A DNA stretch of 64,000 nt, taken from sequence record OZ413487.1; one strand, given 5' to 3'. How positions within the stretch are numbered: position 1 is the first letter of the stretch; the number at the start of each line of letters is the position of its first letter. The notes under the pieces are model-generated. The model was not told where the DNA came from. It saw only the letters and a program-made list of their open reading frames with translations, and did no database searches. Made by a program: the position numbers and the translations under genes. Origin of the DNA: a phage. Below are positions 1 to 64,000 of this stretch, one piece after another.

Positions 1-1
1 C

Positions 2-338
2 ACACTGTGGCGTAAACCTGATTACCGTTTTCATCCTTCTGACTATGGTGGGTATTTACCGGAGGATGATGTAAACCCTTGGTTTCCTGAATTTATAGCT
101 CCACGTGATGCCTATCCAAAAATAACTTGCGGCTGGATAGGTAATGGATTTATAATCCCGCCCACAAAACCTGTCCCGCAAATAGTTGACGCGGTTAGCG
201 GGTATTCCATGCAACACGCCAAGCTGGGTGGAAAGAGTGCAAGAACGAAGATGATTCGAAGCCTCACACCACGTGGCTGGGCAAAAGCCGTATTCTTAGC
301 AAACGAGCCTGTAGTAAGGAGCAGAATTAATGGGAAGT
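2..338 (+). CDS. hypothetical protein, 3' portion of a gene starting upstream of the window
   Basis: Frame open from window edge to TAA at 336-338; overlaps next start by 8 nt. Not in ORF track (no start in window). Confidence 0.35.
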
Positions 339-2408
339 AAATTTATGGCATCTGCATACAACCGTTTCGGTGAGCCAAACCCGAAAGCAACTAAGTATAA
401 AAGTGGGGGAAGTGTGAAACGAGACTATCGTGATGAAAAAGAGATTGAAACTGTAGAGACTGTTTTAGAAAATACTAAAATCGTCCCTGTCCCACAACAA
501 AATATCGGTCTGATGGCTGCACAATATTTTGGTGTGCGATCAGCATTGTCCCAAGAAGACGGTGTGACAGTTACTGCAACATATTTCCCATATTACGACC
601 GCTACGGGAATCTGTCCGGTTTCAAAAAGCGTGACTGGACGATTCCTAAAGAGCAAAGGGGCCATTTCTCCGTTGTTGGCATAGTAAAGGCCAACTCCCA
701 GATGTTTGGTCAAAAGCTGTGTGCATCTTCCAACAACCGTAAGCAGATTAACGTTTGTGAGGGGGAAGGTGATGTTATTGCAGCATGGCAGGCTGCATAT
801 CAGATACAAGTAAAAGGGATTCTCACCAACGCTAAAGCCCCGGCAAAGGTGAAGCAGTGGGCTAAAGAAGTCCAGGACGGGATCGATGCAGTTATCAACG
901 GTGGTGATCTGGCAGGAAAACCATGCCTGCCTTTTGTTGGAATTAACTGTGGATGTGCAAACGCAGTAGATACTTTTGCAAACAATGAGAAGTTTATCCG
1001 TAGCTATGGAACAGTTGTGCTGGCAATGGATAACGATGCAGCTAACGAGGTAGAGAAGCAAAAACACGTCATTAAAGGTGTTGAGGCCACGCACAATATC
1101 GCAGCATTTTTGATGGCTGATAACGTTTACCACGTAGAATACCCTGGTGAAGTAAACGACCCTGACGGTGTAAAAGATATCCGAGACATGCTGAAGGCTA
1201 AAAAGCTGGAAGATATTGTCAACATGTTCCGGCATCCTGTTAAATATGTGCCTGATGCGGTGTCGGATTTAGAAGACTTCTCTATCGAGTCTTTGCGGAA
1301 AAAGACTTCCAACGGGGTAGATATCAGCGCAGAGTTCCCAAAACTGCAAAAAATGCTAAAAGGCTTGCACAAAGGGACACTCGTAATGCTTACAGGTCCA
1401 TCAGGTGGCGGTAAAACAACCGTAGCTAAAAAACTGGAACACTGTATTGCAAGATACCTAATGGACCCGACATGCCCGAAGGCTGATGACTATGAAGAGG
1501 ATGATCGTCTATGTATGATCCATCTTGAGGAGGACCCAGAGGAAGCAATTAACTCCTTGTATGCAAACCAGTTAGGGTTTGATGTTAAAGAGTTTGTTGA
1601 AGATCCTAGCCAGTTTTTAACTGATCAAGAACACGCAGAGATTCACCAATCATGGGCAAAAGCTGGAAAAATCAAAGTGTTCAAACATTTCGGGTCTATT
1701 CCGGTGGATGAGTTGATTACCAAGCTTAAGCAAATGGTTTGCCTGTACCATTGCCGTTATATTGTGCTGGATCACCTGTCCATGGTAATTTCAGGGCTTA
1801 ATGTTAAGGATGAGCGAAAAGAACTGGACATGGCTATGACTCAGCTGGCTGCGTTTTGTAAGCAGTTTAACGTGTTTATCTTGGTGATCGCTCACCTCAA
1901 ACGTACAGAGATTGTGCCTCCTAAGGACAAGGATGGTAACCCGTTACCTTTCTGGTATCCTGTGCGAAAAGAGAATTTGCGAGGATCGGCGGGGCTTGAA
2001 CAGTTGAGTTGGGTAGTCATAGGTGTCGAGGCCGAAGAAATGGTGGATCGTTCTCGTGGACGTGTCCGTCTGGTAGGTCTTAAAAACCGTCCAGCAAAAA
2101 CTCTAGGTATTGCTGACACTTTGGTTATGGACCCGCACACAGGTAAGTTCCATGATGCCAGTAATTGGTACTGGGACAAAGAAATGCAGATGTTTACAGA
2201 CGGAGAAGGTGGGGAGGTTGTTTGGAGACCTCAGGCCATGTTTGAGGACCAAGAGCATGCAGTTGTAGAAACACCTATGGGCAAGGTTGTAGCCGATAAG
2301 GTTGTAACTCCTACTATTAAGCCTGTTGACACGCAGGAAGACCTCCAGTACGATGATCCATCCTCTGATCCGGTCCCCGGTTTTGAGGATGATGAAACAC
2401 CTTTTTAA
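330..2408 (+). CDS. DNA primase/helicase fusion (toprim primase domain + DnaB-like helicase)
   Basis: Toprim motifs VCEGEGDVIAAWQ and VLAMDNDAAN; Walker A GPSGGGKTT; Walker B IVLDHLS; acidic C-terminal tail ending EDDETPF. Confidence 0.8.
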   Translation: MGSKFMASAYNRFGEPNPKATKYKSGGSVKRDYRDEKEIETVETVLENTKIVPVPQQNIGLMAAQYFGVRSALSQEDGVTVTATYFPYYDRYGNLSGFKKRDWTIPKEQRGHFSVVGIVKANSQMFGQKLCASSNNRKQINVCEGEGDVIAAWQAAYQIQVKGILTNAKAPAKVKQWAKEVQDGIDAVINGGDLAGKPCLPFVGINCGCANAVDTFANNEKFIRSYGTVVLAMDNDAANEVEKQKHVIKGVEATHNIAAFLMADNVYHVEYPGEVNDPDGVKDIRDMLKAKKLEDIVNMFRHPVKYVPDAVSDLEDFSIESLRKKTSNGVDISAEFPKLQKMLKGLHKGTLVMLTGPSGGGKTTVAKKLEHCIARYLMDPTCPKADDYEEDDRLCMIHLEEDPEEAINSLYANQLGFDVKEFVEDPSQFLTDQEHAEIHQSWAKAGKIKVFKHFGSIPVDELITKLKQMVCLYHCRYIVLDHLSMVISGLNVKDERKELDMAMTQLAAFCKQFNVFILVIAHLKRTEIVPPKDKDGNPLPFWYPVRKENLRGSAGLEQLSWVVIGVEAEEMVDRSRGRVRLVGLKNRPAKTLGIADTLVMDPHTGKFHDASNWYWDKEMQMFTDGEGGEVVWRPQAMFEDQEHAVVETPMGKVVADKVVTPTIKPVDTQEDLQYDDPSSDPVPGFEDDETPF

Positions 2409-2466
2409 TGTTTAACAAAGAGTGGGAGGGGTAGTACAACCGCCTCCCCTTTAAGGAGAACTGTAT

Positions 2467-4890
2467 ATGAGCATGTGGTCGTTCGACTTTGAGTCATCCG
2501 GTTTGCTGGAAGACCCAGATCTTTATTATCACTGCGGCCTGTTTAAAGAGCTGAATAAGAACCGTTTTATGCTGTTCCTTCCTCTAAATGACCGCACACA
2601 CTACTCCGAGGAGGATATAGAAAAGGCTAAGAACTTCATTCTGGCAAAGAAAACTCTTTATAAAGATTTTGAAGTTCGCATAGCAGATTTTTCAGAGTTG
2701 GAAGGTTGGCTTACAGGAAATTCTGACTGGTCACCAACAGCTTTGAACTGCCATAACTGCTACAGTTATGACTTTATGCTGATGGAAAGATTATCTGGTA
2801 TTCATTTTGATATGTTCCGTGATCCTAAATGTATGGGGACTATCAACGATCACCAGGTTAACCTGTTTGATACGTTGGCGATGAGCCGAATCTTGTGGCC
2901 TGATCGCCCTTTACCAAAAGGTTGTCCGGACTCTGTATTCAACCCGGTTACTAAGAAAATGCAGCCTGTTGGTCCTCACGGCCTTATGGCATGGGGCTAC
3001 GCCCTTGGTAACCAGAAAGTTCAAATTGATGACTGGCGCGATCTTCCGTTGTGGAAGTATGTGGATCGTGTATTCGAGGACGTTATCATCCAGGAGCTGC
3101 TCTGGAAAGAGCTGGTAGCGGAATCAAAAGGTGTATTCTACGGCAAATCTGACATGCAGAACTTTATGTACGATCCGGCCAAAGAGAAGCCGAAAGGGTT
3201 CAAGAAGATCACCTGGAAGAACGCATTACGTCGAGGCATGCTGCAGCACTTCCTGATGGAGCTGCAGGCCCGTCAGGGTGTATACTTCGACATAGATGGA
3301 GCTATTGCTTTACGTGACCGTTGCGATGCGTGGATGAAAGAAATCGCTGATCGTGTTGAACCACAACTACCTTTAAAAGAGCTGTCAATGTCTCAGCGGC
3401 CCAAGTTCCCTGAAAAGCCGTTTAACCAAGACGGGACAATCTCTAATAATGGTTGGAAATGGTTAAAAGATAAGCTTGGCTATCCTGTAGACATGAGTGC
3501 TTTAGAGTTCAAAGCCCTGCCTAAGCGAGCATTTACCTCTACAGGAGATGTCAGCAAGATGGGGATAAAATGGTGTGAAGAGATGGGCTGCAAAGACCCC
3601 GATAAGATGGCTGATTTCTTGAGAGGCTATATTAAGGGCACCTCCACACCACAACCCTTACCTAAAGAGCTGATGGATCAGGCAATAAGTGATCTGCAGC
3701 AGAAGCGAATGCCTGACTGCAAGATACCTATGAAAATCAGCAATCAGGACGACATCAAGCGATACCTAATCAGTGCTGGTTGGCTCCCAACAATGTGGAG
3801 AACTAAAGATGTAACTAAAGACAGCAAGAAGAAAGCTTTACCTGATGCAGATGTTGATGCACGAGTATATGCATATATGGACGAGCTTTTGGAGTCAGAG
3901 TATTGTGACCTAATTATCAACTTCTGGAACAAAACTGATGCTAAGTTCCAGACAACCGTGCACAAGTTCCGAAGCTTTCCTAACTCCGAAAGGATTAAAA
4001 AGGAAGTATTCGGGAAAATACGTAGAAAAGCCAGGGCACTTATTACTTCTCCGCAACTGAAAGATACGTTTGGACACCTATGCCCAAATCTTGAAAAATT
4101 GAACGGAGAGATGGCTAAAGATATCGTCTTGTGGTTATCATTGCGAAACCGCAGATCGGTCCTTGATCCAATCAAGGAGGATAAGGTTGATACTGGTCTT
4201 CTTAATCACCCACGTTTGAAGATTGACCATAAGCTTCCTGCTAAAAGCTCTGGATTAACAAACACTTCCAGACAGAAACACAGTATTTGTGCAAACATGC
4301 CTAAACCATCTCCTAAAGTAGTTATGGGTAAAGAGATGCGTAGTCTGTGGGGTGTTCCTCCAGGATACTTTGAGATCGGTATTGACGGGTCCAACTTAGA
4401 GCAGCTCATCGGGGCTTGGGGTGCCTTTGAGTTCGACAACGGCTTGTATTATGATGTTGTAAGTAACGGAGACGCACACCAAAACAATGCTGAGGCATAT
4501 ACAAAAGTGGCAGGCAGAGAGGTGTCCCGTAACGACGGTAAACCTATCACGTATGGGGTTATGTACGGGGCACAAAAAGATAAAGTTGCAGATATGCTGG
4601 ACATCTCCCCAGAGTTGGGACAAAGGGTAATCGATGCACTCTGGGATGCCAACCCAGGTCTTAAGGGGCGCAAAGAGGATCTGGAGAAATTCTGGGAAGC
4701 AACAGGTAAGAAGTTTATCTACTCTTTTGATGGTCATGCTATCTGGACCCGATCTAAACACTCTTTACTTAATGCATACCAACAAAATGGCGGTGCATCG
4801 TTGTGTGACTTAGTTGGAATACTCATGCACCACCAGATGGTGAAGCGTGGGTGGTACGATGAAGGTGTTCGTCGTATTATTTATTACCAT
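2467..4890 (+). CDS. DNA polymerase, family A, exon 1 (3'-5' exo + polymerase motifs A and B, up to His of motif C)
   Basis: N-terminal exo I motif FDFESSGL; motif A GIDGSNLEQ; motif B RNDGKPITYGVMYGAQ; ORF ends ...RRIIYYH-K-stop where family A polymerases have VHDE. Confidence 0.8.
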
Positions 4891-5166
4891 AAATAACATT
4901 GTGGCTTCATAGAGTAATCTATGTCGAATAACCTCTTTAACTGCGGGAAGCCTAAACCTTATGGCAAGGTAATCCGCAACGAAGCGCTCAAAAGAGCGAA
5001 CGCTCAGAGGCCATTCCGAAAGGAAGTAGACCAGCAAGTGCGGTCGAAATGGGAGGATTCCTGTGGTTGCTTATCATAGGAATATGAGATGGTCCGATCC
5101 TACGTGAAAACGTATGGCTATGCACGTAATGGTGCGGGGTAGCTTAACGACCTACCTGAACTATTG
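4891..5166. other. putative group I self-splicing intron in DNA polymerase gene
   Basis: Exon 1 ends in U (4890); intron ends in G (5166); internal guide CAUUGUGG (4897-4904) can pair with exon-1 end CCAU (P1, U.G at splice site) and exon-2 start GAUG (P10); four in-frame stops; splicing restores YYH-DEYQLQV. Confidence 0.55.
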
Positions 5167-5520
5167 GATGAGTACCAACTTCAAGTGCCTGACACACCGA
5201 AGTATAAGACTGTGTACACCTTCGACACAATTGAAGAACTGGAAGCATTTAAGGCAGAGCAGGAAGCCAAACTTCATGTGTTCGACGGTCATAAGTACAA
5301 AAAGGCACGCAAGGATGAGGACGGAAACGAAGTGGTTGACAGAGACGGAAACACGGTGTACGATCCTATCCTGAACGATGACGGAAAGCTTGAACTTATC
5401 TGGAGCCCTGTGGGTGAAATGGTGGTACATTGCTTCTGGCAAGCTTCTAAAATGATGGGAGTCCCGTTCCAGATCACAGGTGAATACTTGTGTGGTCGTA
5501 ATTGGGGTGATTGTCACTAA
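5167..5520 (+). CDS. DNA polymerase, family A, exon 2 (motif C Asp-Glu and C-terminal end)
   Basis: Same frame as exon 1; begins DEYQLQV (T7 pol has HDEIQVG); ends GRNWGDCH, like T7 pol C-terminus GPNWAICH; ORF-track start 5164 is the TTG ending the intron. Confidence 0.6.
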   Translation, partial: DEYQLQVPDTPKYKTVYTFDTIEELEAFKAEQEAKLHVFDGHKYKKARKDEDGNEVVDRDGNTVYDPILNDDGKLELIWSPVGEMVVHCFWQASKMMGVPFQITGEYLCGRNWGDCH

Positions 5521-5569
5521 TGTAAACTATCAACACATGGAAGTGTTGTTGAGCAAAGAGGAGACTTTT

Positions 5570-5854
5570 ATGGTAGTAGAACCAACAAAAACATTTACAT
5601 CCATGACTATCCCTGTTATTATGCAGGTGGAGTGTGTTCAGGTATCTCAAGTGTGGCCTGGCACCAAAATCCCAACAGGGCCTGATTTCTTTCAGGTTGG
5701 GAAAGTGTACAATGTCTGGAAGGCACCAGATTGTTACCCTTTCATTAAAGATGACCGTGGGATGCTGTGGTACCTTGGAAATGACTTGACACTGCACCTT
5801 GGGAATACTATTATTGCAGTATTCAGACTTAACAAGAAGGAGACCGATCAATGA
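5570..5854 (+). CDS. hypothetical protein
   Basis: ORF track 5480..5854; start moved to ATG with GAGGAG RBS. Confidence 0.4.
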   Translation: MVVEPTKTFTSMTIPVIMQVECVQVSQVWPGTKIPTGPDFFQVGKVYNVWKAPDCYPFIKDDRGMLWYLGNDLTLHLGNTIIAVFRLNKKETDQ

Positions 5855-6078
5855 CGACTTTGGTTAAAGCTACCTTTGTAGAAGAAAAGATGACAGACCT
5901 GTCATTCTTTAAAGAAGGAAAGACCTACGAGGTTTATTACGATAAAGCTCGTGCAAACAAAATGATTAAAGACGAGGAAGGGGTTGCCTGGTATATCTCT
6001 CACCTGGCAAACGGTGAGTATCATATCTACGGAACCACTTTGCTTGCCAAGTTTGTAGTTGTTGAAGAGGACCTATGA
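5851..6078 (+). CDS. hypothetical protein
   Basis: ATG with AAGGAG RBS; 4-nt overlap with upstream gene. Confidence 0.45.
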   Translation: MTTLVKATFVEEKMTDLSFFKEGKTYEVYYDKARANKMIKDEEGVAWYISHLANGEYHIYGTTLLAKFVVVEEDL

Positions 6079-6269
6079 AAGTAAAGTATCTTGCTGAAGG
6101 TATGAATAGGTATTTTACCCTTGGTGAAGAATATTGGCCCTTTACAAACAACGGCGATGTCTACGTGAAAGATAATTTCGGCACGCCGTGGTTTCTGCAC
6201 TCTAATGGGCTGGGATACTCCATTTACTGCGGTGCAGTGAACAACACAACTCTTGCAGAGTTCGTTTAG
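6075..6269 (+). CDS. hypothetical protein
   Basis: ORF track; operon-like 4-nt overlap. Confidence 0.4.
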   Translation: MKVKYLAEGMNRYFTLGEEYWPFTNNGDVYVKDNFGTPWFLHSNGLGYSIYCGAVNNTTLAEFV

Positions 6270-6279
6270 AGGAGGTAGG

Positions 6280-6651
6280 ATGTTAGTAAAAGGTACCCAC
6301 ACAGTCAAACAACGTATTGAAGTTGAGATTGATGATTGTGAGCTGAAGCATATTTTACGGTCATGCTCCAACGTTTTGCTCCTTAGTATTCTTCAGGAGC
6401 GAGCGGAGAACGAGTTCTTAAATGCATTGGCAGGCCGTCCCGGTGACTTCTGTGTGCGTAAGCGTGGTGACAACAAGTCGTGGTTGTGGGAGATCGATGC
6501 CGACTGGGATTACCACAAAAATGAGGGTATAGATGAGCCTATTCGTGAACTGACGGACAAAGAGATTCAGATGTACAATGAAGTTTGTCATTGGGCAACA
6601 CGCCAACAAATTTACCTAGACCCTGTGTGGCTGATTGAAAATAGTCGTTGA
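6280..6651 (+). CDS. hypothetical protein
   Basis: ORF track 6253..6651; start moved to ATG after AGGAGG RBS; stop TGA lies inside the -35 of the next promoter. Confidence 0.45.
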   Translation: MLVKGTHTVKQRIEVEIDDCELKHILRSCSNVLLLSILQERAENEFLNALAGRPGDFCVRKRGDNKSWLWEIDADWDYHKNEGIDEPIRELTDKEIQMYNEVCHWATRQQIYLDPVWLIENSR

Positions 6652-6676
6652 CAAGAAGTAAGGCTAGATGTAAGAT
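6648..6676 (+). promoter_or_regulatory. sigma70-like promoter (TTGACA-17-TAAGAT)
   Basis: Consensus -35, 17-nt spacer; precedes gene at 6728. Confidence 0.55.
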
Positions 6677-6727
6677 ACTCCCCACAAACAGAGTATTGAT
6701 TGTTAAATAATTAAGGAGACCTCTAAG

Positions 6728-6982
6728 ATGAAAATCATGTTGAAACCAGAATGCGTTGCAAACGACCGAGCTTTTAAAGATTGCACACTTGGCGCTACTT
6801 ATGAAGCAGAGTTTTGTGAGAACCCTTTGGTAAAAGCCCTTTTGGAAGAAGGGGCCCCTCTATCACAAGAAGAGCTTGATGAGCTGGAAAACTCAGCACA
6901 GTGCCTTACCTTTAAAGATGATGAAGGAGACTCTGTCTGGTGCACTGTTAATGAAGTAGTTTTTGTAAAACCTGAACATTAA
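6728..6982 (+). CDS. hypothetical protein (paralog of 7046..7306)
   Basis: Shares DRAFKDCT / DSVWCT motifs with next gene; GGAGA RBS. Confidence 0.5.
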   Translation: MKIMLKPECVANDRAFKDCTLGATYEAEFCENPLVKALLEEGAPLSQEELDELENSAQCLTFKDDEGDSVWCTVNEVVFVKPEH

Positions 6983-6985
6983 TAC

Positions 6986-7014
6986 TTGACAACAGTGATG
7001 GGGCCTAATATAAT
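6986..7014 (+). promoter_or_regulatory. sigma70-like promoter (TTGACA-17-TATAAT)
   Basis: Perfect -35 and -10 hexamers with 17-nt spacer. Confidence 0.65.
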
Positions 7015-7045
7015 GGCCCTATCAAAACGAAAGGGGACCACAGCA

Positions 7046-7306
7046 ATGACCAAACAATATCAACGAATTAAAGCCAAGGTTAAGCCAGACTATCTGGAGA
7101 AAGACTCTGCTTTTCGGGACTGCACAGCCGACAAAGTTTACACAGGGGCTGTCCTGTTGAACGATAAACTTGAAGTAGATGTGCTGGGTAAAGAGGCCGT
7201 TATCGAGGATGACAACGGTGACTGGGTTTTCTGCACCACACGAGAGCTAGAAGTCTTAGAATATTTCGGTGAAATCTTCAACTCCTTAGACGACGAGGAA
7301 GCGTGA
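7046..7306 (+). CDS. hypothetical protein (paralog of 6728..6982)
   Basis: ORF track 6986..7306 starts at a TTG inside the promoter; real start likely ATG 7046 after AAAGGGGA. Confidence 0.5.
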   Translation: MTKQYQRIKAKVKPDYLEKDSAFRDCTADKVYTGAVLLNDKLEVDVLGKEAVIEDDNGDWVFCTTRELEVLEYFGEIFNSLDDEEA

Positions 7307-7695
7307 TGAAAAATATTTGGGATATCGATATCTTTGAAGCCTCTAAGCTTGACGGTGCTGATGGAGTGATTATGGTGTCTGATGGCAAGGCAACACTAAC
7401 TTCCGGAGATATCATCTATGCCTTGGACGAGCTGGCGCTTCTGAAATCTACCGGTAACACTTTGGAGGAGCGTCTTCAAGGATTCGCTTTCAAAGAAGGT
7501 ACAAATACAGCCATGATGTGCACCACACGGACAGTTCAGGTTGGTAACGGTGTCTATATGATTATTGCTGTGTGTCCTAAATTCAGCAACGTCAACAAAG
7601 ATGATGCTGACGCGGTCAACGATGTGGTTGTTCTCTTCGTGGGTGACGCTATGGCAGATCTGATGAATGCAGGAGAAGCAGCAAATGAAGACTGA
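7303..7695 (+). CDS. hypothetical protein
   Basis: ORF track; 4-nt overlap with upstream gene. Confidence 0.45.
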   Translation: MMKNIWDIDIFEASKLDGADGVIMVSDGKATLTSGDIIYALDELALLKSTGNTLEERLQGFAFKEGTNTAMMCTTRTVQVGNGVYMIIAVCPKFSNVNKDDADAVNDVVVLFVGDAMADLMNAGEAANED

Positions 7696-7987
7696 AAACA
7701 TCACCCCAGCAGGGTTCTTAAAAGTATACCGTGAACTGCTATATACTACAGAGGACAGTGTTCTAGAGTATCCAGAATATCTTTTGCTGTATAAGTATCT
7801 GCAGGAGGCTGGTGAAAATCTGCCAGTTAGTGCAGAAGGTGGTCCAAACTGGATATACAGCGCATGGAGAAAGGTTGACATTCTCCCAGACCCAGGTAAA
7901 GATATGGTAGTTTGGCAGCTTATCAACAACATCGGGATTCCAATCTTTGATGAAGCTGTTAAAATCTATTTTGAACTTGACGATTAA
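7686..7987 (+). CDS. hypothetical protein
   Basis: ORF track 7667..7987; ATG 7686 has AGGAG RBS. Confidence 0.4.
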
Positions 7988-8004
7988 TATCAGGAGACCT
8001 TAAG

Positions 8005-8250
8005 ATGACTGAAGCAGTTGCTCGCGCAGGACAGAAAGTACGTTGTGTTGAAGTAGGTTTTGGTGGCAAAGGGTGTCAAAACTTGACTCAAGGTAAGGAA
8101 TACGCTGTTATCTCTGGGGGTGGAGACGAAAGTATTGTGTTCGAGGGCCACATCCTGGATGCTGAAAACTTTGAAATCTTTGACGACGATGGGGACCCGA
8201 TCACCTGCCTGCTGGACGGGAATTGGGGAACTTTCGAAGTGATTGGCTAA
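8005..8250 (+). CDS. hypothetical protein
   Basis: ORF track; GGAGA RBS. Confidence 0.45.
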   Translation: MTEAVARAGQKVRCVEVGFGGKGCQNLTQGKEYAVISGGGDESIVFEGHILDAENFEIFDDDGDPITCLLDGNWGTFEVIG

Positions 8251-8260
8251 CAAATACCTA

Positions 8261-8289
8261 TTGTAATTTACAGAAGGGGATGCTAAAAT
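8261..8289 (+). promoter_or_regulatory. sigma70-like promoter (TTGTAA-17-TAAAAT)
   Basis: Hexamers with 17-nt spacer upstream of gene at 8334. Confidence 0.4.
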
Positions 8290-8333
8290 AGTGTCTCCTT
8301 CTATGTTGTTCAAATAAAATCGGAGATTCCATA

Positions 8334-8699
8334 ATGGAACAAATGAACGATCAAGCGTCGGTTGCGATGAACGAGCAAGAACAACCTCAAGAATTTTTCT
8401 TAGGGTTAAGTAAAGATCAAGTGTCTCTTCTGCTAGTGCTTTCTTCTTTCATGGGAAGACTTCAGGAGCTTACACAACAGCCAGAGGCTGAACAATTATT
8501 CCAGGCTCTGCGTGAAGAAGAAAAATATCGTCGTTTGGACTATGCCTTAGGTTGGGTAGCTCAACAACGAGATATGCTGATGGCCCTCTCTGGGACCACA
8601 AGTTTTGCAATGGGCCTGTTGGCTCAAGTTCAGGACAAATTAATTCAAGCAGGGTTTGCACACACGGCAAACACTAACGAAGAACAAGGAGATAAATAA
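8334..8699 (+). CDS. hypothetical protein
   Basis: ORF track; GGAGA RBS. Confidence 0.45.
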   Translation: MEQMNDQASVAMNEQEQPQEFFLGLSKDQVSLLLVLSSFMGRLQELTQQPEAEQLFQALREEEKYRRLDYALGWVAQQRDMLMALSGTTSFAMGLLAQVQDKLIQAGFAHTANTNEEQGDK

Positions 8700-9925
8700 T
8701 GAGCGTTATTCAACAATTCGCTAACCCGATGAATCCGCGTGAAACTGTTTTACTAGCTCACGGCATGATTAAACGTGTCAGCATCAAGCCTATCAAAGGT
8801 GCTGATCCTACAACAGGTATTAAAACCACTGTGTGGCAAGGTAAGAAAATTGAATCCAGCCACACCATCTCTTTACTGATTTCTGAACTGGATTCCTCTG
8901 ATAACCTACTTCAAGGTGGTGAAGAAGTTTGGATCAGTATGGGCGATAAGCTGCTTAAACCAGGTCATCAAGACTCTGTCTCTGTTAAAATTGATGACAA
9001 GTGGGAAACCGTAACGCCAGGATGGATCGTAAATATCCCTTTGAAGGCAAACGAGCATAACGGTAAGACCTACTACAAAGGCTCACTGGCTAAGATGGTT
9101 AAGCTGGGTGCAGGAGAGGCTCCAGCAGCGACTCAGCAGCAAAAACAGCAACAAGGTGCACAATCACAAGGCCAGAAGCAGAAACCTCAGCAGAATGCCA
9201 ATCAGGACGTTTTACGCATCTATGGTGATGTGACTCAGATTGTTGGCAACGTGGTTACTGTTAATGACCACAAGATTGGCGAAGGTGCTATGGTTGTCAC
9301 TGATGAGCAGCTTAAAGACCTGGTGGTAGGTGGTCGTGTTGCAGCCATTGTTGACAAAGACACCGGAAACATTATCAGTGGCTTCAAGGCCTATCCTCCT
9401 AAGGCAGAGAACGGCACTCAAGGCTCTGGTGGCAAGCGTAAATCCTCTTACGACCCTATCGGTGTGGAGACGGGACATAGCATCAATGCGTTGCAGATCA
9501 TCCTGGATCGCGGGTTTAAGGTGGACGACCCACTAGGCGTGGCTAAAACACTGCACGTAGTCACCATTGAGCTTAAGAAAGAGTATGCTCAAGCCACCAA
9601 CCGAACTGAAGATGAAGTAGGTGCCAGTGTCGGCAATGCGGTGTTGAACGCTTGTCGCCGTATTGACAAGAAAACGAAAGTTGATGATTTTGCAGCGGCA
9701 ATTACTGCAGAAGCAAAAGATGTCTTGACTAATCTGGCTGAGCCGTTGTACGATTGGATCAAGAACGGTGCTGGGTCCACTGACCATCAAGAACCTCAAG
9801 CTGCCAAACAGGAAGCAGCTCCACAGCAAAACACTGTAGACGCTCCTCCTGTAAATGACGAGGAAGATGACCCGATGGATCAGAATCCAGCACAGTATGA
9901 GTTCGATGACTCGATCCCTTTCTGA
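8699..9925 (+). CDS. putative ssDNA-binding protein
   Basis: C-terminus QYEFDDSIPF resembles the acidic DDDIPF tail of bacterial SSB; Gln/Pro-rich linker; sits in the replication module. N-terminal fold not verified. Confidence 0.45.
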   Translation: MSVIQQFANPMNPRETVLLAHGMIKRVSIKPIKGADPTTGIKTTVWQGKKIESSHTISLLISELDSSDNLLQGGEEVWISMGDKLLKPGHQDSVSVKIDDKWETVTPGWIVNIPLKANEHNGKTYYKGSLAKMVKLGAGEAPAATQQQKQQQGAQSQGQKQKPQQNANQDVLRIYGDVTQIVGNVVTVNDHKIGEGAMVVTDEQLKDLVVGGRVAAIVDKDTGNIISGFKAYPPKAENGTQGSGGKRKSSYDPIGVETGHSINALQIILDRGFKVDDPLGVAKTLHVVTIELKKEYAQATNRTEDEVGASVGNAVLNACRRIDKKTKVDDFAAAITAEAKDVLTNLAEPLYDWIKNGAGSTDHQEPQAAKQEAAPQQNTVDAPPVNDEEDDPMDQNPAQYEFDDSIPF

Positions 9926-9933
9926 GGTCAGTT

Positions 9934-10512
9934 ATGAAATGCAAACGTTGTGGAGAGGACAAGGAGGCCTCCGACTTCTACACCAGTAACAAATCAACGT
10001 GCAAAGAGTGTTGCAAGAAGGCCAGCAGGGAGGCTGACCAATTTGCTAAAGACTCTTCAGAAAAAGGTGTAATACGTGTGTTGTACAAGGCTCAAAAGTG
10101 CAACAGCAAGCAAAGAGGTCACCCTCCTCCGACTTACACCAAAAAAGAGTTTAAGGAGTGGCTATACCTTAACGGTTACAAAGAGTTGTATGATCAGTGG
10201 GTAGCCAGCGGATACGACAAAAGGAAAAAGCCTTCTTGTGACAGGATAGATGATTTCAAAGGGTACTCTTTTGATAATATCCGTTTAACGACTTGGGGAG
10301 AAAATAAAGACAAGCAGACAGAGGATATTCTGTTACATAGAAGCACCAGCGGTAGACGGTGCAAAAATGTAAGGAGGTTGGACATGAATGGTAACGTTCT
10401 TAAAGAATGGGTATCTCACAACTCTTGTAGCAGAGAAACCGGAATATATATTGGTTACTACATTCATGAAAAAATTCCAGCTCCAGATGGATACTTATAC
10501 GAATACTTTTAA
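9934..10512 (+). CDS. putative HNH-family homing endonuclease
   Basis: N-terminal Cys cluster CKRCGEDK...CKECCKK; SCDRIDDFKGYSFDNIRLTTWGEN resembles degenerate HNH_3 motif. Confidence 0.45.
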   Translation: MKCKRCGEDKEASDFYTSNKSTCKECCKKASREADQFAKDSSEKGVIRVLYKAQKCNSKQRGHPPPTYTKKEFKEWLYLNGYKELYDQWVASGYDKRKKPSCDRIDDFKGYSFDNIRLTTWGENKDKQTEDILLHRSTSGRRCKNVRRLDMNGNVLKEWVSHNSCSRETGIYIGYYIHEKIPAPDGYLYEYF

Positions 10513-10527
10513 CACATAACTAACATA

Positions 10528-10555
10528 GCCCTGCCCGAAAGGGTGGGGCATTTTT
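10528..10555 (+). terminator. intrinsic terminator
   Basis: GCCCTGCCC-GAAA-GGGTGGGGC hairpin followed by TTTTT. Confidence 0.6.
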
Positions 10556-10574
10556 GTATAAGGAGATCTGAAAA

Positions 10575-10991
10575 ATGACATTAGAAGATATCATTGTTAA
10601 ACCTGAGAACTATGACCAATACAACCTGTCAACTCAATCTGTAGACCTTGGATGCGCCACAGTTAGTGCGTGGCTGGTTAATGGAAAAGAGCTGGACAAG
10701 TGCTTAGAAGCTCACATGTCTGTTAACAAGTTTCTGGATGAAAATACTCACTGGCTTGAGGGTGCTGGAGTATATGCTTCATGGTTGGAGAGCATGGGCT
10801 TTGACTATCAATCTGATGAAGGGTGGTGGAGCTATCTGGCTATCTGTCCAGAAACACTGCAATGCTTCATGAAATACTCTGAAGATCTTGAGTACCGAGC
10901 GGTGGTTGATAGTGCTATTGCCCGTTATAGCCGTAAACCTTTTTCCCATGACATTAAAACTGTGGAAGAATTTGTTGAAGTTTTCTGTTGA
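10575..10991 (+). CDS. hypothetical protein
   Basis: ORF track; GGAGA RBS; stop TGA embedded in downstream TTGACA. Confidence 0.45.
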   Translation: MTLEDIIVKPENYDQYNLSTQSVDLGCATVSAWLVNGKELDKCLEAHMSVNKFLDENTHWLEGAGVYASWLESMGFDYQSDEGWWSYLAICPETLQCFMKYSEDLEYRAVVDSAIARYSRKPFSHDIKTVEEFVEVFC

Positions 10992-11087
10992 CACAGGTTG
11001 AAAGGTGTGCAATTATAACTTCATAAAACGGGAGGACGCGATGAACGAAGAAAACTGGGATGTATAACTAACAGGAGACCACTGCCC

Positions 11088-11285
11088 ATGATTTATCGAA
11101 TCCGTGTAAGAGAAGATGCACCAGGCTGTTACTTTGACTGGCGTGGGTGGTGGTTTCTCCACCCGATGGATGGACTCACAGATAGAATGCTGGATGCTGC
11201 CCTTTATACAGATACCGACATAGAATATAATCTTTATCTGAAGGACGGTATAGATAACGGCCTATTTGAAGCAATTCCTGTGTAA
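11088..11285 (+). CDS. hypothetical protein
   Basis: ORF track; AGGAGA RBS. Confidence 0.4.
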   Translation: MIYRIRVREDAPGCYFDWRGWWFLHPMDGLTDRMLDAALYTDTDIEYNLYLKDGIDNGLFEAIPV

Positions 11286-11353
11286 GAGACTGCGATAGCC
11301 ATGTTTTATGATCTTCCTGTAGCACCACCACCTATTGAACCCGGAGAACCAAG

Positions 11354-11773
11354 ATGATCTATGAAATGCCAAAATTGATCCGTGACGATGCCCAAAACCA
11401 CACCATTATTATGGGTAAACGCATGAATATCCTTTGCCGTAACGATTTCTGTGGTGGAGAATACGTTGCAGACTACTTCGGTGAGAATGGTAAACACCCT
11501 GTTCAGTTCTTCCTTGACCATGAGGATAACATTATCTGGGAGTTTGAAACTGAAGATATCCGCAACCTCTTCATCTTCCTCGGTGTCAAGGTTAAGGCCA
11601 ATTTCGCAGAAGGTGAGTGCGACGATTGTGGATTTTATGAGGTGACAGACTTTTATCTCCCGAGTGGCAAGAACCTTTACTATGAGAGTCACTTCGGAAA
11701 CACCAACATGCCTCAAAGCTGGGAAGAATTTTTCAGTATCGTAGAAGAGGAGCTGGCATACCGTGATTATTGA
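11354..11773 (+). CDS. hypothetical protein
   Basis: ORF track; GGAGAA RBS. Confidence 0.45.
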   Translation: MIYEMPKLIRDDAQNHTIIMGKRMNILCRNDFCGGEYVADYFGENGKHPVQFFLDHEDNIIWEFETEDIRNLFIFLGVKVKANFAEGECDDCGFYEVTDFYLPSGKNLYYESHFGNTNMPQSWEEFFSIVEEELAYRDY

Positions 11774-12221
11774 TACTGTAAAGGGAGATTTAATCTCCCT
11801 TTTTAAGAGCGGTGCTGGTCACCTGATCCACGGTTGTAACTGCTTCCACACAATGGGTAAAGGTATAGCAAAACAGATTGCCCGTGAGTTCCCTCAAGCA
11901 TTGGCAGCCGACAAAGAGACGAGACACGGTTGCCTAAGTAAACTGGGTGCGTTCTCCCGATGGGAGCACTTATCTCCGATAGGTATTGTCTACGGAATCA
12001 ATCTGTATACTCAGTTCTACCCAGGGCCTAATGCTGAATATTTCTCAATCCTGAAAGGCTTTGAGCTAGTCAATGAGGTATTCAAGGGATCGACTTTACC
12101 ATTCTACATCCCTAAGATCGGGTGCGGCATAGGCGGTTTGAAGTGGGAGCACGTAGAGGACGTTATTAACCTCGCCACTTTTGATATAGATATTATCGTG
12201 GTGGAGTACAAAGAGTGTTGA
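11763..12221 (+). CDS. macro domain protein (putative ADP-ribose binding / hydrolase)
   Basis: GDLISLF...[22 protein letters not shown] aligns with macro GDIT...[31 protein letters not shown] aligns with ISTGVYGY. Confidence 0.6.
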   Translation: [152 protein letters not shown]

Positions 12222-12246
12222 CAGCTGGCTTTTGAGATGGTATAGT
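12218..12246 (+). promoter_or_regulatory. sigma70-like promoter (TTGACA-17-TATAGT)
   Basis: -35 overlaps stop codon of the macro gene. Confidence 0.55.
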
Positions 12247-12274
12247 CACCACAACGATTGAGAGAGGGAGCACT

Positions 12275-12475
12275 ATGGAGACTAAAATCTTAATTCTGGC
12301 TGTGATAGATACGACCGAAGGGGCCGTGTTCGAATCTGCAGGAGGGTATTTCTACCTGCCCTACGGAAAAAGAACTTCCGAACCGAGTAAAGATTCAATC
12401 CTTAAAGTGTTCCCTTGTGCTTTCTGGCTGGAGATTCTGGTAGAAGATTGCAGAGGATTGGGGAGAGAATTATGA
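12275..12475 (+). CDS. hypothetical protein
   Basis: ORF track; GAGAGGGAG RBS. Confidence 0.35.
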   Translation: METKILILAVIDTTEGAVFESAGGYFYLPYGKRTSEPSKDSILKVFPCAFWLEILVEDCRGLGREL

Positions 12476-12666
12476 GAAACAAGAAAGAGCTTTACTCTGG
12501 CGAGTGGATCAACGATCAACAGGTCGGAGAGGTAACCTGCTTCCGATGTTTTACCAGGTACAATCTTAAAACTGCACCAAAAAGTGTTCCAAAGACTGAT
12601 GGTTATTATATAAAAGAACCTCATTGCCCAAAATGTAAATGCCGATTGTACTGGAGCAATCTGTAA
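12472..12666 (+). CDS. hypothetical zinc-ribbon protein
   Basis: ORF track 12415..12666; ATG 12472 overlaps upstream stop; CFRC...CPKCKC motifs. Confidence 0.4.
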   Translation: MRNKKELYSGEWINDQQVGEVTCFRCFTRYNLKTAPKSVPKTDGYYIKEPHCPKCKCRLYWSNL

Positions 12667-12670
12667 GAGG

Positions 12671-12698
12671 TTGACATCTGAAAACTGCAGTGTATAAT
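12671..12698 (+). promoter_or_regulatory. sigma70-like promoter (TTGACA-16-TGnTATAAT)
   Basis: Consensus hexamers plus extended -10 TG. Confidence 0.65.
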
Positions 12699-12729
12699 AT
12701 ACGCATAAACTAACAGAGAGCGATGTATT

Positions 12730-12921
12730 ATGGTAATTTTTAACCGGGATGGTATCATAGTTAGACAGCACCCGTTCCTTGAATACTATCAAATTGAGCA
12801 ATGGTGCTACGGGGATTGCAGTCACTCCTATGGGCAAAGTTGGGGATACCGTACAGTTTTTGAATCCACAGACCTTGACAAAGTAAGACAGAAAGTTTTA
12901 GAACTTATTAACAACAAGTGA
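12730..12921 (+). CDS. hypothetical protein
   Basis: ORF track. Confidence 0.35.
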   Translation: MVIFNRDGIIVRQHPFLEYYQIEQWCYGDCSHSYGQSWGYRTVFESTDLDKVRQKVLELINNK

Positions 12922-12928
12922 GTATGAT

Positions 12929-13261
12929 ATGGTAACATTAGAAAGACGTAAAGCTATTGCCGCCACACTGGCAGACATCTTTTGGGATTGTAATTTAAAA
13001 TCTACCCGAAATTGTGGCGCATCTGTAGATGTATTATTCCCACGGCCTACTATTGTTGCAATGGGCAACCTTCTTGATGTGGTATATGGAGCATGGGACA
13101 AGGAAGGTGGATTCTATATCTGGCAACCTGACTACGGGACTTGGAAAGAGGTTAGTGGTTCTACGGACTTCACTCCTGCAGTGGCTAAAATGGATGGCTG
13201 GAAAATCTATGTCGGTAACGACATGGAACTGAAAGGCGAAATTGTTTACTGGTTACCTTAA
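12929..13261 (+). CDS. hypothetical protein
   Basis: ORF track. Confidence 0.45.
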   Translation: MVTLERRKAIAATLADIFWDCNLKSTRNCGASVDVLFPRPTIVAMGNLLDVVYGAWDKEGGFYIWQPDYGTWKEVSGSTDFTPAVAKMDGWKIYVGNDMELKGEIVYWLP

Positions 13262-13282
13262 GAGAATGCAGGAGATAAAGTT

Positions 13283-13528
13283 ATGAACAAAGGGTGGACA
13301 TTTGTAGACGGCGTTAAAAACATGCCTCTAGGAAAGTATATTGTAGCCATGGCTGATGAGGATGGCAATGTGGATTTCGGAGCTTGCGAGGTTGTTCTTG
13401 CAGGATCTGGTAACTATGTGGACAAAACCGGGATAATTAACGGTCAGTTCTACTTTGATCACAACCCTGTTGTAGCGTATATGGCTATGCCAGAGTTTAA
13501 GTTCCCAAAGGATGGTGCTGATGTTTAA
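13283..13528 (+). CDS. hypothetical protein
   Basis: ORF track; GGAGA RBS. Confidence 0.45.
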   Translation: MNKGWTFVDGVKNMPLGKYIVAMADEDGNVDFGACEVVLAGSGNYVDKTGIINGQFYFDHNPVVAYMAMPEFKFPKDGADV

Positions 13529-13718
13529 GCTTAAATCCGCATGGAGCATTGCTGTGGGTGATGAGATCCGTATCCCCGGTGGGAAGACCATTATGAAGAT
13601 ATCTCGTATTGAGTACGAAGGTGACCGTGTATTCCACATCTTCGCAGAAGATGGTCGAGAAATTTATATACAGGCAGGTTCTCACATTTATATCCGTAAG
13701 AAAGGGGACGACAAATGA
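13512..13718 (+). CDS. hypothetical protein
   Basis: ORF track; overlaps neighbours in operon fashion. Confidence 0.4.
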   Translation: MVLMFKLKSAWSIAVGDEIRIPGGKTIMKISRIEYEGDRVFHIFAEDGREIYIQAGSHIYIRKKGDDK

Positions 13719-14044
13719 CAGAAATCATCATTTCAACTGCAGGGTATGTGTTCCTGACAATCATTGCACTGACTATTTTGGTGACAGTGTATGGGTTTGT
13801 TATCCTTCCTATCCTTGAGACATTTAGTTTGTGTCGGTGTTGGAGAAAAGCTTACGGTCCACAACCATGGAAGGACTGGCCCCACCTGGTGCGCTTAGCG
13901 TTCTCTTATGCTTACGATCACTCCAGTAGTGCATGCATAACCGGATACCACGCCCACAACTGGAGCTGGGAAGGGTTGAGGAAATGGAATGTTACAAAGA
14001 CCATACCTCTGCGCATGTACAAACCTAAAAACAAAGACAACTGA
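13715..14044 (+). CDS. hypothetical membrane protein
   Basis: N-terminal hydrophobic segment YVFLTIIALTILVTVYGFVILPIL. Confidence 0.4.
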   Translation: MTEIIISTAGYVFLTIIALTILVTVYGFVILPILETFSLCRCWRKAYGPQPWKDWPHLVRLAFSYAYDHSSSACITGYHAHNWSWEGLRKWNVTKTIPLRMYKPKNKDN

Positions 14045-14640
14045 TACTTGAAAATTCTTGGCATATCAAGTATAAGGGGGATTTCTAAAATGGATTTCCT
14101 CCTTTTGATATTTCACCGGGCCGGATATTTTAAAATTCTTAGAAAATCAGAAAATGGATCGAAAACTAAAATGGATTTTTCAGAGTAGGCGCGACAAGCT
14201 GAATAACTCATCCTATCGTTTGCACCATATTCCAGGCCACCATTATAGATTTCCCACACATGCTAACCTCCCTCTACTAGAACTTCCTCCACTTACCCTT
14301 GACCTTCTATGGTAACAATCTAACCGCTATCTTGAAGTTGCTGTGCAGCTTTCCAGGTACTCGATCTACTTTTCATTTCAGGGCTTGGATTTTCTGAAAA
14401 TTTTTCTCGATAAATTTCTCAGTACTCGATCTGTTTTTCGTTTTCTGAATCGGATTTTCTGGAAATCGTTCCGGCTCTCGACCTGAAATTTTTGGGGACG
14501 AAATCGATTTTTCGTTTTCAGAAATGGATTTTTAAAATTTCTATATGGGAATATTTTATGGGATACTGTTTTATAGGAAATTGTTACGGAGGGTAATTAG
14601 CGTGCTAATTAAATTTATTAAATGCGAGGAGTTCTCATTT
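14045..14640. repeat. AT-rich iteron array (AAATGGATTT, GGATTTTCTG, TACTCGATCT units; 64-bp tandem at 14351-14478)
   Basis: Direct read: repeated decamers and two ~64-bp tandem units; no credible ORF. Confidence 0.6.
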
Positions 14641-14680
14641 AGAATTTTGAATGATAATCATTCTCGTTTGCAGAATAACG

Positions 14681-14703
14681 GGCAGGCCCGGTGATTGTCT
14701 CCC
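14681..14703 (+). repeat. conserved 23-nt motif GGCAGGCCCGGTGATTGTCTCCC, copy 1
   Basis: Near-identical copy in inverted orientation at 22121-22143; related copy at 14822-14837. Confidence 0.6.
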
Positions 14704-14821
14704 GGCCCCTACTGCCCCGGCTTGTTATTATAGTATCACACAGGACAAAGAAAGCAAGGATTTTTTGCATAAATTTTTAAATGATAATGATAACCGTTCT
14801 CATTTTATGCAGCGCCCATCC

Positions 14822-14837
14822 CCGGTGGTTGTCTCCC
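14822..14837 (+). repeat. conserved motif CCGGTGGTTGTCTCCC, copy 2
   Basis: Second copy of a ~65-nt unit (begins TTAAATGATAAT... like copy 1). Confidence 0.5.
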
Positions 14838-14880
14838 CCGTCACCGGTGCCTGCCGTCCTTTCGATAGGTATATCGTGCC

Positions 14881-15195
14881 ACCTGGCGGGGCCGCTGTCA
14901 ACACTTTTCAAAAAATTTTTCTAACCTGATGCGCTAACCGCTGCAACCTGGCGGGGTCAGCCTGGCAGGACCTAACTGACCGGGTAGGAGAGAATGAAGG
15001 CTTGTAAACCTGGTGGGCCTATGCTACAGGATAGGTAACAATTGAAGAGGAGGTACAAAAATGAAAGGTAATATGATCCCCCTAGAAAATGTAGCTATTA
15101 ATGACGCTGAGGCTATCGCCCTGGTTGAAAAGGCTATGGCGGGAGCGTTGGAACATAAAGAAGAGTACGAAAAATGGTGGTTAACCTGGCGGGGG
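14881..15195 (+). repeat. four copies of ACCTGGCGGGG-like motif
   Basis: Copies at 14881, 14946, 15007 (ACCTGGTGGG) and 15184; first three spaced ~62-65 bp. Confidence 0.5.
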
Positions 15196-15228
15196 CGGCA
15201 GGTGGATTCTATCATAAAAATAATTTAA
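15061..15228 (+). CDS. hypothetical small protein (55 aa)
   Basis: ATG with strong GAGGAGG RBS; below ORF-track length cut-off. Confidence 0.35.
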   Translation: MKGNMIPLENVAINDAEAIALVEKAMAGALEHKEEYEKWWLTWRGRQVDSIIKII

Positions 15229-15236
15229 AATAGTCG

Positions 15237-15265
15237 TTGACAACAAGGTTAATCATGGTATTATT
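15237..15265 (+). promoter_or_regulatory. sigma70-like promoter (TTGACA, extended -10 TGgTATTAT)
   Basis: Shares AAAATAGTCGTTGACA context with promoter at 6648. Confidence 0.5.
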
Positions 15266-15315
15266 ACCCTACAAGGTGAACAACACCGCACTAACCAGTA
15301 AAGAGGATAAATTTA

Positions 15316-15512
15316 TGAACGCATACGGGATCAAAGTACGTCGCAACACTCGCCAGGTGGTCACCAATCAAGTGATTTGCCGGGTGGATGTAACCATCAA
15401 CAACGGGCAAGGCCTTTATAAATTTCGTCGCGGTCATAGCTATACCCTGCAACAGCTTAATCGTTGCGCCCTGACAAAAGGTCAGATCAACCATTGGTTT
15501 AATAAAAAATAA
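15316..15512 (+). CDS. hypothetical basic protein
   Basis: ORF track 15237..15512; start moved to ATG after AGAGGA RBS. Confidence 0.4.
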
Positions 15513-15515
15513 GTA

Positions 15516-15544
15516 TTGACATACAGTCCGACACCAAATACACT
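15516..15544 (+). promoter_or_regulatory. sigma70-like promoter (TTGACA-17-TACACT)
   Basis: Precedes gene at 15577. Confidence 0.5.
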
Positions 15545-15576
15545 AAAAGCACAAAAGACACTAAGAGGATAAAATC

Positions 15577-15975
15577 ATGAAAACCACTACCTTTAATTTT
15601 GATAATGCAGACTTTTCTTTTTCTGATGTCAAGAACTGCCGCCGTGATCGTGGATTTTACAAGGCTTATAATCTGGTGGGCCTGGACGATGACAATAATT
15701 TGCACGAAGTAGCTGAGATCCGGTATTATGCCGCCGCCAGCGGTAACACTAACTACTGCGTTTTTTGGATACACGACAACAAGAACAATAAGTACGGTTA
15801 TACTGGTGGCAAGGCTAGCGGTCACGGTTATGATAAAGCCAACGCTGCACTTGAAAGCGCATTAAATGCCATGGGAATCACTGCCGACGGCTGGATCTAT
15901 GAAGAAGAGTTTTTGGCGGCACTTGCTGCCCACCTGGGCTATAAAAAGCACATTGTAACATGCGCCCACGAATAA
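15577..15975 (+). CDS. hypothetical protein
   Basis: ORF track; AGAGGA RBS. Confidence 0.5.
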   Translation: MKTTTFNFDNADFSFSDVKNCRRDRGFYKAYNLVGLDDDNNLHEVAEIRYYAAASGNTNYCVFWIHDNKNNKYGYTGGKASGHGYDKANAALESALNAMGITADGWIYEEEFLAALAAHLGYKKHIVTCAHE

Positions 15976-15986
15976 AAAAAAAATTA

Positions 15987-16014
15987 TTGACACGCTGCAA
16001 AATTCAAGTAAACT
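15987..16014 (+). promoter_or_regulatory. sigma70-like promoter (TTGACA-16-TAAACT)
   Basis: Precedes gene at 16063. Confidence 0.5.
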
Positions 16015-16062
16015 AGGCACAAAAGGCGGGAATGTTTCCCGCCAACACGAAGGAAAAAGATC

Positions 16063-16458
16063 ATGAATAAAAACGTACGCCGCATCATGAACGAACTGGC
16101 AAACGATGAAAAAATTATTGATATGCATTTGGTCAACATTTGCCGCCGTTGTGTAACATATAACAACCGCGCCGCAAAAGCGCGTGAGATGAACGCAAAA
16201 GGCACCTTAAAGCCCTTTCAGGTGGTTGTAAAATCTATGACCAGTGCAGCAGGCCAGGCGCATGACCACAACAACGGGAGCACTAATATTGATCCATCTT
16301 ACGTAATGAAACGGATCCGGACTTGCAAGAATAAAGAGCAGGTGTATAACGTCATAGATTGGCTGGACTCCCTGGGTGACGTGGTTTACAATAGGTTTTC
16401 TGCAGCTATTGAAATTCAGTTAGACAGGTTGGACGGGAAAGTACTGAAAACTTACTGA
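16063..16458 (+). CDS. hypothetical protein
   Basis: ORF track; AAGGAAAAAGA RBS region. Confidence 0.5.
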   Translation: MNKNVRRIMNELANDEKIIDMHLVNICRRCVTYNNRAAKAREMNAKGTLKPFQVVVKSMTSAAGQAHDHNNGSTNIDPSYVMKRIRTCKNKEQVYNVIDWLDSLGDVVYNRFSAAIEIQLDRLDGKVLKTY

Positions 16459-16460
16459 GT

Positions 16461-16506
16461 TTATTTTTAGATGGCCTTGACTCCAGGGCCATCAATAAAG
16501 TAAACT
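16461..16506 (+). promoter_or_regulatory. repeated hairpin/promoter element, copy 1
   Basis: GATGGCC-TTGACTCCAG-GGCCATC inverted repeat enclosing TTGACT, then TAAACT 18 nt downstream; sits directly after a stop codon. Confidence 0.55.
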
Positions 16507-16538
16507 AATCCCAGTTAAGCGAAAAAGGAGGCTTGAAG

Positions 16539-16658
16539 ATGAGCACTACACGCCAGCACACAAAGGTAACTATTATCGTTTGCATCATTGGTTATATCCT
16601 GGCGCAAATGTTGATGGGTAGCGCTAACGGTGTCGCAAAATTTTTCTTAAACTTTTAA
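16539..16658 (+). CDS. hypothetical small hydrophobic peptide (39 aa)
   Basis: ATG after AAAAAGGAGG RBS; hydrophobic core IIVCIIGYILAQMLMG. Confidence 0.3.
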   Translation: MSTTRQHTKVTIIVCIIGYILAQMLMGSANGVAKFFLNF

Positions 16659-16659
16659 T

Positions 16660-16687
16660 TGACAAGCTAACTTAGATCAGTATACTA
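16660..16687 (+). promoter_or_regulatory. sigma70-like promoter (TTGACA-16-TATACT)
   Basis: Precedes gene at 16736. Confidence 0.55.
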
Positions 16688-16735
16688 AACACATAAACGG
16701 GAAAACTTCCCAGAACACCAAAAGGAGAAAACATT

Positions 16736-17086
16736 ATGAATACTTCCATCACTATGACCGCCGAAGAAAAAGCCCTGCAGATCGCCGCTCTGAAAAAACA
16801 GATTGCAGAACTTGAAGACAAGATCGACAATTTTGAAATCGACGAAGACAAATACGACGATAAATATGATGAATGGTTGGACGAGATCTACGGCGAAATT
16901 ATGATCGGAAACATTTCTTTTCTTCCGTCGCGTATCCTCAAGGAGCTAGATCCTATCGCTTACCGCTGCGGATTTAGCGACTACATCGACAGCCTGGATA
17001 TTGAGGACGATGAAGAATACCAGGAATTGCAGACAGAGCTTGAAGAAGTGAAAGAAGAGCTTGCAGAACTGGAAGAAAACGAGTAA
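16736..17086 (+). CDS. hypothetical acidic coiled-coil protein
   Basis: ORF track; AAAGGAGA RBS; Glu/Asp-rich. Confidence 0.5.
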   Translation: MNTSITMTAEEKALQIAALKKQIAELEDKIDNFEIDEDKYDDKYDEWLDEIYGEIMIGNISFLPSRILKELDPIAYRCGFSDYIDSLDIEDDEEYQELQTELEEVKEELAELEENE

Positions 17087-17088
17087 GA

Positions 17089-17134
17089 TTATTTTTAGAT
17101 GGCCTTGACTCCAGGGCCATCAATAAAGTAAACT
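17089..17134 (+). promoter_or_regulatory. repeated hairpin/promoter element, copy 2
   Basis: Identical to copy 1 over ~45 nt. Confidence 0.55.
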
Positions 17135-17175
17135 TTATACTGTTAACACTGAACTAATGCATAGGAGTTAAAACC

Positions 17176-17421
17176 ATGGCAGCACTAATCACCAAATATT
17201 ATGCCCCTACCAACACCAAAAGCGCCCGTATCATGGTAAAAGGCTTCGGACGTAAAAAGGTTTACACTTGGGATTATTCCCTAGACATGGAAGACAACTA
17301 CACCAACGCGATGACCGATTTTATTAATGAACTAAATAAGCAGATCTTAACCAATTATAAGGTGACCGACATCGCCTATGTTGGGGAAGGTGGGATCTGT
17401 TTTGTCGGTATTGTCAAATAA
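17176..17421 (+). CDS. hypothetical protein
   Basis: ORF track; AGGAG RBS. Confidence 0.5.
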   Translation: MAALITKYYAPTNTKSARIMVKGFGRKKVYTWDYSLDMEDNYTNAMTDFINELNKQILTNYKVTDIAYVGEGGICFVGIVK

Positions 17422-17430
17422 GCTGTTTTT

Positions 17431-17470
17431 TCGGTGGTCCTGGTGGCAGGGCCATCTATAAAGATAGTTT
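17431..17470 (+). promoter_or_regulatory. repeated element, degenerate copy
   Basis: Shares CAGGGCCATC-nATAAAG 3' half with copies 1-3; 5' half diverged. Confidence 0.35.
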
Positions 17471-17496
17471 ATTAACACCATGAAAGGAGAAAGTAC

Positions 17497-17850
17497 ATGA
17501 TCAGCGGGGCTAGTTTTATTATTGGCGCTATTGCTACAGCTTTAATTGTAAACAAGATCCAGGATAAAAAGGAAAGAGGAAGTACCGCCCTTGCAGAATA
17601 TCCATTTTGGACATTCAACGATAACGAAGATTATATTATAAAGTATAAAAATAAAGAAGGTGACCAAGTAACACCGCGACCGATCCCGGCTTACAAGATG
17701 CAGGAAACACTATACCGCTTGGAGGCAGGGGGCGCAAAAATTGTGGACTTTTGGGGATACGATCACACAGATCAGGAAGTTATAAAGCGCCGTATCCGGG
17801 CTATTCAGGCCAATATTGAAGTTAGCAAGGGGGGAATATATGAAGATTAA
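17497..17850 (+). CDS. hypothetical protein with N-terminal hydrophobic segment
   Basis: ORF track; AAAGGAGA RBS. Confidence 0.5.
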   Translation: MISGASFIIGAIATALIVNKIQDKKERGSTALAEYPFWTFNDNEDYIIKYKNKEGDQVTPRPIPAYKMQETLYRLEAGGAKIVDFWGYDHTDQEVIKRRIRAIQANIEVSKGGIYED

Positions 17851-18037
17851 TTTTGAGAAAATTGTAAAGCGATCTCATGATTCCGAAGAGCTGCCGGAAC
17901 GCCGCCAGCGTAACAATAAACTGAATAAGCCAAAAAGATTTGGGAAGATCTGGCGGAATCATTATGATCGTAAATTGCCGGGCCTCCTTTTGGAACGTGA
18001 ACGGCAGGCGGAACGATACCGCCACAAAGGCAACTAA
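17840..18037 (+). CDS. hypothetical basic protein
   Basis: ORF track 17816..18037; start moved to ATG after AAGGGGGGA. Confidence 0.4.
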   Translation: MKINFEKIVKRSHDSEELPERRQRNNKLNKPKRFGKIWRNHYDRKLPGLLLERERQAERYRHKGN

Positions 18038-18045
18038 CAACCAAC

Positions 18046-18074
18046 GCCCCGCCATCGTGCGGGGCTTTTTATTT
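18046..18074 (+). terminator. intrinsic terminator
   Basis: GCCCCGC-CATCGT-GCGGGGC followed by TTTTTATTT. Confidence 0.7.
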
Positions 18075-18195
18075 CTACCCTACGAATAGCGCCCCTGGTT
18101 GGCCCCACAACGCCCTAAAAGCCCCCTACCCATGCAATCCCATTTCTTAACCTGAAAACATCGTCAAAGGCTGTTTTAAAGCGTTAAAAATATTG

Positions 18196-18223
18196 TTGAC
18201 ATCTAAAATATTCTAGATATACT
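18196..18223 (+). promoter_or_regulatory. sigma70-like promoter (TTGACA-16-TATACT)
   Basis: Precedes gene at 18259. Confidence 0.55.
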
Positions 18224-18258
18224 AATCACATCAAAGCGAGAAGTAAGGAGTAAACGCC

Positions 18259-18519
18259 ATGCGTAAATTAAAAAATTTTGATAAAGTTGATATTGTCCTG
18301 AATAATTTTTACTACTGCAATAACAAGGCCGTTTGGTGGCGTGATAGTTCCACCGATAAAGTCAAGGCGCGCTTTCTCCAGGGGCACTGGCAAGGCCGCC
18401 CAGTGATTAAAATCATGGGGCAATTGGTAGCGTTTAAAAATTGCCGCCGTGTTGATGACGTTGAAGAGATTTTAAACATTTTGCGCCACAATAATTTAAA
18501 AAATAGTGTTGACAAGTAA
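18259..18519 (+). CDS. hypothetical protein
   Basis: ORF track; AAGGAG RBS. Confidence 0.5.
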   Translation: MRKLKNFDKVDIVLNNFYYCNNKAVWWRDSSTDKVKARFLQGHWQGRPVIKIMGQLVAFKNCRRVDDVEEILNILRHNNLKNSVDK

Positions 18520-18536
18520 ATCTCAATAAGTATAAT
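18509..18536 (+). promoter_or_regulatory. sigma70-like promoter (TTGACA-16-TATAAT)
   Basis: Consensus hexamers; precedes gene at 18594. Confidence 0.6.
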
Positions 18537-18593
18537 TAAAAACACAGGCGGGAAAACTTCCCGCCACTAACAAAGAAAACAGGAGAAAATATC

Positions 18594-19217
18594 ATGACCA
18601 CCGTTAACATTACCACAGGTTACAATTTATCTTTCGACGTGCTGACCGACGAACAAAAAGAAAAAGCCGTGGAAATGGTCCGCGAAAGAGAAGAACACAG
18701 CGGGGATAACTTTTTTGCAGAAAGTGTAATTGAGTACTATAAAGAATATGTTTTTCCAGAGTACGGCCTTGAAGATACCGATGTACATTGGTCAGGCTTT
18801 TGGTGCCAGGGTGACGGCGCGTCAATCAGTGCGGAAAACGTGGATTTAGAAAAATTCTTGCGTAAAGTCAAGTCTCTGACTAAATTCCGCTCAATTCGTC
18901 ACTTGTTCGGCACAATGCACGATGGCGAGTTATCCGCAAGTGTTGAGCGTGATCCATATAGCCGCTATAGTCACGAAAACACTGTAAACGGATACATCGA
19001 TACTACATGGCTAGACCTGACCACCAAACAAGAAAACAAAGTGGAAGATCTGGAAGAGCTGATCACCGAGACGGTACGGGAGTTATCCCGCAAGGTTTAC
19101 GTAGACCTGGAGGAGGCCTATCTTGAACAATTCACCGCCGAAAACTTGATCGGCCTTATCGAGGCCAATGATTGGCGGTTTGATGTCGATGAACACGGTA
19201 AGATGACTTTTTCATAA
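18594..19217 (+). CDS. hypothetical protein
   Basis: ORF track; CAGGAGAAAA RBS. Confidence 0.5.
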   Translation: MTTVNITTGYNLSFDVLTDEQKEKAVEMVREREEHSGDNFFAESVIEYYKEYVFPEYGLEDTDVHWSGFWCQGDGASISAENVDLEKFLRKVKSLTKFRSIRHLFGTMHDGELSASVERDPYSRYSHENTVNGYIDTTWLDLTTKQENKVEDLEELITETVRELSRKVYVDLEEAYLEQFTAENLIGLIEANDWRFDVDEHGKMTFS

Positions 19218-19225
19218 ATAAAGTG

Positions 19226-19253
19226 TTGCAATAACCTAAAAACCTGCTATATT
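19226..19253 (+). promoter_or_regulatory. sigma70-like promoter (TTGCAA-16-TATATT)
   Basis: Precedes gene at 19306. Confidence 0.45.
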
Positions 19254-19305
19254 AAAACTCAAGGGGCAAGACGTTTGCCCCACACAAAACAAAGAGGTAA
19301 ACATT

Positions 19306-19686
19306 ATGAAAAACACTACTAAAGCTATTGACACCGTTATGTTTAACCTGGTTACATTCCGTGAAGATATGAAAGATCTTCCACGTGAAACAGTGTGCGA
19401 TCACATTGAAAACTATCGCAAACTAATCAAAGAGTTGCCTTTAAAACGTGACCAGTATGCGGCTAACGCTATGCTTAACGCCATGATCAAAAAGATGATT
19501 CAGTGTGATTTAACTCTGGCCTATGATTATGCAGGTGGTCGTTTTGCAGTATACAATCAGCCCGTGCCTGGTATGAGCACCACCGAAGAATTGCACGCGT
19601 TAAATCTGAAACAAGATGTATGGGATAACATGCCCCGCGTGGTGGTGTGGGCAGAAAGCGGAAAGATTTACGGCGATAATTTTTAA
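19306..19686 (+). CDS. hypothetical protein
   Basis: ORF track; AAAGAGG RBS. Confidence 0.5.
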   Translation: MKNTTKAIDTVMFNLVTFREDMKDLPRETVCDHIENYRKLIKELPLKRDQYAANAMLNAMIKKMIQCDLTLAYDYAGGRFAVYNQPVPGMSTTEELHALNLKQDVWDNMPRVVVWAESGKIYGDNF

Positions 19687-19696
19687 TCAGGTAACA

Positions 19697-19722
19697 GGCG
19701 GCATATTTGCCGCCTTATTGTT
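19697..19722 (+). terminator. intrinsic terminator
   Basis: GGCGGCA-TATT-TGCCGCC followed by TTATTGTT. Confidence 0.6.
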
Positions 19723-19750
19723 AAACAGAACTGCAAAAGAGGTACATAGA

Positions 19751-20122
19751 ATGGAATTTATTATTTTGGCTGTAGTAGTTGCCTTGTTCAACGCCTGGAT
19801 CGCTGGCAAGATAGGTAGATCCGCTTTTCTATGGTTTGTTATATCTATTTTCCTGGGAGTGGTTGCAACTATTGTATTGGTTATCCTTGCAATTGTTGAC
19901 AAGGGCGATAATAGAAAGGGTAAAGTGTTTTCCGACCTGTATGACGCACAAACGTTTGTCAACGCCTATTATAGTGATCTTCCAGTCTCCCTACGCTGCA
20001 GCCTGGCACAACAGGTTTTTGATGAGGCTAAAACCAGAGACCAAGCCCATGAGATATGTTTAACTGAAGCGGATCGCCTATTTGAGAGGAATAGAAAATA
20101 TGTGGACCAGCCGTTTAAATAA
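19751..20122 (+). CDS. hypothetical membrane protein
   Basis: ORF track 19616..20122; ATG 19751 after AAAGAGG; two hydrophobic helices. Confidence 0.45.
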   Translation: MEFIILAVVVALFNAWIAGKIGRSAFLWFVISIFLGVVATIVLVILAIVDKGDNRKGKVFSDLYDAQTFVNAYYSDLPVSLRCSLAQQVFDEAKTRDQAHEICLTEADRLFERNRKYVDQPFK

Positions 20123-20465
20123 CGCCACGTTAATTAATCCCTTTAGTGAAGATTTGAAGCCAGCCGCCTGGCGTGACGGATTCAATAACGAACGCTTTAT
20201 TTTCAGGCCTGATCTTGAGGAATTTTATAACAATGGATCGAACAACAGCGGAGATAATTTTTCTTGTGGTGTGCGTGGTGATAGGACTCCTGGGGGCCAT
20301 TGTAAACCACGTCACTACTAACAGGAGGGAAGGGGGAGACGATGACAACCAAAGATAAGCCATGCGCTGATAAGGTGCGCCGTGTTATGGTATGGCTTGA
20401 GATTATCGCCCTTGAAATATTGTTAGGCGTAGGGATGTACTTTATCGCTGTAAGTAACTAAGAGC

Positions 20466-20494
20466 GGCCCCCGATCATGGGGGCCTATCTTTTA
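20466..20494 (+). terminator. intrinsic terminator
   Basis: GGCCCCC-GATCAT-GGGGGCC followed by TATCTTTT. Confidence 0.65.
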
Positions 20495-20515
20495 AAAAAT
20501 TTTTCTTCCGGGGTG

Positions 20516-20544
20516 TTGCAATCCGGTCCGGAATGTGGATAATA
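20516..20544 (+). promoter_or_regulatory. sigma70-like promoter (TTGCAA-17-ATAATA)
   Basis: Precedes gene at 20600. Confidence 0.45.
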
Positions 20545-20599
20545 ACAATCAACGGGGAGCTAATCCCCACCACCACAAAAACCAGAAAGGAGAAACAAA

Positions 20600-20800
20600 A
20601 TGAGCAACAATATCCGCGTTATTAACTTCAAAAAAGAAGAAAAAATTGCCGTGCTGATTGACGGTCAAGAAATCTTCAAGGGCGACTATGAAGATCATCA
20701 AACGGCGATTAGTATCACTCGCGTGATTGGTTATCATAATTTCTACCCCCAAGGCGCTGAGGCAGCAGTTAAACGAATCAAAGAGATTGTAGGCCTGTAA
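20600..20800 (+). CDS. hypothetical protein
   Basis: ORF track; AAAGGAGAAA RBS. Confidence 0.5.
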   Translation: MSNNIRVINFKKEEKIAVLIDGQEIFKGDYEDHQTAISITRVIGYHNFYPQGAEAAVKRIKEIVGL

Positions 20801-20803
20801 AAT

Positions 20804-20848
20804 TTATTTTTAGATGGCCTTGACTTCAGGGCCATCGATAAAGTAAAT
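20804..20848 (+). promoter_or_regulatory. repeated hairpin/promoter element, copy 3
   Basis: Same element as 16461 and 17089 with 2 substitutions (TTGACTTCAG loop, GATAAAG). Confidence 0.55.
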
Positions 20849-20893
20849 TTAAACCCTGTTAAAATACCACGCAGTTAACAAGGAGTGATAGAC

Positions 20894-21193
20894 ATGTTTA
20901 TCCAGGCTAATAATCTTTATTTCTTTGATGGTCAGATCGTAGATGGTGTGGAAGTGGAGATCACCGGGTGCCCTGGCGGTCAGGCTATGACTTTTCGGAA
21001 TAATGCCTTTGATGATTCTCATATCGTTATAAGAATGGAAGTTACGAAGCTGGACGACAAGAAAACACTTATTGACTATTCTGTGAAAGATCATCCAGAC
21101 TACCGCATGATCCATGGTGATTTGTGCATTGTTGACCGTGACAAGGTGGGCGGCATTGTGATCGCTATTGTGAACGATGTTTTCTCAAACTAA
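20894..21193 (+). CDS. hypothetical protein
   Basis: ORF track 20885..21193; ATG 20894 after AAGGAG. Confidence 0.5.
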   Translation: MFIQANNLYFFDGQIVDGVEVEITGCPGGQAMTFRNNAFDDSHIVIRMEVTKLDDKKTLIDYSVKDHPDYRMIHGDLCIVDRDKVGGIVIAIVNDVFSN

Positions 21194-21210
21194 TTTCAGC
21201 AGGCGATTTT

Positions 21211-21561
21211 ATGAAAGTCAAACTATATTACCTTAATGAGCTTAACCCCCTTGCCCAGGTCCGCGCCCTAGCTAATACCTTGATTTGTGAGAAATCTGTA
21301 TATTGTGTTGAGCTTAACGCCATGCGTGAACGTCTCAAAGGTGGTTACTTTGACATCCATGCTGCAATCAACGGCCTGAATATGGAATTTATACGCTTAC
21401 GTAACAGCCGCCGGAATCTGGCAAGAATGGAACAAGATCCGGCCCACCTTCGTAAACTGGTTATTGAAAATCATCTGATGTTTAATGCCGAGGGGGATTA
21501 TTACCATTTTCACCGCAAACGCTGGTACCGTGGCGGCAATACAGGCAAGAATGCAAAATAA
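21211..21561 (+). CDS. hypothetical protein
   Basis: ORF track. Confidence 0.5.
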   Translation: MKVKLYYLNELNPLAQVRALANTLICEKSVYCVELNAMRERLKGGYFDIHAAINGLNMEFIRLRNSRRNLARMEQDPAHLRKLVIENHLMFNAEGDYYHFHRKRWYRGGNTGKNAK

Positions 21562-21598
21562 GGCCCCTAGCAGGGCCTGCAGCAATATAATCACATAA

Positions 21599-21630
21599 AG
21601 GCCATGCGGTTGCATGGCCTTTATTATTTT
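21599..21630 (+). terminator. intrinsic terminator
   Basis: AGGCCATGC-GGTT-GCATGGCCT followed by TTATTATTTT. Confidence 0.7.
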
Positions 21631-21678
21631 GGCGTTACAACGGCATACGGGGCGCTTAAAAAATTTTTAAAGAAGTAC

Positions 21679-21707
21679 TTGCATCATTCCCGACAATATG
21701 GATAATA
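21679..21707 (+). promoter_or_regulatory. sigma70-like promoter (TTGCAT-17-ATAATA) driving a region with no convincing ORF
   Basis: Downstream 21714-22100 has only a 22-codon ORF with RBS and a distant 11-bp inverted repeat. Confidence 0.45.
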
Positions 21708-22120
21708 AGAGTTGTCGAGGGGGAGGCCCCCAATCGTTGACCAGATAGATAGGAGTTAAAATCATGGCTATTGTTACCGCTGGCTATCTTCAAAGATGCG
21801 GAAGCAAAACAACGCCGGATCTCAATACATGAGATCATCAACCTTAACGCTGGAGGCACACCATACCGCCCAGGACCTGGCCGTGAGATGGACAATACGC
21901 TAGCGATCCTGAAGATACGCCGTAAACGGTCCTCCCTTACTCTGGACTCATTACACACAATGCAGCCTCCGTTCCAGGTGACCGGGAAACGGATCGCCAG
22001 GTCCTGGACAAAGGCCAATGATCGGACCGTATAAATAAAAGTGTTTTGGTACTGATTTTGGGGTTGACTTGTTCGGCCCCTTTTGCTATTCTTATTAAAC
22101 GGGCGGCACTTGGGAACAGG

Positions 22121-22143
22121 GGGAGACAATCACCGGGCCTGCC
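22121..22143 (-). repeat. conserved 23-nt motif, copy 3 (inverted orientation)
   Basis: Reverse complement GGCAGGCCCGGTGATTGTCTCCC matches copy at 14681 at about 21/23 positions. Confidence 0.6.
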
Positions 22144-22167
22144 TGTCATATAAGAACTATAAAAACC

Positions 22168-22196
22168 GTTGACATCTGCCATGGGGTGGGGTAACA
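22168..22196 (+). promoter_or_regulatory. sigma70-like promoter (TTGACA-17-TAACAT)
   Basis: Precedes gene at 22252. Confidence 0.5.
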
Positions 22197-22251
22197 TTTA
22201 TCTTGAAGGGGCAAAAGTGCCCACACAACAACCAAGAGAGAGGAAAACACT

Positions 22252-22524
22252 ATGTCAAACTGGATTAATCAAGAAGTCGAATCACGTTTTAATGCTATTT
22301 GGGATCTCATCGAAAAAGAAGACGGCACATCAAGCCCCTACCTCAACAATTTGGAATTCCATTTTGTGGAAGCGATGAACGCAGAACATGATCACGAAGG
22401 TGGCGCGGATGAGTTCGCTAAAGGTTATGGCTTTAACAATGCCAACGAAATGATCGAGGCGGTAGTACTCCAGGCTGAGGAAGATTATCAACTAAAAACG
22501 CTTGAATTCTGCCGCCGCAAGTAA
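22252..22524 (+). CDS. hypothetical protein
   Basis: ORF track; GAGAGGAAAA RBS. Confidence 0.5.
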   Translation: MSNWINQEVESRFNAIWDLIEKEDGTSSPYLNNLEFHFVEAMNAEHDHEGGADEFAKGYGFNNANEMIEAVVLQAEEDYQLKTLEFCRRK

Positions 22525-22584
22525 TAAGATAATGACACGGGCCAAAAGGCCCACTAATCAGAACCGCACAAAGAGGTAAACATC

Positions 22585-22848
22585 ATGAAACGTCTTGATC
22601 AGCTCAAATTAGTTCAATATATGGCTTATCGTGTTCTTGAAGTCCAGAAAGGTAGCAAAAAAGAGGTTTGCGAGAAAGCTTATAAGATCTTCACTCGCAA
22701 AAAAGATGACTGGATGCTACGCCAGACTAAAAAGGCTGACATCTTGGGGTACCTGGAAGAAGAGATCCGCCTTGAAGAGCAAGAAGAGATCCGCCGTAGT
22801 GAGGCAGATTATCAGGCAGCTTGGGAAAACTGGATGAGCAACAAATAA
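22585..22848 (+). CDS. hypothetical protein
   Basis: ORF track; AAAGAGG RBS; last + strand gene before the noncoding zone. Confidence 0.5.
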   Translation: MKRLDQLKLVQYMAYRVLEVQKGSKKEVCEKAYKIFTRKKDDWMLRQTKKADILGYLEEEIRLEEQEEIRRSEADYQAAWENWMSNK

Positions 22849-22867
22849 TACAACAAGGTGCACGGTC

Positions 22868-22893
22868 AGGGGCTTAAAGCCCCTTTCTTTTTG
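22868..22893 (+). terminator. intrinsic terminator ending the + strand gene block
   Basis: AGGGGC-TTAAA-GCCCCT followed by TTCTTTTTG. Confidence 0.7.
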
Positions 22894-23502
22894 TCTCCTC
22901 TTTTCCTACCACAAATGGCCCCGCCTGGCAAATGGAATAATCAACAAGCCAGCAATTAACCCCACTGTACAAACATACATATAAAATAACTATTGCATAA
23001 TTTTTCATTGTGTGGTAGCAGTGCCATTTTTACACGTTTTTCCTTCCAAAATTGCACGTAATGCAGCATTTGCACAAAATTTAACCTGATGCATATCTTC
23101 AATAGCTTGTCAACAACTAAAAATCTTTATAAGTCATACACTTACATAACTACAAAAACGTTTTCTACGTGAAAAATCGAGTATAACTATAGCCGCCAGA
23201 TCTCAGAATTTACGTACGCTCGCCATTCTATAGCCTGCTAAGCATTTATTCCAACCATAGAATAACGGAATAGTCAATACCTGCATAAAATAATTATTCG
23301 TGTAAACTGCATAACATAAATCGGCCCAGGTGTCAACATTTTTCGTAAACAGTCTGGAATTGTCACGTTAGGTTACCATAAGCAGAGAAATCTTTAGTCG
23401 TCTAATGTTTACTGTACATTACTATACTGACTGGAATCATTAGATGACTAAGAGAAAGATAAGAAATAATTAATAATGTAATTATTTTACCTGTAACAAT
23501 AA

Positions 23503-23760
23503 GGCAACTATGCAAACGAATGGCATGGCGCGACGGAGTCGCGACATAATATAAAAGCAGTAACCATCACCCCCGTGATAGTTTGTCTGCAAACTATTAA
23601 TCAGATCATAGTTGCCTTGTATTTAGTTAATCATGACATGACAAGCAAGGCAACTATAGATCTGCTAATAGTTGCCCTGCTTTTATATTATGTCATGCTA
23701 ATTATAATCAGTGCGATTATTGTCATGTATAATTATTGTCATGCAAACGAATGGCATGGC
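23503..23760. repeat. GGCAACTAT motif x4 (two inverted pairs) bracketed by 19-nt direct repeat TGCAAACGAATGGCATGGC
   Basis: Direct repeats at 23511-23529 and 23742-23760; 12-bp inverted repeat ATAGTTGCCTTG / CAAGGCAACTAT at 23608-23619 and 23646-23657. Confidence 0.6.
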
Positions 23761-23767
23761 TGATTAT

Positions 23768-23862
23768 CGGTGTGTAAACAGTCAATCATGTAAATGGTTA
23801 GCATGTGAACAATCAGGAATGTAAACAATCCAGTGTGTAAACTAATAGGTGTGTAAAAGTGT
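23768..23862. repeat. TGTAAAC iteron cluster (5 copies in ~95 bp)
   Basis: GTGTGTAAAC x2-3, ATGTAAA, AATGTAAAC at 11-25 nt spacing. Confidence 0.55.
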
Positions 23863-24134
23863 CATGTTGTGTCAGTTAGGTCACATTATGTCAGACAAGT
23901 TTTTCTCCTCTTTGTCAAGTGCTGCATGAAAAATTTACAAGCTTGTATGGTAGCATTTTTGCGGCCCTGTTTACATTCAGTAATGTATGTATAATCCTTG
24001 TTGTGTGGGCGTTTAGACGTCTAGACGGTTGGAAGTCCACAGGTCAATATCTAATCTATCGGCTGCTAACTATATCCCACACAAATAGTAAGAAATATGA
24101 TTGTTATATGCGTAAACTGTAACTCATGTTATCA

Positions 24135-24505
24135 ATCCCTGTATGGATCGCCAGTGGTGCGCATAATAGGTATTATGTTAAATTGCCCGTAATGATAACA
24201 GTTCTCACAATGATAGGTATTCTCATTCATCCACACAAAATAGGTTGCAAATGTTGTGCCACTGTGTGAACGGCCTGGCCTATTAATTTCTCTCACTGCC
24301 TCGATATTTGAGAATTGTTATCCCTGTATGGATCGCCAGTGGTGCGCATAATAGGTATTATGTTAAATTGCCCGTAATGATAACAGTTCTCACAATGATA
24401 GGTATTCTCATTCATCCACACAAAATAGGTTGCAAATGTTGTGCCACTGTGTGAACGGCCTGGCCTATTAATTTCTCTCACTGCCTCGATATTTGAGAAT
24501 TGTTA
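24135..24505. repeat. tandem duplication, two ~185-bp units
   Basis: Unit beginning ATCCCTGTATGGATCGCCAGTGGTGCGCATAATAGG... occurs twice head-to-tail, essentially identical. Confidence 0.85.
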
Positions 24506-25564
24506 TAAGAATGAGAAGTATTCCCATTCCGTCCGCCTGGCAGCACTCCTGTAGGTCCTGCAAGGACTCTAGCTGAAAGCTAGACCCTTCGGGCCTCCCT
24601 GTAGGTCAGGTCAAAATCGTGGTAGAATTGGGCCTGTTCAGATATTTCTGGCTGACTCTTCAGGTCTGTGTGGGAAAAGCCAACCTCTCCGGCGGGGCAG
24701 GGGGTCATGACGGGAAAATTGCAGGTCAATTAAAAAATTTACGTGGTGTATGAAGCGCTCTTCAGGTAAGGCATGTATTATGGGATGAAACCCTCTTCAG
24801 GCAATGATATTTGTGGGTGTGATATTTGCTGGAAAGCCAGATATGACGGGACTCCCGGCGGGGATGGGGTAGTACAGACAGGGAAAATATGAGAATGTAG
24901 TTGGGGAAATTGATCAGACAGGTAGAGTATGGAATATGTTACAAGTATGTTAAATATGGAGGTTGAATATCTGTAGGATTTGTGTGTAAAATCAAAGACT
25001 TAAGGGGTGTTGTGGTATTTTCTATAAATAATTCAAGTTTAATAGGCAATATTTGTCTCTATCCGCTTTGTGTGGTAAACAGATTCAGATTAGATTGGTT
25101 TACAAGTGTATACATAATATACAAATTAAAGATACAAGAAACCCCCCTCCCCCTTCGGCTACCATTCACCTTTTCCTCTGACTGGTACTTAAACACTTAT
25201 TCAGACTCTTCAGGTTATCACCCATATATCATATGGCAGTGACTGGTGTCCTCCGGCCCCTCTTTCGTCACCCGTCCGCTTCGCCATGCTAATGCCATAG
25301 CCAATGGTTCGGTTGTTCACTCTGTTCACTCAGGTGTATCTCCATACCCCTTCAAACCGAAGAGAACAGAAAACCCGAATTACTCGGTAAAAGAAAAGAG
25401 AAGAACTTAATTTTATCAGGATAGGCAAGAATGTCAAGGCATGACTGCTCACTAAACAAGCAAACAGTCATGTGTGGAAGGTAAGTGATTGTGGTGGTGG
25501 GAAATTTAGTTGAAAGATGTGTTATAGGTGCTCCCAGCACTTTAGCCGGGTAGCTAATTGTGTG

Positions 25565-25846
25565 TCAGTCCAGTGGTTCATCACCTACTTCACTGAAATC
25601 AATGTTCATGGTCTCCTCCCAACCATCAATCTCAGCACCAGAGTAGAGATCTTTAGGACTTACTCCCAAAGCATCAGCAACAGAGTCCATATTTAACACC
25701 TCTGGCAGGTATGATTCATCGAATTCAAGGTAAATCAGGCCACGAGTGTTGTCAGCTCCACCAAATATTTCTATCTTCATGAAATCTCCTCTGGGAATGA
25801 GAGTGTGAACAGGGTTTATACGTTCCAATGCGCTGGAATTATGCAC
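25565..25846 (-). CDS. hypothetical acidic protein
   Basis: ORF track; last gene of the - strand block. Confidence 0.4.
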   Translation of the reverse strand: MHNSSALERINPVHTLIPRGDFMKIEIFGGADNTRGLIYLEFDESYLPEVLNMDSVADALGVSPKDLYSGAEIDGWEETMNIDFSEVGDEPLD

Positions 25847-26473
25847 GTTTGCCTCTTCAGGCCATGCTTCAGCATGAGGAACCTGTGTGGGCTCGGTGCT
25901 TCATAGTCTACCACCCCTGAACTCTTCGTGCTCAGGCATAATAGAGAACCAGATATCTACGATGTCTTCCCACGTCAGGTCATCAGCCTCAGGATCTACC
26001 TGGAGCGAAGATGAAGAATCTTCAGAATCGAAGTTTTCCTCTTGCACTGGCTCAGTCAAGGGACATATAGTCACTCCTTTGGATGTCTCTTCAGATGCAT
26101 GTGTGTTTATCATGTTCCACCCGTGAGTATTCCGGCAACAGCTGCTATGGACGTAATGATCATCAGGATCACCACTAAAACTTCGGACAATGTTCTCATT
26201 GTGTACTCCATATTCTACAAACTATGTGTGGATACTATCACTGGATCGGTAATGTGTCAACAGAAACGCCGCGAGGGTTTGGTTAAAATCCGAGCGTATG
26301 GTGATTTGGGTCAAAACGGACGTGCGTTCTCGCTACGCTCGAAATATGGAGTTGTTTGTAGGGAGCTCTTAAACGCTCTGTAATGAAATTAACTACCCAA
26401 GGTATGCAATCGTGCACCAGACAAAGAAAAGGACGCCACAGAGCGTCCTAGGTGTCTTAAATTTGATATTTTG

Positions 26474-26785
26474 CTATACCCACGAGGGCTTATCAAGGTT
26501 GGAGTAGCTGAAAGGTGTCAAAAGGTGACTGTCAAAATCTCTCAAACTATCCAAATCTTTTTCCTCGTCCTGACACCATCTGTGCCTACATTTGTTGTTG
26601 TAGTGCATGGAATGCATAGCGTTCTGCAACTTAACAGGCACAAGTGATTCAGGAGTAGATAGTATTGTTGGGTATGCCAGAACCACCTCAAACAGTGGAA
26701 ACACATCGAAACTAAAGTCTACCTCTGCAGAGGTTGATGGCATATAGGAGTATTTAGCCGCCTTTGTAGACATAATCCACCTCAC
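26474..26785 (-). CDS. hypothetical protein
   Basis: ORF track. Confidence 0.4.
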   Translation of the reverse strand: MRWIMSTKAAKYSYMPSTSAEVDFSFDVFPLFEVVLAYPTILSTPESLVPVKLQNAMHSMHYNNKCRHRWCQDEEKDLDSLRDFDSHLLTPFSYSNLDKPSWV

Positions 26786-27114
26786 ACAGGTTTGATAATA
26801 CCTTCACCGAATAGCTCTTCGTATCTAATCTTGTCCGGATCCCACTCCTGTATAATTTCGAAGACAATATCCAACCCAGGAACAATCACTTCTCCAGTGT
26901 CAAGCTTAGCAAGAACAAAACCGGAAGGTTGAATGGTTTCCCAGTTACGGCGATCAGAATAAAATACTTCGAAAATATCACCAACCTCAATCCGTTTCTG
27001 TTGCTCAAGATGCTGAAGGTTCTCTTTCATACGGATGCAGCGTATTTTTCGTGCAGGCCATAGACCACCTGCATCACGTTCATTCAATTCTTTTACAGTG
27101 ATCGGTATACCCAT
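26782..27114 (-). CDS. hypothetical protein
   Basis: ORF track; 4-nt overlap with downstream gene. Confidence 0.45.
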   Translation of the reverse strand: MGIPITVKELNERDAGGLWPARKIRCIRMKENLQHLEQQKRIEVGDIFEVFYSDRRNWETIQPSGFVLAKLDTGEVIVPGLDIVFEIIQEWDPDKIRYEELFGEGIIKPV

Positions 27115-27169
27115 CTCAAGTCTCCTTCATGGATAGTAAAAAGAGGGGCCTAAGCCCCCCTCTTTGTCA

Positions 27170-27475
27170 TTATTCTACAGAGCGTTTGAACAGAATGTCT
27201 GCCTCAGACATGTGCTCAACCTCTTCTTCGATTTTAGCTCGACGTTTTTCAGCCTCATATCGAATATCGAACTCGGTAGCCACCAGAGATTTGATGAATT
27301 TAGGAGAATACAGATGATCCTGCTTCTCAACAAGAATGATATCCTTGATGGCATCTTTCAAATCTTTAATCTGAAGCTGGAGTTCCACCAGTTCTTCAAT
27401 TGTTTTGCGAAGGCGATCACGTTCTGCAGTGTCAGAAGGAAGAGAGGTGAACAGTTCAACTTTAGATTTAGCCAT
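27170..27475 (-). CDS. hypothetical coiled-coil protein
   Basis: ORF track. Confidence 0.45.
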   Translation of the reverse strand: MAKSKVELFTSLPSDTAERDRLRKTIEELVELQLQIKDLKDAIKDIILVEKQDHLYSPKFIKSLVATEFDIRYEAEKRRAKIEEEVEHMSEADILFKRSVE

Positions 27476-27503
27476 AGTAAGAGTCTCCTTATGTTGTTTT
27501 AAA

Positions 27504-27821
27504 TTAACGTTCTACAAAAATACCGTTCAGTTCAATAACCAGGAATTTCTGGTCTTCACTATCGTCTCGTGCCAGCACCTCACAGACGTATCGGTCATCC
27601 CCATCATCATCGCAGTCAAATACAAGACTGAGGACTTTATCATGGTAAACCTTCGCCACTACCGCCTCGTAAGTATTGCCGATTGTGAATCCAAGATAAT
27701 CTCCGATGCATTTGACAACAACATGGTCTCCAGCATTTAAGTCAATCTTCGTCATTACTGCGCTCCTTGGGTAATAATACTGTATGTAAAACTTTAACCA
27801 GAGATGTGAATAACGCCCCAA
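27504..27821 (-). CDS. hypothetical protein
   Basis: ORF track; true start may be the internal Met (MTKIDLNAG). Confidence 0.4.
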   Translation of the reverse strand: MGRYSHLWLKFYIQYYYPRSAVMTKIDLNAGDHVVVKCIGDYLGFTIGNTYEAVVAKVYHDKVLSLVFDCDDDGDDRYVCEVLARDDSEDQKFLVIELNGIFVER

Positions 27822-27910
27822 AACACACCGATAGCGCTAAAACAGACAAGGCCATCATTAAAGCTTCAGTAAAATCCGTCATTCCTCACCTCTTGTTAGT
27901 CACTATACTA

Positions 27911-28174
27911 TCATTTATCCTTGTCGTCAAGAACTTTTTTAAATCTTTCAGGGATATCTCCCGTTCTTAGATAGTTCATGACCTCGCAAGGTTCCCACTT
28001 GAATTTCTTACAGAGCAGGGCGGCTGAGATTGTTTCATTGCGAAAAGAAAGGATATTAATATCCCACTCTGAGAACCCCAACTTCCGAAGGGTAGCTACA
28101 GAAATCCTCACCGCAACCCAGCAGCAAAAACATGCAACAAACGCCACTGCTACAACCCACATCAGGATGTTCAT
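27911..28174 (-). CDS. hypothetical membrane protein
   Basis: N-terminal TM segment ILMWVVAVAFVACFCCWVAV. Confidence 0.4.
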   Translation of the reverse strand: MNILMWVVAVAFVACFCCWVAVRISVATLRKLGFSEWDINILSFRNETISAALLCKKFKWEPCEVMNYLRTGDIPERFKKVLDDKDK

Positions 28175-28263
28175 ATAAGCACCTTACTGAAATACAAGAC
28201 ACAGTGTTAAGGTTACTGACCAGCAAATAATTAACAGTGCCGTTGCAACCTTGGCAAGATTTA

Positions 28264-28551
28264 TCATAGTGCCTCTAAGATTTCATATCCTTCGGGTCGG
28301 AATACAAGCCACTCCGTGGCTCCGTTTGGTCGATACGCTTTATACAGAACAACCTGATCTCGGCACATGCACATGGCTACATAGTTTTCATCCACACCTG
28401 CAGCCTGCATTGCATCTTCTTCTCCGGCAACCGCTTTGCTTACAACTTCCTTGGTAGGCAGGTGTGCGATCAGCTCGTCACCATCATTAATTCCAAAATG
28501 GCTGAGTTCTCCATTGGTATCTTTGATCTTAATCTTAACCAGATCTTTCAT
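28264..28551 (-). CDS. hypothetical small protein (MKI/MKV paralog group)
   Basis: ORF track; abutting neighbours. Confidence 0.45.
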   Translation of the reverse strand: MKDLVKIKIKDTNGELSHFGINDGDELIAHLPTKEVVSKAVAGEEDAMQAAGVDENYVAMCMCRDQVVLYKAYRPNGATEWLVFRPEGYEILEAL

Positions 28552-28880
28552 TAGTCTTTCTCCAGGTTCAAAGGTCCTAAGATTTCATATGCCAGATTAG
28601 AAGTTACAAGAGGGTCTTCTGCGTCTTTAGTATTATACCACCCGTGAATAACCAGAGTCCCACTTTGTTTCATGTCCAACTGTAACTCTTCTGCCGTTTC
28701 CTCATCCAGCTCCAAGATTTCCATAAGGTATTTGATGTTAGGGAGGTATGCAGCTGTTACAGTCCCCTCTACCAGACCTTCAGGCCAACCTACATCTGGA
28801 TGACAAGTAGGAACCAGGTTGGTCAGCTTAATGGTGTACGCTTTTTCTGCACGAGCCTTCAGTAACGGGTCAATCTTCAT
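28551..28880 (-). CDS. hypothetical small protein (MKI/MKV paralog group)
   Basis: ORF track; start codon overlaps upstream stop. Confidence 0.45.
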   Translation of the reverse strand: MKIDPLLKARAEKAYTIKLTNLVPTCHPDVGWPEGLVEGTVTAAYLPNIKYLMEILELDEETAEELQLDMKQSGTLVIHGWYNTKDAEDPLVTSNLAYEILGPLNLEKD

Positions 28881-29230
28881 TATTCGTCCTCCTCTTCGGT
28901 ACCTGCTTCCAGTAATAAGTTAAGAATATCTTCTGCACAAGGCTCATAGAACTCTTGGCCTTCATTATCGATGATTTTATAGTCATCTCCACGAATAATC
29001 AGGGGATCACTCTCAAAATTATCGAGACCTTTAACAACGACAACACGATCGATTGCCATCATTGTAAGAACTTTATCGACATCTTCCTCTGCTACACCAT
29101 ACTGCAGCAGAATGTCTTTGGTAGGAGGAACAGCATCCACCACAACGCCGTTACCAAAACCTTCTGGAAGTTTAGCTAAAATATCTTCCGGAACCACATT
29201 CACATCAAAACCGGTAATTTCTACTTTCAT
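28880..29230 (-). CDS. hypothetical small acidic protein (MKI/MKV paralog group)
   Basis: ORF track. Confidence 0.45.
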   Translation of the reverse strand: MKVEITGFDVNVVPEDILAKLPEGFGNGVVVDAVPPTKDILLQYGVAEEDVDKVLTMMAIDRVVVVKGLDNFESDPLIIRGDDYKIIDNEGQEFYEPCAEDILNLLLEAGTEEEDE

Positions 29231-29491
29231 TTACAGCACCTCTTCGTCAACTACTTCATAAAAATGGCCTGGGATTGCAATAGCGTTCTCACCTTCACCT
29301 ACAAACACAGTTCCGTCAAGAATCAACATCATAAGAATTTCTGTAATATCCTCTTCCGGAACGTTGCCAAAACCTTTAATCAGCTCGTAGGTTGGAATAT
29401 TTACCTCTAAGATGTCACCATCTTTAGAACGGAAATCAACACCGTCCTGAATCTCTGCCGTTTCAAGGTTTTTCAATTTAATCTTCATCAA
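29231..29491 (-). CDS. hypothetical small protein (MKI/MKV paralog group)
   Basis: ORF track. Confidence 0.45.
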   Translation of the reverse strand: MMKIKLKNLETAEIQDGVDFRSKDGDILEVNIPTYELIKGFGNVPEEDITEILMMLILDGTVFVGEGENAIAIPGHFYEVVDEEVL

Positions 29492-29567
29492 TCGGTCTCC
29501 TGTCTTGTTAAGATGAAGGTATTATTTCACACAGGGTTGGCGTTGTCAACACCTGTGTGCAAGAAAA

Positions 29568-29963
29568 TTACTGAAACAGTGCGGATAAATTACCTTCTGG
29601 TGGGAACTTATCTGCCAAAAACGGTGTTAGCACAGTAGCCCTCTGAAGATCTGGGGTCCACTCGTTGTTCAGAACATCCCAGTAGTACGCAATGTTGCTG
29701 TGTGGGTGCCGCATTACGAACTTTTTCCCTTCGTAGTCATCTGAAACCTCTACAGAAGAAATAACAACAGAATCTTCAAGGGTTTCTTCATAGAAAGATC
29801 CACCTTCAAATTTCCAACGAGATGCAAGAGCCCCTGCCTTGAACGCTGCAGATAACGGACTGTCGGCAAGAACATACATTTCTTGCACTCTGTCGCTGCG
29901 ATCTTTGCTTCTTACGTTGTATACAGTATCTGAGCTATACTCAACACGGTATAGGCTTACCAT
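29568..29963 (-). CDS. hypothetical protein, paralog of 31770..32168
   Basis: Shared block HPHSNIAYYWDVLNNEWTP vs HPDSRVKHYWNARTKTWTP. Confidence 0.5.
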   Translation of the reverse strand: MVSLYRVEYSSDTVYNVRSKDRSDRVQEMYVLADSPLSAAFKAGALASRWKFEGGSFYEETLEDSVVISSVEVSDDYEGKKFVMRHPHSNIAYYWDVLNNEWTPDLQRATVLTPFLADKFPPEGNLSALFQ

Positions 29964-30322
29964 TACCGAACCTCCTCAATAACTTCCACATCTGAACCTA
30001 CCACAAATGCAAAAGGACAGGTTTCATGAAAGATATCCGGATCGCCGCCAAGCTTGCTAACAATTTCTCCACCACTAATAAACACAAGCTCACCGATATT
30101 CATCAGATTGCTGAAATAGTACCCATAATGATTAAAGAATGCAGCAGGGTCAGGTAGACTAGTAGCCTCAAGCACTACATCGGTTGAGGTTACTTTCTTA
30201 TCATAACCTCTCGCCTTTTGAGATGCAAGATCTGCAGAATCCTCAGGCGACCGGAGATGCACAGGAATTGTTTCACCAATAAAGCGTACTTTCATATTAT
30301 CACCCAACAACCATAGCTTCAA
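29963..30322 (-). CDS. hypothetical protein (family A-like, MKVRFIGE...)
   Basis: ORF track; internal Met start plausible. Confidence 0.45.
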   Translation of the reverse strand: MKLWLLGDNMKVRFIGETIPVHLRSPEDSADLASQKARGYDKKVTSTDVVLEATSLPDPAAFFNHYGYYFSNLMNIGELVFISGGEIVSKLGGDPDIFHETCPFAFVVGSDVEVIEEVR

Positions 30323-30563
30323 AAGGAGTCATGAACGAATAAACGGCATCATCATCTGCTTCAGGGAATGCTCCCAAAGACTTCATATCTGAGCCCTTGA
30401 CAAATACAAGGTTTTGATCAAAGGCTTCTTGGGGGTCAATCCGATACATATTTCGTAAAATATCGCTTACCTCCTCATCAAGAGGTGAGTATGCTGTGCA
30501 CGTTTTTCCGATCAAGCTTTGAGAATCAGGGTATCCACCTGAAGTTTTAAAATAAACAATCAT
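30300..30563 (-). CDS. hypothetical protein
   Basis: ORF track. Confidence 0.4.
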   Translation of the reverse strand: MIVYFKTSGGYPDSQSLIGKTCTAYSPLDEEVSDILRNMYRIDPQEAFDQNLVFVKGSDMKSLGAFPEADDDAVYSFMTPFEAMVVG

Positions 30564-30654
30564 ATAGTATCACCTCTGGTAAGAGATTGGGACTCCTTTC
30601 CCACAAATAATTACAAATCTTCCTTAGCGAGGAAGTATGCTAATCCAAGCAGGA

Positions 30655-30924
30655 TTATTCCTCTACAATCTCATACACATCAGGAGTTACAATCAACTCT
30701 TCTCCGTTACCCGGTGCAACAAACACCACCAAACCTTCAGGTGTGTGCTTTTTAGCCATCTCGATAACATCTTCTCGCAGAGCTGGCTCCATCAGATCAA
30801 AACCTTCACCTAGGGCATCACGAACCACCTTCATATAGTCCACTGGTTGTGCTTCAACAATCATGCCTTCAACCAGTCCACAATTTTTGTCTGCCAGCTC
30901 AGTTTGGAATAATTTAATTTTCAT
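30655..30924 (-). CDS. hypothetical small protein (MKIK paralog group)
   Basis: ORF track. Confidence 0.45.
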   Translation of the reverse strand: MKIKLFQTELADKNCGLVEGMIVEAQPVDYMKVVRDALGEGFDLMEPALREDVIEMAKKHTPEGLVVFVAPGNGEELIVTPDVYEIVEE

Positions 30925-31061
30925 TTAGAGGTCTCCTCAATTATTTGATATTAATAGCCGTAACCTAACACATTAACTACAACTGCGATTGCAAACATAA
31001 TTTCAAAGCATGCAATCTCTACATTTGGGACTAATTTCTTAATCACACCCATTGTAGCACC

Positions 31062-31379
31062 TCATTCTCCAAAGTCAATCTTTACTTTGCCTTTCCCCTT
31101 ACCTTTCTTTCCACCGCATTTAGCCAGCTGACGTGCTGCAACATCTACCATACGGTCAGTTGCCTCGTAAGCATCACTGCCTTTAGCCTTGGCAATAACT
31201 TCTTTTCCAGAATTGTCAAAAATGAACGCCATAACTTCCTGGTGATCATTTTCAACTTTTACACTCACACGTGCATAGTTGGCAGAGGGATGCAAACGCT
31301 CCAACTTAGACATTTTGTGGGAAATGAAAGACACCATACCTTCAGTGATTTCTACGTTGCCAGTGATTTCAATTTGCAT
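31062..31379 (-). CDS. hpf: ribosome hibernation promoting factor / RaiA (YfiA) family homolog
   Basis: MQIEITGNVEITEGM...KLERL...DAYEATDRMVDVAARQLAK aligns with E. coli HPF MQLNITGNNVEIT...KFAKLEQ...DMYAAIDGLIDKLARQLTK; Lys/Gly-rich C-tail. Confidence 0.65.
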   Translation of the reverse strand: MQIEITGNVEITEGMVSFISHKMSKLERLHPSANYARVSVKVENDHQEVMAFIFDNSGKEVIAKAKGSDAYEATDRMVDVAARQLAKCGGKKGKGKGKVKIDFGE

Positions 31380-31427
31380 AACGTGTTCCTTTTAAAGAAG
31401 AGGGAACCGAACCCTCTTTGAAAACAA

Positions 31428-31455
31428 TGATACTAAATCTGAAGCGTTGTGTCAA
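31428..31455 (-). promoter_or_regulatory. sigma70-like promoter for hpf-like gene (TTGACA-17-TATCAT on - strand)
   Basis: Followed in the 5' UTR by hairpin AAGAGGG-TTCGGTT-CCCTCTT (31389-31409) and RBS AAAAGGAA. Confidence 0.5.
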
Positions 31456-31461
31456 CAGTTT

Positions 31462-31752
31462 TTACAGATTGTTGTCGATAGTTTTTAAAATATCCACAGC
31501 AAGATCTGCCATTTTTCGAACATACTCTGCAAACTCAACAGGATCCTTGATCAAAGAATTCACAGGGTCGTACCCTAGAGCGTTCAAAATGGCTGCAGCA
31601 TCTACAACCTTCTCATCATTTGCGAAGATCTCTCCATCAAACTTGTAGGTCCATTTTGAGTCAATCTTGGCAGGGAATGATTGGTCAACGCTTGTTACAC
31701 CATCCTTTTTAAACGCTCCGGTGTTATCAGTGTCTAGAACTAAATCCATCAT
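31462..31752 (-). CDS. hypothetical protein
   Basis: ORF track. Confidence 0.45.
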   Translation of the reverse strand: MMDLVLDTDNTGAFKKDGVTSVDQSFPAKIDSKWTYKFDGEIFANDEKVVDAAAILNALGYDPVNSLIKDPVEFAEYVRKMADLAVDILKTIDNNL

Positions 31753-31769
31753 GTTAGTACCTCACCGTT

Positions 31770-32168
31770 TCAGTTTAGCTTTTCTTCAACAACCCCATAG
31801 CTCGGGACAGAGTCAAGAGCTTTCTGGTTTAAAAGTGGTGTAGCAGAATCTGCAAACGGTGTCCAAGTTTTTGTTCTGGCGTTCCAGTAATGCTTCACTC
31901 TGGAATCTGGATGCACTATAACAAAAACTTTTTCACTTGTCAACACATTAATTTCTTCCACACCCCTGCTGATAATTTCTCCGTCATATCCCCCGGTCTG
32001 GTATCCTTCGTACCAGGTTCTTGCATAGGCATAGCCAGCCTGCCAGCATGCAGCCTCCTCCGAGGTGGAGACTACGTAGAAGTCTTTCTCAAATTCTGGG
32101 ATACGCCCTTGCTTTACGCTCCAAGCTCCGCGAATTTTCATTGTAACTTTGAATAGTTTATTTTTCAC
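31770..32168 (-). CDS. hypothetical protein, paralog of 29568..29963
   Basis: Shared conserved block (see 29568). Confidence 0.5.
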   Translation of the reverse strand: MKNKLFKVTMKIRGAWSVKQGRIPEFEKDFYVVSTSEEAACWQAGYAYARTWYEGYQTGGYDGEIISRGVEEINVLTSEKVFVIVHPDSRVKHYWNARTKTWTPFADSATPLLNQKALDSVPSYGVVEEKLN

Positions 32169-32180
32169 AACGGTTACCCA

Positions 32181-32435
32181 TCACAGTTCTACAATATCTG
32201 CATCTGACCCTGCCCCAAAGGCATAATAGGACTCTTCCCCGAAATAATATTCCGGTGCACCAGCAGCGATCAGGTCTGATCCCAAAATGAATACCACGTT
32301 GTGGCCTACATAGCTGTGATTTTGCCGCACAGGATCATCCCACGGCAACCCTTCGAAGTATACCGCAGGGACGACCTTTCCTTTCAGGAAGGATTGCCCC
32401 AAGTAGACGTTAGAATCAAGAATTTTAACCTTCAT
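32181..32435 (-). CDS. hypothetical small protein, MKVKxLD family
   Basis: MKVKILD N-terminus and GSDLIAAGA motif shared with 32425..32652 and 36065..36298. Confidence 0.5.
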   Translation of the reverse strand: MKVKILDSNVYLGQSFLKGKVVPAVYFEGLPWDDPVRQNHSYVGHNVVFILGSDLIAAGAPEYYFGEESYYAFGAGSDADIVEL

Positions 32436-32652
32436 GATCGTCCTCCACTATCTCTACATCCTCACCTAGGGCAAAGTTGTAGGTCCACTGACTGTCAAAG
32501 CATTCCTGAGATGCACCAGCGGCAATAAGATCTGCCCCTTTTATTTTTAAAAGGTCAGGGTAATCTTCGTTAGGGACAGCAGTAAACACTTTCCCTACTA
32601 AAGGCTCCTGACCAATATAGAAGCTTGAATCTAAAACTTTAACTTTCATCAA
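32425..32652 (-). CDS. hypothetical small protein, MKVKxLD family
   Basis: MMKVKVLD...GADLIAAGA. Confidence 0.5.
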   Translation of the reverse strand: MMKVKVLDSSFYIGQEPLVGKVFTAVPNEDYPDLLKIKGADLIAAGASQECFDSQWTYNFALGEDVEIVEDDHEG

Positions 32653-32936
32653 CGGTCTCCATCAGGTGGTTGTGGGACGTAAACACTGTTACGAATATCG
32701 TCCGCAGTATAGTAATAAGTGTCTCCAACCCTATCTCTGGCTGCAATGTACTCTGCTATACCAATAAGTGCCATTGATTTGGTGGCGTATCTTCCCCACT
32801 CGTTAGCTCCCCAGTAGAATTTAGACCAGTAGGGAATAATACCGAACAAATATACCTTTTGACGAACTTCCCAGTAAGTGCCTTTTCCGACAAGTTTAAA
32901 CTCTACTTCACTACTGTTAATCTTTTTCATTATCAA
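32649..32936 (-). CDS. hypothetical protein
   Basis: ORF track. Confidence 0.45.
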   Translation of the reverse strand: MIMKKINSSEVEFKLVGKGTYWEVRQKVYLFGIIPYWSKFYWGANEWGRYATKSMALIGIAEYIAARDRVGDTYYYTADDIRNSVYVPQPPDGDR

Positions 32937-33229
32937 TCTCCCTCTACCGTGGTCGGATTGTCAGTAAGAAATTGAGCATTGGCTGGAGGCACGCCTGACA
33001 TTTTCCACACAACCATAAGTTTGTAACCAGGAACTCTATTAAGTGCAGATCGAGTAGAGTTTGTGCACGTATACTTTCGCTTTCCAAACCCGTTCTCCAT
33101 CATAATCCAGTACCCAGTATCTTTGTCACCAGGTATCGGTAGACCACCTTCATCAACCCACTGAATGGACCACGGCACGATGGCTACAGCTTTATATTTA
33201 AACTTTTTAAACCACTCAAAAAGTTTCAT
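32933..33229 (-). CDS. hypothetical protein
   Basis: ORF track. Confidence 0.45.
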   Translation of the reverse strand: MKLFEWFKKFKYKAVAIVPWSIQWVDEGGLPIPGDKDTGYWIMMENGFGKRKYTCTNSTRSALNRVPGYKLMVVWKMSGVPPANAQFLTDNPTTVEGD

Positions 33230-33324
33230 AATTCAGCCTCGCATAGACATAATCACTATAAACAGGCAAACAATGAATCCGAATGCCACGCCACCCATAA
33301 ACGTTAATATTGATGCAATCATAG

Positions 33325-33510
33325 TCAATCAGCCTCGCTTGGCAACTCTTCTACCTTAACATGCCGAAAAGTGTTACCGTAATGGTTGATCCATGACATC
33401 AGCTCGCTTTCTTGCTCTTCCTCTGGGATGAACTCTCGAATGCTGACAAGTTTTAAGAAAACCCAATCACAATCTGCACCCATTCTACCAGACAGGCAAT
33501 AGTGCTTCAT
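33325..33510 (-). CDS. hypothetical protein
   Basis: ORF track. Confidence 0.35.
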   Translation of the reverse strand: MKHYCLSGRMGADCDWVFLKLVSIREFIPEEEQESELMSWINHYGNTFRHVKVEELPSEAD

Positions 33511-33528
33511 AAAAACCCCCCGCCTGGT

Positions 33529-33723
33529 TTAGAATATTGCTTCTTCCATTGCACCTGAGAGCAACAAAGAGGTGATCTGGCTAACATTCATCTCAGACTC
33601 TACTTCCTCCCCTTTGAAAGGTTCGCGGCAGAATAGGACTGTTTCAGGACTTTTACTTCGAACAATATAATACAAATCATTCAATGTGTTGTAGTAATAA
33701 GTGTTAAAACGTAAGTTTTTCAT
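33529..33723 (-). CDS. hypothetical protein
   Basis: ORF track. Confidence 0.4.
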   Translation of the reverse strand: MKNLRFNTYYYNTLNDLYYIVRSKSPETVLFCREPFKGEEVESEMNVSQITSLLLSGAMEEAIF

Positions 33724-34007
33724 TTTCTAGTCCCCTTCTTAGATTTTTGTGTAGAAACGCTTTCTGCAATACGAGACAAACGTTCTTCTGAAGCCTTGCC
33801 TATTCCAGGTTTTTTGAGTGGGTTATCTTTATGACCACAATCCAATTGGATATTGGATACCTCTCCAACCTTGTAAGTCAATTCTAGCAAAAGGTTGTCG
33901 TCCTTGTCAAATGTTCTTACGATAAATTTTTTATCGTTCTCCTGAACTTCGTATCGGGTACCCGCAGTATACAGCATGGTGCCATCCGCATAGGATATCC
34001 AGATCAT
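33720..34007 (-). CDS. hypothetical protein
   Basis: ORF track. Confidence 0.4.
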   Translation of the reverse strand: MIWISYADGTMLYTAGTRYEVQENDKKFIVRTFDKDDNLLLELTYKVGEVSNIQLDCGHKDNPLKKPGIGKASEERLSRIAESVSTQKSKKGTRK

Positions 34008-34351
34008 TGAACCTCCTTCTGCTGCAACAGCATTAACTCTTTGTTGGAGATTTTTACTGCTGTTTTTATTGTTCCATCTTCACGAAACCACGACCAGAAC
34101 TCTACAGTGTCCCCACTGTCAAGCAAAGCATACCCGTGGTAGAAGTCTTTGTCCTTAGACAGTTTCTCATCTATGTCTGCATCGACACATTCGTGATCCA
34201 TAGCATTTTGCCTGAATGCATCGGTTATACCAATGCACGCCTTGCTCTCAAGACTGGTATATCCGATATCTTTTAATTCAGTTTCCCAAGTCCAGTACCC
34301 TATAAAAGCTAAAACAGCTACCCACATTAATAACGTTTTAATCTTTGGCAT
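34004..34351 (-). CDS. hypothetical protein with N-terminal signal/TM segment
   Basis: LLMWVAVLAFIGYWTW hydrophobic N-terminus. Confidence 0.4.
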   Translation of the reverse strand: MPKIKTLLMWVAVLAFIGYWTWETELKDIGYTSLESKACIGITDAFRQNAMDHECVDADIDEKLSKDKDFYHGYALLDSGDTVEFWSWFREDGTIKTAVKISNKELMLLQQKEVQ

Positions 34352-34413
34352 TCTCTCTACCTCTTTCTTAGTTTATTTCACTATGGCACATCCTTTGTGC
34401 CATATCTCAACCA

Positions 34414-34875
34414 CTACTTAAATAGTAGTCCAAAATAGTGCAAAATTAACAGAAGTTGAACTACACCTAGTGCAACGGCGAGTATGTTAATCTTAGAATC
34501 GAAAAACTTCTTAACTTTTACTCTAAAAGGTTCCTTAATGTCCTTTACGATCCTATTTATAGATGATTTCATATCCCTGATTACCATCCTAAACATTAGA
34601 GACGGATCTTCCTTCTCTGTAATAGAATCGAAAACATACTCTCTTCGGTCATAAGGACCTCCAGATCTGCGTATTAACCTCTCCACAGAGACCTCGTACG
34701 ACACACCTGTAACGTAATCATCTATGATAAGTAGTGACGGGTCTTTATCGTCCAAGGGTATTAAAGTTATCTTTCCAGATTTTGTTAAAATTTCTCCTTT
34801 TTCAAGCAAGGTGTACCAATGCTCTCTACCAAGATTGTTGAGGCACGTTTTTACATATTTAACAAACATCGTCAC
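34414..34875 (-). CDS. hypothetical protein with C-terminal TM anchor
   Basis: C-terminal ILAVALGVVQLLLILHYFGLLF. Confidence 0.4.
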   Translation of the reverse strand: MTMFVKYVKTCLNNLGREHWYTLLEKGEILTKSGKITLIPLDDKDPSLLIIDDYVTGVSYEVSVERLIRRSGGPYDRREYVFDSITEKEDPSLMFRMVIRDMKSSINRIVKDIKEPFRVKVKKFFDSKINILAVALGVVQLLLILHYFGLLFK

Positions 34876-35075
34876 CCCTCATCGCACGTCTGATATAACC
34901 ACTCTATGAAATCTTGATACCATTCGCCCTCTGAGCGCTCCGTAGGCCAATAATCTTCACCCTCTCGTGCATTAAAATCTGAGTATTCAACTTTCCACTC
35001 CTTTACCAGCTCGTGGAGAAGGTTTTCAGCCTGCTCTAAAGATTTATTTTTTGCCATTGCTGTCTCCTTTTTCAA
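34872..35075 (-). CDS. hypothetical protein
   Basis: ORF track. Confidence 0.4.
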   Translation of the reverse strand: MKKETAMAKNKSLEQAENLLHELVKEWKVEYSDFNAREGEDYWPTERSEGEWYQDFIEWLYQTCDEG

Positions 35076-35276
35076 GATAGTTATACATCAGAACTGCACC
35101 ACCTAAGATGGCTACCAGTAACAATATCCCAGATAGCATCTCAATAAACATGGCTTGAAACACTGGAAGGTCTCCCTAAATTAACGCACCATTTTAAATA
35201 CATGCTCTTTTCCCATAAAGGTGCCTGGCTAAGATCTGCGTAGAACGCAATCTCTTTAAGAACAGTATAGATAGTT

Positions 35277-35504
35277 TTAGGTGCGGTCTCCATCCCTACT
35301 CTCCTTCCTGATATTCTTGTAGTAATCAACTAGGCACATTGTTACGATGAAGATAACAACAGGCCAAAAAGGTGCAGCAGTGATGATGGTGATAAAATCA
35401 TCAAACTTCACCCTTCGTCTGGACACGATGCATACACCTGTCAAGAATGCCGCTGTTATAACGGACATTACCAGGTAACCTATTAGCACAACATTTATAC
35501 TCAT
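35277..35504 (-). CDS. hypothetical membrane protein
   Basis: Two hydrophobic segments. Confidence 0.4.
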   Translation of the reverse strand: MSINVVLIGYLVMSVITAAFLTGVCIVSRRRVKFDDFITIITAAPFWPVVIFIVTMCLVDYYKNIRKESRDGDRT

Positions 35505-35534
35505 TGGTCCTCCCTTTGTAGGTTAAATTGTATA

Positions 35535-36068
35535 CTACAAATGGTCGCTGAGGGTGTCAAGAAAATTATCCCGTTCTTTCTCAGAGTTTTCATGTGTGTA
35601 GCTGAAAAACATATCGAGAATAACCTTATTGATATATTCCAGCTCCTCTGTGTTCAGATGCTTAGCAGGATCTACAATGACATCCCAAATATCATACAGA
35701 CCACACTCATGATACCCATAACGCCACTCAATTGTCAAGCTGAGCGGCAAATCTTTACCTTCACAAACAACCTTCCATCTACATATGTTGGTATCTGGTC
35801 GTACCTGTGCACGGTACACCTGCACAAAATCCAATTTGAATTTGAGGTACTCGTCATACAATTTAAGCACAAAGCTCTCGATTTGTGGAGACACTTTTGC
35901 AGCAAACTGTGCGTATTTGTACTTGCACTGGATGATCTTTCTACGTTTTGCAGTTAAATTTTTTGCCGCCAGTTGTTCTTCAGTGTATCTCCACCTACGA
36001 TCAACAAACGCAACAGGGTCTTTGTCCCCATAGAGGTCTTCCCAGTTAATCAGAAGCATACCTGTCAC
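35535..36068 (-). CDS. hypothetical protein
   Basis: ORF track. Confidence 0.45.
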   Translation of the reverse strand: MTGMLLINWEDLYGDKDPVAFVDRRWRYTEEQLAAKNLTAKRRKIIQCKYKYAQFAAKVSPQIESFVLKLYDEYLKFKLDFVQVYRAQVRPDTNICRWKVVCEGKDLPLSLTIEWRYGYHECGLYDIWDVIVDPAKHLNTEELEYINKVILDMFFSYTHENSEKERDNFLDTLSDHL

Positions 36069-36298
36069 TCCTCCACAACTTCAAGGCCTTTACCGCCTCG
36101 CTCTGGCAGATTACTTAAAGATAGGTAATACATATAATCAGGAGAGATCCTGCCAGACTCTGCACCTGCAGCTAGTAAATCCTTCCCTTTAACCAGGACA
36201 ACATTCTCGTTTGCAGATAGCCGTTTTGCTTCCACAATTTTACCAACACAGTCAACCAAGGAAGGGTACCCTAAATCTGTAAGAAATTTAACTTTCAT
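36065..36298 (-). CDS. hypothetical small protein, MKVKxLD family
   Basis: MKVKFLTD...GKDLLAAGA. Confidence 0.5.
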   Translation of the reverse strand: MKVKFLTDLGYPSLVDCVGKIVEAKRLSANENVVLVKGKDLLAAGAESGRISPDYMYYLSLSNLPERGGKGLEVVEE

Positions 36299-36335
36299 GC
36301 TACCTCCTACCTACCGTCCCTGGTAAGATAAATTA

Positions 36336-36734
36336 TTACTGAACAGAGCGCGGTGCTGGGAAGGATAACTCCTCTAAAGAGAAGATTTCATTTCCTACCA
36401 CCCAAGTTGCTGGGTCATCTGGATCAACAGGTTGGATAATCATTACCTCATCCGCCTCGCACACACGTTTCCCACCCATAGTAGCGTCAGCCACTAACAT
36501 ACGCGGCTCTTCAGAAATGCACAGGTAGCCACCTCGGCCCACTGTTCCTTCCACGGGATCCTGCCCTTTGACCACAATGAATACCTTCTCTCCTGTGGAG
36601 ATATTACTTTTCACACTAACAGTTTGACCAACTTTAGATGTACCGATCTTGGTGGCTTCAAACATTAAATCCCGAATTACTGTTGCATAGTTGCCGGACA
36701 CTTTCTTACCTTCTTTAGTAATCTCAATCTTCAT
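36336..36734 (-). CDS. hypothetical protein
   Basis: ORF track. Confidence 0.45.
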   Translation of the reverse strand: MKIEITKEGKKVSGNYATVIRDLMFEATKIGTSKVGQTVSVKSNISTGEKVFIVVKGQDPVEGTVGRGGYLCISEEPRMLVADATMGGKRVCEADEVMIIQPVDPDDPATWVVGNEIFSLEELSFPAPRSVQ

Positions 36735-37006
36735 AATCTAGGCTCCTTAAATGAATCTATGTAATCAATTAAATCCCAAGCATCGCGATGGGCTGTCAGA
36801 GGGTATACTTCTCCGAGAGGGATCATAGCAATAAGTCTATCAAAAACCCAGTCTGGACGCAACATTTTATGGTGATATTCCCACTCACCTTCCACAGATT
36901 TTTTCTGAGTTATCAGGATCTCTGTGTAGTGTTTCTCCTGTCTTGAGTAGATTGAAAATGACTTGTACATAAATGACCCCCTCTTGTTGAAAACAACAAT
37001 ACACAA
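36731..37006 (-). CDS. hypothetical protein
   Basis: ORF track. Confidence 0.4.
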   Translation of the reverse strand: MCIVVFNKRGSFMYKSFSIYSRQEKHYTEILITQKKSVEGEWEYHHKMLRPDWVFDRLIAMIPLGEVYPLTAHRDAWDLIDYIDSFKEPRL

Positions 37007-37321
37007 CTACCAGGTTACTGTCAAGTAGGCAACCGTATTATTTTTCTCTGGGGAGATGCCAACAACATCTACCTGCAGACCTCCTGCCCTTAAATCTCCA
37101 ACAATGTGAGGGAAGTAATCTGAGAGATGCGAGGGTAGATTTATCGAAAATCCGCACCCCAGAAAGCCTGCTAACGCTTTATTTTGTATCTCCCCCACAA
37201 TCGCATCATAAATGGAGTTAAGCTCGTCAGGGAGCGTTACAGGACGTTTTAGCGCTAACTGGTGTAATTTGTCCTTAGCACTCATTTTCATTTCAGGTCT
37301 ACCTCTGGAGGTGCCAACCAC
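37007..37321 (-). CDS. hypothetical protein
   Basis: ORF track. Confidence 0.4.
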   Translation of the reverse strand: MVGTSRGRPEMKMSAKDKLHQLALKRPVTLPDELNSIYDAIVGEIQNKALAGFLGCGFSINLPSHLSDYFPHIVGDLRAGGLQVDVVGISPEKNNTVAYLTVTW

Positions 37322-37821
37322 ATAAACGGCGGCAAGTCTAAACGGTTTTTCTTATCCCACACAAAATATGCATATGCTTGCCCGTCAGTTCTGCCGTTTG
37401 ATTGAAATGATGGACGCTTAGATATTGTGATCACAGTAGTAGGTGCATTATCAAGCCACCATTCAAATCTGGCTTTGCTTTCCAGAAAATTAAGACGCAA
37501 AAGCATAATAACTACGTCAGCATCTTTCAACGCCTTGTCTACAAACTCACGAGCCAGGCTGTATGGTGGGTTGGTGATAATACAGTCAACATGGTTGTAT
37601 TCTGTATTCAGATAGTCAACACCTTCTTGTATTTCTCCCCATGCAGATCCTAACGGCATACGGGAGTAGAACACACCTGAGGCACTATTCCTGCAAGGCT
37701 CTAAGTAGGTCCAGTCTTCTGGGAACGGAATAAGGTCATACAGCCCTTCTGCACACCACTCCGGTGTCACATACTCATCGTAGGCGTTACGTTGTTCATC
37801 AGGTTTTCGAGCACAAGTCAT
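37288..37821 (-). CDS. small phage-type N6-adenine DNA methyltransferase
   Basis: Catalytic motif IITNPPY preceded by motif-I-like LEPCRNSASGVF; ~177 aa. Confidence 0.65.
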   Translation of the reverse strand: MTCARKPDEQRNAYDEYVTPEWCAEGLYDLIPFPEDWTYLEPCRNSASGVFYSRMPLGSAWGEIQEGVDYLNTEYNHVDCIITNPPYSLAREFVDKALKDADVVIMLLRLNFLESKARFEWWLDNAPTTVITISKRPSFQSNGRTDGQAYAYFVWDKKNRLDLPPFMWLAPPEVDLK

Positions 37822-37872
37822 GCAAATCTCCAGATCATAAAAGCCCTCCGAAGAGGGCTTTAGAATTAATGT

Positions 37873-38922
37873 TTAAGCTTCTTCGACAATTCCTGCACCC
37901 AGGATTTTTTCATTGAGCTCTTTTGCTGTTTTAATAATATTGTCCACCAGACGCTTGCGAGTCTTATCTTTTACCTTAACCTCTTCACCGCCGTTTAGGG
38001 TTGTCTTCAATTGGGACAAAATGTCTTGAAGTTCAACGACAGAGAATCGCTGCAGATCTTCTGAGGTAATCTCACCTAAGGCAATCTTAACGGTCTCACC
38101 ACTTTCCATCTGCAGGTTCAGGAACACAGTGTGAACATCCCCTTTCGAACCACCCGCTTTTGCAGATTCAACAGCATGAACTAACTCATCTAAAGATGTG
38201 CACTGGTGAATCTCCGGAAGACCTGCTTCACCTAACACGCCTTCTTCATCACCTTTTGCCAGAAGCTTTTTCGGTTTTTGTCCGTTCTGGATGCGTTGTA
38301 TGTTGCCTTCATCCAGAATAATAGCTCCAGTGCGTGCTGCCAGCTCTTCTCCGTCCAACCACACTTCGCCACCAGCTGTGATGGATGCGATCTCATCTTC
38401 TGTCAGCACCCCACCGTAGTATTTTTCGATCAGGCGTTCAAAACGTTTTTTCCAGTAGCTGACCTGAGTATTCATGTTCACACCGTTACCATAAGTGCCA
38501 CCTTGATAGTAGTGGAACATAAACTCTGTGTCCGGAGCCACAGTACGTTCTTTGCAACCCAGCCATAAGATTGTTCCCGCAGAGCAGCACATCCCTTCCG
38601 CATGTGCAACAACGCTTGCCTGAGACTCGCGGAATGCCTGCAGATAAGCCATCGCAATGTGCACGCAACCACCAGGGCTGTTAATGATCACTCGAATGCT
38701 TTCTTCAGGCTGAGCCATACGGATCGTCTGCAGGCGAGACATATGATCCTGCAGGTCTTCCAAATCGTCGATATAAAGAACGTGGTCAACAACAGGTGTT
38801 GGGTAGCTGTATGTTTCCATGATACCGCCCGGCATACCAAACATTTTATTACTCATAGGTTCGAAACCGTTCTGTTTCTCTTTCATGCCGTGTACCATGG
38901 TGCTGCGAGGTGTTAAATTCAT
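37873..38922 (-). CDS. ClpP-family (S14) serine peptidase-like protein
   Basis: INSPGG...EGMCCSAGT...FMFH matches ClpP INSPGG / AASMGA / MIHQP pattern; C-terminal coiled-coil extension. Confidence 0.6.
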   Translation of the reverse strand: MNLTPRSTMVHGMKEKQNGFEPMSNKMFGMPGGIMETYSYPTPVVDHVLYIDDLEDLQDHMSRLQTIRMAQPEESIRVIINSPGGCVHIAMAYLQAFRESQASVVAHAEGMCCSAGTILWLGCKERTVAPDTEFMFHYYQGGTYGNGVNMNTQVSYWKKRFERLIEKYYGGVLTEDEIASITAGGEVWLDGEELAARTGAIILDEGNIQRIQNGQKPKKLLAKGDEEGVLGEAGLPEIHQCTSLDELVHAVESAKAGGSKGDVHTVFLNLQMESGETVKIALGEITSEDLQRFSVVELQDILSQLKTTLNGGEEVKVKDKTRKRLVDNIIKTAKELNEKILGAGIVEEA

Positions 38923-38982
38923 GAGAAATCCTTAATATTGGAAGTTGAAAGCTATTTATTTAAACCTGATTCACATTTACCT

Positions 38983-39294
38983 TTATTTAGCAATCACTAT
39001 GGAATACTTACGATTGTCAGAAGCATCACAGCTCAATGATTGCCAGTCTACCACATACCACGTATCATTGTCAACAATTACTTTATCGCCTGTTCTGTAG
39101 CAAGTGCTGCTTTCAATAATTCGAGACTCGATAAAGAATCTGTGTCGGCGCTCACGTAGCAACGCTAAGTTAATTATATTACCACCGCTGTCCTTGGTCC
39201 ACACATTCTTGGATCCCTTATTTGCCAAAATTGTCTCGCCGTTATAGACAAACAGGCAGTATATTTTATTCAGTTTCTCTTGTATTGTAGCCAT
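38983..39294 (-). CDS. hypothetical protein
   Basis: ORF track. Confidence 0.4.
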   Translation of the reverse strand: MATIQEKLNKIYCLFVYNGETILANKGSKNVWTKDSGGNIINLALLRERRHRFFIESRIIESSTCYRTGDKVIVDNDTWYVVDWQSLSCDASDNRKYSIVIAK

Positions 39295-39395
39295 ACTGTC
39301 CTTCTCTCTGTTTTGTCCGATAATAATATCTAAAGCTTACCTATTTGTCAACAACTGTTTTAGATATTTAAGGGTGGAATAACCACCCTTCTGTA

Positions 39396-40184
39396 TTACT
39401 CGGAAACAGGGGTCCAAATATGATTTGCACGATCCTCAATAAGATTGAGTGCGATCTGACGACCCAACCCAGAACGAACGACATCGTCTGGACTATCAAA
39501 GCTGATCATTCCAACCTCAGGATCTGGATGACGAGTAAAGAAATCCGTCACCCATGCAAGGCCAGATTTACCAGGGATGTCACGTTGGCTATTATCACCC
39601 ATAATTACAAGGGTGGCTTGATCAGAGATCCTTGTGATAATTGACAACATTTCTTCAGGGTTAGTTTGCTGTGCCTCGTCAATCAGGACAAAGCATCGCT
39701 CATCGAAACTACGACCACGAATGCTTTCAACTTCACAAATCTCGATACGACTGTTCTGACCGTCTCCCAGCATTGCGGCAAAAGCACCTTTGCCAACACG
39801 ACGACAAATCGTGTCCATCATGCTTCGAAGATAGGGCCACAGTTTCTGCATTGCATTTCCGGGTTTAAATCCTGAAGTCTTTCCTGTCTGGACGTAAGGA
39901 CGTGCAACAATGATCTTATCAATCTCATTCTTACGCAGAAGATCACCTGCATATGCAGATGCCATGAATGTCTTACCGGATCCAAACACACCGTTTACAA
40001 TAATAATCTTACGTGACCCTAGATAATCAAGATACTTTTGCTGCTTTTTATTCATTGGTCGGAGAGCTGGAGCGGTGTGCTCTCGTTCGTCAGCAAATTT
40101 CTCAGCAGCCTTACGCAGGCGATCAGATTTGCGAGCCTCTCTAGCTTCATCACGCATGCGTTTTGTTTCTTTAGCTCGACCCAT
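39396..40184 (-). CDS. phoH: PhoH-like ATPase
   Basis: Walker A GVFGSGKTF; Walker B VLIDEAQQ; PhoH-type length. Confidence 0.85.
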   Translation of the reverse strand: MGRAKETKRMRDEAREARKSDRLRKAAEKFADEREHTAPALRPMNKKQQKYLDYLGSRKIIIVNGVFGSGKTFMASAYAGDLLRKNEIDKIIVARPYVQTGKTSGFKPGNAMQKLWPYLRSMMDTICRRVGKGAFAAMLGDGQNSRIEICEVESIRGRSFDERCFVLIDEAQQTNPEEMLSIITRISDQATLVIMGDNSQRDIPGKSGLAWVTDFFTRHPDPEVGMISFDSPDDVVRSGLGRQIALNLIEDRANHIWTPVSE

Positions 40185-40222
40185 GTTGGGACTCCTTTCA
40201 GATTGAGATGTGCCAAGTACTT

Positions 40223-40573
40223 TTACTGCAACAGTTTTTCAATAGCCGCTTCCATGCTGCTTGCAACAGCCTGAACTCGGATATTCATCTCTTCTTGGTG
40301 GATCAGCTCCTTAAGCTCTTTAATGGTAAATTCTTTAGAGAAACCTTCCACCATAATCTTGTGCAAGGCTTCTTGCGTGTCTACTTGCAAGAACTTTTCC
40401 AGTTTGTTGGCAGAGGCTTCTAAATCAGCCCGAATACGAGGGTCATCTGTGCGATTCAGCATTAGGCGTAAGCCATCAAGATTAGTAGAAATAGCGTCTG
40501 CATGTTGAGTAACTAACCGTGGCAAAATGAGATCTACAAACTTATTAGCCAAATCGATACGTTCTTGTGTCAC
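40223..40573 (-). CDS. hypothetical protein
   Basis: ORF track. Confidence 0.4.
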   Translation of the reverse strand: MTQERIDLANKFVDLILPRLVTQHADAISTNLDGLRLMLNRTDDPRIRADLEASANKLEKFLQVDTQEALHKIMVEGFSKEFTIKELKELIHQEEMNIRVQAVASSMEAAIEKLLQ

Positions 40574-40745
40574 TGTTGCACCCCCTCTTCATCCTCATGA
40601 TATTTCTTTTCACGCTTGTGTTTTTTCTTAAGCTCAAGCGCAATCTCTTTTTTGTACGCCTTCTTCAAGGCTTTTTTAGCCATTTGGCACCTCCTCTGCT
40701 CTCATTACGCTAATTATAACCAACTTAACAAAGCTTTGTCAACGA

Positions 40746-41219
40746 TTAGTCAACCTGAACCCAACCATCTGCTACCTTTTTAAACATTCTTTGGTTATCA
40801 CTACCTCTGAATGGTTTTTTGGTGGGGTTATCTTTTTCGTACTTACCATCCATAATGTAATCGACACTATCTTTAATATAATCTGGGACTTCTTCAAACA
40901 AATACCCTGTGTACACCCAGATAGTTTTTGTGTTGCCGAAGCGTTCACGGATAGCGAGAATGATCGAGTACATACCATCGATATTGTAAGGCGCTAAAGG
41001 TTCGCCACCACACAATGTAACTCCGGTAATATGTTTCGGCTCTATAGAGTGAAGTATACTCTCAATTGTGTCATTTGTTAACGGTTCCCCTTTAGCGGGT
41101 GACCAAACACTTTTGTTTTGGCAACCAACACAGTGATGTGGACAACCAGAACAGAACACCGTTGTCCTAATGCCTGGGCCGTCAACCATGCTACACTCTA
41201 TAATATTAACAACATTCAT
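40746..41219 (-). CDS. nrdG: anaerobic ribonucleotide reductase activating protein (radical SAM)
   Basis: Cys cluster CSGCPHHCVGC; size and position next to nrdD. Confidence 0.8.
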   Translation of the reverse strand: MNVVNIIECSMVDGPGIRTTVFCSGCPHHCVGCQNKSVWSPAKGEPLTNDTIESILHSIEPKHITGVTLCGGEPLAPYNIDGMYSIILAIRERFGNTKTIWVYTGYLFEEVPDYIKDSVDYIMDGKYEKDNPTKKPFRGSDNQRMFKKVADGWVQVD

Positions 41220-41452
41220 TCCTTACCCTCTTTGAGGTAGGGATATTCAGGCCCACAATAAGCTCTATCTAAGAAAACAGCTTCTTCCCCTCTGGAATCA
41301 GTAGATCTATAATACCCATCACCCTGGTAACTAACGAACCAGTAGCACCCATCATCGCTTTCTACTGTTGTGGCTCTGTCCGAATGAAAGATAATTTCGT
41401 AATCCTTGCCGAATGTAAACCATCTGTTAGCTTTTACACAGACACCTACCAT
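41216..41452 (-). CDS. hypothetical protein
   Basis: ORF track; 4-nt overlap with nrdG. Confidence 0.4.
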   Translation of the reverse strand: MVGVCVKANRWFTFGKDYEIIFHSDRATTVESDDGCYWFVSYQGDGYYRSTDSRGEEAVFLDRAYCGPEYPYLKEGKE

Positions 41453-41783
41453 AAGGAACCTCTCTTCTGTGGTGTGCTTCTATTCAAGATAAACTTATAA
41501 AAGTCCATTTGATGAAGCCGTATAACTTTTTATACTTACGCTTCAGTGCTAACAATTTTATCTTGAGTTTCTTGATAGATTTCCGCATTTCGACCCCTTA
41601 TGCTTATAAGTACTCTGCATCGCATTCAGGACAATGCCAAATAAAATCGTCCAGTGCCTTGCACCAACGAAGATTGCAACGACAACCACACTTGCAAATT
41701 TTATAAATACCTTTAGACATACTGTACCTCCTAGCTCACTGTGTGTCAATAATATGCCACATCCTTGTGGCTTTTGTCAAGTA

Positions 41784-43907
41784 TCAGCAAATACAACTTC
41801 CATAGTGCTTAACTCGCTCGATAACTTCCGCTTGCTTACCTTTATTGTAAGGACGGGAGTTAGGACTGGAAAGGTATCCAGACACACGTCGAATTACACT
41901 GATCGTTCCCTCTTCATGGTTTCCACACTCTGGGCATACAAAGCCTTTAGCTGTTGCACTGAACTCACCAGAGAAACCACACTTGAGACATTTATCCACA
42001 GGTTGGTTAATACCAAAATACATAATATGTTTATATCCGAAATCAACAAGAGTTTCCAAAGCATCTAAGTTGTTTTTCAGATTTGGTGTCTCTACGTATC
42101 CGATGTTGCCACCAGAGGAGATCATAGCAAAACCTTCCTCATACTCCCACTTATCAAAAGGAGAGCTACTGATCCATACTGGCTGATGGAAACTGTTGGT
42201 GAGATATTCATGCTCGTGCTTCAACACTTCCGGATATTCACGATCCAGACAGGTTGCAGCTTTATAGCATAGACTTTCAGAAGGGGTGCCGTACAAGCTA
42301 AATGCTAGTCTACTTTCCTTCTTGTATCTCTCACAAGCATCTCTCATGTGCTGAAGGATTCCAAGAGCTAAAGCCTTGTCACCCTCTCTGCCCAAAATCT
42401 TACAGGTTTCATACACACCAATATACCCAATACTGATGGAAGCGTACCCGTCATAGAAGAGTTTATCAATACTCTCTTCAGGATCCAGGCGAGCAAGAGC
42501 GCCTTCACACCACATGATAGGGTTCTGCCCTGCCTTGGTGCCTTTCAGACGGTTAACCCTTACAAGGTGAGCTTCATATGCCAAATCCAGATACTCGTCA
42601 AGAACGGCAAAGAAATCAACACCTTCCGTCTTAGCTTTTGCCGCAATCATTGGTAGGTTAAGGCTAACAACACCCAAGTTGAATCTGCCGAGGTATTTCT
42701 CCTCACCTGTTTCCAAGTCATTGTATTTGCTAAGAAAACTCCGGCAACCCATACTCGTTACTTTGCCATCTGTCGAGCCTGTCACTTTACGATTTAGTGG
42801 AACAGAAACAAAGTCAGGATAAATCCGCTCTGCAGAGCATTCCAGAGCTAATCGTTTCAAATCATAGTTGGGATCTCCAGGGTTCATGTTGACACCCTCT
42901 TCTAGGAAGAACAGCACTTTAGGGAACACAGGTGTGATACGTTCTTCACCAAGACCCATTTTGTGGACTTTCAAGTAGTTTTTGGTAATCATTCTACCAA
43001 AGACTGAGGTGTCCAAACCTAAACTCAATGTGATGAATGGAGTTTGCCCGTTGACAGAAGTTAACGTATTGATTTGATAGAGCAAAGTCTGCATGCTGTC
43101 AAATACGTCTTTATCTGTCATTTGCATTGCAACAGTCTCAGCATCTGGCAACCAATGTTCCTGGCAAAATTTAAGGTTCTTCTCATAAGTCGCCTCAACA
43201 TACTGTGCCAAATAATGGTCAATATGGCTCATAGTCTGACCCCCATATTGAGCACTAGCTACTGCACTAGAGATTTGGCTAAGGATTGTTGTTGCAACCC
43301 CTATTGACTTCGGCTTACTGACATGGGCGTTACCAATGTTGAATCCGTTTTCCAACATATCTGGATAATTTACCAAACAACAGTTTGTTAACGGACTGAT
43401 CAAGTAGTCAAGATCATGCACATGGATGAAGCCTTTATTGTGCTCTTCTGAGACACGGTCTGGCAGGATCTGTGTTGATGCAAGGTGTTTGCTAAGGATG
43501 CCTGCAAGCAGGTCACGATGAGTGTGTACATGATTGGTAGGCTTATTTGCGTTTTCTTTTGTAAATTCATCACAAGTTCGATCCAAGAAGCCACTAATAT
43601 CTGCAAGCAGTTTTCCACCTGCCTCTCTGTTATTATCTCTTGTCTGTCTATACTGGATGTATTCTCTGGCTGCACATTTTAAACCCATATCCATAAGAGC
43701 ATCTTCAACAAGGATATGGATATTTTTTACAGAGATCGTGCACTGGTCGGTTGGTAGATTGTTAGCAACAACTTCATTAACCGCACAAGCGATCCGGTAA
43801 GCTTCTTCTTCAGTATGTCCAGACTCAAGTAAGGCGGACTCTGCCGCCTTGATCACCTTAATTCCGTTATAGACCTCTTCTCTACCGTCCCGTTTTACAA
43901 CTTTCAC
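41784..43907 (-). CDS. nrdD: anaerobic ribonucleoside-triphosphate reductase
   Basis: N-terminal ATP-cone; C-terminal glycyl-radical motif RVSGYL; zinc ribbon CLKC...CPEC. Confidence 0.9.
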   Translation of the reverse strand: MKVVKRDGREEVYNGIKVIKAAESALLESGHTEEEAYRIACAVNEVVANNLPTDQCTISVKNIHILVEDALMDMGLKCAAREYIQYRQTRDNNREAGGKLLADISGFLDRTCDEFTKENANKPTNHVHTHRDLLAGILSKHLASTQILPDRVSEEHNKGFIHVHDLDYLISPLTNCCLVNYPDMLENGFNIGNAHVSKPKSIGVATTILSQISSAVASAQYGGQTMSHIDHYLAQYVEATYEKNLKFCQEHWLPDAETVAMQMTDKDVFDSMQTLLYQINTLTSVNGQTPFITLSLGLDTSVFGRMITKNYLKVHKMGLGEERITPVFPKVLFFLEEGVNMNPGDPNYDLKRLALECSAERIYPDFVSVPLNRKVTGSTDGKVTSMGCRSFLSKYNDLETGEEKYLGRFNLGVVSLNLPMIAAKAKTEGVDFFAVLDEYLDLAYEAHLVRVNRLKGTKAGQNPIMWCEGALARLDPEESIDKLFYDGYASISIGYIGVYETCKILGREGDKALALGILQHMRDACERYKKESRLAFSLYGTPSESLCYKAATCLDREYPEVLKHEHEYLTNSFHQPVWISSSPFDKWEYEEGFAMISSGGNIGYVETPNLKNNLDALETLVDFGYKHIMYFGINQPVDKCLKCGFSGEFSATAKGFVCPECGNHEEGTISVIRRVSGYLSSPNSRPYNKGKQAEVIERVKHYGSCIC

Positions 43908-44182
43908 TTTTTCTCTCCAAAACCATTCTTAACAAAAGAGATGAAATCGTCGGCACCGCCTATATGGACACTTTCAAGATTGCTTTCTAAGAAGATCTGC
44001 GGCAACGTTCTGGGTACGATTGGACTGCACTTCTCAATAAGCTCTTCTTTTGTGTAACCCTCGCCAAGTGTCTTATATACAAAAGGCAGACCTTTACTGA
44101 CTGCAAATTCTTTTGCTCTTACACAATGTGGGCAGTTATCTTTACCGTAAATAATAAAGAAAAAAGATTTTTCACAGCTCAT
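43904..44182 (-). CDS. glutaredoxin-like protein
   Basis: Active-site CPHC; ~92 aa; between nrdB and nrdD. Confidence 0.7.
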   Translation of the reverse strand: MSCEKSFFFIIYGKDNCPHCVRAKEFAVSKGLPFVYKTLGEGYTKEELIEKCSPIVPRTLPQIFLESNLESVHIGGADDFISFVKNGFGEKK

Positions 44183-44185
44183 GTA

Positions 44186-45274
44186 TTAAAACTCCCAAAT
44201 TTCTTCTTCAGCGTCATTAACAGTTGTGTTGACGCGGTAGTCAGTGTTCGACATTTCTTGGTTCGCCGTCTGTTGCAATGAAGGTTTCATCCACACCTGC
44301 ATAAACGGTAGAGGGTCCTTTGTTGGCGGCACAAAGTCTTTGTCGATGCCGTAGTAATCATAAATCGGTGAGCAGTTATAGTCAACCCATTCTTTAAGCA
44401 ACGGTGAGTTAAGACCTATAATCGCTCTTCCTTCGCTGAAAATATAGTCACTCCAACCGTACTCTTTGGTTCGTACTTCATCAAGAATCTCTTTTAACTC
44501 CCCTTTTATCTCAAGGAAGCTTTTCTCCCATGCCGGATCATTAAGCAGGATATCAATGATGGCAAAATCACCTTTCGAGTGTAGCATTTCGTCAAGCATG
44601 ATTTTTTGAACAAGCTGCGCCACCTGAACAAAAATACCCTGTTCAGCTACTGCGAAAGTGCATGCAAAACTTGCAATAAACTCAATACTTTCCAGGGCTA
44701 AAAGTGCAAAAAGCGCTCTAAGAATGCATTTCCGCACAATATCTTCTTCAACACTAGAAGGATCCAGTCGGTATTTTGCACCAATAACCTCAAGCTCTTG
44801 CATGTATTTGACAATAACGCCAGATCTGCTCAGAACGTTTTGGTTTTCCTGAATCTCTTCTATAATCTCACGGGCATTGGGGAGGCATTGTCTAACAATC
44901 TCTGAGTAAGTTAGTGCGTGAAGAACTTCAATCTCTGACTGTTTCATCAATAGAGTGAAAAGCTCACTATTAGTGATGAATGGTGAAAAGAGGCAGATGA
45001 TCGATCTTGCCGCAACGCTATCAGCCTCCCATTGCCACATCAAGGTCTGCACCATCACGTCATAAGTTGACTTGGAGCATGTTACAAAATCTGAAATAGA
45101 TTGCGACAAATCCACTTCATCCTCTGCCCAATCTTGCTCTTTTTGTTTTTTGTATAGTTCAAACAGTTGTGGATATTTTTTGTTGATAGAGTCATACATA
45201 CCCATTTGCTGTCCTAGAAACAGCGGATAGTCACCAGTTTTATGAGCGGTGTTCTCAGCATTAAATACAGCCAT
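44186..45274 (-). CDS. nrdB: ribonucleotide reductase class Ia beta subunit
   Basis: Ferritin-like helices; 362 aa; directly downstream of nrdA. Confidence 0.85.
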   Translation of the reverse strand: MAVFNAENTAHKTGDYPLFLGQQMGMYDSINKKYPQLFELYKKQKEQDWAEDEVDLSQSISDFVTCSKSTYDVMVQTLMWQWEADSVAARSIICLFSPFITNSELFTLLMKQSEIEVLHALTYSEIVRQCLPNAREIIEEIQENQNVLSRSGVIVKYMQELEVIGAKYRLDPSSVEEDIVRKCILRALFALLALESIEFIASFACTFAVAEQGIFVQVAQLVQKIMLDEMLHSKGDFAIIDILLNDPAWEKSFLEIKGELKEILDEVRTKEYGWSDYIFSEGRAIIGLNSPLLKEWVDYNCSPIYDYYGIDKDFVPPTKDPLPFMQVWMKPSLQQTANQEMSNTDYRVNTTVNDAEEEIWEF

Positions 45275-45313
45275 TATTCTAACCTCTAAAATGGGGCCGA
45301 AGCCCCTTTAAAA

Positions 45314-47629
45314 TTATAGTGCACAACTTTCGCAATACGGATCTTCAACCGAACTATCTGCAATCAAAGGGTAGTTCTTTCTGGTTTCATCTTCAGCCTG
45401 TTTCTTGGCATGAAGTTCCTCTGCCAATGAGTCACCAGCACCAACCCTGGAGTTTAAATAATACCATGTCTTCATCCCGAATTTAGTGGCACGGATAAGG
45501 TACCCTAGCTGCTCCTTCATTGAAATTTTACCATCTTTCAACTTGGTGTAGTCTATGTATAAATCCGCGCTGATTGCCTGACCTGTAAATTTTTGAATCA
45601 CAGCATACATATCGATCATGTCGTTAGTATCAACGTCCCAAGCCGAGGTGTAATACTCTTTCAACTCATCATAGTCAGGAACGATAAACAGCACCTGCCC
45701 TTGTGGCGACTTTTTAAAGATAATGTGCTCACGGACAGGATAAACCCCGTTAGTGGTGTTTGTTGCCAGCGAAGAGCTTTCATTAGGCATATATGCTTCA
45801 AGAACGCTATTACGTAGCCCACCATTTTCAATGATTTCTTTACGTAACCCTTCCCAATCCTGTTTAAGAGAAGGATCTTTCACCACGCTATCGACCTCTT
45901 TGTTATAGGTGTCGATTGGTAACCAACCTTCTGGATATTTTGTTTTATGCATCCACTCGCAGACACCACGCTCTTTTGCCAACCGTAAACTTGCCTTATG
46001 CAAGCTGTAGCTGTGAAGTTCTGCAAGATCGTGAACAAGCTGTTTACTTTCAGGAGATCCGTAAGTAACCTTGTGGCTGGCAATAAAATGTGCAACATTG
46101 GTAAGGCCAACCCCGATGGATCTGCGTTTTTTAACTGTGCTTTCCATATTTTCATACGGATATGTCATGATTTCCATAACATTGTCAATCATAAGCACCG
46201 TGTAGTATGCAACATCCTCATACTCCTCTGGAGTAACCCTTCCAGCTACAAGAGATGACAGGAAGCACAATGCAACCTCTCCATCATCAGCATCGTACTT
46301 GAAGATATTACGCATATCTGAATAGCCTTTTGTAGGGAGGGCTATTTCTGCACACAGGTTACTTGAATAGATCACATCTTTAAAAGGTGTATGTCTATTC
46401 ATCTCATCTGTCCAGTATACATACAGCCTTCCCACCTCAGTACGCTGCGTGATCAGTTCAACAGCAAGATCTCTGGCTCGGATCCATGTTTTAGGAATAC
46501 TGTCATCTTTAGCAATACGATCAACCTCTGCATCAAACTCCTCCATAGACATGGTGAAGATACCCTCATGCAGTTGAGGAGCGTGCTTATAAGAAACAAG
46601 CATCCAATCTAAATTCTTAGCCACACGGTTGATAAACGACCTATTAATACCGATGGAGTAGTCCATGGTGTTGATTCTTTTTGAAGCAACAGTCATAGGG
46701 TTTCTCAAGCGGATTAGCTCATCAATCTGCGGGTCTAGTGCAAGGAATGATACTGTTGCAGAACCGCCACGTGATTGTTGTCTGTTCTCCTTAACACCAG
46801 CATCAATACCTCGATAATATGGAATCTTACCCATGTGTTTAATAGTGTTACCGCGAACACCATCACCTGCAGATCTTGATGATAAATAGTAGCCGATACC
46901 TGCTTGGTTAACCGTCATTGTGTACGCAACTTCACGTGCCACACCAATAGATTTTGCTGTATCGTCAGCTTTTATTACACAACAAGATGCATACCCTGTC
47001 TTACCTGTGCGCAGCCCGTTTAAGTACGGTGTCGGGGCATTGATCTTTAAGTCGGACAGATAAGTGTATAATTTTACAACATCGTTGATACGACGTTCTT
47101 TTGGCATATTCTTCATGACAGCCATTGCTATCCCCATAAACATCATCTGGGGAGATTCAAACAAGGTGTCTTTAAGAGTATCCTTGATCCCGTATTTGTC
47201 GCGAAACTGTTTAAGGACTGCATAGCCATAACCGAGATCTTTACTGTGGTCAATAACAGCGTCTAAAGTGTTTAGCTCGGTAAAGCTATATCCCATATCC
47301 TCCCAATACCCTTTCTCAACCATGTCGTTGTAAAATGATGGTAAGGAAGGGATCTTTGTAAACCCTCCAAAAGCCTCTTTATAAATCTGACCAATAAGAA
47401 CACGACCAGCCATACGGGAATGTGCTTCGTCTTTACGGCTAACACAGGAGTCTATGATAGCTTGGTTAACTTCTTTGGTTGTACATCCATCATACAGTCG
47501 TTTGTATGCATCCAGTGCAATATGTGACCAATTGCCGTTACCGTCGTCACCGAAAATAGCTGCCTTATTTAAACGTTCTGGATCGAATGCCACTTCACAT
47601 CCGTTGCTTTTAATTACCTTGGTGATCAA
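45314..47629 (-). CDS. nrdA: ribonucleotide reductase class Ia alpha subunit
   Basis: ATP-cone N-terminus; active-site SNLCAEIALP; C-terminal redox Cys pair CESCAL. Confidence 0.9.
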   Translation of the reverse strand: MITKVIKSNGCEVAFDPERLNKAAIFGDDGNGNWSHIALDAYKRLYDGCTTKEVNQAIIDSCVSRKDEAHSRMAGRVLIGQIYKEAFGGFTKIPSLPSFYNDMVEKGYWEDMGYSFTELNTLDAVIDHSKDLGYGYAVLKQFRDKYGIKDTLKDTLFESPQMMFMGIAMAVMKNMPKERRINDVVKLYTYLSDLKINAPTPYLNGLRTGKTGYASCCVIKADDTAKSIGVAREVAYTMTVNQAGIGYYLSSRSAGDGVRGNTIKHMGKIPYYRGIDAGVKENRQQSRGGSATVSFLALDPQIDELIRLRNPMTVASKRINTMDYSIGINRSFINRVAKNLDWMLVSYKHAPQLHEGIFTMSMEEFDAEVDRIAKDDSIPKTWIRARDLAVELITQRTEVGRLYVYWTDEMNRHTPFKDVIYSSNLCAEIALPTKGYSDMRNIFKYDADDGEVALCFLSSLVAGRVTPEEYEDVAYYTVLMIDNVMEIMTYPYENMESTVKKRRSIGVGLTNVAHFIASHKVTYGSPESKQLVHDLAELHSYSLHKASLRLAKERGVCEWMHKTKYPEGWLPIDTYNKEVDSVVKDPSLKQDWEGLRKEIIENGGLRNSVLEAYMPNESSSLATNTTNGVYPVREHIIFKKSPQGQVLFIVPDYDELKEYYTSAWDVDTNDMIDMYAVIQKFTGQAISADLYIDYTKLKDGKISMKEQLGYLIRATKFGMKTWYYLNSRVGAGDSLAEELHAKKQAEDETRKNYPLIADSSVEDPYCESCAL

Positions 47630-47934
47630 TTTGCTTCCTCCACTTCATCAACGTATTTATCAAGGCAGGTATCAGTATCTTGCTGGATAAAGGTATCCTC
47701 TTCTACAGAGATATTTATAATTTTGCCTGTATACTCGTCATAATAAACATCATCATACATTTTAATATCGTTTGTCAGGCCGTTGAACCAAAGCCAACCA
47801 ACATACTCTGACCGACTTGCAAAACCAAGATCCTTCCACTTGGAGTTATGACTCATCTTCACCACCTTAGCTTTCAATACCGAATAATTTTTCCAGGCGA
47901 TGCAGATCTTCAAAATTGAAAGGTTCATCAACAA
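47626..47934 (-). CDS. hypothetical protein
   Basis: ORF track; start may be an internal Met. Confidence 0.35.
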   Translation of the reverse strand: MLMNLSILKICIAWKNYSVLKAKVVKMSHNSKWKDLGFASRSEYVGWLWFNGLTNDIKMYDDVYYDEYTGKIINISVEEDTFIQQDTDTCLDKYVDEVEEAN

Positions 47935-48367
47935 TATGAATATCTTCAGCCTTTTCAGATTGTTTTGTATACTTTCTTACATTAACACGATCCTCTACAG
48001 GAATATCATACGGAAGATCTTGAACAAGCATTGCCTCACCAGGTGCTTTATCCACATCTAAAATATCTACACCGTTATACATTTGCGGGTATCTAAAGTC
48101 TGCACGCATGACACCAGCAAATACATCTGCCTTTCGATAATGTGTTGGCTTATTTTTGCATCGAACGTTTTTTCCACGAAGAACATCAATACTTTTTAAA
48201 TCAAACCCTACGGCAAAGAGTGCAGCTCGGAGACCGTTTCGTGTGCGAACGTTAAACCCGGGAACGGTAGATAGGAAATCCAAAGTAACTGAAATAAATG
48301 TCTTTTTAGGAATCATAACATTACTCATATCTGTCTCCATTTCTGGCTCACCAACAAAGTGAGCCAT
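47867..48367 (-). CDS. hypothetical protein
   Basis: ORF track; no confident motif. Confidence 0.4.
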   Translation of the reverse strand: MAHFVGEPEMETDMSNVMIPKKTFISVTLDFLSTVPGFNVRTRNGLRAALFAVGFDLKSIDVLRGKNVRCKNKPTHYRKADVFAGVMRADFRYPQMYNGVDILDVDKAPGEAMLVQDLPYDIPVEDRVNVRKYTKQSEKAEDIHIVDEPFNFEDLHRLEKLFGIES

Positions 48368-48426
48368 TATTATAGATTATCTAATACTATTAGTCAACAC
48401 AAAAGTTACCTATCGCTGTGATAGGA

Positions 48427-49410
48427 TTAACCTTTCACGAAGTGGTTATTAAGCAGTTGTCTGTGCTGAACCCACCCACAAAAGTTGGCAGACCAGAATT
48501 TACCATCACGGTCTTGATGGGTTACACCTTCCTGCCAAGTACTGATGTCTTGTGTGATTTCACATGAAGACAGGTAGTAGTTTAAACGTTCCATTGCGTT
48601 ATCGTGATCCATAGGTGTTGCCTGGTGCTCGTAAGGGCTTGCATGAATACGATCCCCACCAATCAATTTTTTAGCAACACTATCTGCCTTTTCAAACGTG
48701 CTGTCAATATTTCGATAAGATACTTGTGCACAGCAACTAGCACTGATAGACAGAGCTTCTTTAGTATCGAGAATGCAAAGCTTTCCTTCTGTGTCACGTA
48801 CAGCGTAGTTAAACTCTCCGTCCAAATAAACGTGCTCTACATATGGGGTGTGCCATTGACCCGGTTTAAGGATTTCAGGAGTGCTATTCTCAAGAGCCTC
48901 CCACATACAATTAGCTAACATCTGAATCGTAGGATCCGCATCGTGCCAGCAACGGAGGTGGAAAAAATTATTCCACTCGGTGCTTGTTACAACTGTTTTC
49001 ATGCGCTGGAACGGCTCCACTAAGCGGTTACATACTTGCTTATGGTAACCAGCAAGGGCGAACTTCTCTGCATGCCAAGCGGCGTTTTTTGCAGCTTCTT
49101 TCCAAAACTCTTCAGGAGTTAGCTCCATGTCAGTGTACTCTACACGGATCTTTTGATCGTGTTCCCCACCATCTTCCATTCCTCGCTTATTTACACCGAA
49201 GCGAACTGGCATTGCCGGATTCTCCACAATCTGTTGCAGCATCTTTCCGACAGGCACTGCACGGGAAGACATGGCGTTTCGGCTGAACACTCGGTGCGTC
49301 ATAAGCTCTGAGTGAATAATTCGAGGATACTCTAGCTCAAAAGTGGTGATGCGCTTACCTTTCTCGGAAATGCTGTCAGCAATGATCTTTGCAGTGCACA
49401 GTTTTAGCAT
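48427..49410 (-). CDS. thyX: putative flavin-dependent thymidylate synthase (ThyX-like)
   Basis: ELMTHRVFSRNAMSSRAV fits ThyX signature RHR-x7-S with first Arg replaced; within dNTP-synthesis cluster. Confidence 0.5.
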   Translation of the reverse strand: MLKLCTAKIIADSISEKGKRITTFELEYPRIIHSELMTHRVFSRNAMSSRAVPVGKMLQQIVENPAMPVRFGVNKRGMEDGGEHDQKIRVEYTDMELTPEEFWKEAAKNAAWHAEKFALAGYHKQVCNRLVEPFQRMKTVVTSTEWNNFFHLRCWHDADPTIQMLANCMWEALENSTPEILKPGQWHTPYVEHVYLDGEFNYAVRDTEGKLCILDTKEALSISASCCAQVSYRNIDSTFEKADSVAKKLIGGDRIHASPYEHQATPMDHDNAMERLNYYLSSCEITQDISTWQEGVTHQDRDGKFWSANFCGWVQHRQLLNNHFVKG

Positions 49411-49610
49411 TATTTAGCTCTCCTTGTTTTAATTTTGGAAATTTCGTCTGGGTTTATGTTGGCCTTAAATGCAAGGTATCTGTTGAACATATCGGAGCAC
49501 ATGTCTTGGGTGATCCTAGAGGCATACACTAGCTTACCTCCTAGATCATACACCTCTAGCCAGTCACCGTATCTGACTACAGGATCGCCACCTTTAGAAC
49601 ATCTGCCCAT
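49410..49610 (-). CDS. hypothetical protein
   Basis: ORF track. Confidence 0.35.
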   Translation of the reverse strand: MGRCSKGGDPVVRYGDWLEVYDLGGKLVYASRITQDMCSDMFNRYLAFKANINPDEISKIKTRRAK

Positions 49611-49611
49611 T

Positions 49612-50205
49612 TCAAATACCTTCTAAAAATTTTCCTATTTTATACCAGCTATTAGCGGTATAGTCAACACTGACCTTTAACTCCTCGAATTGCTCATAAG
49701 GCGTATCTTTTAGGATTTTAATAACTTCAGGTCGTGAAGCGAATTGGTTCAGGTATTCATGCCTGTCATCAATTATAACATCTACAGCCACATTTCCTTT
49801 GAAATGTGTGGCGTAGAATCCGTGGCCCTGGGTGTGATCGTCCAGATCCATAAAATCACTGGTCCAACGCTTTAAGAACCTTGATTTAGATGCAAGGTGA
49901 CCTTTCTTGCATACCGAGATAAATGCAAGCTTGTGACCACGAGCCACCAAATCTTTCATAACCTCAATAGCCCCCTCTTCAGGCTTAAGGAAGTCGTAGA
50001 GGGACGGATCACTCCAGAAATCAAAAGGTCCTATGATGTTTTCTTTGGGACGATCAGGCCAATACTTTGACAGATCGTAATACATTAGCCCATTAGAAGG
50101 TTTAGCTACTGTCTTACTGGCTGGACCATACAAACGCTCCAACCACTCCCACCATGCTGTTCCTGAATCTACCAGTGTCAGATCTACATCAATTCCGATT
50201 AACAT
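49612..50205 (-). CDS. HAD-superfamily phosphatase, putative 5'(3')-deoxyribonucleotidase
   Basis: N-terminal GIDVDLTLVDS (DxDxT/V) and later VDVIIDD. Confidence 0.5.
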   Translation of the reverse strand: MLIGIDVDLTLVDSGTAWWEWLERLYGPASKTVAKPSNGLMYYDLSKYWPDRPKENIIGPFDFWSDPSLYDFLKPEEGAIEVMKDLVARGHKLAFISVCKKGHLASKSRFLKRWTSDFMDLDDHTQGHGFYATHFKGNVAVDVIIDDRHEYLNQFASRPEVIKILKDTPYEQFEELKVSVDYTANSWYKIGKFLEGI

Positions 50206-50813
50206 TCTTCTTGGGCCTCTTTAGCATCAATATACTTGCACACAATCTCCGATGCACACTCCCAAGGTGCACCTTCAGGGTTTACAACATCAAACTCAAC
50301 CCCTTTTATTCCGTTCTTTTCCAGACTTAGATAGGTTCTGGAATCATTTCCCCAGTCATATCCTACACGGTGAATACGGAACAACAACAGATCTCCACCT
50401 GTGCTGTATGCGTACTCGCTAAGGCATGCCAGCTCCTCTTTGAATCCCCCATCGGAGTAAACAATAACCCCTTTACCTTCAGGGAAATCTTTCTTCAAAG
50501 ATGCGACTGCGGCTTTACCGAAAGCATCTTCACCAAAGATAGGTTTAATCAGATTTTCACTACAATGGATCATCCATTCTCGCGGAGAAACATGCTTGCC
50601 GTCTATCATTAAGAAAGGGCAAGGCTCTTCTTTGTAGTGACGGTCATAAAGTGCATTCCAGAGTTGAGGAGTTACACCAGCTGCCTTAATTGCCACACTG
50701 AAGAGCATTTCCTTAACCTCGCGGTGGTGTGAGTTAGGAATAGCTTCCAACAAGAGATCTGCAATGTGATCCTTACCACTGCTGGGTGGGGCGTTAAGAA
50801 CAATAATATCCAT
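50199..50813 (-). CDS. P-loop nucleotide kinase, putative dNMP kinase
   Basis: N-terminal LNAPPSSGKDHIADLL resembles T4 dNMP kinase P-loop. Confidence 0.5.
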   Translation of the reverse strand: MDIIVLNAPPSSGKDHIADLLLEAIPNSHHREVKEMLFSVAIKAAGVTPQLWNALYDRHYKEEPCPFLMIDGKHVSPREWMIHCSENLIKPIFGEDAFGKAAVASLKKDFPEGKGVIVYSDGGFKEELACLSEYAYSTGGDLLLFRIHRVGYDWGNDSRTYLSLEKNGIKGVEFDVVNPEGAPWECASEIVCKYIDAKEAQEEC

Positions 50814-51016
50814 TAAAAACCTCCGTGGTATTCTTCAACTGCATCAATAATACTTTTACACTTATCTACCAGCTCGTTAGCCACTACAGAATCGTCTTCC
50901 CAAACAGCCTCCTCAATCTGATCAAGCAATGATCGCATCTTACTCATCATTTCTGGGATAAAGTTTTCTGAAAAGTTGTCTGGAATTGTTAACTCTAGTG
51001 TCATTTCGGTCTCCAA
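50813..51016 (-). CDS. hypothetical acidic protein
   Basis: ORF track. Confidence 0.35.
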   Translation of the reverse strand: METEMTLELTIPDNFSENFIPEMMSKMRSLLDQIEEAVWEDDSVVANELVDKCKSIIDAVEEYHGGF

Positions 51017-51031
51017 TCATACTATGCGTTA

Positions 51032-51490
51032 TTAGAAGTTTGTTTTTACACGTCCCTTCTCATCAACCTCGTTGTTAGCTAAAAGCGTTACAAAGTCTGT
51101 GAAACGAACATGAAGAACCCTTTTCTTATCAAGGTATCCTAAAGCCACCCCTGAGAAATTTAGCATCAAAGGGGCTAAAGAAGCTCTGGCACTGAAATGC
51201 TGTTGTTCTACCCTTCCAACACCCTTAGTGTAGGATGGGTTAAGATTGTAAGTTCTGAATCCCAGTTTTGTTGGAGCTTTAGAATTAAAAACGACTTTAT
51301 AGCGTTTCTTACTCAACTTATGCTCCAGGATAAGCATTCCCTTATCACCTTTGATAAGTTGAAAATCTGTAAAGTGCTCTTTTAAGACGAAAGGTAGTGC
51401 CAGTCCCATCGCCTGTCCTCTTTGTACCGCTGTCTCACCAAAAGCTTTTGCATCAGTAAGTTCTTTGGTCAAGTCTATGCTTTTGATCAT
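51032..51490 (-). CDS. hypothetical protein
   Basis: ORF track. Confidence 0.4.
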   Translation of the reverse strand: MIKSIDLTKELTDAKAFGETAVQRGQAMGLALPFVLKEHFTDFQLIKGDKGMLILEHKLSKKRYKVVFNSKAPTKLGFRTYNLNPSYTKGVGRVEQQHFSARASLAPLMLNFSGVALGYLDKKRVLHVRFTDFVTLLANNEVDEKGRVKTNF

Positions 51491-52301
51491 ACCTGGTCTC
51501 CAAAATGTATTGTAGTTCTTTCTTACCTATACTCTTCATTCCAGCAGTCTTACCTGCTTCTTCTTGAAAAGAAGAATAGCATTCAGCAAACACTCTGTCA
51601 ACACCGTTAACTAAAGATTTTATGAAATATGTTGATTCTTCAGATTTTGGGTCATCATCCCCCAATACTTTTCCAGCATTATACCCAACACGTCTTACAC
51701 AGAAGTCGTAGTCATCTGGTGTGCTAAAAGAAAATAACTTATTCTCTCCAATCTCTACAGGATCCCTATTGCACGCCTTTTTCTCCCAAATTTGGAAAAC
51801 ACATGGCACGTCATAAGGTTTGCCATTAAGTAAAAACGAATTCTTAGGGCACCTTTCGCTGTAGACAAGGTGCATCGACATGTCCAGTTTGTTTGCAAAA
51901 AATATTTTTTCAAATGTCCGTGGCAAGATGAAGGCTATAGCCCCTCCAAGCTCTAGCAATGATGCACAATGGTTAAAGAATTTGCAAGCTAAGGATGAAT
52001 TCTTGCCAAATGGTGGGTTACCTATGAAGACATCTGCCTTGGGATGCACCTCCAAGAAGTTTGCCTGAATGCACGGTGTTGGTCCTTCAAATTCAGGATC
52101 TGGTACTAAATCGTACGACAGTATCTCTGAAAATAGTTTTGAAAAAGAACCCCTTCCAGCAGAAGGCTCAACGTATGCACAATTCCCATACTTATCTTTT
52201 ACTTTACCAACAAGATATTCTGCATACTCAGGGTTTGTGTAGTATTTGTCGTTGGACTCTTTCTTGCTCAAAGTGCCTCCAAAAGGAAAAGGGAGGCGCA
52301 A
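51453..52301 (-). CDS. N6-adenine DNA methyltransferase (motif I before motif IV)
   Basis: YYTNPEYAEYL, motif I VEPSAGRGSF, motif IV IGNPPFG. Confidence 0.75.
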   Translation of the reverse strand: MRLPFPFGGTLSKKESNDKYYTNPEYAEYLVGKVKDKYGNCAYVEPSAGRGSFSKLFSEILSYDLVPDPEFEGPTPCIQANFLEVHPKADVFIGNPPFGKNSSLACKFFNHCASLLELGGAIAFILPRTFEKIFFANKLDMSMHLVYSERCPKNSFLLNGKPYDVPCVFQIWEKKACNRDPVEIGENKLFSFSTPDDYDFCVRRVGYNAGKVLGDDDPKSEESTYFIKSLVNGVDRVFAECYSSFQEEAGKTAGMKSIGKKELQYILETRYDQKHRLDQRTY

Positions 52302-52316
52302 GCCTCCCTATAATTG

Positions 52317-53300
52317 TTAGATTATCTGAATCAGGGTATTTTTCATTTCTTCTCTGGTTCGGATGTTGTTACGGTCACGAACAACAGATCCACAACCTTC
52401 GCAGCGGTATGTTTTAAATGCACTCAGTTGAGTATACGCCAAAGCTTCTTCCTCGTGAAGGTGTTCTCCACCACAGCGTGGGCAACGAACTTTTGGCTCC
52501 TCATCCTGGTAGTACAATGACATGTTGGGGTGCTGCTTAGCAAACGGGCGAGCCAGCAAATACAGGCCTTCCAGAGATAGGATATCGCCAACATTGTACT
52601 CCCGCATCTGTTTAAACGCCTCAAGATCACCGTGAACACACTTGATCCACATTTCAAATGTGTGGTCAATCAGTTTCTGTCGGGCAAGTTGGAAGTATTT
52701 GCATGCATACTCCAAAGTGTTTGCATTCAAACGGAATGCCTTCTTGATCATTTTAAGGGTGTCAACCTCTTTGTAGGGGCTTGTTGGAGGCAATCCGTGA
52801 AATGCAAATCGTTGGTTGGCCCACCCACAGTCAAAACCTGAATTGTGGGCTACTGCGACATCACATTTATCCAGATAATACCACAAATCCTGAATCAATT
52901 CGAGATCATTGTGAATATCCTCATCCCACATTTTGTAATCAGGAAGAGCGCAGTCAACCACACTAGGACTGTCTAACCACTTACCTGCGAAAGTTAGCAT
53001 GTAGGGCATAATTTCAATACCACAGGTTTGAATGTTGGTCTTATAGTGCCCAAAGAACCAGCCGTTTGTTGGGGATGTCTCTGTATCATACACCCAAACT
53101 TTAGCACCTTTGTGCTCCTCAAGGAAGCGCTCCGTTGCCTCTCCTACAATCTCTGACATATTCTCTTGTGCACGTTTAAGCTGTAGTCGGATCCAGCTCT
53201 CACGTGACTCACGGCCTAAAAATTCACGAGCAATTTGTCTATTAGTGTATCCCTGTTGCTTTAGTGTTAAAATTTGCTCAAGAGTTAACTTTGTCATCAT
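52317..53300 (-). CDS. DnaQ-like 3'-5' exonuclease with N-terminal HTH and C-terminal zinc ribbon
   Basis: Exo I VYDTETS; Exo II VAHNSGFDCGW; C-terminal CPRCGG...CEGCG. Confidence 0.55.
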   Translation of the reverse strand: MMTKLTLEQILTLKQQGYTNRQIAREFLGRESRESWIRLQLKRAQENMSEIVGEATERFLEEHKGAKVWVYDTETSPTNGWFFGHYKTNIQTCGIEIMPYMLTFAGKWLDSPSVVDCALPDYKMWDEDIHNDLELIQDLWYYLDKCDVAVAHNSGFDCGWANQRFAFHGLPPTSPYKEVDTLKMIKKAFRLNANTLEYACKYFQLARQKLIDHTFEMWIKCVHGDLEAFKQMREYNVGDILSLEGLYLLARPFAKQHPNMSLYYQDEEPKVRCPRCGGEHLHEEEALAYTQLSAFKTYRCEGCGSVVRDRNNIRTREEMKNTLIQII

Positions 53301-53312
53301 CGTTAAGATTCC

Positions 53313-53534
53313 TTAGTAAAACTGAAGAATGTCTTTTAAAGCGAAGTCACGATATTCGCCCTTGTCTACATCGAAGGCACGCATCAACCACTGCTCTTCT
53401 TTATGATACTCTGTAGAGCCAAACCATAAATTAGGCTCAGTAACGCAGCGATCTGCAACAACACCTTTCCAGTTACGGTATTTCATCCTGATCAGGACTG
53501 AGTCGCAAGGATTGAATACCTTTTTCATCCCCAT
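53313..53534 (-). CDS. hypothetical protein
   Basis: ORF track. Confidence 0.35.
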   Translation of the reverse strand: MGMKKVFNPCDSVLIRMKYRNWKGVVADRCVTEPNLWFGSTEYHKEEQWLMRAFDVDKGEYRDFALKDILQFY

Positions 53535-54078
53535 AGAAATCTCTCTCCTCAGTTTTCTTTATAAACTCTTGCATGTAGGACTCAATAGCCTCATGCTTGG
53601 TGCACTCCGGATCAATGACAAGATTGAGATCTGATTCTGCTCGTGCAATAATCGTAGCTTTAGAGCATCTCCTCAAGAACTTTGTCATATCATCTCTGTA
53701 GTTTTTGTGGAGCGGGAAGTCGCTGTAGTCTTTCTCCAAATAGTCAGCCATCCGGCGCAACGCCTCTGATAAACTGCAATCTGTATACTCGTTACAGTAT
53801 TTCATCCAGTATTTAAGCACATACCCCTCAAAGGTATTAGTGCATTGAGACAAAACACCCCTGCAACGACCAGTCAGATGATCATGATCTAAACAAGGCT
53901 TACGAAGTGGCTCGCACAAGATCGGATCAAGACCATCCTGCTCCTCTGACAATTCTTTTCGAAAGTTGGCTATGTCCTTAGAATCTTTTAACCACCCGTT
54001 ATGAACTGGGGCTTTGACAGCTTTCTTTCTTATTTTACGCTTTGCGATAATCCCTCCAGATGAGCCCTGCCTATCCAA
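53473..54078 (-). CDS. endonuclease VII-like (His-Me finger) junction-resolving nuclease
   Basis: CLDHDHLTGRCRGVLSQCTNTFEG matches T4 endo VII LDHDHELNG...VRGLLCNLCNAAEG. Confidence 0.6.
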   Translation of the reverse strand: MDRQGSSGGIIAKRKIRKKAVKAPVHNGWLKDSKDIANFRKELSEEQDGLDPILCEPLRKPCLDHDHLTGRCRGVLSQCTNTFEGYVLKYWMKYCNEYTDCSLSEALRRMADYLEKDYSDFPLHKNYRDDMTKFLRRCSKATIIARAESDLNLVIDPECTKHEAIESYMQEFIKKTEERDFYGDEKGIQSLRLSPDQDEIP

Positions 54079-54659
54079 TAAGCATCTGCGAGATCGGCCT
54101 TACCTTGTACCAAATTGATCCCGTCTAGGAACCCAGGTTCAGATACTTCGCAGGCCTTAACCATCAACTTTTTATCCATTGTAACAGGTTTCTTCACAGT
54201 ATGCTCTTTACCTGTCTTTTTGTCAAGCTTTTTCTTCTCCTCAAAAGCAAGTTCTTCAGGAAGATGACTACGAGCAAACTTTTTGGCAGTTGTTGGTGTC
54301 ACTGTGTGGACCTTAAACAGGCCGTCATTTTCACAATCAGCTAAGGCATCCCAAAGCATAATTTCAAGACCGTAAAACAACCCAGCCAGTTCACGTGTGG
54401 CATCCCCGCGTGATCCAAAGGAAAGCCCTTCCATAACCACGGTGTCAACGTGATGCGTGTGGATATAATATCTGACCTGTTTGCAGATCCAGTCAATACG
54501 CTCAGCAGCTGTTGCAAAAGAAACCGTCCCTGGTTTCTTCTCTTTTGCAGATGAGCTTTGAGTTCGTAACACAACCTTATGAACAGGCTTTCCATCGTCC
54601 CATACAACGCAAGCTGTGTGTGTCAACGACTGGTCTATGGATAATAGACGCTCTCTCAT
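54030..54659 (-). CDS. RuvC-like Holliday junction resolvase
   Basis: N-terminal LSIDQSLTHTACVVWD, VVMEGLSF, C-terminal DLADAYWIGRAHL resemble RuvC catalytic motifs. Confidence 0.5.
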   Translation of the reverse strand: MRERLLSIDQSLTHTACVVWDDGKPVHKVVLRTQSSSAKEKKPGTVSFATAAERIDWICKQVRYYIHTHHVDTVVMEGLSFGSRGDATRELAGLFYGLEIMLWDALADCENDGLFKVHTVTPTTAKKFARSHLPEELAFEEKKKLDKKTGKEHTVKKPVTMDKKLMVKACEVSEPGFLDGINLVQGKADLADAYWIGRAHLEGLSQSVK

Positions 54660-54991
54660 ACTTCCTCATCCTCCTCTCCTTCATCAGGAGCATAAGCCTT
54701 ATCTTTGAACAAGACGAGAGAGCAAAGCTTAACATCTGTTTCCACACTGGTGAACATGCATAACCGCTCGCCCTCAATCAGTTCACAATCCTCTTTTAAA
54801 ACAGCAGACCATACACGGTCATCTGCGTAATCATCAGTGTACAGGATGTATGAAATGGTGTCATCTTCATACAACCGCCACATACCTGTGGCAACAACGA
54901 ATGTATTTTTTGTTTTAAGTGTCCCTGTTGTATGATCATCCTCAAAAACAGCTTCCATAATTGCACTATCTACAGAATTTTTAGTCATCAA
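54656..54991 (-). CDS. hypothetical acidic protein
   Basis: ORF track. Confidence 0.4.
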   Translation of the reverse strand: MMTKNSVDSAIMEAVFEDDHTTGTLKTKNTFVVATGMWRLYEDDTISYILYTDDYADDRVWSAVLKEDCELIEGERLCMFTSVETDVKLCSLVLFKDKAYAPDEGEEDEEV

Positions 54992-56127
54992 ATTGCTCCA
55001 ACATTTCTAAGAACGTTAACAAGTTTTGTTTGATCATTGAATGTTCGCTTCATATACAAACAGTCAAAAATTATACTCATCCATTGACCTACGGAAATTC
55101 TACGATCAACACCATTGAAGTCAGTATACTTAACAACACCTTTCGGGAACCACTTCTTGTACTGATCAATAATAGCCACCCACATCTCCTTTGGAGTGCT
55201 GCACTGAGACAGTAGGTAGAATGCTGAGGCATCTCCGAACTTACCCTTACCGATAAGTCCCTGATACGGCTTGATGTTGTCAGCAGAGTCACCACACAGC
55301 ATTTGGTATCCGAAGAACAGCATTCCGTAACCACCAACCTCTCCATTAGGCTTCATGAAGATGTTCCCCATACCGTTATCGATCAGCATAGGGGTTTCTC
55401 TTACAAAATCTCCCTTATCGTTTCGCATGGGATCGAACACAAGCCCCGGTAGTGTTCTTTGGTCCTTATCAATAGAGATAATAAACTTGTTGAACTTACC
55501 TGTTTTTTGGTAGTGGTTCCAACCTTCAAATTGCTGGATAGCTAACCAGTCGTCAGCCTCGATACCGTTGATCACTTGAGCATTATACTGCTTTTGGAGA
55601 TACTGTCTTGCATCTCCAAGCAGCAGTGGTCGAAGAGTATTGTTACGGTTGGCTTTATATCTTTCCGGCATGGGAAGATCTAGTCTGAAATTACCTGTGC
55701 CTCCAAGTACCCCCACGCACCGATCTTCCGGAATACCGAGATAATTAAGGACTGCATTAGCTTTACACTTAATTGTGTGCAAGCAGTTCTCTACAGGATC
55801 AGGGGTTTGGATATCCAAGACATCGAAATCTTCTCGTGTCCACGGAATAAACTCCTTGCCAGCCTTTTTACATGCAGCTTCACGGTTGGTATTCTCAGCT
55901 TTTAACCAACCACCAACGGTGTTCTTCTGCCGCCCCCAGAACTCTGTTCGTGTTTTAAACATCTTCTTACGTCCGGAGGCTTTGTGTGTTACCTCAATTG
56001 TCCTTTTTTCACAACTTGCTGCAGCTTGATATGCAACCTGATCGAAGTCATAATAAACTATAGCGTCAGGTTCAAGAAGATCAGCCAGACAATCTATGGA
56101 CTCAATAAGTGGATATTCTCTACTCAA
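54988..56127 (-). CDS. 5'-3' exonuclease / flap endonuclease (FEN family)
   Basis: VINGIEADDWLA and H3TH-like CGDSADNIKPYQGLIGKGKFGDA match T5 D15-type GVEADD / GDLGDNIRGVEGIGAKRG. Confidence 0.6.
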   Translation of the reverse strand: MSREYPLIESIDCLADLLEPDAIVYYDFDQVAYQAAASCEKRTIEVTHKASGRKKMFKTRTEFWGRQKNTVGGWLKAENTNREAACKKAGKEFIPWTREDFDVLDIQTPDPVENCLHTIKCKANAVLNYLGIPEDRCVGVLGGTGNFRLDLPMPERYKANRNNTLRPLLLGDARQYLQKQYNAQVINGIEADDWLAIQQFEGWNHYQKTGKFNKFIISIDKDQRTLPGLVFDPMRNDKGDFVRETPMLIDNGMGNIFMKPNGEVGGYGMLFFGYQMLCGDSADNIKPYQGLIGKGKFGDASAFYLLSQCSTPKEMWVAIIDQYKKWFPKGVVKYTDFNGVDRRISVGQWMSIIFDCLYMKRTFNDQTKLVNVLRNVGAI

Positions 56128-56428
56128 AGACCCTCCTGTTAGTTATTCTGCAAGATGGTTGGATGCTGTAATGGAAGGCATCATCACTCTCTGCAATAAG
56201 TGACTCAACATCCCAATACTTTTCAAAAAGGAACGGATTAGACCCCCAGTGGTGGGTTATTTTCATCAAGGAGTCTGGTATCATATAACCACAGATCTTA
56301 ATTACATCGCCAGGTTGAATTGTGTTTTCATGAAGGTTGCTTGCCTTCTTCAGAATCATACCTTTATGATTCTCGTTTGCATACAACTGGACAATATCTT
56401 TATCTTCAACAATAAAAATTTTAAGCAT
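56120..56428 (-). CDS. hypothetical protein
   Basis: ORF track. Confidence 0.4.
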   Translation of the reverse strand: MLKIFIVEDKDIVQLYANENHKGMILKKASNLHENTIQPGDVIKICGYMIPDSLMKITHHWGSNPFLFEKYWDVESLIAESDDAFHYSIQPSCRITNRRVFE

Positions 56429-56487
56429 ATCTAGTTCTCCTAGTTTATAGATATCTTACCGATAATATCAGATTAATAACACTTTTG

Positions 56488-56781
56488 TCAAGACTTTTTA
56501 GTCTTTCTTGGAGAGCTTTTTGTTGATCTTTTCCTTTTGTGGTAGATTCCAAGTGCAGCGTTTTCTTGGGCGCACGTTTTAACAGTTCTCAGACAAGAAC
56601 TTTCAGCTTTAGGCAGGTTTAACTCCCACCAACCAAGCCAGTAAAGTTCTGATTCAGACAACTGCTCAGATTCAGCCTTCCGATACAAGGCTTGCATACC
56701 TCTGATGATATCGTCCAGAGGTGTATCGAATACAAAAGCTGTCTTATCGAATTTCTCTTTTACAGGTTTCTTAGCCATCAA
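56488..56781 (-). CDS. hypothetical basic protein
   Basis: ORF track. Confidence 0.4.
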   Translation of the reverse strand: MMAKKPVKEKFDKTAFVFDTPLDDIIRGMQALYRKAESEQLSESELYWLGWWELNLPKAESSCLRTVKTCAQENAALGIYHKRKRSTKSSPRKTKKS

Positions 56782-57235
56782 GGTAACCCTCTATCCACGA
56801 AAAGTCAGTCTTCCACTCTGGAACTTTACTAAGCTCACGCCACTCTGCAAAGCAGTCTCGGTAATACTCCTCTGCCATACCTTTGGTGATCTTATTCACC
56901 TTAGCCAACTGATTAACTGCCTGAGCATACTTTCCACGGATATTTGCTAACCCAGGGTGCACCGATGTGTGACAATCCGGGCACAACGCTATCAGTCCGA
57001 CAAGCCGGATCACTCCCTCTTCGAAAGTGTAAAGTTCATGACACTCCACTGGGTGTTTGCTGCCTTTACCGCCGCACACCTCACAGGTGTAGTTGGCTTC
57101 TCTATAGCACTTCTTGCGGATCTTATCCCACTCACTCTTCTTTACAGCGTTTCGGAGGTTATTATACCAAGCTGTTTCTGGGATCAGTTGCACAATAAGC
57201 CTGCGTTCAGACTTCATTAAACGTCCGTCTTCCAC
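56771..57235 (-). CDS. hypothetical Cys/His-rich (zinc-binding) protein
   Basis: CEVCGG...H...CPDCH pattern. Confidence 0.4.
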   Translation of the reverse strand: MEDGRLMKSERRLIVQLIPETAWYNNLRNAVKKSEWDKIRKKCYREANYTCEVCGGKGSKHPVECHELYTFEEGVIRLVGLIALCPDCHTSVHPGLANIRGKYAQAVNQLAKVNKITKGMAEEYYRDCFAEWRELSKVPEWKTDFSWIEGYLDG

Positions 57236-57244
57236 GTATCCTCC

Positions 57245-57451
57245 TCATTCAAAGAAATGGGTACGAGGGCAGGAACCTGCCTCTCCTTGTTTCACAAGTT
57301 CGTAGAGCTCACCTTGGCTTGTCTCATAAAGGCAAATACGTTTACCATTGTCCCGATATACATCGACAAGATACGCTGTTTCACCTGCAAACACTACACC
57401 ACAGGCCAGACATGCCGCCATGAACAAAATTGCCAACAGAAAATCTTTCAT
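57245..57451 (-). CDS. putative secreted small lipoprotein
   Basis: Signal-like MKDFLLAILFMAACLAC; two Cys in short mature part. Confidence 0.4.
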   Translation of the reverse strand: MKDFLLAILFMAACLACGVVFAGETAYLVDVYRDNGKRICLYETSQGELYELVKQGEAGSCPRTHFFE

Positions 57452-57519
57452 GGTTAAACCCTCTCAAACATTTTATGAGGTGACAATACCACGTCCGTGT
57501 GGTTATGTCAATGATACTG

Positions 57520-58218
57520 TTACAAGCTTTCAGTAAGAGCCTTTGCGTAACACGCTTCAGCAGACTCTTTGGTGTCAAACCTGCCTAACGTTTTTCCTCT
57601 GAAAGTTACTTTCCATTTGCCCCTGTCTGCTTCAAATCTGACACCTCTAGATTTATCCCTCCCTAAAGGCTGTCCACGATATTCCCTGACAAACGTGCCA
57701 CTTTCAAAAGACTTTTGAGCAGCAATGGCCTCTTCTAAGGTATCGTATTCTCCTAAATCTTTCTTATAGTAATGACCTACCTTACCAAAAGCAGCATACC
57801 TTCCAGATCTAGCATGAAAATATACACCCAAATGTCCAGTATTGGATTTAGGTATCTTGCGTGCCAGGCATCCGTCATCTGCCGCCTTTTTTGCATTTTC
57901 TTCTGGTGTTAACAGTTGTAGGTTTTCTACCCTATCATCCGCAACACCATCGGAATAGAAAAGTGGCTTTATGTGATCAACTTCGTACCCTTCTGGGATT
58001 GGTCCATAGTGCATCTCCCACACCAATCTATGCCTGTAGTAATGCACGCCACAATAGACTATATCCCTGTACCCGTCCATGTTAGTACATCCAGCCTCCT
58101 TTCCCAGTAGTTGAGGTTTGTTTTTTGGCGGGGACTTCCAAAACAACCTTCCAGTTCCTGTATCGTATCTAAAGACACTCCACCAGTTAATCCCGTTACT
58201 CATCTGTAACAACTCCAC
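57520..58218 (-). CDS. HNH homing endonuclease with AP2 DNA-binding repeats
   Basis: HNH core HRLVWEMHYGPIPEGYEVDHI...NLQLLTPEEN; two AP2-like repeats (GRYAAFGKVGHY...EAIAAQKS; GKWKVTFRGKTLGRF...AEACYAKA). Confidence 0.75.
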   Translation of the reverse strand: MELLQMSNGINWWSVFRYDTGTGRLFWKSPPKNKPQLLGKEAGCTNMDGYRDIVYCGVHYYRHRLVWEMHYGPIPEGYEVDHIKPLFYSDGVADDRVENLQLLTPEENAKKAADDGCLARKIPKSNTGHLGVYFHARSGRYAAFGKVGHYYKKDLGEYDTLEEAIAAQKSFESGTFVREYRGQPLGRDKSRGVRFEADRGKWKVTFRGKTLGRFDTKESAEACYAKALTESL

Positions 58219-58684
58219 CTGCCTTCTTAAAGATATCCAGCATCTTGTCTATACTTTCTGCTCGCTGATTGTACAGCTTTCCAGCTCCTGGCGGTGGTGG
58301 GAAGCTTGCCCAGCGGCTGCGGCATTTATAAATGGCCTGATGAATACGCCCTTCGTCAATGTCAGCGAGAGCCTTGCACTCACGGATCAGTTGCAACGCA
58401 ATCTTGTCCTGACTGGCAGGGCCAAAATCTGGTAATCCTAACTGTTTCATGTAGTGTTTAGCAAACTTCTCCAAAACCTGGTAACGACCAGCAGCGGAGG
58501 AGGTAAGTTTAGCATTTAGCTTAACGTAAACACCTGGATGCTTGCTGTAATCGCTGAACAGCTTGCCGCCGACTATGACATCGTACCCCCGATCCTTGGT
58601 AGGTTGTCTACCATTATCTGTTCCTTCCGAATATGCGATCATATCCAAGAAAGCTTTTCGTTGAACATTTTTATCAAGTTTCAT
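58196..58684 (-). CDS. lysozyme, lambda R-type lytic transglycosylase
   Basis: NVQRKAFLDMIAYSEGTDNGRQPTKDRGYDVIVGG near-collinear with lambda R NNQRKAFLDMLAWSEGTDNGRQKTRNHGYDVIVGG. Confidence 0.85.
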   Translation of the reverse strand: MKLDKNVQRKAFLDMIAYSEGTDNGRQPTKDRGYDVIVGGKLFSDYSKHPGVYVKLNAKLTSSAAGRYQVLEKFAKHYMKQLGLPDFGPASQDKIALQLIRECKALADIDEGRIHQAIYKCRSRWASFPPPPGAGKLYNQRAESIDKMLDIFKKAGGVVTDE

Positions 58685-58808
58685 TTTTCATACTCTCCAG
58701 TTTGCTCATAACTAACCCGATCAACAACACTGCATAGTGTGGTTATGTAGGTGCCAATTGAAAAACCATCATTCAATTGGCTACCGTTACCTACTAAACC
58801 ATCCTACA

Positions 58809-60092
58809 TCATTCCAGAACCTCCCAAGTGTCTGGGTCAACATTTCGGACGCAGATACCGACAGGGAATTGGTAGTTGTTGTCTTCTGTCCTTGATTGAT
58901 ATTTGAAGGTGACAAACTTGCCGATCATTTCCTGCATCCTGTCATAGCTACGCTCCTCGTGCGTGCCTTTCATCTTCATTTTAACAATAACACCTTCCTT
59001 GTCAACACAGATAAGAACACCTTCATCATTCTTATCTTTCTCAACGTCAATAACTTTCACCTCTGCGTCGTTGAACTTTTTCCATTTCAATGCTTCAGAT
59101 GTTCGCTGACCGTACTCGTATTTACCGCAGAAATTACGCATGATAGTACCTTCATATCCTTCGGACATGAATATACCAACAGATTCTTCGCAATGATCAA
59201 CTGTGTACGCAAGCTCTGCGTCAACAACCTTGATATGGTCAAGCATCAGAGTGGTAACGGTATCCTCTGCATCCATAAGATCCTTGCAGCGTCCAGACTC
59301 TGTTTCTGGATCCCACCACACCTTGTCGCTAGGAATATCAAAAATGTGATACTCCAGATCGTAGCTACAGTACCCACCGTAACGCAAATCATCACGAACA
59401 GGCTCAACATCGACAGGAATATCTACCTTGTTGAAGTTTTTGTATGTTGATAAGCCTGCCTTAATTGCTGCATGACGGCGTTTTTTATCTGCCTCATAGT
59501 CTTTATCGATCTCGGCCTGAATTTCTTCCTGTGTGCGCCACCGTTTAGCAAGAGACACTATTTTCTGCAGAGGAAGACCATGAATATAGAGCTCTCCGTC
59601 GAGCTGTTTAATCCCGGTGGTTAGGTGGAAAGAGCGAAGTTGCTCCAGAAGCTTTCCTTGAATAGGGTAGGACTTATTACCACGGGAAATAAATTTAGGC
59701 TCACCATTTTGGAAAACAACAAGCAGACGAAGGCCATCTAACTTACGCAAGATCCAGCAAGGTAATTTAAGTGCCTTGCCACGCTTCAGGTAGTCATGCA
59801 CCAGCATGGGTAAAAGATCAACACCCTGCTCGCAATCTTCCATGTTTTCAACATACCCCAGACGGACTTGTTTTTCCCACTTGCTGATAGCCTCAAGCTC
59901 GGCCTGTTGCTCAGCTGTAGTCTCGTTGGCACGACCTACGTTCTTAGGTGTGCATACCGTCTCTTTGTACTGCAGTTTACCATCAAGCTTGCCAAACTCT
60001 ACGATAACCTTATCACCATCCGTGAATACTTTCCACTGTTGGTAGCTGCCATCTTTATTCAGTGCGTACAGTGTTGTTTTGATCTGATGCAT
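58809..60092 (-). CDS. ATP-dependent DNA ligase
   Basis: Motif I KLDGLR (KxDGxR); motif IV EGYEGTIMRN; motif V LKWKKF. Confidence 0.7.
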   Translation of the reverse strand: MHQIKTTLYALNKDGSYQQWKVFTDGDKVIVEFGKLDGKLQYKETVCTPKNVGRANETTAEQQAELEAISKWEKQVRLGYVENMEDCEQGVDLLPMLVHDYLKRGKALKLPCWILRKLDGLRLLVVFQNGEPKFISRGNKSYPIQGKLLEQLRSFHLTTGIKQLDGELYIHGLPLQKIVSLAKRWRTQEEIQAEIDKDYEADKKRRHAAIKAGLSTYKNFNKVDIPVDVEPVRDDLRYGGYCSYDLEYHIFDIPSDKVWWDPETESGRCKDLMDAEDTVTTLMLDHIKVVDAELAYTVDHCEESVGIFMSEGYEGTIMRNFCGKYEYGQRTSEALKWKKFNDAEVKVIDVEKDKNDEGVLICVDKEGVIVKMKMKGTHEERSYDRMQEMIGKFVTFKYQSRTEDNNYQFPVGICVRNVDPDTWEVLE

Positions 60093-60361
60093 TACTCGGC
60101 CTCTTCCTTAAAAATTTTAAACATCTCTTCTTTACTCATTACCAACCAGTCTCCCATAAAGTCAACTAGCCAATCTCCCTGGTACAAGACAAGGTTACCA
60201 AAAGGCTCGACAAGCTCACACATGCGACGAAGATCTCTGGTCCGAACAGGTGACGATGTAAACACACCTGTATCAATCCACCGTTGCAGATCAGATACTG
60301 ATGAAGAGCTTCCGTCAAACTGATGTGCTTCTACAGGTTTAGCAAGATTAAATAACGGCAT
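60092..60361 (-). CDS. hypothetical protein
   Basis: ORF track. Confidence 0.4.
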   Translation of the reverse strand: MPLFNLAKPVEAHQFDGSSSSVSDLQRWIDTGVFTSSPVRTRDLRRMCELVEPFGNLVLYQGDWLVDFMGDWLVMSKEEMFKIFKEEAE

Positions 60362-60686
60362 TGCAGTCCTCCTTCTGTAGTAGGTCTTTTATAGGATAAA
60401 CAAGTAAGTGTGGGTCGTAATAACGTATAGTCCTATTCTGCCACACTATGAACTTTATTACAACCAAATTTACAATATCTTTATCACCATGTAGCCCAAC
60501 ACACACATTTGTCCATATTTTGTGGTTGAAGACCTTGCTATCGATGTAGATTTTAGTGTCAAACTTATCCTCCATTCTACCAATAAGTTTAACCAACTCT
60601 TTCATCTGATCCCCAAACACAGCATCGTTTTCAAGATCTCTAGAGTGCTTGTACATAACTATCTGCCTCACTTGCATACTTTCCAC
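60348..60686 (-). CDS. hypothetical protein
   Basis: ORF track. Confidence 0.4.
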   Translation of the reverse strand: MESMQVRQIVMYKHSRDLENDAVFGDQMKELVKLIGRMEDKFDTKIYIDSKVFNHKIWTNVCVGLHGDKDIVNLVVIKFIVWQNRTIRYYDPHLLVYPIKDLLQKEDCNAVI

Positions 60687-60719
60687 AACAAGTAAAGCCG
60701 GGTAATCCCGGCTATGTTG

Positions 60720-61433
60720 TTAAATATACTCTGTTACATCCTTGAAGCTCGAAGGCTTCATGATCTTACCTTTACTGTCAAGGAATATGATAACTTTATT
60801 ACCGTTGTAGAATTCTTCCTTAGCAACAAAACCTTCATATCGACCATCAAAGCGTCGTTCAAGATCTTTAATCTCCAACTCGATGAGTTGTTCAGCAGGC
60901 ATATCTGCACTGGCACCGTGTGAATACCGTAGATGGTTGACCCGTGCAAACTTGCTGTCATTCGATTTGAGAACCTTACGCATCATCCCGCACACATCGC
61001 CGCGAAGCTGGAACAGCAAAGCTGTTGACAACTCTGCTAAGCGGTAAGCGGATGCTCTTTGCTTAGAGGTGTTTTTCGCAGCGATCAGTGTATCATAGAA
61101 CTCACCGATCTTGAACTTAAGACCTCGTGGATTATCAAACAGGTTTGACCACTTTTCGTGATTGTCATTAACAAGATAAGCGGCATAACTTGTGACAACG
61201 TGAAGATCGCAGGCCTCTTTTAGCAGGTGATCTCCACCATCCCCTTTCTCCAGCTCTTCCAAAACTTCATTGAACTCTTCCTCAATGAAGCTAAGCTGTA
61301 ATTCGAACGGTATGTATGATTTTTTCACTTTAGCTGCCACACGGTTCCAGTTTTCCACCCAGTTGGCAGACCAAAGGTAGTTTTCAGGTTGGGACAGTTT
61401 TTCCAGGTTGTCAATTAATTTGGTATTCAGCAT
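60720..61433 (-). CDS. hypothetical protein with MazG-like NTP pyrophosphohydrolase N-terminal region
   Basis: EEEFNEVLEELEKGDGGDHLLKEACDLHVV resembles MazG E-x2-E-x-EA...ELGDLL helix pair. Confidence 0.35.
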   Translation of the reverse strand: MLNTKLIDNLEKLSQPENYLWSANWVENWNRVAAKVKKSYIPFELQLSFIEEEFNEVLEELEKGDGGDHLLKEACDLHVVTSYAAYLVNDNHEKWSNLFDNPRGLKFKIGEFYDTLIAAKNTSKQRASAYRLAELSTALLFQLRGDVCGMMRKVLKSNDSKFARVNHLRYSHGASADMPAEQLIELEIKDLERRFDGRYEGFVAKEEFYNGNKVIIFLDSKGKIMKPSSFKDVTEYI

Positions 61434-61446
61434 TAAAGGTCTCCTT

Positions 61447-62208
61447 TTAAAGTTCCATAAAGTTTTCTACGGTCTCAATGAATGTTTTATCAGAGAAGGC
61501 ATCAACCGCACCGTTAAACCAAACTGGGATGCCGCGATCCTCATACTGGTAAATATCACTACGTGAAATGCCATTCTCCTCTAGATGCTGTGAGTCGTAT
61601 TTATTAACGATCAGTAGTTTGGTTCCCTTATTGCAGGCAGGGAATAGCTCCCAGTTAAAATTGATAACTGTGTTGGAACACCCTACAAGGATAACCATAT
61701 CATTGCTTGTAAGAGAAGTCAACAGGTCATACATGTCTGTATACTTCGGAGCTACTTCTCCGAAGAACACCACATTAGGTTTAACCCAGGTATACTTTCC
61801 TGCATCTACCTCAGAGTATCCAATGTCCTTAATGACGTCACTTCCTTCATCGTCCTCATAGACTATTTCTGGCAAATACCCGTGAACATGTAAAATATCT
61901 TCATGTTTTACACCAGCACGCTCCAGCAAATCATCTACATTGGTGGTAAGGTTGATCACACGACCAGACCAGCGGGAATACCACTCAGCGATCCGAAGAT
62001 GTGCAAGGTTAGGCTCAACACCGCCTAGAGCTACACGACGTGCATTGTAAAAGTCATGCACCTTGTAGTAGTTCTTGGCAAAGGTGTGGATGTTGCACAC
62101 CTCATCGATGCTGAAATTCTCCCACATTGCAGTGCTACCAGATCGGAAAGTGGGAATACCAGATTCAGCGCTCAAACCAGCACCGGAGATAATAATCAGT
62201 CGTCGCAT
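61447..62208 (-). CDS. Sir2-family protein (sirtuin-like NAD+-dependent enzyme)
   Basis: GAGLSAESGIPTFR; catalytic HG in DILHVHGYL; FGE and VGCSNTV motifs; no Zn-ribbon cysteines. Confidence 0.75.
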   Translation of the reverse strand: MRRLIIISGAGLSAESGIPTFRSGSTAMWENFSIDEVCNIHTFAKNYYKVHDFYNARRVALGGVEPNLAHLRIAEWYSRWSGRVINLTTNVDDLLERAGVKHEDILHVHGYLPEIVYEDDEGSDVIKDIGYSEVDAGKYTWVKPNVVFFGEVAPKYTDMYDLLTSLTSNDMVILVGCSNTVINFNWELFPACNKGTKLLIVNKYDSQHLEENGISRSDIYQYEDRGIPVWFNGAVDAFSDKTFIETVENFMEL

Positions 62209-62216
62209 AAGTGTCC

Positions 62217-62567
62217 TCAGTAGATGTTTTGTTTAATCTCTATTCCAAACTTTTTAAACGAGTCAGCTGCAAGCATGAATTTACGAGCCGCTGATGGGTT
62301 AGAAGTATGCACGAAAATCTTCACGTTGTCAACTACAGGGGGCTTACCAAATACAAATTTTTCCTCCAACATAGATAGGCAATCGTACCCTTCGAACACC
62401 TCTCCAAGGTCGTTGTCCATGTGCCACTCAGAAACGCGTCTGTAGAGCTTTCCCCTATCGTTAATAAAATCTATAAACTCGGAGGAATTCTTTAGCCAAA
62501 TAGCGTCTGGGAGCCCATAATTTGACGGATCTCTCAAGTCATCCAGCCACACAATCAACTTCTTCAT
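62217..62567 (-). CDS. hypothetical protein co-operonic with Sir2 and RNA ligase
   Basis: 4-nt overlap with RNA ligase gene; 9-nt gap to Sir2 gene. Confidence 0.4.
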   Translation of the reverse strand: MKKLIVWLDDLRDPSNYGLPDAIWLKNSSEFIDFINDRGKLYRRVSEWHMDNDLGEVFEGYDCLSMLEEKFVFGKPPVVDNVKIFVHTSNPSAARKFMLAADSFKKFGIEIKQNIY

Positions 62568-63499
62568 TGCATATAGTTCTCGTTGTGGAAATAGTAATCA
62601 AGTATCTCACGGCGTTCCTGCTCCAGGAGGCAGTTCCACACATCTTCTGTGTAATTGTTACGAATGAAGTTTACCATGCCGTAAAACTCTTCGTCAACAC
62701 GTTTAAAGATATCATCATCCCAAATCCTCCAAGCTTTACCCCTCATTACGGCCTTCCGTGCCAGGTAGTATGGAGACTTGATCTTCAGCTGCAGGTCATA
62801 AGGGTAGTAAGGCTTACGGATCATATACCCTTCGCCCCTTGTTTCTGCGGCTAATTCTTTTGCATAGCTGAACGGGATTTCACGCACAGTGTGAGGACGT
62901 TTTGCACCAAGGTATTTGGCAATCCCATCTAAAGCTGCTTCTGGTAGCATTATTCCAGAATCATTATATCTGCAACCTATCAAATATGCGCCATGGTCTT
63001 CTTGAACAATATGCGGATCTGAAGGGTGACAAATTTCAAACATGAATGTCATGTTTTCATTGCCCATAACCTTCTTGATAAGATCTAAATTACCACATTG
63101 CTCTTGGATGGTTTCCTTTGCAAGGTTACAATATGGAGAATCAAGAGACCCGGTTGTTGAGAACAATAGGTCACCTTTATGAGATGATACCACACCAAGG
63201 AATCCGTTCTTTTTCTCTACCGCAGTCACAAGCTTATTGTCAGGCAGGTTGGTGGAGTTTTCTCCCAAGTTAAACACTTTTGTGAAGGGCCATGCCACAA
63301 CATTTCCTTCATTACCTACAACAATGCCTCGACACTCCAGTAAACGAGGGGACAAATGCCATAAATTGTTGTAAAATACTTTTCTAGCATATTTATAGAT
63401 CTTTAACCCAAGATCCGGGTAATATCTACTGGTTACAAGACCTTTGTCAACTAGGTCGTCTGCATTAAAATACTTCATCATACGTTCCTCATTTGTCAT
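62564..63499 (-). CDS. putative RNA ligase (nucleotidyltransferase superfamily)
   Basis: Motif I-like VEKKNGF, motif IV EGYMIRK, motif V-like LKIKSPYY; a separate DNA ligase exists at 58809. Confidence 0.5.
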   Translation of the reverse strand: MTNEERMMKYFNADDLVDKGLVTSRYYPDLGLKIYKYARKVFYNNLWHLSPRLLECRGIVVGNEGNVVAWPFTKVFNLGENSTNLPDNKLVTAVEKKNGFLGVVSSHKGDLLFSTTGSLDSPYCNLAKETIQEQCGNLDLIKKVMGNENMTFMFEICHPSDPHIVQEDHGAYLIGCRYNDSGIMLPEAALDGIAKYLGAKRPHTVREIPFSYAKELAAETRGEGYMIRKPYYPYDLQLKIKSPYYLARKAVMRGKAWRIWDDDIFKRVDEEFYGMVNFIRNNYTEDVWNCLLEQERREILDYYFHNENYMQ

Positions 63500-63543
63500 T
63501 TTGTCAGTCTATCCTGCCACACAAATAACCTAGTGTCAACACT

Positions 63544-63572
63544 TGAAATTAACAAAACAGTTAGGTATACTA
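63544..63572 (+). promoter_or_regulatory. sigma70-like promoter (TTGAAA-17-TATACT)
   Basis: In the divergent intergenic region; precedes ATG 63600. Confidence 0.5.
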
Positions 63573-63599
63573 TCGTTGAAATTAAAACGGAGTATTACT

Positions 63600-64000
63600 A
63601 TGTCTAAAATGCTATATATCGTGCGTGGTCTACCAGGGTCTGGCAAATCAACACTGGCAAATGCGCTATCTTTAGAAGGTCTGTATCCACATTTTGAGAA
63701 CGACATGTTCTGGTACGACGATGATGGAAATTACAACTGGGATGCAAGTAAAGTAACACTTGCAGCAAAATGGTGCAAAGATAACGTAGAAGATATGATG
63801 CGTATGGGATACGACCGTATCGTGGTAAGTAATACGTTTACAAAAGAAAAATATGTGCAAGAATATATTGACATGGCGATCAGTCATGGGTATAGTTATA
63901 CCGTGATCGTGGTTGAAAACCGCCATGGTAATAAAAGCATTCATGATGTTCCAGACAGGGTTGTGGATCGTATGGAACGCCAGCTTAAAAACTGCATTAA
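63600..64000 (+). CDS. P-loop kinase, polynucleotide-kinase-like (runs off the window end)
   Basis: MLYIVRGLPGSGKSTLANAL resembles T4 Pnk kinase-domain P-loop GCPGSGKST; RBS ACGGAG. Confidence 0.45.
   Translation, partial: MSKMLYIVRGLPGSGKSTLANALSLEGLYPHFENDMFWYDDDGNYNWDASKVTLAAKWCKDNVEDMMRMGYDRIVVSNTFTKEKYVQEYIDMAISHGYSYTVIVVENRHGNKSIHDVPDRVVDRMERQLKNCI

Follow-up and report, generated by a model that had tools for sequence, protein, structure and literature searches.

Candidate RNase III-type processing hairpins repeated after stop codons in the early region of an rV5-like phage

The early RNase III sites of phage T7 (R0.3, R0.5, R1, R1.1 and R1.3) are validated cleavage signals. They are sense-strand hairpins lying between the cistrons of the polycistronic early mRNA made by host RNA polymerase, and they start at or beside the upstream stop codon. 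They have an upper stem of 9–10 bp with a tetraloop, an asymmetric internal loop (4×5 in most sites, 2×3 in R1) and a lower stem of 5–9 bp with bulges, and the copies inside the one genome are paralogous repeats. A second described system is the promoter-early stem-loops (PeSLs) of the T4-like phages RB49 and phi1 (PMC2839356, PMC4122927). These are repeated intergenic modules of approximately 50–100 bp among small ORFan early genes, with stems that are typically GGGG/CCCC and have been shown to terminate, and with cassettes that are deleted by recombination between copies. Consensus sigma-70 promoters and canonical intrinsic terminators, both intergenic and on the coding strand, are listed for rV5 itself (PMC3606486, Table S4).

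We analysed a 64,000-nucleotide window of sequence record OZ413487.1, from an rV5-like Vequintavirus, a coliphage that is a 136-kb myovirus. The original prediction described a 45-nt element repeated after stop codons, and this was borne out: the exact 45-mer is present at 16461-16505 and 17089-17133, and a third copy with three mismatches at 20804-20848. A 45-mer match of this kind occurred in none of 100 shuffles. A degenerate fourth copy had been placed at 17431; it exists, but a repeat search located it at 17421-17469 (67% identity), so that the predicted start falls inside the copy. The copies and their surroundings are as follows.

15987..16014, + strand: consensus-type sigma-70 promoter (equivalent of rV5 P194), driving the operon with copy 1
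16458..16506, + strand: copy 1 (type A), two-tier hairpin; starting on the final stop-codon base of the ORF at 16063-16458; lower stem 16458-16467/16497-16506, internal loop 16468-16469 × 16494-16496, upper stem 16470-16479/16484-16493, loop 16480-16483
16507..17085, + strand: cassette between copies 1 and 2, with a 39-aa ORF (16539-16658), a consensus promoter (16659-16686) and a 116-aa ORF (16736-17086)
16659..16686, + strand: the promoter in this cassette, consensus-type sigma-70 (equivalent of rV5 P192), upstream of the operon with copies 2 and 4
17086..17134, + strand: copy 2 (type A), two-tier hairpin with the same core sequence as copy 1, starting on the final stop-codon base of the ORF at 16736-17086
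17176..17421, + strand: 81-aa ORF, bracketed by copies 2 and 4
17417..17473, + strand: copy 4 (type B, divergent), overlapping the stop of the 81-aa ORF; 17421-17469 is the core that corresponds to the other copies
17840..18037, + strand: T7 gp1.1-family gene (Pfam PF08200; E 9.5e-11, 42.4 bits against a cutoff of 21), in the operon of copies 2 and 4
18046..18065, + strand: canonical intrinsic terminator (GC stem and T-run), ending the operon with copies 2 and 4
20801..20849, + strand: copy 3 (type A), two-tier hairpin, starting one base past the stop codon of the ORF at 20600-20800

All four copies are on the + strand within the early-gene region, directly 3′ of stop codons (the upstream ORFs stop at 16458, 17086, 17421 and 20800). 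They separate co-oriented cistrons within operons; real promoters precede them and real terminators lie further downstream, and a Shine-Dalgarno (SD) sequence and start codon follow each at 27–44 nt.

On the sense strand only, each copy folds into a lower A/U-rich stem of 10–14 bp, a 2×3 internal loop, a 10-bp upper stem and a tetraloop. The inverted repeat GATGGCC/GGCCATC enclosing TTGACT, as first noted, is present, but its length had been underestimated at 7 bp: the stem has 10 bp (GAUGGCCUUG/CAGGGCCAUC, with one U·G pair) and a 4-nt loop. The lower stem (UUUAUUUU.../...AAAGUAAA) lies beyond the repeat that had been noted. Copy 1 folds with −26.1 kcal/mol (z −6.3), and copies 2 and 3 give z values of −5.5 and −6.5. 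Copy 4 folds with −29.4 kcal/mol (z −7.6) on the + strand, whereas no fold was found on its reverse strand (z −0.57). It lacks TTGAC and yet keeps the geometry through G·U and double compensatory changes, with a lower stem of 14 bp, an upper stem GGUGGUCCUG/CAGGGCCAUC containing two G·U pairs, and the loop GUGG. A covariance model of the rV5 elements scored copies 1 to 4 at 81.8, 82.6, 80.5 and 73.8 bits. A geometric scan of the 64 kb recovered these four two-tier hairpins only, and none on the − strand; shuffled sequences gave 0.25 per strand.

Substitutions among the copies preserve the fold. Within the window, double changes occur at four lower-stem pairs, all three upper-stem changes are wobble-compatible, and pairing is 98.8% compared with 35–56% for slid controls. 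The lower-stem base pair is A-U in copy 3 and G-C in copy 1. The proposed follow-up of examining related genomes yielded 52 copies in 13 genomes, in which 98.1% of pair cells are paired, a value reached by 0 of 500 shuffles. The comparisons as a whole are shallow, covering one genus at 90–98% identity and one distant family. Stem substitutions in the 52 copies are either double and compensatory or G·U-compatible on the + strand only, and in the type A upper stem the only substitutions are C to U opposite G. Variable sites cluster at the base of the stem, at positions 29-30 of the loop and at position 41 of the internal loop. Some unpaired nucleotides do not vary: U15, A42 and U43 (the last two in 52/52 copies) and, in type A, loop A27 and C28.

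The T7 early sites fold into the same geometry, and the resemblance to the elements extends to profile level. When a covariance model derived from the five T7 sites alone was searched against 171 kb, the four elements ranked 1 to 4, all gapless and on the + strand. Copies 1 to 4 scored 28.4, 22.7, 25.9 and 22.5 bits, with E-values of 1.3e-4, 4.8e-3, 6.2e-4 and 5.5e-3 that are rough, the calibration having been brief. The next match was a terminator-like hairpin at 21580-21636 (17.6–18.4 bits on its two strands), and all others scored at most 15.7 bits. In the reverse test, the top three matches of the rV5-only model in the 6.6-kb T7 early region were R1, R0.3 and R1.1, each individually weak (E 0.8–4.6). 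Detection is thus reciprocal. Both groups also have U-A/U·G below the loop-closing pair and AU directly 5′ of the cut position, and the 2×3 internal loop is common to R1 and the elements. The elements differ in that their sequence is only partly similar, their lower stem is longer and perfectly paired, their internal loop is smaller than that of most T7 sites, they carry sigma-70-like hexamers, and they belong to a myovirus, not a T7-like podovirus; their cleavage is a prediction. The gp1.1-family gene at 17840..18037 shows that the phage has early-gene content in common with T7-like phages.

The T7 cut coordinates, which we take to be UAU↓G and AAU↓A, are mutually consistent on the folds. They agree with the R1.1 cleavage products of 47 + 13 nt (PMC4858673). 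In the gapless alignment to the T7-site model the cut position maps onto the invariant NAU↓AAAG of the elements, giving the following predictions.

16496..16497, + strand: predicted RNase III scissile bond of copy 1 (NAU↓AAAG)
17124/17125, + strand: predicted equivalent bond of copy 2
17459/17460, + strand: predicted equivalent bond of copy 4
20839/20840, + strand: predicted equivalent bond of copy 3

Type A has the distal-box UA/UG and conforms to the RNase III substrate rule of at least 11 bp between cut and loop (PMC1540722). Against RNase III, the type B distal box has C-G in place of U·G, and the lowest pair of the upper stem, a G-C, falls in the proximal-box region, where such a pair is potentially inhibitory; T7 R1, however, has C-G at this position.

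Taken together, the elements are probably RNase III-type processing signals in polycistronic early mRNA that also serve as recombination linkers, and they are most likely the same type of site as T7 R0.3–R1.3. RNA processing was the alternative that the original prediction had named as its own refutation, and the T7 folds and reciprocal model matches favour it. Host RNA polymerase would read through the elements from consensus sigma-70 promoters (e.g. 15987, 16659), and a hairpin of approximately 20 bp could fold after the ribosome terminating at the embedded stop codon has departed. RNase III, the presumed enzyme, would bind the upper stem, where the U-A/U·G pairs match the canonical distal box, and cut within the internal loop, on its 3′ side and after the invariant AU. 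The operon RNA would thereby be split into mono- or dicistronic mRNAs, the upstream product ending in a protective 3′ hairpin and the downstream product starting 27–44 nt before its start codon. Being near-identical direct repeats, the copies in addition act as substrates for homologous recombination, as a natural cassette deletion and concerted evolution show. A literature search for transcript-end or cleavage data in any Vequintavirus found none.

The elements could instead be PeSL-like composites of an early promoter and an attenuator/terminator stem-loop, with a main evolutionary role as a homology patch for shuffling ORFan cassettes. We consider this unlikely, although their anatomy fits the published description (PMC2839356): an AT-rich tract with a stop codon, sigma-70-like boxes overlapped by a G-T-containing stem-loop, an SD sequence and a start. 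Neighbouring rV5 genes have RB49 homologs, and annotators of phage Murica called two copies terminators. Recombination between copies is also evident. In phage ECP32 the cassette 16507..17085 is precisely absent, and what remains at the junction is a single element with the left flank of copy 1 and the right flank of copy 2; concerted evolution is seen among copies. PeSLs are however defined by consensus-strength promoters and a variable stem-loop position, whereas here the hairpin is invariant and the promoter-like hexamers are dispensable. Neither the exact two-tier geometry nor the resemblance to T7 RNase III sites is predicted by the PeSL description, and intrinsic termination is itself unlikely because the hairpin has an A/U-rich base and is not followed by a U-tract. 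Homology between PeSL and element sequences was not detected, and blastn found no similarity to the element in phages outside Vequintavirus.

Three related hairpins (X1–X3) occur in the siphovirus CAjan/SD04, a Seuratvirus. They lie in sense orientation directly after stop codons and share with the elements the two-tier geometry, the 10-bp upper stem and lower-stem/flank sequence, (T)AAGTTT..TTAT.. and AATAAG..AACTAAT. They bracket a homolog of the 81-aa gene that lies here between copies 2 and 4, as related hairpins do for homologs of this ORF in Seuratvirus phages. They differ in having three entirely different upper stems, loops of at least 5 nt, internal loops of 2×1 and 3×2, and no TTGAC; they match the rV5 model weakly (17–25 bits), and the T7 model weakly and in X3 only (15.7 bits). 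The suggestion of a small mobile regulatory cassette was therefore partly upheld, in that copies recombine and an unrelated phage has a homologous gene flanked by related hairpins.

The original prediction favoured a promoter with an operator-like palindrome: TTGAC(T/A/G)-18 nt-TAAACT would direct transcription of the following gene, with GATGGCC/GGCCATC as the DNA site bound by a factor. We regard this as quite unlikely. The hexamers are as described, TTGACT within the repeat and TAAACT 18 nt downstream, matching the consensus at 9/12 positions (10/12 in genomes with TTGACA). A T-rich tract lies upstream, the −10 context AAGTAAACTA is identical to that of curated rV5 promoter P194, and the SD and start codon lie 27–44 nt downstream. 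Like rV5 promoters, the elements are intergenic, on the coding strand and carry TTGAC-type hexamers. However, matches of at least 9/12 are common by chance (59 found, 35 expected), the spacer is 18 nt compared with 16–17 nt in nearly all curated rV5 promoters, and the element is not in the curated promoter list (PMC3606486, Table S4). In the elements, spacer, upstream arm and hexamers are equally invariant (7–17% variable columns), whereas in five genuine sigma-70 promoters from the same genomes the hexamers are conserved (3% and 13% variable) and spacers and flanks drift (31–42%). Position 5 of the −10 hexamer covaries with a base 46 nt upstream, and the stem substitutions would give A·C mismatches in DNA or on the other strand. 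The constraint pattern is thus that of a hairpin and not of a promoter, and since type B and the CAjan relatives retain the hairpin without the hexamers, selection maintains something other than a promoter with an operator. The three main copies may have weak promoter activity alongside the hairpin role, given that TTGAC is invariant in 39/39 type A copies and that TTGACA is perfect in some genomes.

RNA-level conservation and strand specificity would also suit a hairpin that acts without RNase III, either as a 3′-end stabiliser that protects from exonucleases in the manner of REP or intercistronic stabiliser hairpins, or as a site for a phage RNA-binding protein or endonuclease co-regulating the cistrons. 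The invariant unpaired nucleotides hint at such sequence-specific recognition. A stabiliser, though, needs no conserved internal loop, fixed 10+10 bp geometry or invariant NAU, and neither version explains why the elements match the profile of validated RNase III sites without gaps, cut-site context and distal box included; the probability of this reading is low. A role as translational operator is unlikely because the element does not overlap the downstream ribosome binding site.

Rho-independent termination, as annotated automatically for two copies in the Murica record, is highly improbable: the elements are stable hairpins directly after stop codons, intergenic and on the coding strand like rV5 terminators, but they have an internal loop, lack the GC-rich stem base and are followed by AAUCCC, UUAUAC, UAAACC or UAUUAA with no U-tract (the missing T-run had been noted correctly), terminator annotations of rV5 and EdH4 omit them, and the region uses canonical GC-stem and T-run terminators.

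A 45-nt sequence is repeated in the window, exactly at 16461 and 17089 and with three mismatches at 20804, and shuffled sequences gave no match. A degenerate fourth copy lies at 17421-17469 and is 67% identical. The 7-bp inverted repeat, the TTGACT hexamer and TAAACT 18 nt downstream were present and a T-run was absent, all as described in the original prediction. The copies also follow stop codons, as had been stated: positions 16458, 17086 and 17421 are the last base of a stop codon, and 20801 is one base past a stop. The next start codon lies 27-44 nt downstream of each element. The full elements are:

16458-16506, + strand: copy 1, type A (with TTGAC)
17086-17134, + strand: copy 2, type A
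17417-17473, + strand: copy 4, type B (divergent; core 17421-17469)
20801-20849, + strand: copy 3, type A

All four copies share an RNA fold on the + strand, consisting of an A/U-rich lower stem of 10-14 bp, a 2x3 internal loop, a 10-bp upper stem with the arms GAUGGCCUUG/CAGGGCCAUC, and a tetraloop. Their folding z-scores range from -5.5 to -7.6. Type B lacks TTGAC; two G·U pairs and a number of double changes preserve its fold, and its reverse strand does not fold (z -0.57). A generic minimum-free-energy scan in sliding windows proved too unspecific (316 windows) and was replaced by a strict geometric scan of the 64 kb. The four elements were the sole two-tier hairpins, with none on the - strand and 0.25 per strand in shuffled sequences. 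A covariance model of the four copies found no further match in the window. An Rfam scan (E up to 10) gave chance-level matches only, such as rhtB at 23 bits against a threshold of 55, and the gathering threshold of no family was reached.

The elements sit among small ORFs of unknown function that form a block on the + strand. This block also contains consensus sigma-70 promoters (TTGACA-16/17-TATAAT-like) and canonical terminators with a GC stem and T-run. The ORFs on either side of each element are co-oriented, with promoters upstream, terminators downstream and neither in between. The elements are therefore on the sense strand of what are predicted to be polycistronic transcripts, as T7-type RNase III signals are. 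Over the surrounding 6 kb, identity is 98% to Escherichia phage MaxTheCat and 90-98% to about 120 records of Vequintavirus (rV5-like phages). Seventeen records labelled 'Campylobacter phage' (MG0656xx) also match window positions 15500-21500 at 90-98% identity; this points to wrong host labels in that data set, or to coliphages contaminating it.

In blastn searches the element was limited to Vequintavirus records, each genome having three type A places and one type B place. It was found neither by blastn of 5,426 E. coli genomes nor by pattern scans of IMG/VR and species-representative bacterial genomes. Of the pair cells in 52 copies (13 genomes), 98.1% were paired, compared with 34-57% in slid controls, and none of 500 shuffles reached this value. 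Double compensatory changes were observed at four lower-stem pairs (G-C/A-U/G·U, U-A/C-G, U-A/G·U/A-U and A-U/U-A). Every upper-stem change was wobble-compatible on the + strand, and the two singletons in type A were both C to U opposite G. Variation was concentrated in the loop (positions 29-30), in the internal loop (position 41) and at the foot of the lower stem. On the 3′ side of the internal loop, A42 and U43 were unchanged in all 52 copies. The elements are conserved sense-strand RNA hairpins. The genes that flank them are patchy accessory genes.

The five T7 early intergenic regions carrying R0.3, R0.5, R1, R1.1 and R1.3 were folded, with site positions after Dunn and Studier 1983. Their geometry was that of the elements: a tetraloop on an upper stem of 9-10 bp, then an asymmetric internal loop, then a lower stem. 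The internal loop of R1 is 2x3, as in the elements, and the T7 lower stems likewise begin at or adjoining the upstream stop codon. The hairpin geometry of RNase III sites, about two helical turns with an upper stem of about 10 bp and an asymmetric internal loop, was present in 4/4 copies. In T7, host RNA polymerase makes a precursor of about 7 kb from the early region, and RNase III cuts this precursor at five sites, R1.1 being cut at a single bond (PMC4858673).

By published rules, RNase III substrates need at least 11 bp from cut to loop and a U-A/U·G distal box under the closing pair (PMC1540722). In the elements, the 10-bp upper stem and 3 loop nucleotides precede the predicted bond, and the count for R1.1 is equal in a gapless alignment; the geometry thus provides at least 11 bp-equivalents between the loop and a scissile bond that is itself predicted. 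The distal box of type A (U25-A32 and U24·G33, under the closing pair G26-C31) is as in R1.1. Type B has U-A followed by C-G, and from this partial match it is predicted to be a weaker site. In RNase III signals, G-C or C-G pairs of the proximal box, next to the cut, are inhibitory. In the putative proximal box of the elements the lowest upper-stem pair is G-C, the next is A-U (in type B, G·U) and the third is U-A; at the place of the G-C, T7 R1 has C-G.

Covariance models were used in both directions. A model built only from rV5-type elements (the rV5 model), run on 6.6 kb of T7 DNA, gave R1, R0.3 and R1.1 as its top three matches, with individually weak E-values. A model built from the five T7 sites alone (the T7 model) was run unfiltered on the window and on 21.7 kb of Seuratvirus CAjan (171 kb searched). 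It ranked the four elements 1-4, with 28.4, 25.9, 22.7 and 22.5 bits (E 1.3e-4 to 5.5e-3), and all four matches were full-length, gapless and on the + strand. Above 15.7 bits there was one further match, a terminator-like hairpin at 21580-21636, which scored 17.6-18.4 bits depending on the strand. The elements thus match a profile of experimentally validated sites. With cuts marked by a slash, the T7 cut position (UAU/G, or AAU/A in R1) aligns to the invariant NAU/AAAG of the elements, and this alignment predicts cuts at 16496/16497, 17124/17125, 17459/17460 and 20839/20840. Literature searches for transcriptome or cleavage data on Vequintavirus found none.

The terminator-like hairpin, the next-best match of the T7 model, is the terminator at 21595-21624, equivalent to rV5 t177, which consists of AUAAAGGCCAUGC...GCAUGGCCUUUAU and a U-rich tail. 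It ends the operon containing copy 3, and its sequence is like a T7 upper stem plus UUUAU.

A gene related to a T7 early gene is also found among the elements:

17840-18037, + strand: T7 gp1.1-family gene (PF08200), 65 aa (Pfam E 9.5e-11)

In T7, gene 1.1 is downstream of the RNase III site R1.1. The presence of this gene in an element-bearing operon means that T7-like phages have early-gene content in common with this phage.

A search for distant synteny through flanking proteins found no syntenic myovirus outside Vequintavirus, and led to CAjan. The 81-aa ORF between copies 2 and 4 (17176-17421) has homologs in Seuratvirus siphoviruses. In CAjan, two hairpins enclose the homolog and the divergent operon contains a third. 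These two-tier hairpins are (locus L016, KP064094):

14390-14450, - strand: CAjan two-tier hairpin
14070-14129, - strand: CAjan two-tier hairpin
15312-15371, + strand: CAjan two-tier hairpin

They were the top matches of the rV5 model on the 21.7 kb of CAjan, at 19-25 bits, and all three are sense-oriented and 3′ of stop codons. They share with the elements both two-tier geometry and the sequence of the lower stem and flanks, but their upper stems are mutually unrelated and they lack sigma-70 hexamers. A MAFFT alignment of the rV5 and CAjan elements was out of structural register and was left out of model building. Related hairpins bracketing a homologous gene in an unrelated phage family suggest mRNA-processing signals tied to the turnover of accessory early genes. 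Aeromonas phage SD04 contains orthologs of CAjan's two bracketing hairpins (locus L018, 1415-1475 and 1736-1795). Nothing convincing was found with either model at the loci of Klebsiella T7-like phage cp31 and Pseudomonas phage KIL1 that contain 81-aa ORF homologs.

The original prediction had offered a small mobile regulatory cassette as one reading, and part of this holds: the copies recombine, and in an unrelated phage a homologous gene lies between related hairpins. In ECP32 (MK883718, locus L014, 5446-5534) the 628-bp interval between copies 1 and 2 is missing, with the loss of a 39-aa ORF, a promoter and the 116-aa ORF at 16736-17086. The junction consists of the copy 1 left flank, one element and the copy 2 right flank, and is a clean deletion by recombination between copies 1 and 2. 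The cores of copies 1 and 2 are identical in 8 of 13 genomes, and orthologous copies are identical in just 17-24% of genome pairs; the sameness of the two copies within genomes indicates gene conversion. The 116-aa ORF, which is acidic and coiled-coil-like, contains a 21-nt tandem repeat (17035-17077, 2 copies, 86% identity) just 5′ of copy 2, and the isim record has a repeat_region annotated at the equivalent position.

Copy-copy recombination that gives cassette insertions and deletions is also a property of PeSLs (promoter-early stem-loops), and the events observed here parallel PeSL-mediated shuffling in RB49/phi1 (PMC2839356). The elements were nevertheless rejected as PeSLs. The defining sigma-70 core of consensus strength is absent, the match being 9-10/12 with an 18-nt spacer. 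The hexamers are missing in type B and in the CAjan relatives, and constraint is not centred on them. As to the terminator or attenuator of a PeSL, a stable hairpin is present, the U-tract is absent and the base is A/U-rich.

The element had also been read as a promoter with an operator-like palindrome. Sigma-70 hexamers are present in 3/4 copies, yet their conservation is opposite to that of real promoters. In five genuine sigma-70 promoters from the same region and genomes, variable columns made up 3% of the -35, 13% of the -10, 33% of the spacer, 31% of the upstream flank and 42% of the downstream flank. Type A elements scored in the same way had 17% variable columns in the -35, the spacer and the -10 alike, 7% upstream and 100% directly beyond the hairpin. 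Position 5 of the "-10" covaries with a base 46 nt upstream, and the element is not among the 33 promoters and 20 terminators curated for rV5. Purifying selection focused on the hexamers, as expected of a promoter with a 16-18 nt spacer, was thus not found, and promoter or operator function is not what is conserved; by these comparisons, it is a sense-strand RNA hairpin that is under selection. Weak promoter activity of type A (TTGAC[T/A/G]-18-TAAACT) is possible.

Automated annotation of Murica labels two copies as terminators. No copy has the GC-rich stem and following U-tract of a Rho-independent terminator, and a terminator scan reported none of them; this reading fails because the sequence after the hairpin is not U-rich. 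A DNA operator was rejected, since stem substitutions are of the G·U type on one strand only and all seven elements, those of CAjan included, are co-oriented with transcription.

The best explanation, and a probable one, is that the hairpins are intercistronic processing signals of the RNase III type and have a second role as recombination linkers. If they are RNase III sites, host RNase III would punctuate the early operons of a large myovirus, as it does in T7. This would account for a repeat that is annotated as a terminator in some records or read as a promoter. The repeats are also behind both the cassette loss and the gene conversion. rV5-like phages have been isolated widely and serve in cocktails for the biocontrol and therapy of E. 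coli O157 and other pathotypes; what is known of their gene expression comes solely from sequence predictions. A broader and distinctly more speculative proposal is that RNase III-site hairpins are portable punctuation-and-linker modules, bracketing small early-gene cassettes and moving between unrelated coliphages (T7-like podoviruses, rV5-like myoviruses and Seuratvirus siphoviruses). They might then provide, ready for use in any E. coli host, signals for processing mRNA and stabilising its 3′ ends, and also homology patches for the insertion, deletion and homogenisation of cassettes. Such modules, if real, would be an RNA-processing counterpart of PeSL-mediated modular shuffling.

Several other features were observed in the window. 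Between 14347 and 14532, where long ORFs are absent, there are three imperfect direct repeats of about 47-57 nt (spacing 65-74 nt, 70-74% identity) and an A/T-rich hairpin of 16 bp (14488-14525). The region could correspond to the rV5 'non-coding' box, or it could be origin- or iteron-like. Near 26000 the GC skew and the coding strand change sign, the cumulative skew reaches its maximum and - strand promoters are clustered (25410-26496), which marks a boundary of divergent transcription units. A perfect tandem duplication of 185 nt (2.0 copies, 100% identity) occupies 24135-24506. Relatives align just 566 nt of a 751-nt query spanning it and therefore carry a single copy, so that the duplication is either specific to this genome or an assembly artefact.

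Follow-up and report, generated by a model that had tools for sequence, protein, structure and literature searches.

A noncoding gap between convergent gene blocks

The window, a stretch of 64,000 nucleotides of phage DNA (record OZ413487.1), was assigned to the genus Vequintavirus and derives from an rV5-like E. coli myovirus, a phage of ~137 kb. Within it, a + strand and a - strand gene block converge on a large gap at 22895-25564, which the preliminary description had called noncoding; our analysis confirmed this gap, and no conserved ORF was found in it. The features of the gap and its borders are as follows.

22868-22884, + strand: intrinsic terminator, hairpin AGGGGCTTAAAGCCCCT then a T run, closing the + strand gene block
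22895-23480, no strand: AT-rich spacer without conserved ORF
23510-23529, + strand: first copy of a 20-nt direct repeat, ATGCAAACGAATGGCATGGC, left of the dyad
23543-23694, no strand: cruciform-capable dyad of ~150 bp, recognised from fold z-scores and conservation
23741-23760, + strand: second copy of the 20-nt direct repeat, ATGCAAACGAATGGCATGGC, right of the dyad
23773-23858, + strand: array of six TGT(A/G)AA(A/C/T) iterons, spaced 15-16 nt
23860-23893, + strand: four (T/G)GTCA repeats, spaced 9-10 nt
23894-24537, no strand: equivalent of the direct terminal repeat (DTR), with a length of 644 bp against 458-459 bp in relatives
24135-24504, + strand: two perfect tandem copies of 185 bp, within the terminal repeat
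24538-24607, + strand: right junction flank, TGGCAG at the predicted cut, then two copies of CCTGTAGGTC
24654-24900, + strand: two degenerate units of ~85-105 nt each, plus an extra CTCTTCAGG
25150-25403, no strand: ultra-conserved noncoding block of ~250 bp, recognised from conservation
25375-25387, - strand: predicted terminator-like hairpin, CCGAGTAATTCGG then GTTTTCTGTT
25410-25437, - strand: near-consensus sigma-70-like promoter, TTGACA-16-TAAAAT with upstream TG
25565-25846, - strand: last gene of the - strand block, with third-position substitution bias (2/2/11)

The dyad, the (T/G)GTCA repeats and the tandem duplication were overlooked in the preliminary description. A comparative coding test of the zone took in 23 ORFs with a length of 30 aa or more; none of them had third-codon-position bias and none was credible, and most are disrupted in relatives. 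Both flanking real genes have the bias: their variable columns are distributed 2/2/11 and 1/2/6 over the three codon positions. The gene at 25565-25846 is annotated at 71 aa (from an ATG, ending at 25780) in most relatives examined, and its counterpart in rV5, ORF 163, is annotated at 282 bp. A search of IMG/VR for related loci with the flanking 87-aa protein returned two loci only.

On the other side of the gap, the terminator at 22868-22884 is also annotated as a terminator in phage Alma, and nine of 13 relatives carry at 22857 an insertion of ~563 bp with a 139-aa gene (rV5 ORF164). A host-derived zone was ruled out, because the zone gave no match in the E. coli genome collection. In the rV5 genome map of Kropinski et al. 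(2013), the same region is drawn as a 'non-coding' box without ORFs (PMC3606486); the box was given no function, and the rV5 genome was treated as circularly permuted.

The predicted terminal repeat and genome ends

The preliminary description offered a list of roles for the gap: genome ends, a packaging site, a replication origin or terminus, and noncoding RNA genes. Genome ends and a packaging site are supported, because the zone is homologous to the ends of relatives, which were read-determined or annotated in GenBank; the other roles are not. In phage LL12, for which fixed ends are reported, a non-permuted DTR of 459 bp was predicted by PhageTerm, and it maps to 23894-24537 of the window at 95-96% identity. 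An identical repeat_region of 459 bp is annotated in Gotham at 1-459 and 136567-137025, and YN3 has an exact 458-bp repeat at both ends of its record; the boundaries of these two terminal repeats are the same as those of 23894-24537. For LL12, Gotham and YN3 together, all from Vequintavirus, the DTR has the same location between convergent blocks, both boundaries match within 1 nt and identity is 94-96%. Moreover, the records of two further phages each open at one of the two DTR boundaries, bov10K2 v2 at 24537|24538 and Pr121LW at 23894. By homology, we predict a left cut before 23894 and a right cut after 24537.

Both boundary sequences are intact in the window. The left junction, TGTCA^GACAAG, in which the last (T/G)GTCA repeat adjoins the left end of the terminal repeat, is unchanged in 18 of 18 genomes. 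The right junction, CCGCC^TGGCAG, which reads TGCCA^GGCGGA on the bottom strand, is conserved in 15 of 18. Cut-site sequences are thus conserved, while the adjoining iterons and flanks vary. When the cut sites of the Klebsiella phage KPP-1 are added, a shared context TGYYA^RRC emerges, lying on opposite strands at the two cuts.

The window's repeat is 644 bp long rather than 458-459 bp as in LL12, Gotham and YN3, because it holds a private duplication of 185 bp, with copies at 24135-24319 and 24320-24504. This duplication was not found in the 13 relatives aligned across the interval, and its junction was not found in IMG/VR and JGI metagenome contigs. The halves of the duplication junction lie ~185 bp apart, which is the single-copy arrangement, in all 25 records listed of the 120 phage records that match. 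The private duplication could be an assembly artefact. A DnaA-box-like sequence, TCATCCACA, also lies within the terminal repeat, but it is too degenerate to carry weight.

The zone is very probably a concatemer junction, in a phage whose genome carries direct terminal repeats that are short and non-permuted, and this particular phage is predicted to have the same ends as its relatives. The repeats listed in the preliminary description are the flanks of this packaging junction. The model has points against it, among them the iterons beside the cut, whose variability between strains would be unexpected in a strict recognition site.

Headful (pac-type) packaging with circular permutation would make the zone a pac site or a region unrelated to the ends, and the '459-bp repeat' an artefact. 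Several descriptions point that way. The rV5 genome was taken to be circularly permuted (PMC3606486), and PhageTerm gave 'circular permutated' for the bov phages, from Nextera libraries (PMC8407724), and headful for BpE1AUH (PMC13211470). However, the claim for rV5 was based on 3.6x Sanger shotgun coverage and not on end analysis, and the bov libraries were Nextera libraries. Transposase libraries are poorly suited to read-start calling, and later versions of the bov records start exactly at the DTR boundary. The agreement of the LL12, Gotham, YN3 and bov v2 records on the boundaries within 1 nt, with Pr121LW agreeing on the left one, the 2x coverage over the repeat in KPP-1, and invariant boundary sequences between variable flanks also argue against headful packaging, which we regard as highly improbable.

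Elements flanking the repeat

On the left side, the dyad is placed ~200-350 bp upstream of the left cut. It consists of a perfect outer stem of 18 bp, an inner stem formed by GGCAACTAT/ATAGTTGCC pairs, and a side hairpin. The inverted GGCAACTAT pairs of the preliminary description were recovered as four copies in the zone, in the order forward, reverse, forward, reverse (five in the whole window vs 0.49 expected), and they are part of this larger structure. Folded as RNA, the dyad has z-scores of -9.0 and -7.3; folded as DNA, it has -11.5. Its identity is 97-100% in 13 relatives, and it is kept in 18 of 18 genomes, with insertions confined to its apex or to the sequence after it. The direct repeats on either side had been given as 19 nt at 23511 and 23742; they are present, but are actually 20 nt long and start at 23510 and 23741. 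They were found in all 18 genomes examined.

Between the second 20-nt repeat and the DTR start lie 118-263 nt among relatives. In the window, this interval holds the TGTAAAC iterons reported before, which we find as three exact copies and three variants; there are six copies in 86 nt, where the background density on one strand is 0.66 per kb. Both copy number and sequence of the iterons differ strongly among relatives.

The spacer, iterons and dyad (22895-23893) could also be read as a replication origin, with initiator-binding sites and a DNA-unwinding element, acting instead of or besides packaging. A GC content of 0.35 across 23001-24000, the phased iterons, the strong conservation of the dyad with its analogue in KPP-1, and a change in the sign of GC skew within the zone are consistent with such a role. 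However, the skew changes where transcription switches direction, and the authors of the rV5 genome ascribed the skew change in rV5 (104425-105475) to this switch (PMC3606486). An origin or terminus, as listed in the preliminary description, would have the skew change as its sole argument and is not supported. Moreover, the iterons stop exactly at the cut and their number varies freely among strains, which fits a junction element better, and no initiator gene adjoins the zone. We regard an origin at this place as unlikely.

A further reading takes the dyad as a back-to-back bidirectional terminator or a pair of antisense small RNAs; its role would then be to protect the junction from convergent transcription and not to take part in DNA processing. 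Since the 18-nt inverted repeat has the same sequence on either strand, the dyad presents on each a terminator-like hairpin and, behind it, the same CTGCTTTTATATTAT tract. The promoter-like site at 25437-25410, which matches 11 of 12 hexamer positions and has both hexamers conserved in relatives, is directed toward the terminal repeat, and according to a preprint (bioRxiv 10.64898/2026.02.12.705533) T7 RNA polymerase likewise meets a terminator or pause site at the T7 concatemer junction. On the other hand, the + strand block is already closed by the strong terminator at 22868-22884, and inspection by eye gave no convincing conserved sigma-70 promoter close to either side of the dyad that could drive transcripts ending there. 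The sequence of the dyad is nearly invariant within the genus and so offers no covariation to separate an RNA from a DNA role. We consider a transcriptional function of the dyad a minor possibility beside a role in DNA processing.

Right of the repeat, the two copies of CCTGTAGGTC noted earlier were confirmed at 24548 and 24598 (0.09 expected). They lie 50 bp apart around a small hairpin, just past the right cut, and relatives have deletions of 24, 50 or 56 bp between or around them. The four CTCTTCAGG motifs were likewise confirmed, at 24656, 24758, 24793 and 25206, and the window has eight vs 0.5 expected. The order within the units at 24654-24900 is CTCTTCAGG ... TGTGGG ... GGAAAGCCA ... 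CCGGCGGGG.(A/T)GGGG ... GGGAAAAT. In the corresponding flank of KPP-1, GGCTGACTCTTCAGGTC matches at 16 of 17 positions.

The block at 25150-25403, on the same side, is ultra-conserved. Positions 25155-25275 are invariant in 14 genomes. With 25130-25500 as query, all 119 Vequintavirus records that matched gave a best match of at least 95% identity, 48 of them one of at least 99%. When the two most conserved islands served as queries, distant blastn searches gave no match beyond the genus Vequintavirus, and hence no deeper conservation at DNA level. The hairpin at 25375-25387 is the probable end of transcripts from the - strand block.

Such conservation, the paralogous CTCTTCAGG units and the strong promoter-like site on the - strand at 25437-25410 would fit unrecognised noncoding RNA genes in the zone, for example at 24640-24900 or 25150-25403, as the preliminary description had also proposed. 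However, ARAGORN found no tRNA or tmRNA in the whole window, and Rfam 15 gave no match in the zone at gathering score, with only chance-level matches at E up to 10. RNA folding of 25110-25403 and 24538-24900 on both strands gave z-scores of -0.15, -0.56, +0.69 and -0.27, so that no fold signal was found there, and the block itself had no fold signal, coding signal or Rfam match. In addition, the promoter is followed at once by the terminator-like hairpin, which stands ahead of the conserved block. With no tRNA, no Rfam match and no fold signal in these two segments outside the dyad, noncoding RNA genes did not hold up and appear quite improbable.

The probable packaging junction compared with KPP-1 and T7

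The reading of the zone as a concatemer junction can be compared with two other systems. KPP-1, which belongs to the genus Mydovirus of the Vequintavirinae, showed ~2x coverage and a DTR of 514 bp by PhageTerm, of T7 type (PMC9862379). Its DTR, like the repeat in the window, occupies a noncoding gap where convergent blocks meet; the two share TGYYA^RRC around their cuts, and the ends of the DTR are homologous (..TTCTC.CTC.TTGTCAAG.. and ..GTCCG.C). A large dyad (z -11.7) stands on the same side of the DTR, with a sequence unrelated to that of the window's dyad; the position of the dyad, though not its sequence, is conserved between two genera. KPP-1 differs further in that only ~50-60% of DTR positions are identical (290 identical columns between DTRs of 459 and 514 nt), in that the TGTAAAC array is missing, and in the other flank, which is much shorter (~330 bp vs ~1030 bp).

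We also checked the sequence of T7 (NC_001604). A CCTAAAG array lies at 175-340, just inside the 160-bp terminal repeat, and a second array (~39,606-39,744) with an inverted repeat (39,568-39,608) lies just before the right terminal repeat, the inverted repeat being ~190 bp before it. In both phages, a short non-permuted terminal repeat is adjoined by short-repeat arrays of fixed period (SRL/SRR in T7), and an inverted repeat stands ~200-300 bp upstream on the right-end side, so that the order of dyad, short-repeat array and terminal repeat in the window is that of the T7 concatemer junction. Moreover, a leftward host promoter is found near the left end, A0 in T7 and, by prediction, 25437-25410 here. 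However, the two junctions have no sequence similarity. T7, a podovirus of 40 kb, encodes an RNA polymerase of its own; the window derives from a ~137-kb myovirus. The dyad is ~150 bp here vs ~40 bp in T7, and the array right of the repeat is much less regular than in T7, with only the two CCTGTAGGTC copies and scattered AGGTC and CTCTTCAGG copies.

A hairpin intermediate in T7 was reportedly described by Chung, Nardone and Hinkle in 1990, and is mentioned at second hand in PMC4281155. The duplication of the T7 repeat by staggered nicks or a hairpin has been proposed but is not known to have been settled, and the SRL/SRR arrays are not known to have an established role.

By analogy, we propose that during replication each genome would be connected at its right end to the left end of its neighbour through a single copy of the repeat (23894-24537). 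The + strand gene block, with the AT-rich spacer, dyad and iterons that follow it, would make up the right end; the left end would run from the CCTGTAGGTC flank through the conserved block to the - strand gene block. Packaging would require two cuts on opposite strands, TGTCA^GACAAG (top) and TGCCA^GGCGGA (bottom), and subsequent copying of the repeat would supply each of the two daughter genomes with one, as in T7-type packaging. The phased short repeats at the left cut and the dyad may be cis-acting recognition or processing elements. The polarity of the nicks, and what the iterons, dyad and right flank do, are likewise put forward here as a proposal. More tentatively still, the phased iterons, TGYYA^RRC as a symmetric nick motif on opposite strands at the two boundaries, and the large dyad might form a complete cis-acting kit that duplicates the repeat via staggered nicks and/or a dyad-primed hairpin, with 25150-25403 as a further cis element for packaging, ejection or replication; we think this possible rather than probable.

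The terminal repeat in close relatives has already been reported, hence the outline is known, and the finding is real but largely ordinary. The fine anatomy of the junction appears to be undescribed. Genomes of rV5-like phages have been deposited with arbitrary starts, and several papers say that they are circularly permuted. The true ends matter for genome maps and for the engineering and rebooting of widely used therapeutic and biocontrol phages. They also matter for judging the risk of generalised transduction, because packaging with fixed ends is less risky than headful packaging. The mechanism by which short terminal repeats are duplicated is unsettled even for T7, and the ~120 natural junction variants in the subfamily, with changes in iteron number, deletions between CCTGTAGGTC copies and a dyad conserved in position only, may serve as a ready-made mutational series. 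In addition, the ultra-conserved block of 250 bp offers a concrete target for functional work.

Probable genome ends and the terminal repeat

The gene-free gap at 22895-25564 is very likely the concatemer junction, where the genome ends meet, of a phage with a short direct terminal repeat (DTR), because boundaries from LL12, Gotham, YN3, bov10K2 and Pr121LW agree within it and the DTR of Klebsiella phage KPP-1 (Mydovirus, a different genus in this subfamily) is homologous. The genome announcement of Escherichia phage LL12 gives a non-permuted terminal redundancy of 459 bp, predicted by PhageTerm; mapped to the window, this segment covers 23894-24537 at 95-96% identity, and the surplus length of the window repeat is exactly a 185-bp duplication. 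The Gotham record carries a repeat_region at 1-459 and 136567-137025, with identical copies that map to window 24537..23894, and YN3 has an exact 458-bp repeat at both record ends with boundaries as in LL12 and Gotham. The bov10K2 version 2 record starts at 24537|24538 and that of Pr121LW at 23894. Genome ends or a packaging site, the first suggestion of the preliminary description, is thus very likely right, since the LL12, Gotham and YN3 boundaries map to 23894-24537, and headful packaging is contradicted by the agreement of these records on the same boundaries. For KPP-1, approximately twofold coverage, a 514-bp PhageTerm DTR and a T7-type class have been reported (PMC9862379). Its DTR likewise lies between convergent gene blocks and can be aligned to the window repeat, with conserved ends. 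The identity of the junction is already known in outline for the group, though published reports conflict: the original rV5 paper (PMC3606486) showed this stretch as a box labelled 'non-coding' and described the genome as circularly permuted. The detailed anatomy seems undescribed in the literature searched.

At the left boundary the sequence is TGTCA^GACAAG in 18 of 18 Vequintavirus genomes examined, and at the right boundary, on the bottom strand, it is TGCCA^GGCGGA in 15 of the 18; the KPP-1 boundaries are TGCTA^AACACA and TGCTA^GACGGA. Hence, in Vequintavirus and KPP-1, both mature 5' ends have TGYYA before the cut and RRC at the start, on opposite strands. Staggered nicks followed by strand displacement would duplicate the terminal repeat, and opposite-strand TGYYA^RRC is the arrangement that such a classic scheme would require.

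Inside the repeat, 185 bp are duplicated perfectly in tandem (24135-24504), a feature overlooked earlier and private to this genome. It may be a recent slippage event, given a TGTTAT microhomology read by eye at its junction, or, equally, an assembly artefact. The deposited record of Shigella phage CM1 (L013, MK962749, 960-2723) shows the terminal repeat as two tandem copies; the short stretch between them contains the final ~35 nt of iteron sequence from the left flank, and the arrangement reflects either a true duplication or an effect of DTR assembly.

Borders and gene content of the zone

Borders of the noncoding zone
22848, + strand: end of the + strand gene block
22868-22884: clean intrinsic terminator closing the + strand block
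25565, - strand: end of the - strand gene block

Over 22800-25700, 122 phage records match at 80-99% identity, nearly all Vequintavirus (rV5-like E. coli myoviruses). Nineteen 'Campylobacter phage' records (MG0656xx) match at high identity (C14, for example, at 93.6%), and that of C7 (MG065658), the one inspected, is flagged UNVERIFIED; these are probably mislabelled or contaminant assemblies.

The absence of a credible ORF was upheld in an alignment with 13 relatives: none of the 23 zone ORFs of at least 30 aa had excess third-position change and most were interrupted, whereas both flanking genes showed the bias. The suggested ncRNA genes found no support. Nine of the 13 relatives (e.g. loci L003 3194-3613 and L011 395-814) have a ~563-bp insertion at window 22857, right after the + strand terminator, with a 139-aa gene (rV5 ORF164) for which a separate sigma-70 promoter is annotated; no such insertion is present in the window. 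The last + strand gene (22585-22848) encodes an 87-aa product labelled 'DNA translocase FtsK' in several relatives (nomo, APECc02). This role is doubtful because the protein is far too small, and the label looks like an annotation copied from one record.

Elsewhere in the window, the gene for a family-A DNA polymerase is split by a group I intron (RF00028, 64.7 bits; 4881-5116, +). The break seems to lie within the conserved YYH|DE polymerase motif, since the upstream ORF (2467-4896) ends ...IIYYHK* and the downstream ORF (5164-5520) has ...DEYQLQ. The rV5 paper lists the polymerase as 775 aa and notes introns for the terminase gene alone (PMC3606486).

Dyad, repeats and conserved block

Repeats left of the DTR
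23510 and 23741: 20-nt direct repeat
23773-23858: TGTAAAC array of six TGT(A/G)AA(A/C/T) units, 15-16 nt spacing
23860-23893: four (T/G)GTCA units, 9-10 nt spacing, next to the TGTAAAC array

All repeats previously listed were found in the zone and all are enriched; the direct repeat, however, is 20 nt long at 23510/23741 rather than 19 nt at 23511/23742. GGCAACTAT has 4 copies in the zone (0.49 expected for the whole window), CTCTTCAGG occurs at 24656, 24758, 24793 and 25206 (0.5 expected), and CCTGTAGGTC at 24548 and 24598 (0.09 expected), just past the right cut, where 24, 50 or 56 bp have been lost in relatives, either from between the copies or from around them. The iterons just upstream of the left boundary differ in number and sequence by strain, and the second 20-nt repeat precedes the DTR start by 118-263 nt among Vequintavirus genomes. 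On the right-hand flank, TGATATTT is repeated at 24804-24827, and it also lies near or inside the corresponding KPP-1 repeat end (L016 2916-2942, 3059-3070) in matching orientation, which weakly hints at a common protein-binding site.

The GGCAACTAT pairs form part of a ~150-bp dyad (23543-23694), overlooked earlier, which lies 200-350 bp ahead of the left cut; its fold z-scores are -9.0 and -7.3 when folded as RNA, and -11.5 for DNA. The dyad is 97-100% identical in 13 relatives and kept in 18/18 genomes, with insertions only at the apex or after it. In KPP-1, a dyad of unrelated sequence (21-bp perfect outer stem, z -11.7) occupies the homologous side of the DTR. That the dyad stays in place although its sequence differs speaks for the importance of the structure as such. 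Instead of a DNA-processing element, the dyad may be a bidirectional terminator, as each strand has a hairpin and then the same CTGCTTTTATATTAT tract, and a near-consensus promoter at 25437-25410 is directed toward the junction; the two are not separable here. AT-rich DNA, iterons and dyad would also suit a replication origin, but this seems unlikely: the iterons end exactly at the packaging cut, and the flip in GC-skew sign across the zone is accounted for by the switch in transcription direction (PMC3606486).

Conservation of 25150-25403 exceeds that of the neighbouring genes: 25155-25275 is invariant across 14 genomes, and identity over the segment is 95% or more in 119 of 119 matching records. 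Tests for coding, folding, Rfam matches and host homology gave no signal there, and our guess is a cis-acting DNA element.

Comparison with the T7 junction

The T7 layout was examined directly on the T7 sequence. CCTAAAG units recur every 13 nt over 175-340, just inside the 160-bp terminal repeat. Another such array (~39,606-39,744) lies just ahead of the right terminal repeat, and a 19-nt inverted repeat (39,568-39,608) ~190 bp ahead of the latter. During T7 infection, a hairpin DNA species occurs that has been taken to support one repeat-duplication model (cited second-hand in PMC4281155). In T7 and the window alike, a palindrome is followed by a short-repeat array and then by the terminal repeat. 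Because this order is the same, the zone would work like the T7 junction, a likeness at the level of junction DNA.

Follow-up and report, generated by a model that had tools for sequence, protein, structure and literature searches.

One counterpart of the locus studied here comes from phage T7, whose sequence we examined directly. About 12 CCTAAAG units with a period of 13 bp lie at positions 175–340 of T7, in unique DNA that begins where the 160-bp direct terminal repeat (DTR) ends; the first unit is 15 bp inward of this boundary. Looser copies of CCTAAAG precede the right repeat. The names SRL and SRR for these arrays reportedly go back to Dunn and Studier. A hairpin end, formed at an inverted repeat beside the T7 junction, is said to have been proposed by Chung, Nardone and Hinkle. 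A staggered nick followed by fill-in is the classical textbook scheme for ends of the T7 type. A function for the T7 flanking arrays was not found in the literature searched.

Short repeated motifs are also clustered around the terminase cut in the pac site of P1 and in pacL/pacR of SPP1, where packaging is headful, the cuts are imprecise and the genomes are permuted. T5 has a repeat-rich injection-stop region. In the cos site of lambda, whose mechanism is the best characterized of this type, the small-subunit sites R3, R2 and R1 lie beside a nick site of two-fold symmetry and position the nuclease.

In Vequintavirus, non-permuted DTRs of 458–459 bp have been reported in three papers. EdH4 and HdK5 have terminal redundancies of 458 bp, and LL12 has a PhageTerm-derived, non-permuted repeat of 459 bp located "between two convergent transcripts". 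The Klebsiella phage KPP-1 (Mydovirus) has an author-defined DTR of 514 bp and was placed by PhageTerm in the "T7 type" class. Gotham, LL12 and KPP-1 are called lytic or virulent in their respective papers. No cis-acting packaging signal for the rV5-like group was described in the literature searched. Here we analyzed a repeat cluster at 23503–23862 of a 64,000-nt stretch of phage DNA (sequence record OZ413487.1; hereafter, the window), which proved to be real, non-random and conserved across its genus.

Results

Location and gene context

The window comes from an rV5-like coliphage (Vequintavirus), and 121 phage records match its positions 22800–25000 at roughly 90–97% identity. About 18 GenBank records numbered MG0656xx and labelled "Campylobacter phage" (e.g. 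L011) match the E. coli Vequintavirus region at 76–97% identity, and are probably coliphage sequences that were mislabelled or came in as contaminants. The one of them that we opened, MG065644 (A147), is marked UNVERIFIED.

The cluster sits between two convergent gene arms. Rightward genes end at 22848 and leftward genes start at about 26474, which leaves a non-coding gap of approximately 3.5 kb. The GC content of the gap goes down to 35%, and that of 23400–23900 is 25–39%. A consensus scan identified a terminator-like site near the last gene of each arm (22868–22884 on the + strand and 26449–26430 on the − strand) and no + strand promoter at 22900–24100. Large ORFs identified in the window were replication and nucleotide-metabolism genes only, with the helicase and polymerase genes on the same arm as the cluster; the terminase genes are outside the window. 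Pfam scanning of seven neighbouring small proteins, including ones annotated as "FtsK" or "transcriptional regulator" in some records, returned no domain, and the annotated relatives list only hypothetical proteins as neighbours. In the stretch 25437–25375 of the − strand, a sigma-70-type promoter close to consensus (TTGACA-16-TAAAAT, TG upstream, 11/12) faces the DTR. A terminator-like hairpin (25387–25375) comes within about 20 nt after its expected start, and the arrangement may represent a very short RNA or an attenuator.

No tRNA was found in the window, and an Rfam scan of 22000–27000 at E ≤ 1 gave no matches. Relatives have the ORF at 23575–23763 in a frameshifted or truncated form, and it matched no protein family, so its coding reading was rejected. 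With this ORF broken in relatives and the Rfam scan empty, neither a coding nor an RNA explanation of the cluster was retained.

Repeat elements of the cluster

The preliminary description had reported a perfect 12-bp inverted repeat with a 26-nt spacer, flanked by further copies of a 9-mer. Our repeat search confirmed the inverted repeat, ATAGTTGCCTTG/CAAGGCAACTAT, at 23608–23619 and 23646–23657. The flanking copies of the 9-mer, GGCAACTAT, are likewise present and bring the cluster total to four: 23503 (+), 23608 (−), 23649 (+) and 23668 (−), in the order + − + −. A search for the 9-mer elsewhere, as had been suggested, found it once outside the cluster in the 64 kb. The five copies in 64 kb compare with a shuffle expectation of 0.49, and five or more were seen in 0 of 100 shuffles. 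The outlying copy, A1 (AAGGCAACTAT, 23501–23511, + strand), overlaps the start of the direct repeat B1 and is kept in 19 of the 19 genomes of our panel of relatives, including FV3.

The direct repeat, ATGCAAACGAATGGCATGGC, occurs on the + strand at 23510–23529 (B1) and 23741–23760 (B2); it was confirmed, with a length of 20 nt and not 19. B1 is found in all panel genomes and forms the left bracket of a palindrome, and B2 was identified by repeat search and in the panel. A small GC hairpin, CGCGAC-GGA-GTCGCG (23529–23543), was read from the sequence and is predicted in the folds.

Between the two direct repeats lies a nested imperfect palindrome of 152 bp (23543–23694), recognized by repeat search and by DNA folding. 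It had been missed before, as had its perfect 18-bp inverted repeat, the KGTCA run at 23860–23893 and the genome terminus 32 bp downstream of the cluster. The 18-bp inverted repeat forms the outer arms C1 and C2 (23543–23560/23677–23694), which are an A-tract and a T-tract. Inside them are a side hairpin (23562–23583) and inner arms of about 30 bp (23590–23619/23646–23676). The inner arms carry the GGCAACTAT copies A2′ (23608–23616), A3 (23649–23657) and A4′ (23668–23676), and hold two AACTAT-N10-ATAGTT sites. As single-stranded DNA, the 152-bp palindrome folds with a dG of −58.7/−59.3 kcal/mol (z −8.4/−9.1). GATC is not avoided in the genome and occurs twice in the palindrome, so that control through Dam sites, as in P1 pac, was left unsupported.

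The stretch between C2 and B2 (23695–23740, + strand) is a variable module, which here holds two copies of ATTATTGTCATG (23716 and 23732) and is replaced by other modules in relatives. After B2 comes the iteron array (23771–23858, + strand). Five TGTAAAC iterons had been claimed; the array is there, but exact copies number only three (23773, 23820 and 23836). With TGTAAAT, TGTGAAC and TGTAAAA included, six TGTRAA units are found on the same strand, starting at 23773, 23789, 23804, 23820, 23836 and 23852 with a period of 15–16 bp. Six TGTRAA in 90 bp compares with a maximum of 3 among 300 dinucleotide shuffles. The iterons are followed by KGTCA units about 10 bp apart (23859–23893, + strand; starts at 23860, 23870, 23879 and 23889). 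The last KGTCA supplies the 5′ half of the cut motif at the terminus, TGTCA^GAC (^, boundary).

Conservation among relatives

Conservation was scored in the panel of 19 related genomes, and the wider record set comprised about 121. Order, orientation and position of the motifs A (the four copies of GGCAACTAT), B (the two direct repeats) and C (the 18-bp pair) are the same in 18 panel genomes out of 19, FV3 being the exception; a lack of conservation in related genomes, which the preliminary description had named as evidence against it, was thus not observed. The palindrome core was found in 118 of the approximately 121 records, and its arms are invariant across the panel, with insertions at the apex or between C2 and B2 only. 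A147, TP5 and phita32 (L011, L016 and L019), which belong to one subgroup, have a 33-bp insertion, AACTCAGGCATAGCCTTCGTCTCGAGGATGTTA, at the apex with both arms intact, and the LL12 match to the palindrome region is likewise about 33 bp longer.

In FV3, motifs A and B are each present once and C is missing, so that the palindrome and three of the four GGCAACTAT copies are lacking. In its sequence (NC_019517/JQ031132, locus L020, 1854–2024) the two 20-nt direct repeats are cleanly fused, and in lacking the palindrome FV3 is alone among about 120 genomes. This layout is the expected product of recombination between B1 and B2. The palindrome is therefore not essential, unless the FV3 sequence is an artefact; the loss reflects a deletion in nature, or else an error of sequencing or cloning at a long palindrome.

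The iterons vary in number and keep their arrangement. The genus consensus core, GYRAAYHRT, is present in 1–9 copies per genome, all on the + strand and spaced 15–16 bp apart or by multiples of this. The background of the core is 0.22 per kb per strand, and none occurs on the other strand of the array. In each of the 15 genomes in which the array was scored, orientation is uniform and the phasing is kept; the lowest counts are one core in bov11CS3 and two in RudolfGeigy. GTCW units follow the iterons across the panel, at −4, −14, −24, −34, −43, −52 and −61 from the terminus. Both iterons and GTCW units are confined to the strand that points at the cut, and across the panel B2 starts 94–248 bp away from the DTR boundary.

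The non-coding DNA of 23000–23690 is about 92% conserved throughout within the genus. Conservation therefore does not single out the repeats, which show no excess constraint at the present depth. Its part at 23000–23500 is AT-rich, free of ORFs and 86–100% conserved in the genus, and a 22-nt imperfect inverted repeat was seen here (23394–23415/23430–23451). An extra gene of 139 aa lies between the last + strand gene and the terminus flank in 11 panel loci (e.g. Murica gp151, TP5 and JES2013). It is absent from the window (22848–23450, compared with 478–897 of L014), nimi and slur16. Most of the relatives that have this gene carry a fifth GGCAACTAT copy within it.

Searches farther afield gave little. 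A pattern search of IMG/VR for GGCAACTAT-N8-12-ATAGTTGCC returned 10 hits, about what chance would give by a rough estimate, and the other motifs were found on two known Vequintavirus contigs only. A protein-anchored IMG/VR search gave only 2 loci. We also looked for the Seunavirus/Certrevirus terminus through a conserved 101-aa neighbour; these genera are not syntenic there, and the four loci obtained were of no use.

The terminal repeat and its boundaries

The two annotated DTR copies of Gotham are identical and map to 23894–24537 of the window, and the published coordinates of LL12, which were determined independently, place both boundaries at the same nucleotides. All three papers on Vequintavirus termini put the repeat in the non-coding gap between the gene arms. 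The repeat cluster ends 32 bp before the near boundary, between 23893 and 23894, which reads ...ATTATGTCA^GACAAGTTTTTCTCC (...TGTCA^GACAAG). The terminal repeat at 23894–24537 is thus a predicted one for the phage of the window, assigned by homology. Several assemblies begin in or beside the cluster and DTR region.

The DTR is 457–460 bp long in all panel relatives, with the window as the exception. Here the equivalent region measures 644 bp, not 459 bp, because of a perfect tandem duplication of 185 bp at 24135–24506. This duplication (2.0 copies, 100% identity) has its junction in one piece in 0 of 72 matching phage records, and is either a private expansion of the DTR or an assembly artefact.

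At the far boundary (24538–24545, − strand), the bottom strand reads ...GCTGCCA^GGCGGACG into the DTR. Read 5′ to 3′ into the DTR, the near boundary is TGTCA^GAC and the far one TGCCA^GGC, its symmetric partner; both are invariant in the 19 genomes. Together they define the motif TGYCA^GRC, which has two-fold symmetry, with six of eight positions identical and in register. The octamer TGYCAGRC occurs 14 times in the window and is unspecific alone, so that extra recognition would be needed, for which the one-sided phased arrays are the obvious candidate.

The DTR of KPP-1 is homologous to, and co-linear with, that of the rV5 type, and islands of conservation lie at both of its ends. Its boundaries are TGCTA^GAC and TGCTA^AAC (TGCTA^RAC), identical at seven of eight positions. 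Position 4 of the motif differs between the genera at both ends together, being C in the rV5-like phages and T in KPP-1. Ends that are alike within each genus and have changed together fit a single nuclease nicking opposite strands. The equivalent flank of KPP-1 cannot be aligned with that of the window, yet it has similar element types. About 100 bp from the end there is a ATAGTTAC-N5-GTAACTAT palindrome, the terminus octamer TATTGCTA occurs in several copies and, by eye only, there is an apparent long-range 18-bp inverted repeat.

Different repeats occur in the far flank of the DTR (24538–25220). They comprise two copies of CCTGTAGGTC (24548 and 24598), four of the GACTCTTCAGGT type (24654, 24756, 24791 and 25204) and two of CCGGCGGGGNNGGGG (24689 and 24855). 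The patch at 24560–24620 is swapped for another module in many relatives.

Discussion

The locus resembles the T7/T3 junction in having a short, exact, non-permuted DTR and, tens of bp from its boundary, a short-period array of the heptamer type in one orientation. In the window, a fixed non-permuted DTR, with termini assigned by homology, is abutted by unique DNA that carries such an array. There are also clear differences. T7 is an unrelated podovirus of 40 kb and the present phages are myoviruses of 137 kb, and the motif sequences are unrelated. The T7 period is 13 bp, whereas the rV5-like array has one of 15–16 bp plus a second array of about 10 bp. A shared symmetric octamer is missing from the T7 boundaries, and no palindrome bracketed by direct repeats was seen in the T7 segments examined. 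T7 maturation is coupled to the RNA polymerase of the phage itself, an enzyme that is not known from rV5-like phages.

With lambda cos the locus shares a nick motif of two-fold symmetry on opposite strands and repeated sites on one side only, at which binding would be expected here by analogy. However, lambda DNA is nicked at points 12 nt from each other, which gives cohesive ends, while the rV5-like boundaries are 459 bp apart and would need fill-in; the virion DNA carries the repeat in duplicate. Neither an IHF site nor an R-like sequence was identified in the rV5-like flank. The symmetric motif is thus of the lambda kind, but nicks about 10–19 nt apart with cohesive ends are not found, so that the element is most like a T7-type junction and not a cos site. 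The clustering of short repeats around the cut recalls the pac sites of P1 and SPP1, but the rV5-like ends are exact.

The preliminary description had likened the layout to partition sites, terminase recognition sites or operator arrays, and its title had spoken of a centromere or origin. Of these, the context favours terminase recognition alone: a DTR boundary exact to the nucleotide lies beside the cluster, and every phased repeat of the cluster faces the cut site. The other options were left without support. Since the repeats are in unique DNA that ends at the DTR boundary, they are most likely part of a packaging signal. With moderate confidence, we propose that the cluster is the terminase recognition and positioning flank of the concatemer junction. 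The DTR had already been published; the flanking architecture and the symmetric boundary motif were not found in the literature searched. Location, boundaries, array phasing and orientation, conservation and the symmetric motif come from this analysis or from the cited papers. We infer terminase binding, the nick chemistry and the role of the palindrome.

Under this proposal, replicated rV5-like DNA would be cut into unit genomes with a 459-bp DTR, one boundary being that between 23893 and 23894. The terminase, probably through its small subunit, would assemble on the one-orientation GYRAAYHRT iterons and GTCW units, and this assembly would place the nuclease for a top-strand nick at TGTCA^GAC. 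The same enzyme would nick the bottom strand at TGCCA^GGC, 459 bp away, and strand-displacement extension of both 3′ ends (fill-in of the 5′ overhangs) would duplicate the repeat. The palindrome may be an accessory element, acting as a bidirectional terminator, as a set of protein-binding sites (the two AACTAT-N10-ATAGTT) or as both.

Several points weigh against the packaging reading. Iteron copy number is loosely constrained, down to one or two cores; the palindrome part is dispensable if FV3 is not an artefact; the repeats are no better conserved than the surrounding gap; and TGYCAGRC is frequent in the window. In T7, most end insertion sites are individually non-essential; only two, on either side of the inner edge of the left repeat, are exceptions, which makes the inner DTR boundary the critical spot. 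Headful packaging was inferred in one paper for a Vequintavirus of a phage cocktail.

The palindrome at 23543–23694 invites another reading, compatible with a packaging role of the arrays, in which it would mainly be a bidirectional intrinsic terminator between the convergent arms. We consider this possible but somewhat doubtful. The 18-bp inverted repeat would supply the A- and T-tracts that flank the hairpins, as in known terminators of this kind, and the GGCAACTAT inverted repeats would be the stems. A hairpin followed by a T-run was indeed found on both strands, between convergent transcripts, and the structure is stable. On the + strand, GGCAACTAT-N10-ATAGTTGCC (or a long stem of about 30 bp) is followed by CTGCTTTTATATT, and the hairpin with the T-run CTGCTTTTAT can be read directly from the letters. 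On the − strand, the side hairpin (23583–23562) precedes the same T-rich sequence and was flagged by the scan. Two annotators had independently called a + strand terminator at the equivalent of 23642–23682. However, each arm already has its own strong terminator (22868–22884, +; 26449–26430, −), the consensus scan found no + strand promoter at 22900–24100, the stems are AT-rich with a + strand loop of 10 nt, and FV3 does without the palindrome. Termination would also leave A1, the B1/B2 bracket and the phased arrays unexplained, and the palindrome differs from such terminators in being 152 bp long, nested, 0.7–2.8 kb from the nearest genes and bracketed by 20-nt direct repeats. That arrays end exactly at the mapped terminus, with every unit facing it, is something a replication origin would not require. 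An origin, at which the iterons would bind a phage initiator and the AT-rich DNA and palindrome would serve unwinding or priming near the genome end, is unlikely in our view, although phased direct repeats are found beside DNA of 25–39% GC (23400–23900), the large palindrome can form a hairpin, and the arm in question also has the helicase and polymerase genes. The cumulative GC skew does turn at the cluster, but the turn is a maximum and arises because gene orientation switches there. No DnaA box with one mismatch or fewer occurs in the cluster, transcription converges onto the site, which is unusual for an origin, and no initiator-like domain was found among the seven neighbours; a novel initiator would escape Pfam. 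A partition centromere is not supported, because the phage is virulent and recognizable partition genes (parA/parB-type) were not found nearby by Pfam or in annotated relatives. The earlier suggestion of a centromere or origin thus finds no support, with no partition or initiator protein identified and no cluster of DnaA boxes.

Two further explanations are very unlikely. One is that the cluster controls DNA entry near the genome end, for example as a site where host or virion proteins bind and ejection pauses or the end is protected, for which the injection-stop region of T5 offers a likeness. It lies less than 400 bp from the genome end, direct and inverted repeats are dense in its non-coding DNA, and the plasticity in copy number suggests redundant binding sites; but nothing suggests two-step transfer in rV5-like phages, and the GTCW phase runs on into the cut motif, which points to the cutting enzyme. 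The other is that the cluster has no function, and that slippage-prone repeats and a selfish or accidental palindrome have accumulated in a long non-coding gap. Copy-number variation, module swapping between close relatives, the clean B1–B2 deletion in one genome and conservation no higher than that of the gap would all fit this reading. Against this, strand orientation is uniform and phasing is retained in 15 of the 15 genomes scored, the A, B and C positions are invariant in 118 of about 121 records, and the palindrome persists although long perfect palindromes are normally unstable. The flank of KPP-1, though unalignable, has the same element types.

Returning to the packaging flank, its position at the DTR boundary together with the exact cut motif makes it a candidate packaging site for transducing plasmids or genome rebooting. 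The boundary also gives a rational start coordinate for annotation, as most deposited genomes have been opened at arbitrary points. Phage collections for therapy and biocontrol of E. coli commonly include rV5-like phages, and LL12 is part of a commercial product. After T7, the locus is a second, unrelated case of a short-period array beside a short DTR. A more specific proposal, which we think rather unlikely to hold in full, is that at either DTR boundary the terminase of rV5-like and related myoviruses recognizes a nick motif of two-fold symmetry (TGYCA^GRC, or TGCTA^RAC in Mydovirus) and is guided by the dual-period array, which lies on one side only. The bracketed palindrome would be extruded as a hairpin or cruciform and would take part in duplication of the repeat. 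If true, a cis-acting packaging module would for the first time be defined for a large myovirus with DTRs, and it would be transferable to phagemids.

Follow-up and report, generated by a model that had tools for sequence, protein, structure and literature searches.

The closest described system to the locus studied here is the 459-bp direct terminal repeat (DTR) of the genus Vequintavirus, known from phages LL12, Gotham, EdH4, ECP2309, HdK5, and YN3. For LL12, PhageTerm gives a non-permuted redundancy of 459 bp located between two convergent transcripts (PMC6658697). The Gotham record (MT682716) is annotated with a repeat_region at 1–459 and again at 136567–137025. The records of Gotham, EdH4, and ECP2309 each have a prefix that equals the suffix over exactly 459 bp, with end sequences alike, and HdK5 and YN3 carry the DTR at both record ends too. 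The base at the right boundary is the record start in Gotham, EdH4, ECP2309, HdK5, YN3, and four bov phages, and the left boundary is the record start of Pr121LW and the record end of ECP2303; the 459-bp boundaries serve as record ends in at least 11 records. Within the subfamily Vequintavirinae, phage KPP-1 features a DTR of 514 bp, which has two-fold coverage and is classed as T7-type by PhageTerm. T7-type DTRs appear to resemble the present one as short, non-permuted repeats between fixed cut sites, but have no sequence relationship to it. Other descriptions of the group exist: the rV5 genome paper describes the genome as circularly permuted, and one report on rV5-like phages inferred headful packaging. 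The rV5 paper also draws a "non-coding" box at this locus, which the Phage Annotation Guide calls a "wasteland" (PMC8785237).

The window—the whole stretch of 64,000 nucleotides that was analyzed, from record OZ413487.1—belongs to an rV5-like coliphage of the genus Vequintavirus. The 3.5 kb around the repeat match 122 phage records at 92–97% identity, all of them rV5-like coliphages of this genus. Among them are approximately 18 to 19 unannotated UNVERIFIED records labeled "Campylobacter phage" (MG0656xx, e.g., MG065646.1), 92–99% identical to the locus; these are ordinary Vequintavirus coliphage genomes that have been mislabeled. The repeat is located in a gene-free stretch of approximately 2.7 kb between convergent gene blocks. 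The plus-strand ORFs stop at 22848, and a terminator-like hairpin on the plus strand (22868–22884) closes the rightward block; the minus-strand genes run leftward and end at approximately 25565, which frames the non-coding stretch from the other side. The cumulative GC skew reaches its maximum at this stretch, which also holds the DTR. A non-coding gap between convergent transcription units is the setting of the Vequintavirus DTR and agrees with the description of LL12. The window lacks a 139-aa gene (rV5 ORF164) that is found after an 87-aa gene in most relatives (22848–23500) and also lacks approximately 2.3 kb of small genes that phage 10C2 has (at about 21780). Both absences are ordinary mosaicism beside the genome end.

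The repeat consists of two head-to-tail copies of a 185-bp unit, copy 1 at 24135–24319 and copy 2 at 24320–24504, which are 100% identical. The perfect tandem duplication of about 185 bp claimed in the first-pass annotation is borne out by TRF, a repeat search, and direct string comparison, which all agree; TRF reports, at 24135–24506, a period of 185, 2.0 copies, 100% matches, no indels, and a score of 744. The in-register match continues for 2 bp beyond the unit (AT, 24505–24506), which gives a junction microhomology of 2 bp. In its form, the arrangement is that of a tandem duplication, with two head-to-tail copies and a novel junction between them at 24319/24320, which reads GAGAATTGTT/ATCCCTGTATGG. 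It is the sole perfect-identity repeat of at least 40 nt within the 64-kb window, and hence, the doubling of 185 bp is far beyond chance. The unit carries internal short repeats, namely three ATAGGT and two AATGATA. Each copy indeed contains one instance of both motifs that the first-pass annotation had pointed out; TATTATGTTAAAT starts at 24171 in copy 1 and at 24356 in copy 2, and ATAGGTATTCTCATTCATCC at 24213 and 24398, respectively.

The main point, which that annotation missed, is that the unit lies inside the direct terminal repeat of the phage, at what would be the physical genome ends. The counterpart of the Vequintavirus DTR, i.e., the concatemer-junction segment, spans 23894–24537 in the window. 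It opens at 23894 with GACAAGTTTTTC and closes at 24537 with CATTCCGTCCGCC. Both boundaries were placed by alignment and by their boundary strings on the plus strand: the left one (23894–23908) reads ATTATGTCA/GACAAGTTTTTCTCC, and the right one (24525–24537) reads CATTCCGTCCGCC/TGGCAGC. The segment is homologous to the experimentally inferred DTR of the relatives, and the two boundary sequences are those of Gotham, EdH4, and ECP2309; the unit is 91–99.5% identical to its counterparts in the phages with a described 459-bp DTR. The 185-bp unit corresponds to Gotham 34–218 and LL12 104,999–105,183 (copy 1 maps to Gotham DTR 218–34 and LL12 105183–104999), and in several records it occupies 34–218 from the record start. 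In contrast to the 459 bp of the relatives, the segment has a length of 644 bp—241 bp, unit, unit, and 33 bp—because it holds one extra 185-bp unit (459 + 185), and none of the other records compared has an internal 185-bp doubling. By comparison with the relatives, the left DTR boundary would be the left physical end of the virion DNA in the orientation of the window and the right DTR boundary the right one, and the DTR would be present at both physical ends of the virion DNA of this phage, too. The chance of the unit falling wholly inside the DTR is approximately 0.002 genome-wide and approximately 0.12 within the non-coding gap; the placement of the doubling is non-random.

An alignment of 16 genomes gives independent support for this placement of the DTR, as the column identity is approximately 95% throughout the DTR and 57–65% immediately beyond both boundaries; the conservation of the DTR interior implies constraint. 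The least conserved part of the locus, with a column identity of 57–73%, adjoins the left boundary (23760–23893). It features hypervariable iteron-like short repeats with TGTAAAC and TGTCA motifs, for which each relative has its own arrays of 9–18 bp; these are possibly sites for terminase or replication proteins. The non-coding DNA to the left of the DTR holds two further repeats. One is direct and perfect over 20 bp, ATGCAAACGAATGGCATGGC, with copies at 23510–23529 and 23741–23760, 231 bp apart; the other is inverted and perfect over 18 bp (23543–23560 and 23677–23694), and 116 nt separate its arms. Just beyond the right end of the DTR, the plus strand has five occurrences of the motif CTCTTCAGG (24656–25861); the window has eight in total, versus 0.5 expected by chance. 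Paired CCGGCGGGG(C/A)(A/T)GGGG boxes accompany these motifs, and several are located in blocks of 94–98% conservation.

The duplication is private to this record. The unit matches 120 phage records, seven of which have two copies; five of these have the DTR at the start and again at the end of the record, and the remaining two, CM1 and I29, carry internal duplications. An 80-bp query across the junction splits in two in all top-ranked matches among the 120 records, the pieces lying 187 bp apart, which means one copy of the unit. The junction GAGAATTGTT/ATCCCTGTATGG, searched as a degenerate 21-mer, has no match in IMG/VR, the JGI metagenome contigs, or the GTDB genome contigs. Both IMG/VR contigs that matched a DTR pattern have a single copy, and so do all 19 assemblies from Logan, ENA, and NCBI that were found by three exact-protein look-ups, the closest being only 98.6% identical to the window. 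The 207-aa protein encoded 5 kb upstream of the repeat has no exact match on record. Taken together, this tandem duplication was found in none of approximately 140 other assemblies, and independent support for the junction came from neither the 120 phage records, the three collections, nor the 21 further assemblies, none of which is more than 98.6% identical. TRF and self-BLAST on the loci of the relatives yielded no long duplications besides those of CM1 and I29.

Neither a gene, a structured RNA, nor a regulatory array could be recognized in the unit. Two ORFs overlap it and were rejected as genes: the variable sites among 16 genomes are spread evenly over the codon positions (16:20:17 and 12:16:12), i.e., there is no codon-position bias, and a stop codon interrupts the minus-strand ORF of 54 aa in five relatives. 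The folding of the unit is no better than that of shuffled sequences (z = 0.28), and an Rfam search of 22800–26600 gives no match even at E ≤ 1; neither the signs of a small protein gene nor those of a structured non-coding RNA are thus present. A scan for promoters and terminators gave matches at chance level: the region has 16 sigma-70-like sites, shuffled sequences have 12.2 ± 3.8, and the only promoter-like match within the unit is a weak one of 9/12 (TCGCCA-17-TATTAT). An array of promoters, operators, or iterons, with sites above chance or a conserved multi-copy state, is not seen. Rather than a gene or regulatory cassette, the unit is a piece of the terminal repeat that is conserved and acts in cis. 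The first-pass annotation had read its motifs as resembling promoter or operator pieces, which these results do not support: promoter matches at chance, no codon-position bias, a fold of z = 0.28, and no Rfam match.

Elsewhere in the window, two structured elements can be appreciated. A 49-nt intergenic element occurs four times (16458–16506, 17086–17134, 17421–17469, and 20801–20849), with 67–98% identity to the reference copy. It folds as a very stable hairpin (−24 kcal/mol, z = −7.0), probably a terminator or regulatory stem-loop that recurs between early genes. On the plus strand, directly after an 809-aa ORF (2467–4896), a group I intron is located at 4881–5116 (RF00028, 64.7 bits); it is the sole Rfam match at gathering threshold. 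The DNA_pol_A domain of this ORF ends at profile position 261 of 381, and hence, the intron appears to split a family-A DNA polymerase gene. The introns of the rV5 paper are placed in the terminase gene instead of the DNA polymerase gene.

Two records of the genus, both in rV5 gene order, share with the window a perfect and private internal duplication at the genome-end locus. Shigella phage CM1 (MK962749.1) features a perfect 523-bp tandem duplication (L006 1173–1695 and 1696–2218), the right end of which is exactly the right genome terminus. The CM1 genome assembly was made with MIRA, and the record apparently retains both copies of the terminal repeat next to each other. Escherichia phage I29 (ON286975.1) was sequenced from Nextera XT libraries and assembled by metaSPAdes with default settings. 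Its record contains two perfect 546-bp copies (L017 2002–2547 and 2596–3141), with 48 nt between them that match the end of the first copy in reverse complement. Together with a microhomology of 7 nt (TCCCTGT), the inverted stretch measures exactly 55 nt to the first mismatch and forms a palindrome without a spacer. The largest default k of metaSPAdes is 55. The I29 duplication is very likely an assembly artefact; it would arise from a contig in which the first and last k-mers are reverse complements of each other and which was then rotated to the rV5 order. Both duplications look like finishing artefacts of the kind described in the Phage Annotation Guide. The unit of the window differs from both, since the CM1 copy ends at the true terminus and I29 carries the inverted signature of k = 55, whereas both bounds of the present unit lie inside the DTR. 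The I29 block starts with TCCCTGTATG, which corresponds to position 24136 of the window and is within 1 bp of the start of the unit. The chance of this coincidence is estimated at a few percent; the two starts could go back to one breakpoint of a physical or technical nature.

The element behind the repeat, the Vequintavirus DTR, has been described before, and the doubling within it is an artefact or an ordinary length variant, not a novel element. Between these two, we infer with modest preference that the second copy has a technical origin in assembly or rotation. The linear genome in virions would carry the DTR at each of its ends; concatemers formed in replication, or a circularized assembly, would have it once, in the non-coding gap between the two convergent gene blocks. 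Assembly of such a terminally redundant genome, followed by rotation, would then leave an internal 185-bp piece doubled, either because a contig-end overlap stays untrimmed or because the assembly passes twice through the terminal region of double coverage. The doubling would in that case not be a biological or functional repeat. This origin is favored because of the placement inside the DTR, the private and perfect state of the duplication, and the technical appearance of both comparable cases in the genus. The copies are identical, occur in one record only, and sit non-randomly at the terminal redundancy, in a DTR whose boundaries are conserved in the window; CM1 and I29, with the sole two other perfect duplications at the locus, look technical, and the I29 block start within 1 bp of the unit start hints at a breakpoint that is shared for technical or physical reasons. 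Terminal redundancies that land inside contigs are a common error according to the Phage Annotation Guide (PMC8785237). However, neither an overlap equal to an assembler k-mer nor a bound at a physical terminus is found here: 241 bp and 33 bp of the DTR lie outside the unit. Typical default terminal overlaps are 55, 77, 99, and 127 for SPAdes and 141 for MEGAHIT, and a value of 185 is not known among the defaults of common assemblers. In addition, the rest of the window has no signs of a poor assembly, as its indels relative to phage 10C2 cluster in divergent stretches and are not scattered homopolymer errors, and a 2-bp microhomology at the junction is equally expected from real slippage or illegitimate recombination. 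A possible though less probable origin is a real and recent duplication, neutral or nearly so, that was fixed by plaque purification and lengthened the DTR from 459 to 644 bp. It would have arisen by replication slippage or illegitimate recombination at the 2-bp microhomology and would have left both terminase cut sites untouched; the copies would stay identical, and their number unstable, through recombination with each other and between the two DTRs. The DTR boundaries, intact at distances of 241 bp and 33 bp from the unit, the in-register AT, the missing k-mer signature, and the otherwise clean window are consistent with such an event. The region is non-coding and should tolerate a change in length, as seen from the identities of 57–65% outside the DTR and the private short arrays there in each relative, and the DTR length differs within the subfamily, as the 514 bp of KPP-1 illustrate. 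Against a real duplication stand the approximately 140 relatives, which show neither this duplication nor any older, diverged or shared one in the DTR, the constraint implied by the roughly 95% conserved DTR interior, and again the technical look of CM1 and I29. Unequal homologous recombination was rejected as an origin, given that no more than 2 bp match in register between the flanks.

Three further readings carry little weight next to the technical origin and the real duplication. If the duplication is real and heritable as a 644-bp DTR, its left breakpoint at 24135–24137, which the independent rearrangement in I29 matches to within 1 bp, might be a place inside the DTR at which site-specific nicking, pausing, or processing occurs as the DTR is duplicated in packaging; we regard this as unlikely. 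Slightly less probable still is that this phage has a terminal repeat of its own that is shorter, the 185-bp unit, and that the copies from the two ends were left adjacent when a linear assembly was rotated. The CM1 record does have both DTR copies adjacent, and the duplicated block of I29 starts at the same base (±1), but Gotham, EdH4, and ECP2309 agree in the 459-bp boundaries, which serve as record ends in at least 11 records and are intact in the window, and the conserved block covers the full 459 bp, beyond the unit. The unit as the whole DTR was rejected because these boundaries are conserved. The least probable reading, and a very improbable one, is a selectively maintained functional repeat, be it through doubled sites for promoters or operators, iterons that bind protein, or a small RNA. 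The internal ATAGGT and AATGATA repeats and the location in a conserved cis-acting region speak for it, but only a single sequence has the duplication, promoter-like matches stay at chance level, the fold and Rfam searches (E ≤ 1) give no signal, and the overlapping ORFs lack codon-position bias, the minus-strand one having a stop in five relatives; this reading is already largely refuted. Of the three options offered in the first-pass annotation, a very recent duplication and an assembly artefact thus both survive. The third, a selectively maintained repeat, is unsupported, as the doubling is private, the approximately 140 other assemblies have a single copy, and searches of three public collections gave no match to the junction.

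The practical value of these observations is one of curation. The length of the record is probably overstated by 185 bp, and the record should be re-opened at the terminus and the DTR annotated. In addition, two GenBank records of the genus, those of CM1 and I29, are flagged for apparent finishing artefacts at the same locus. For the phage itself, the repeat should mark the physical ends of the genome. If the doubling is real, it would only show that the interior of the Vequintavirus DTR tolerates a 40% increase in length—a minor point of packaging-site architecture.
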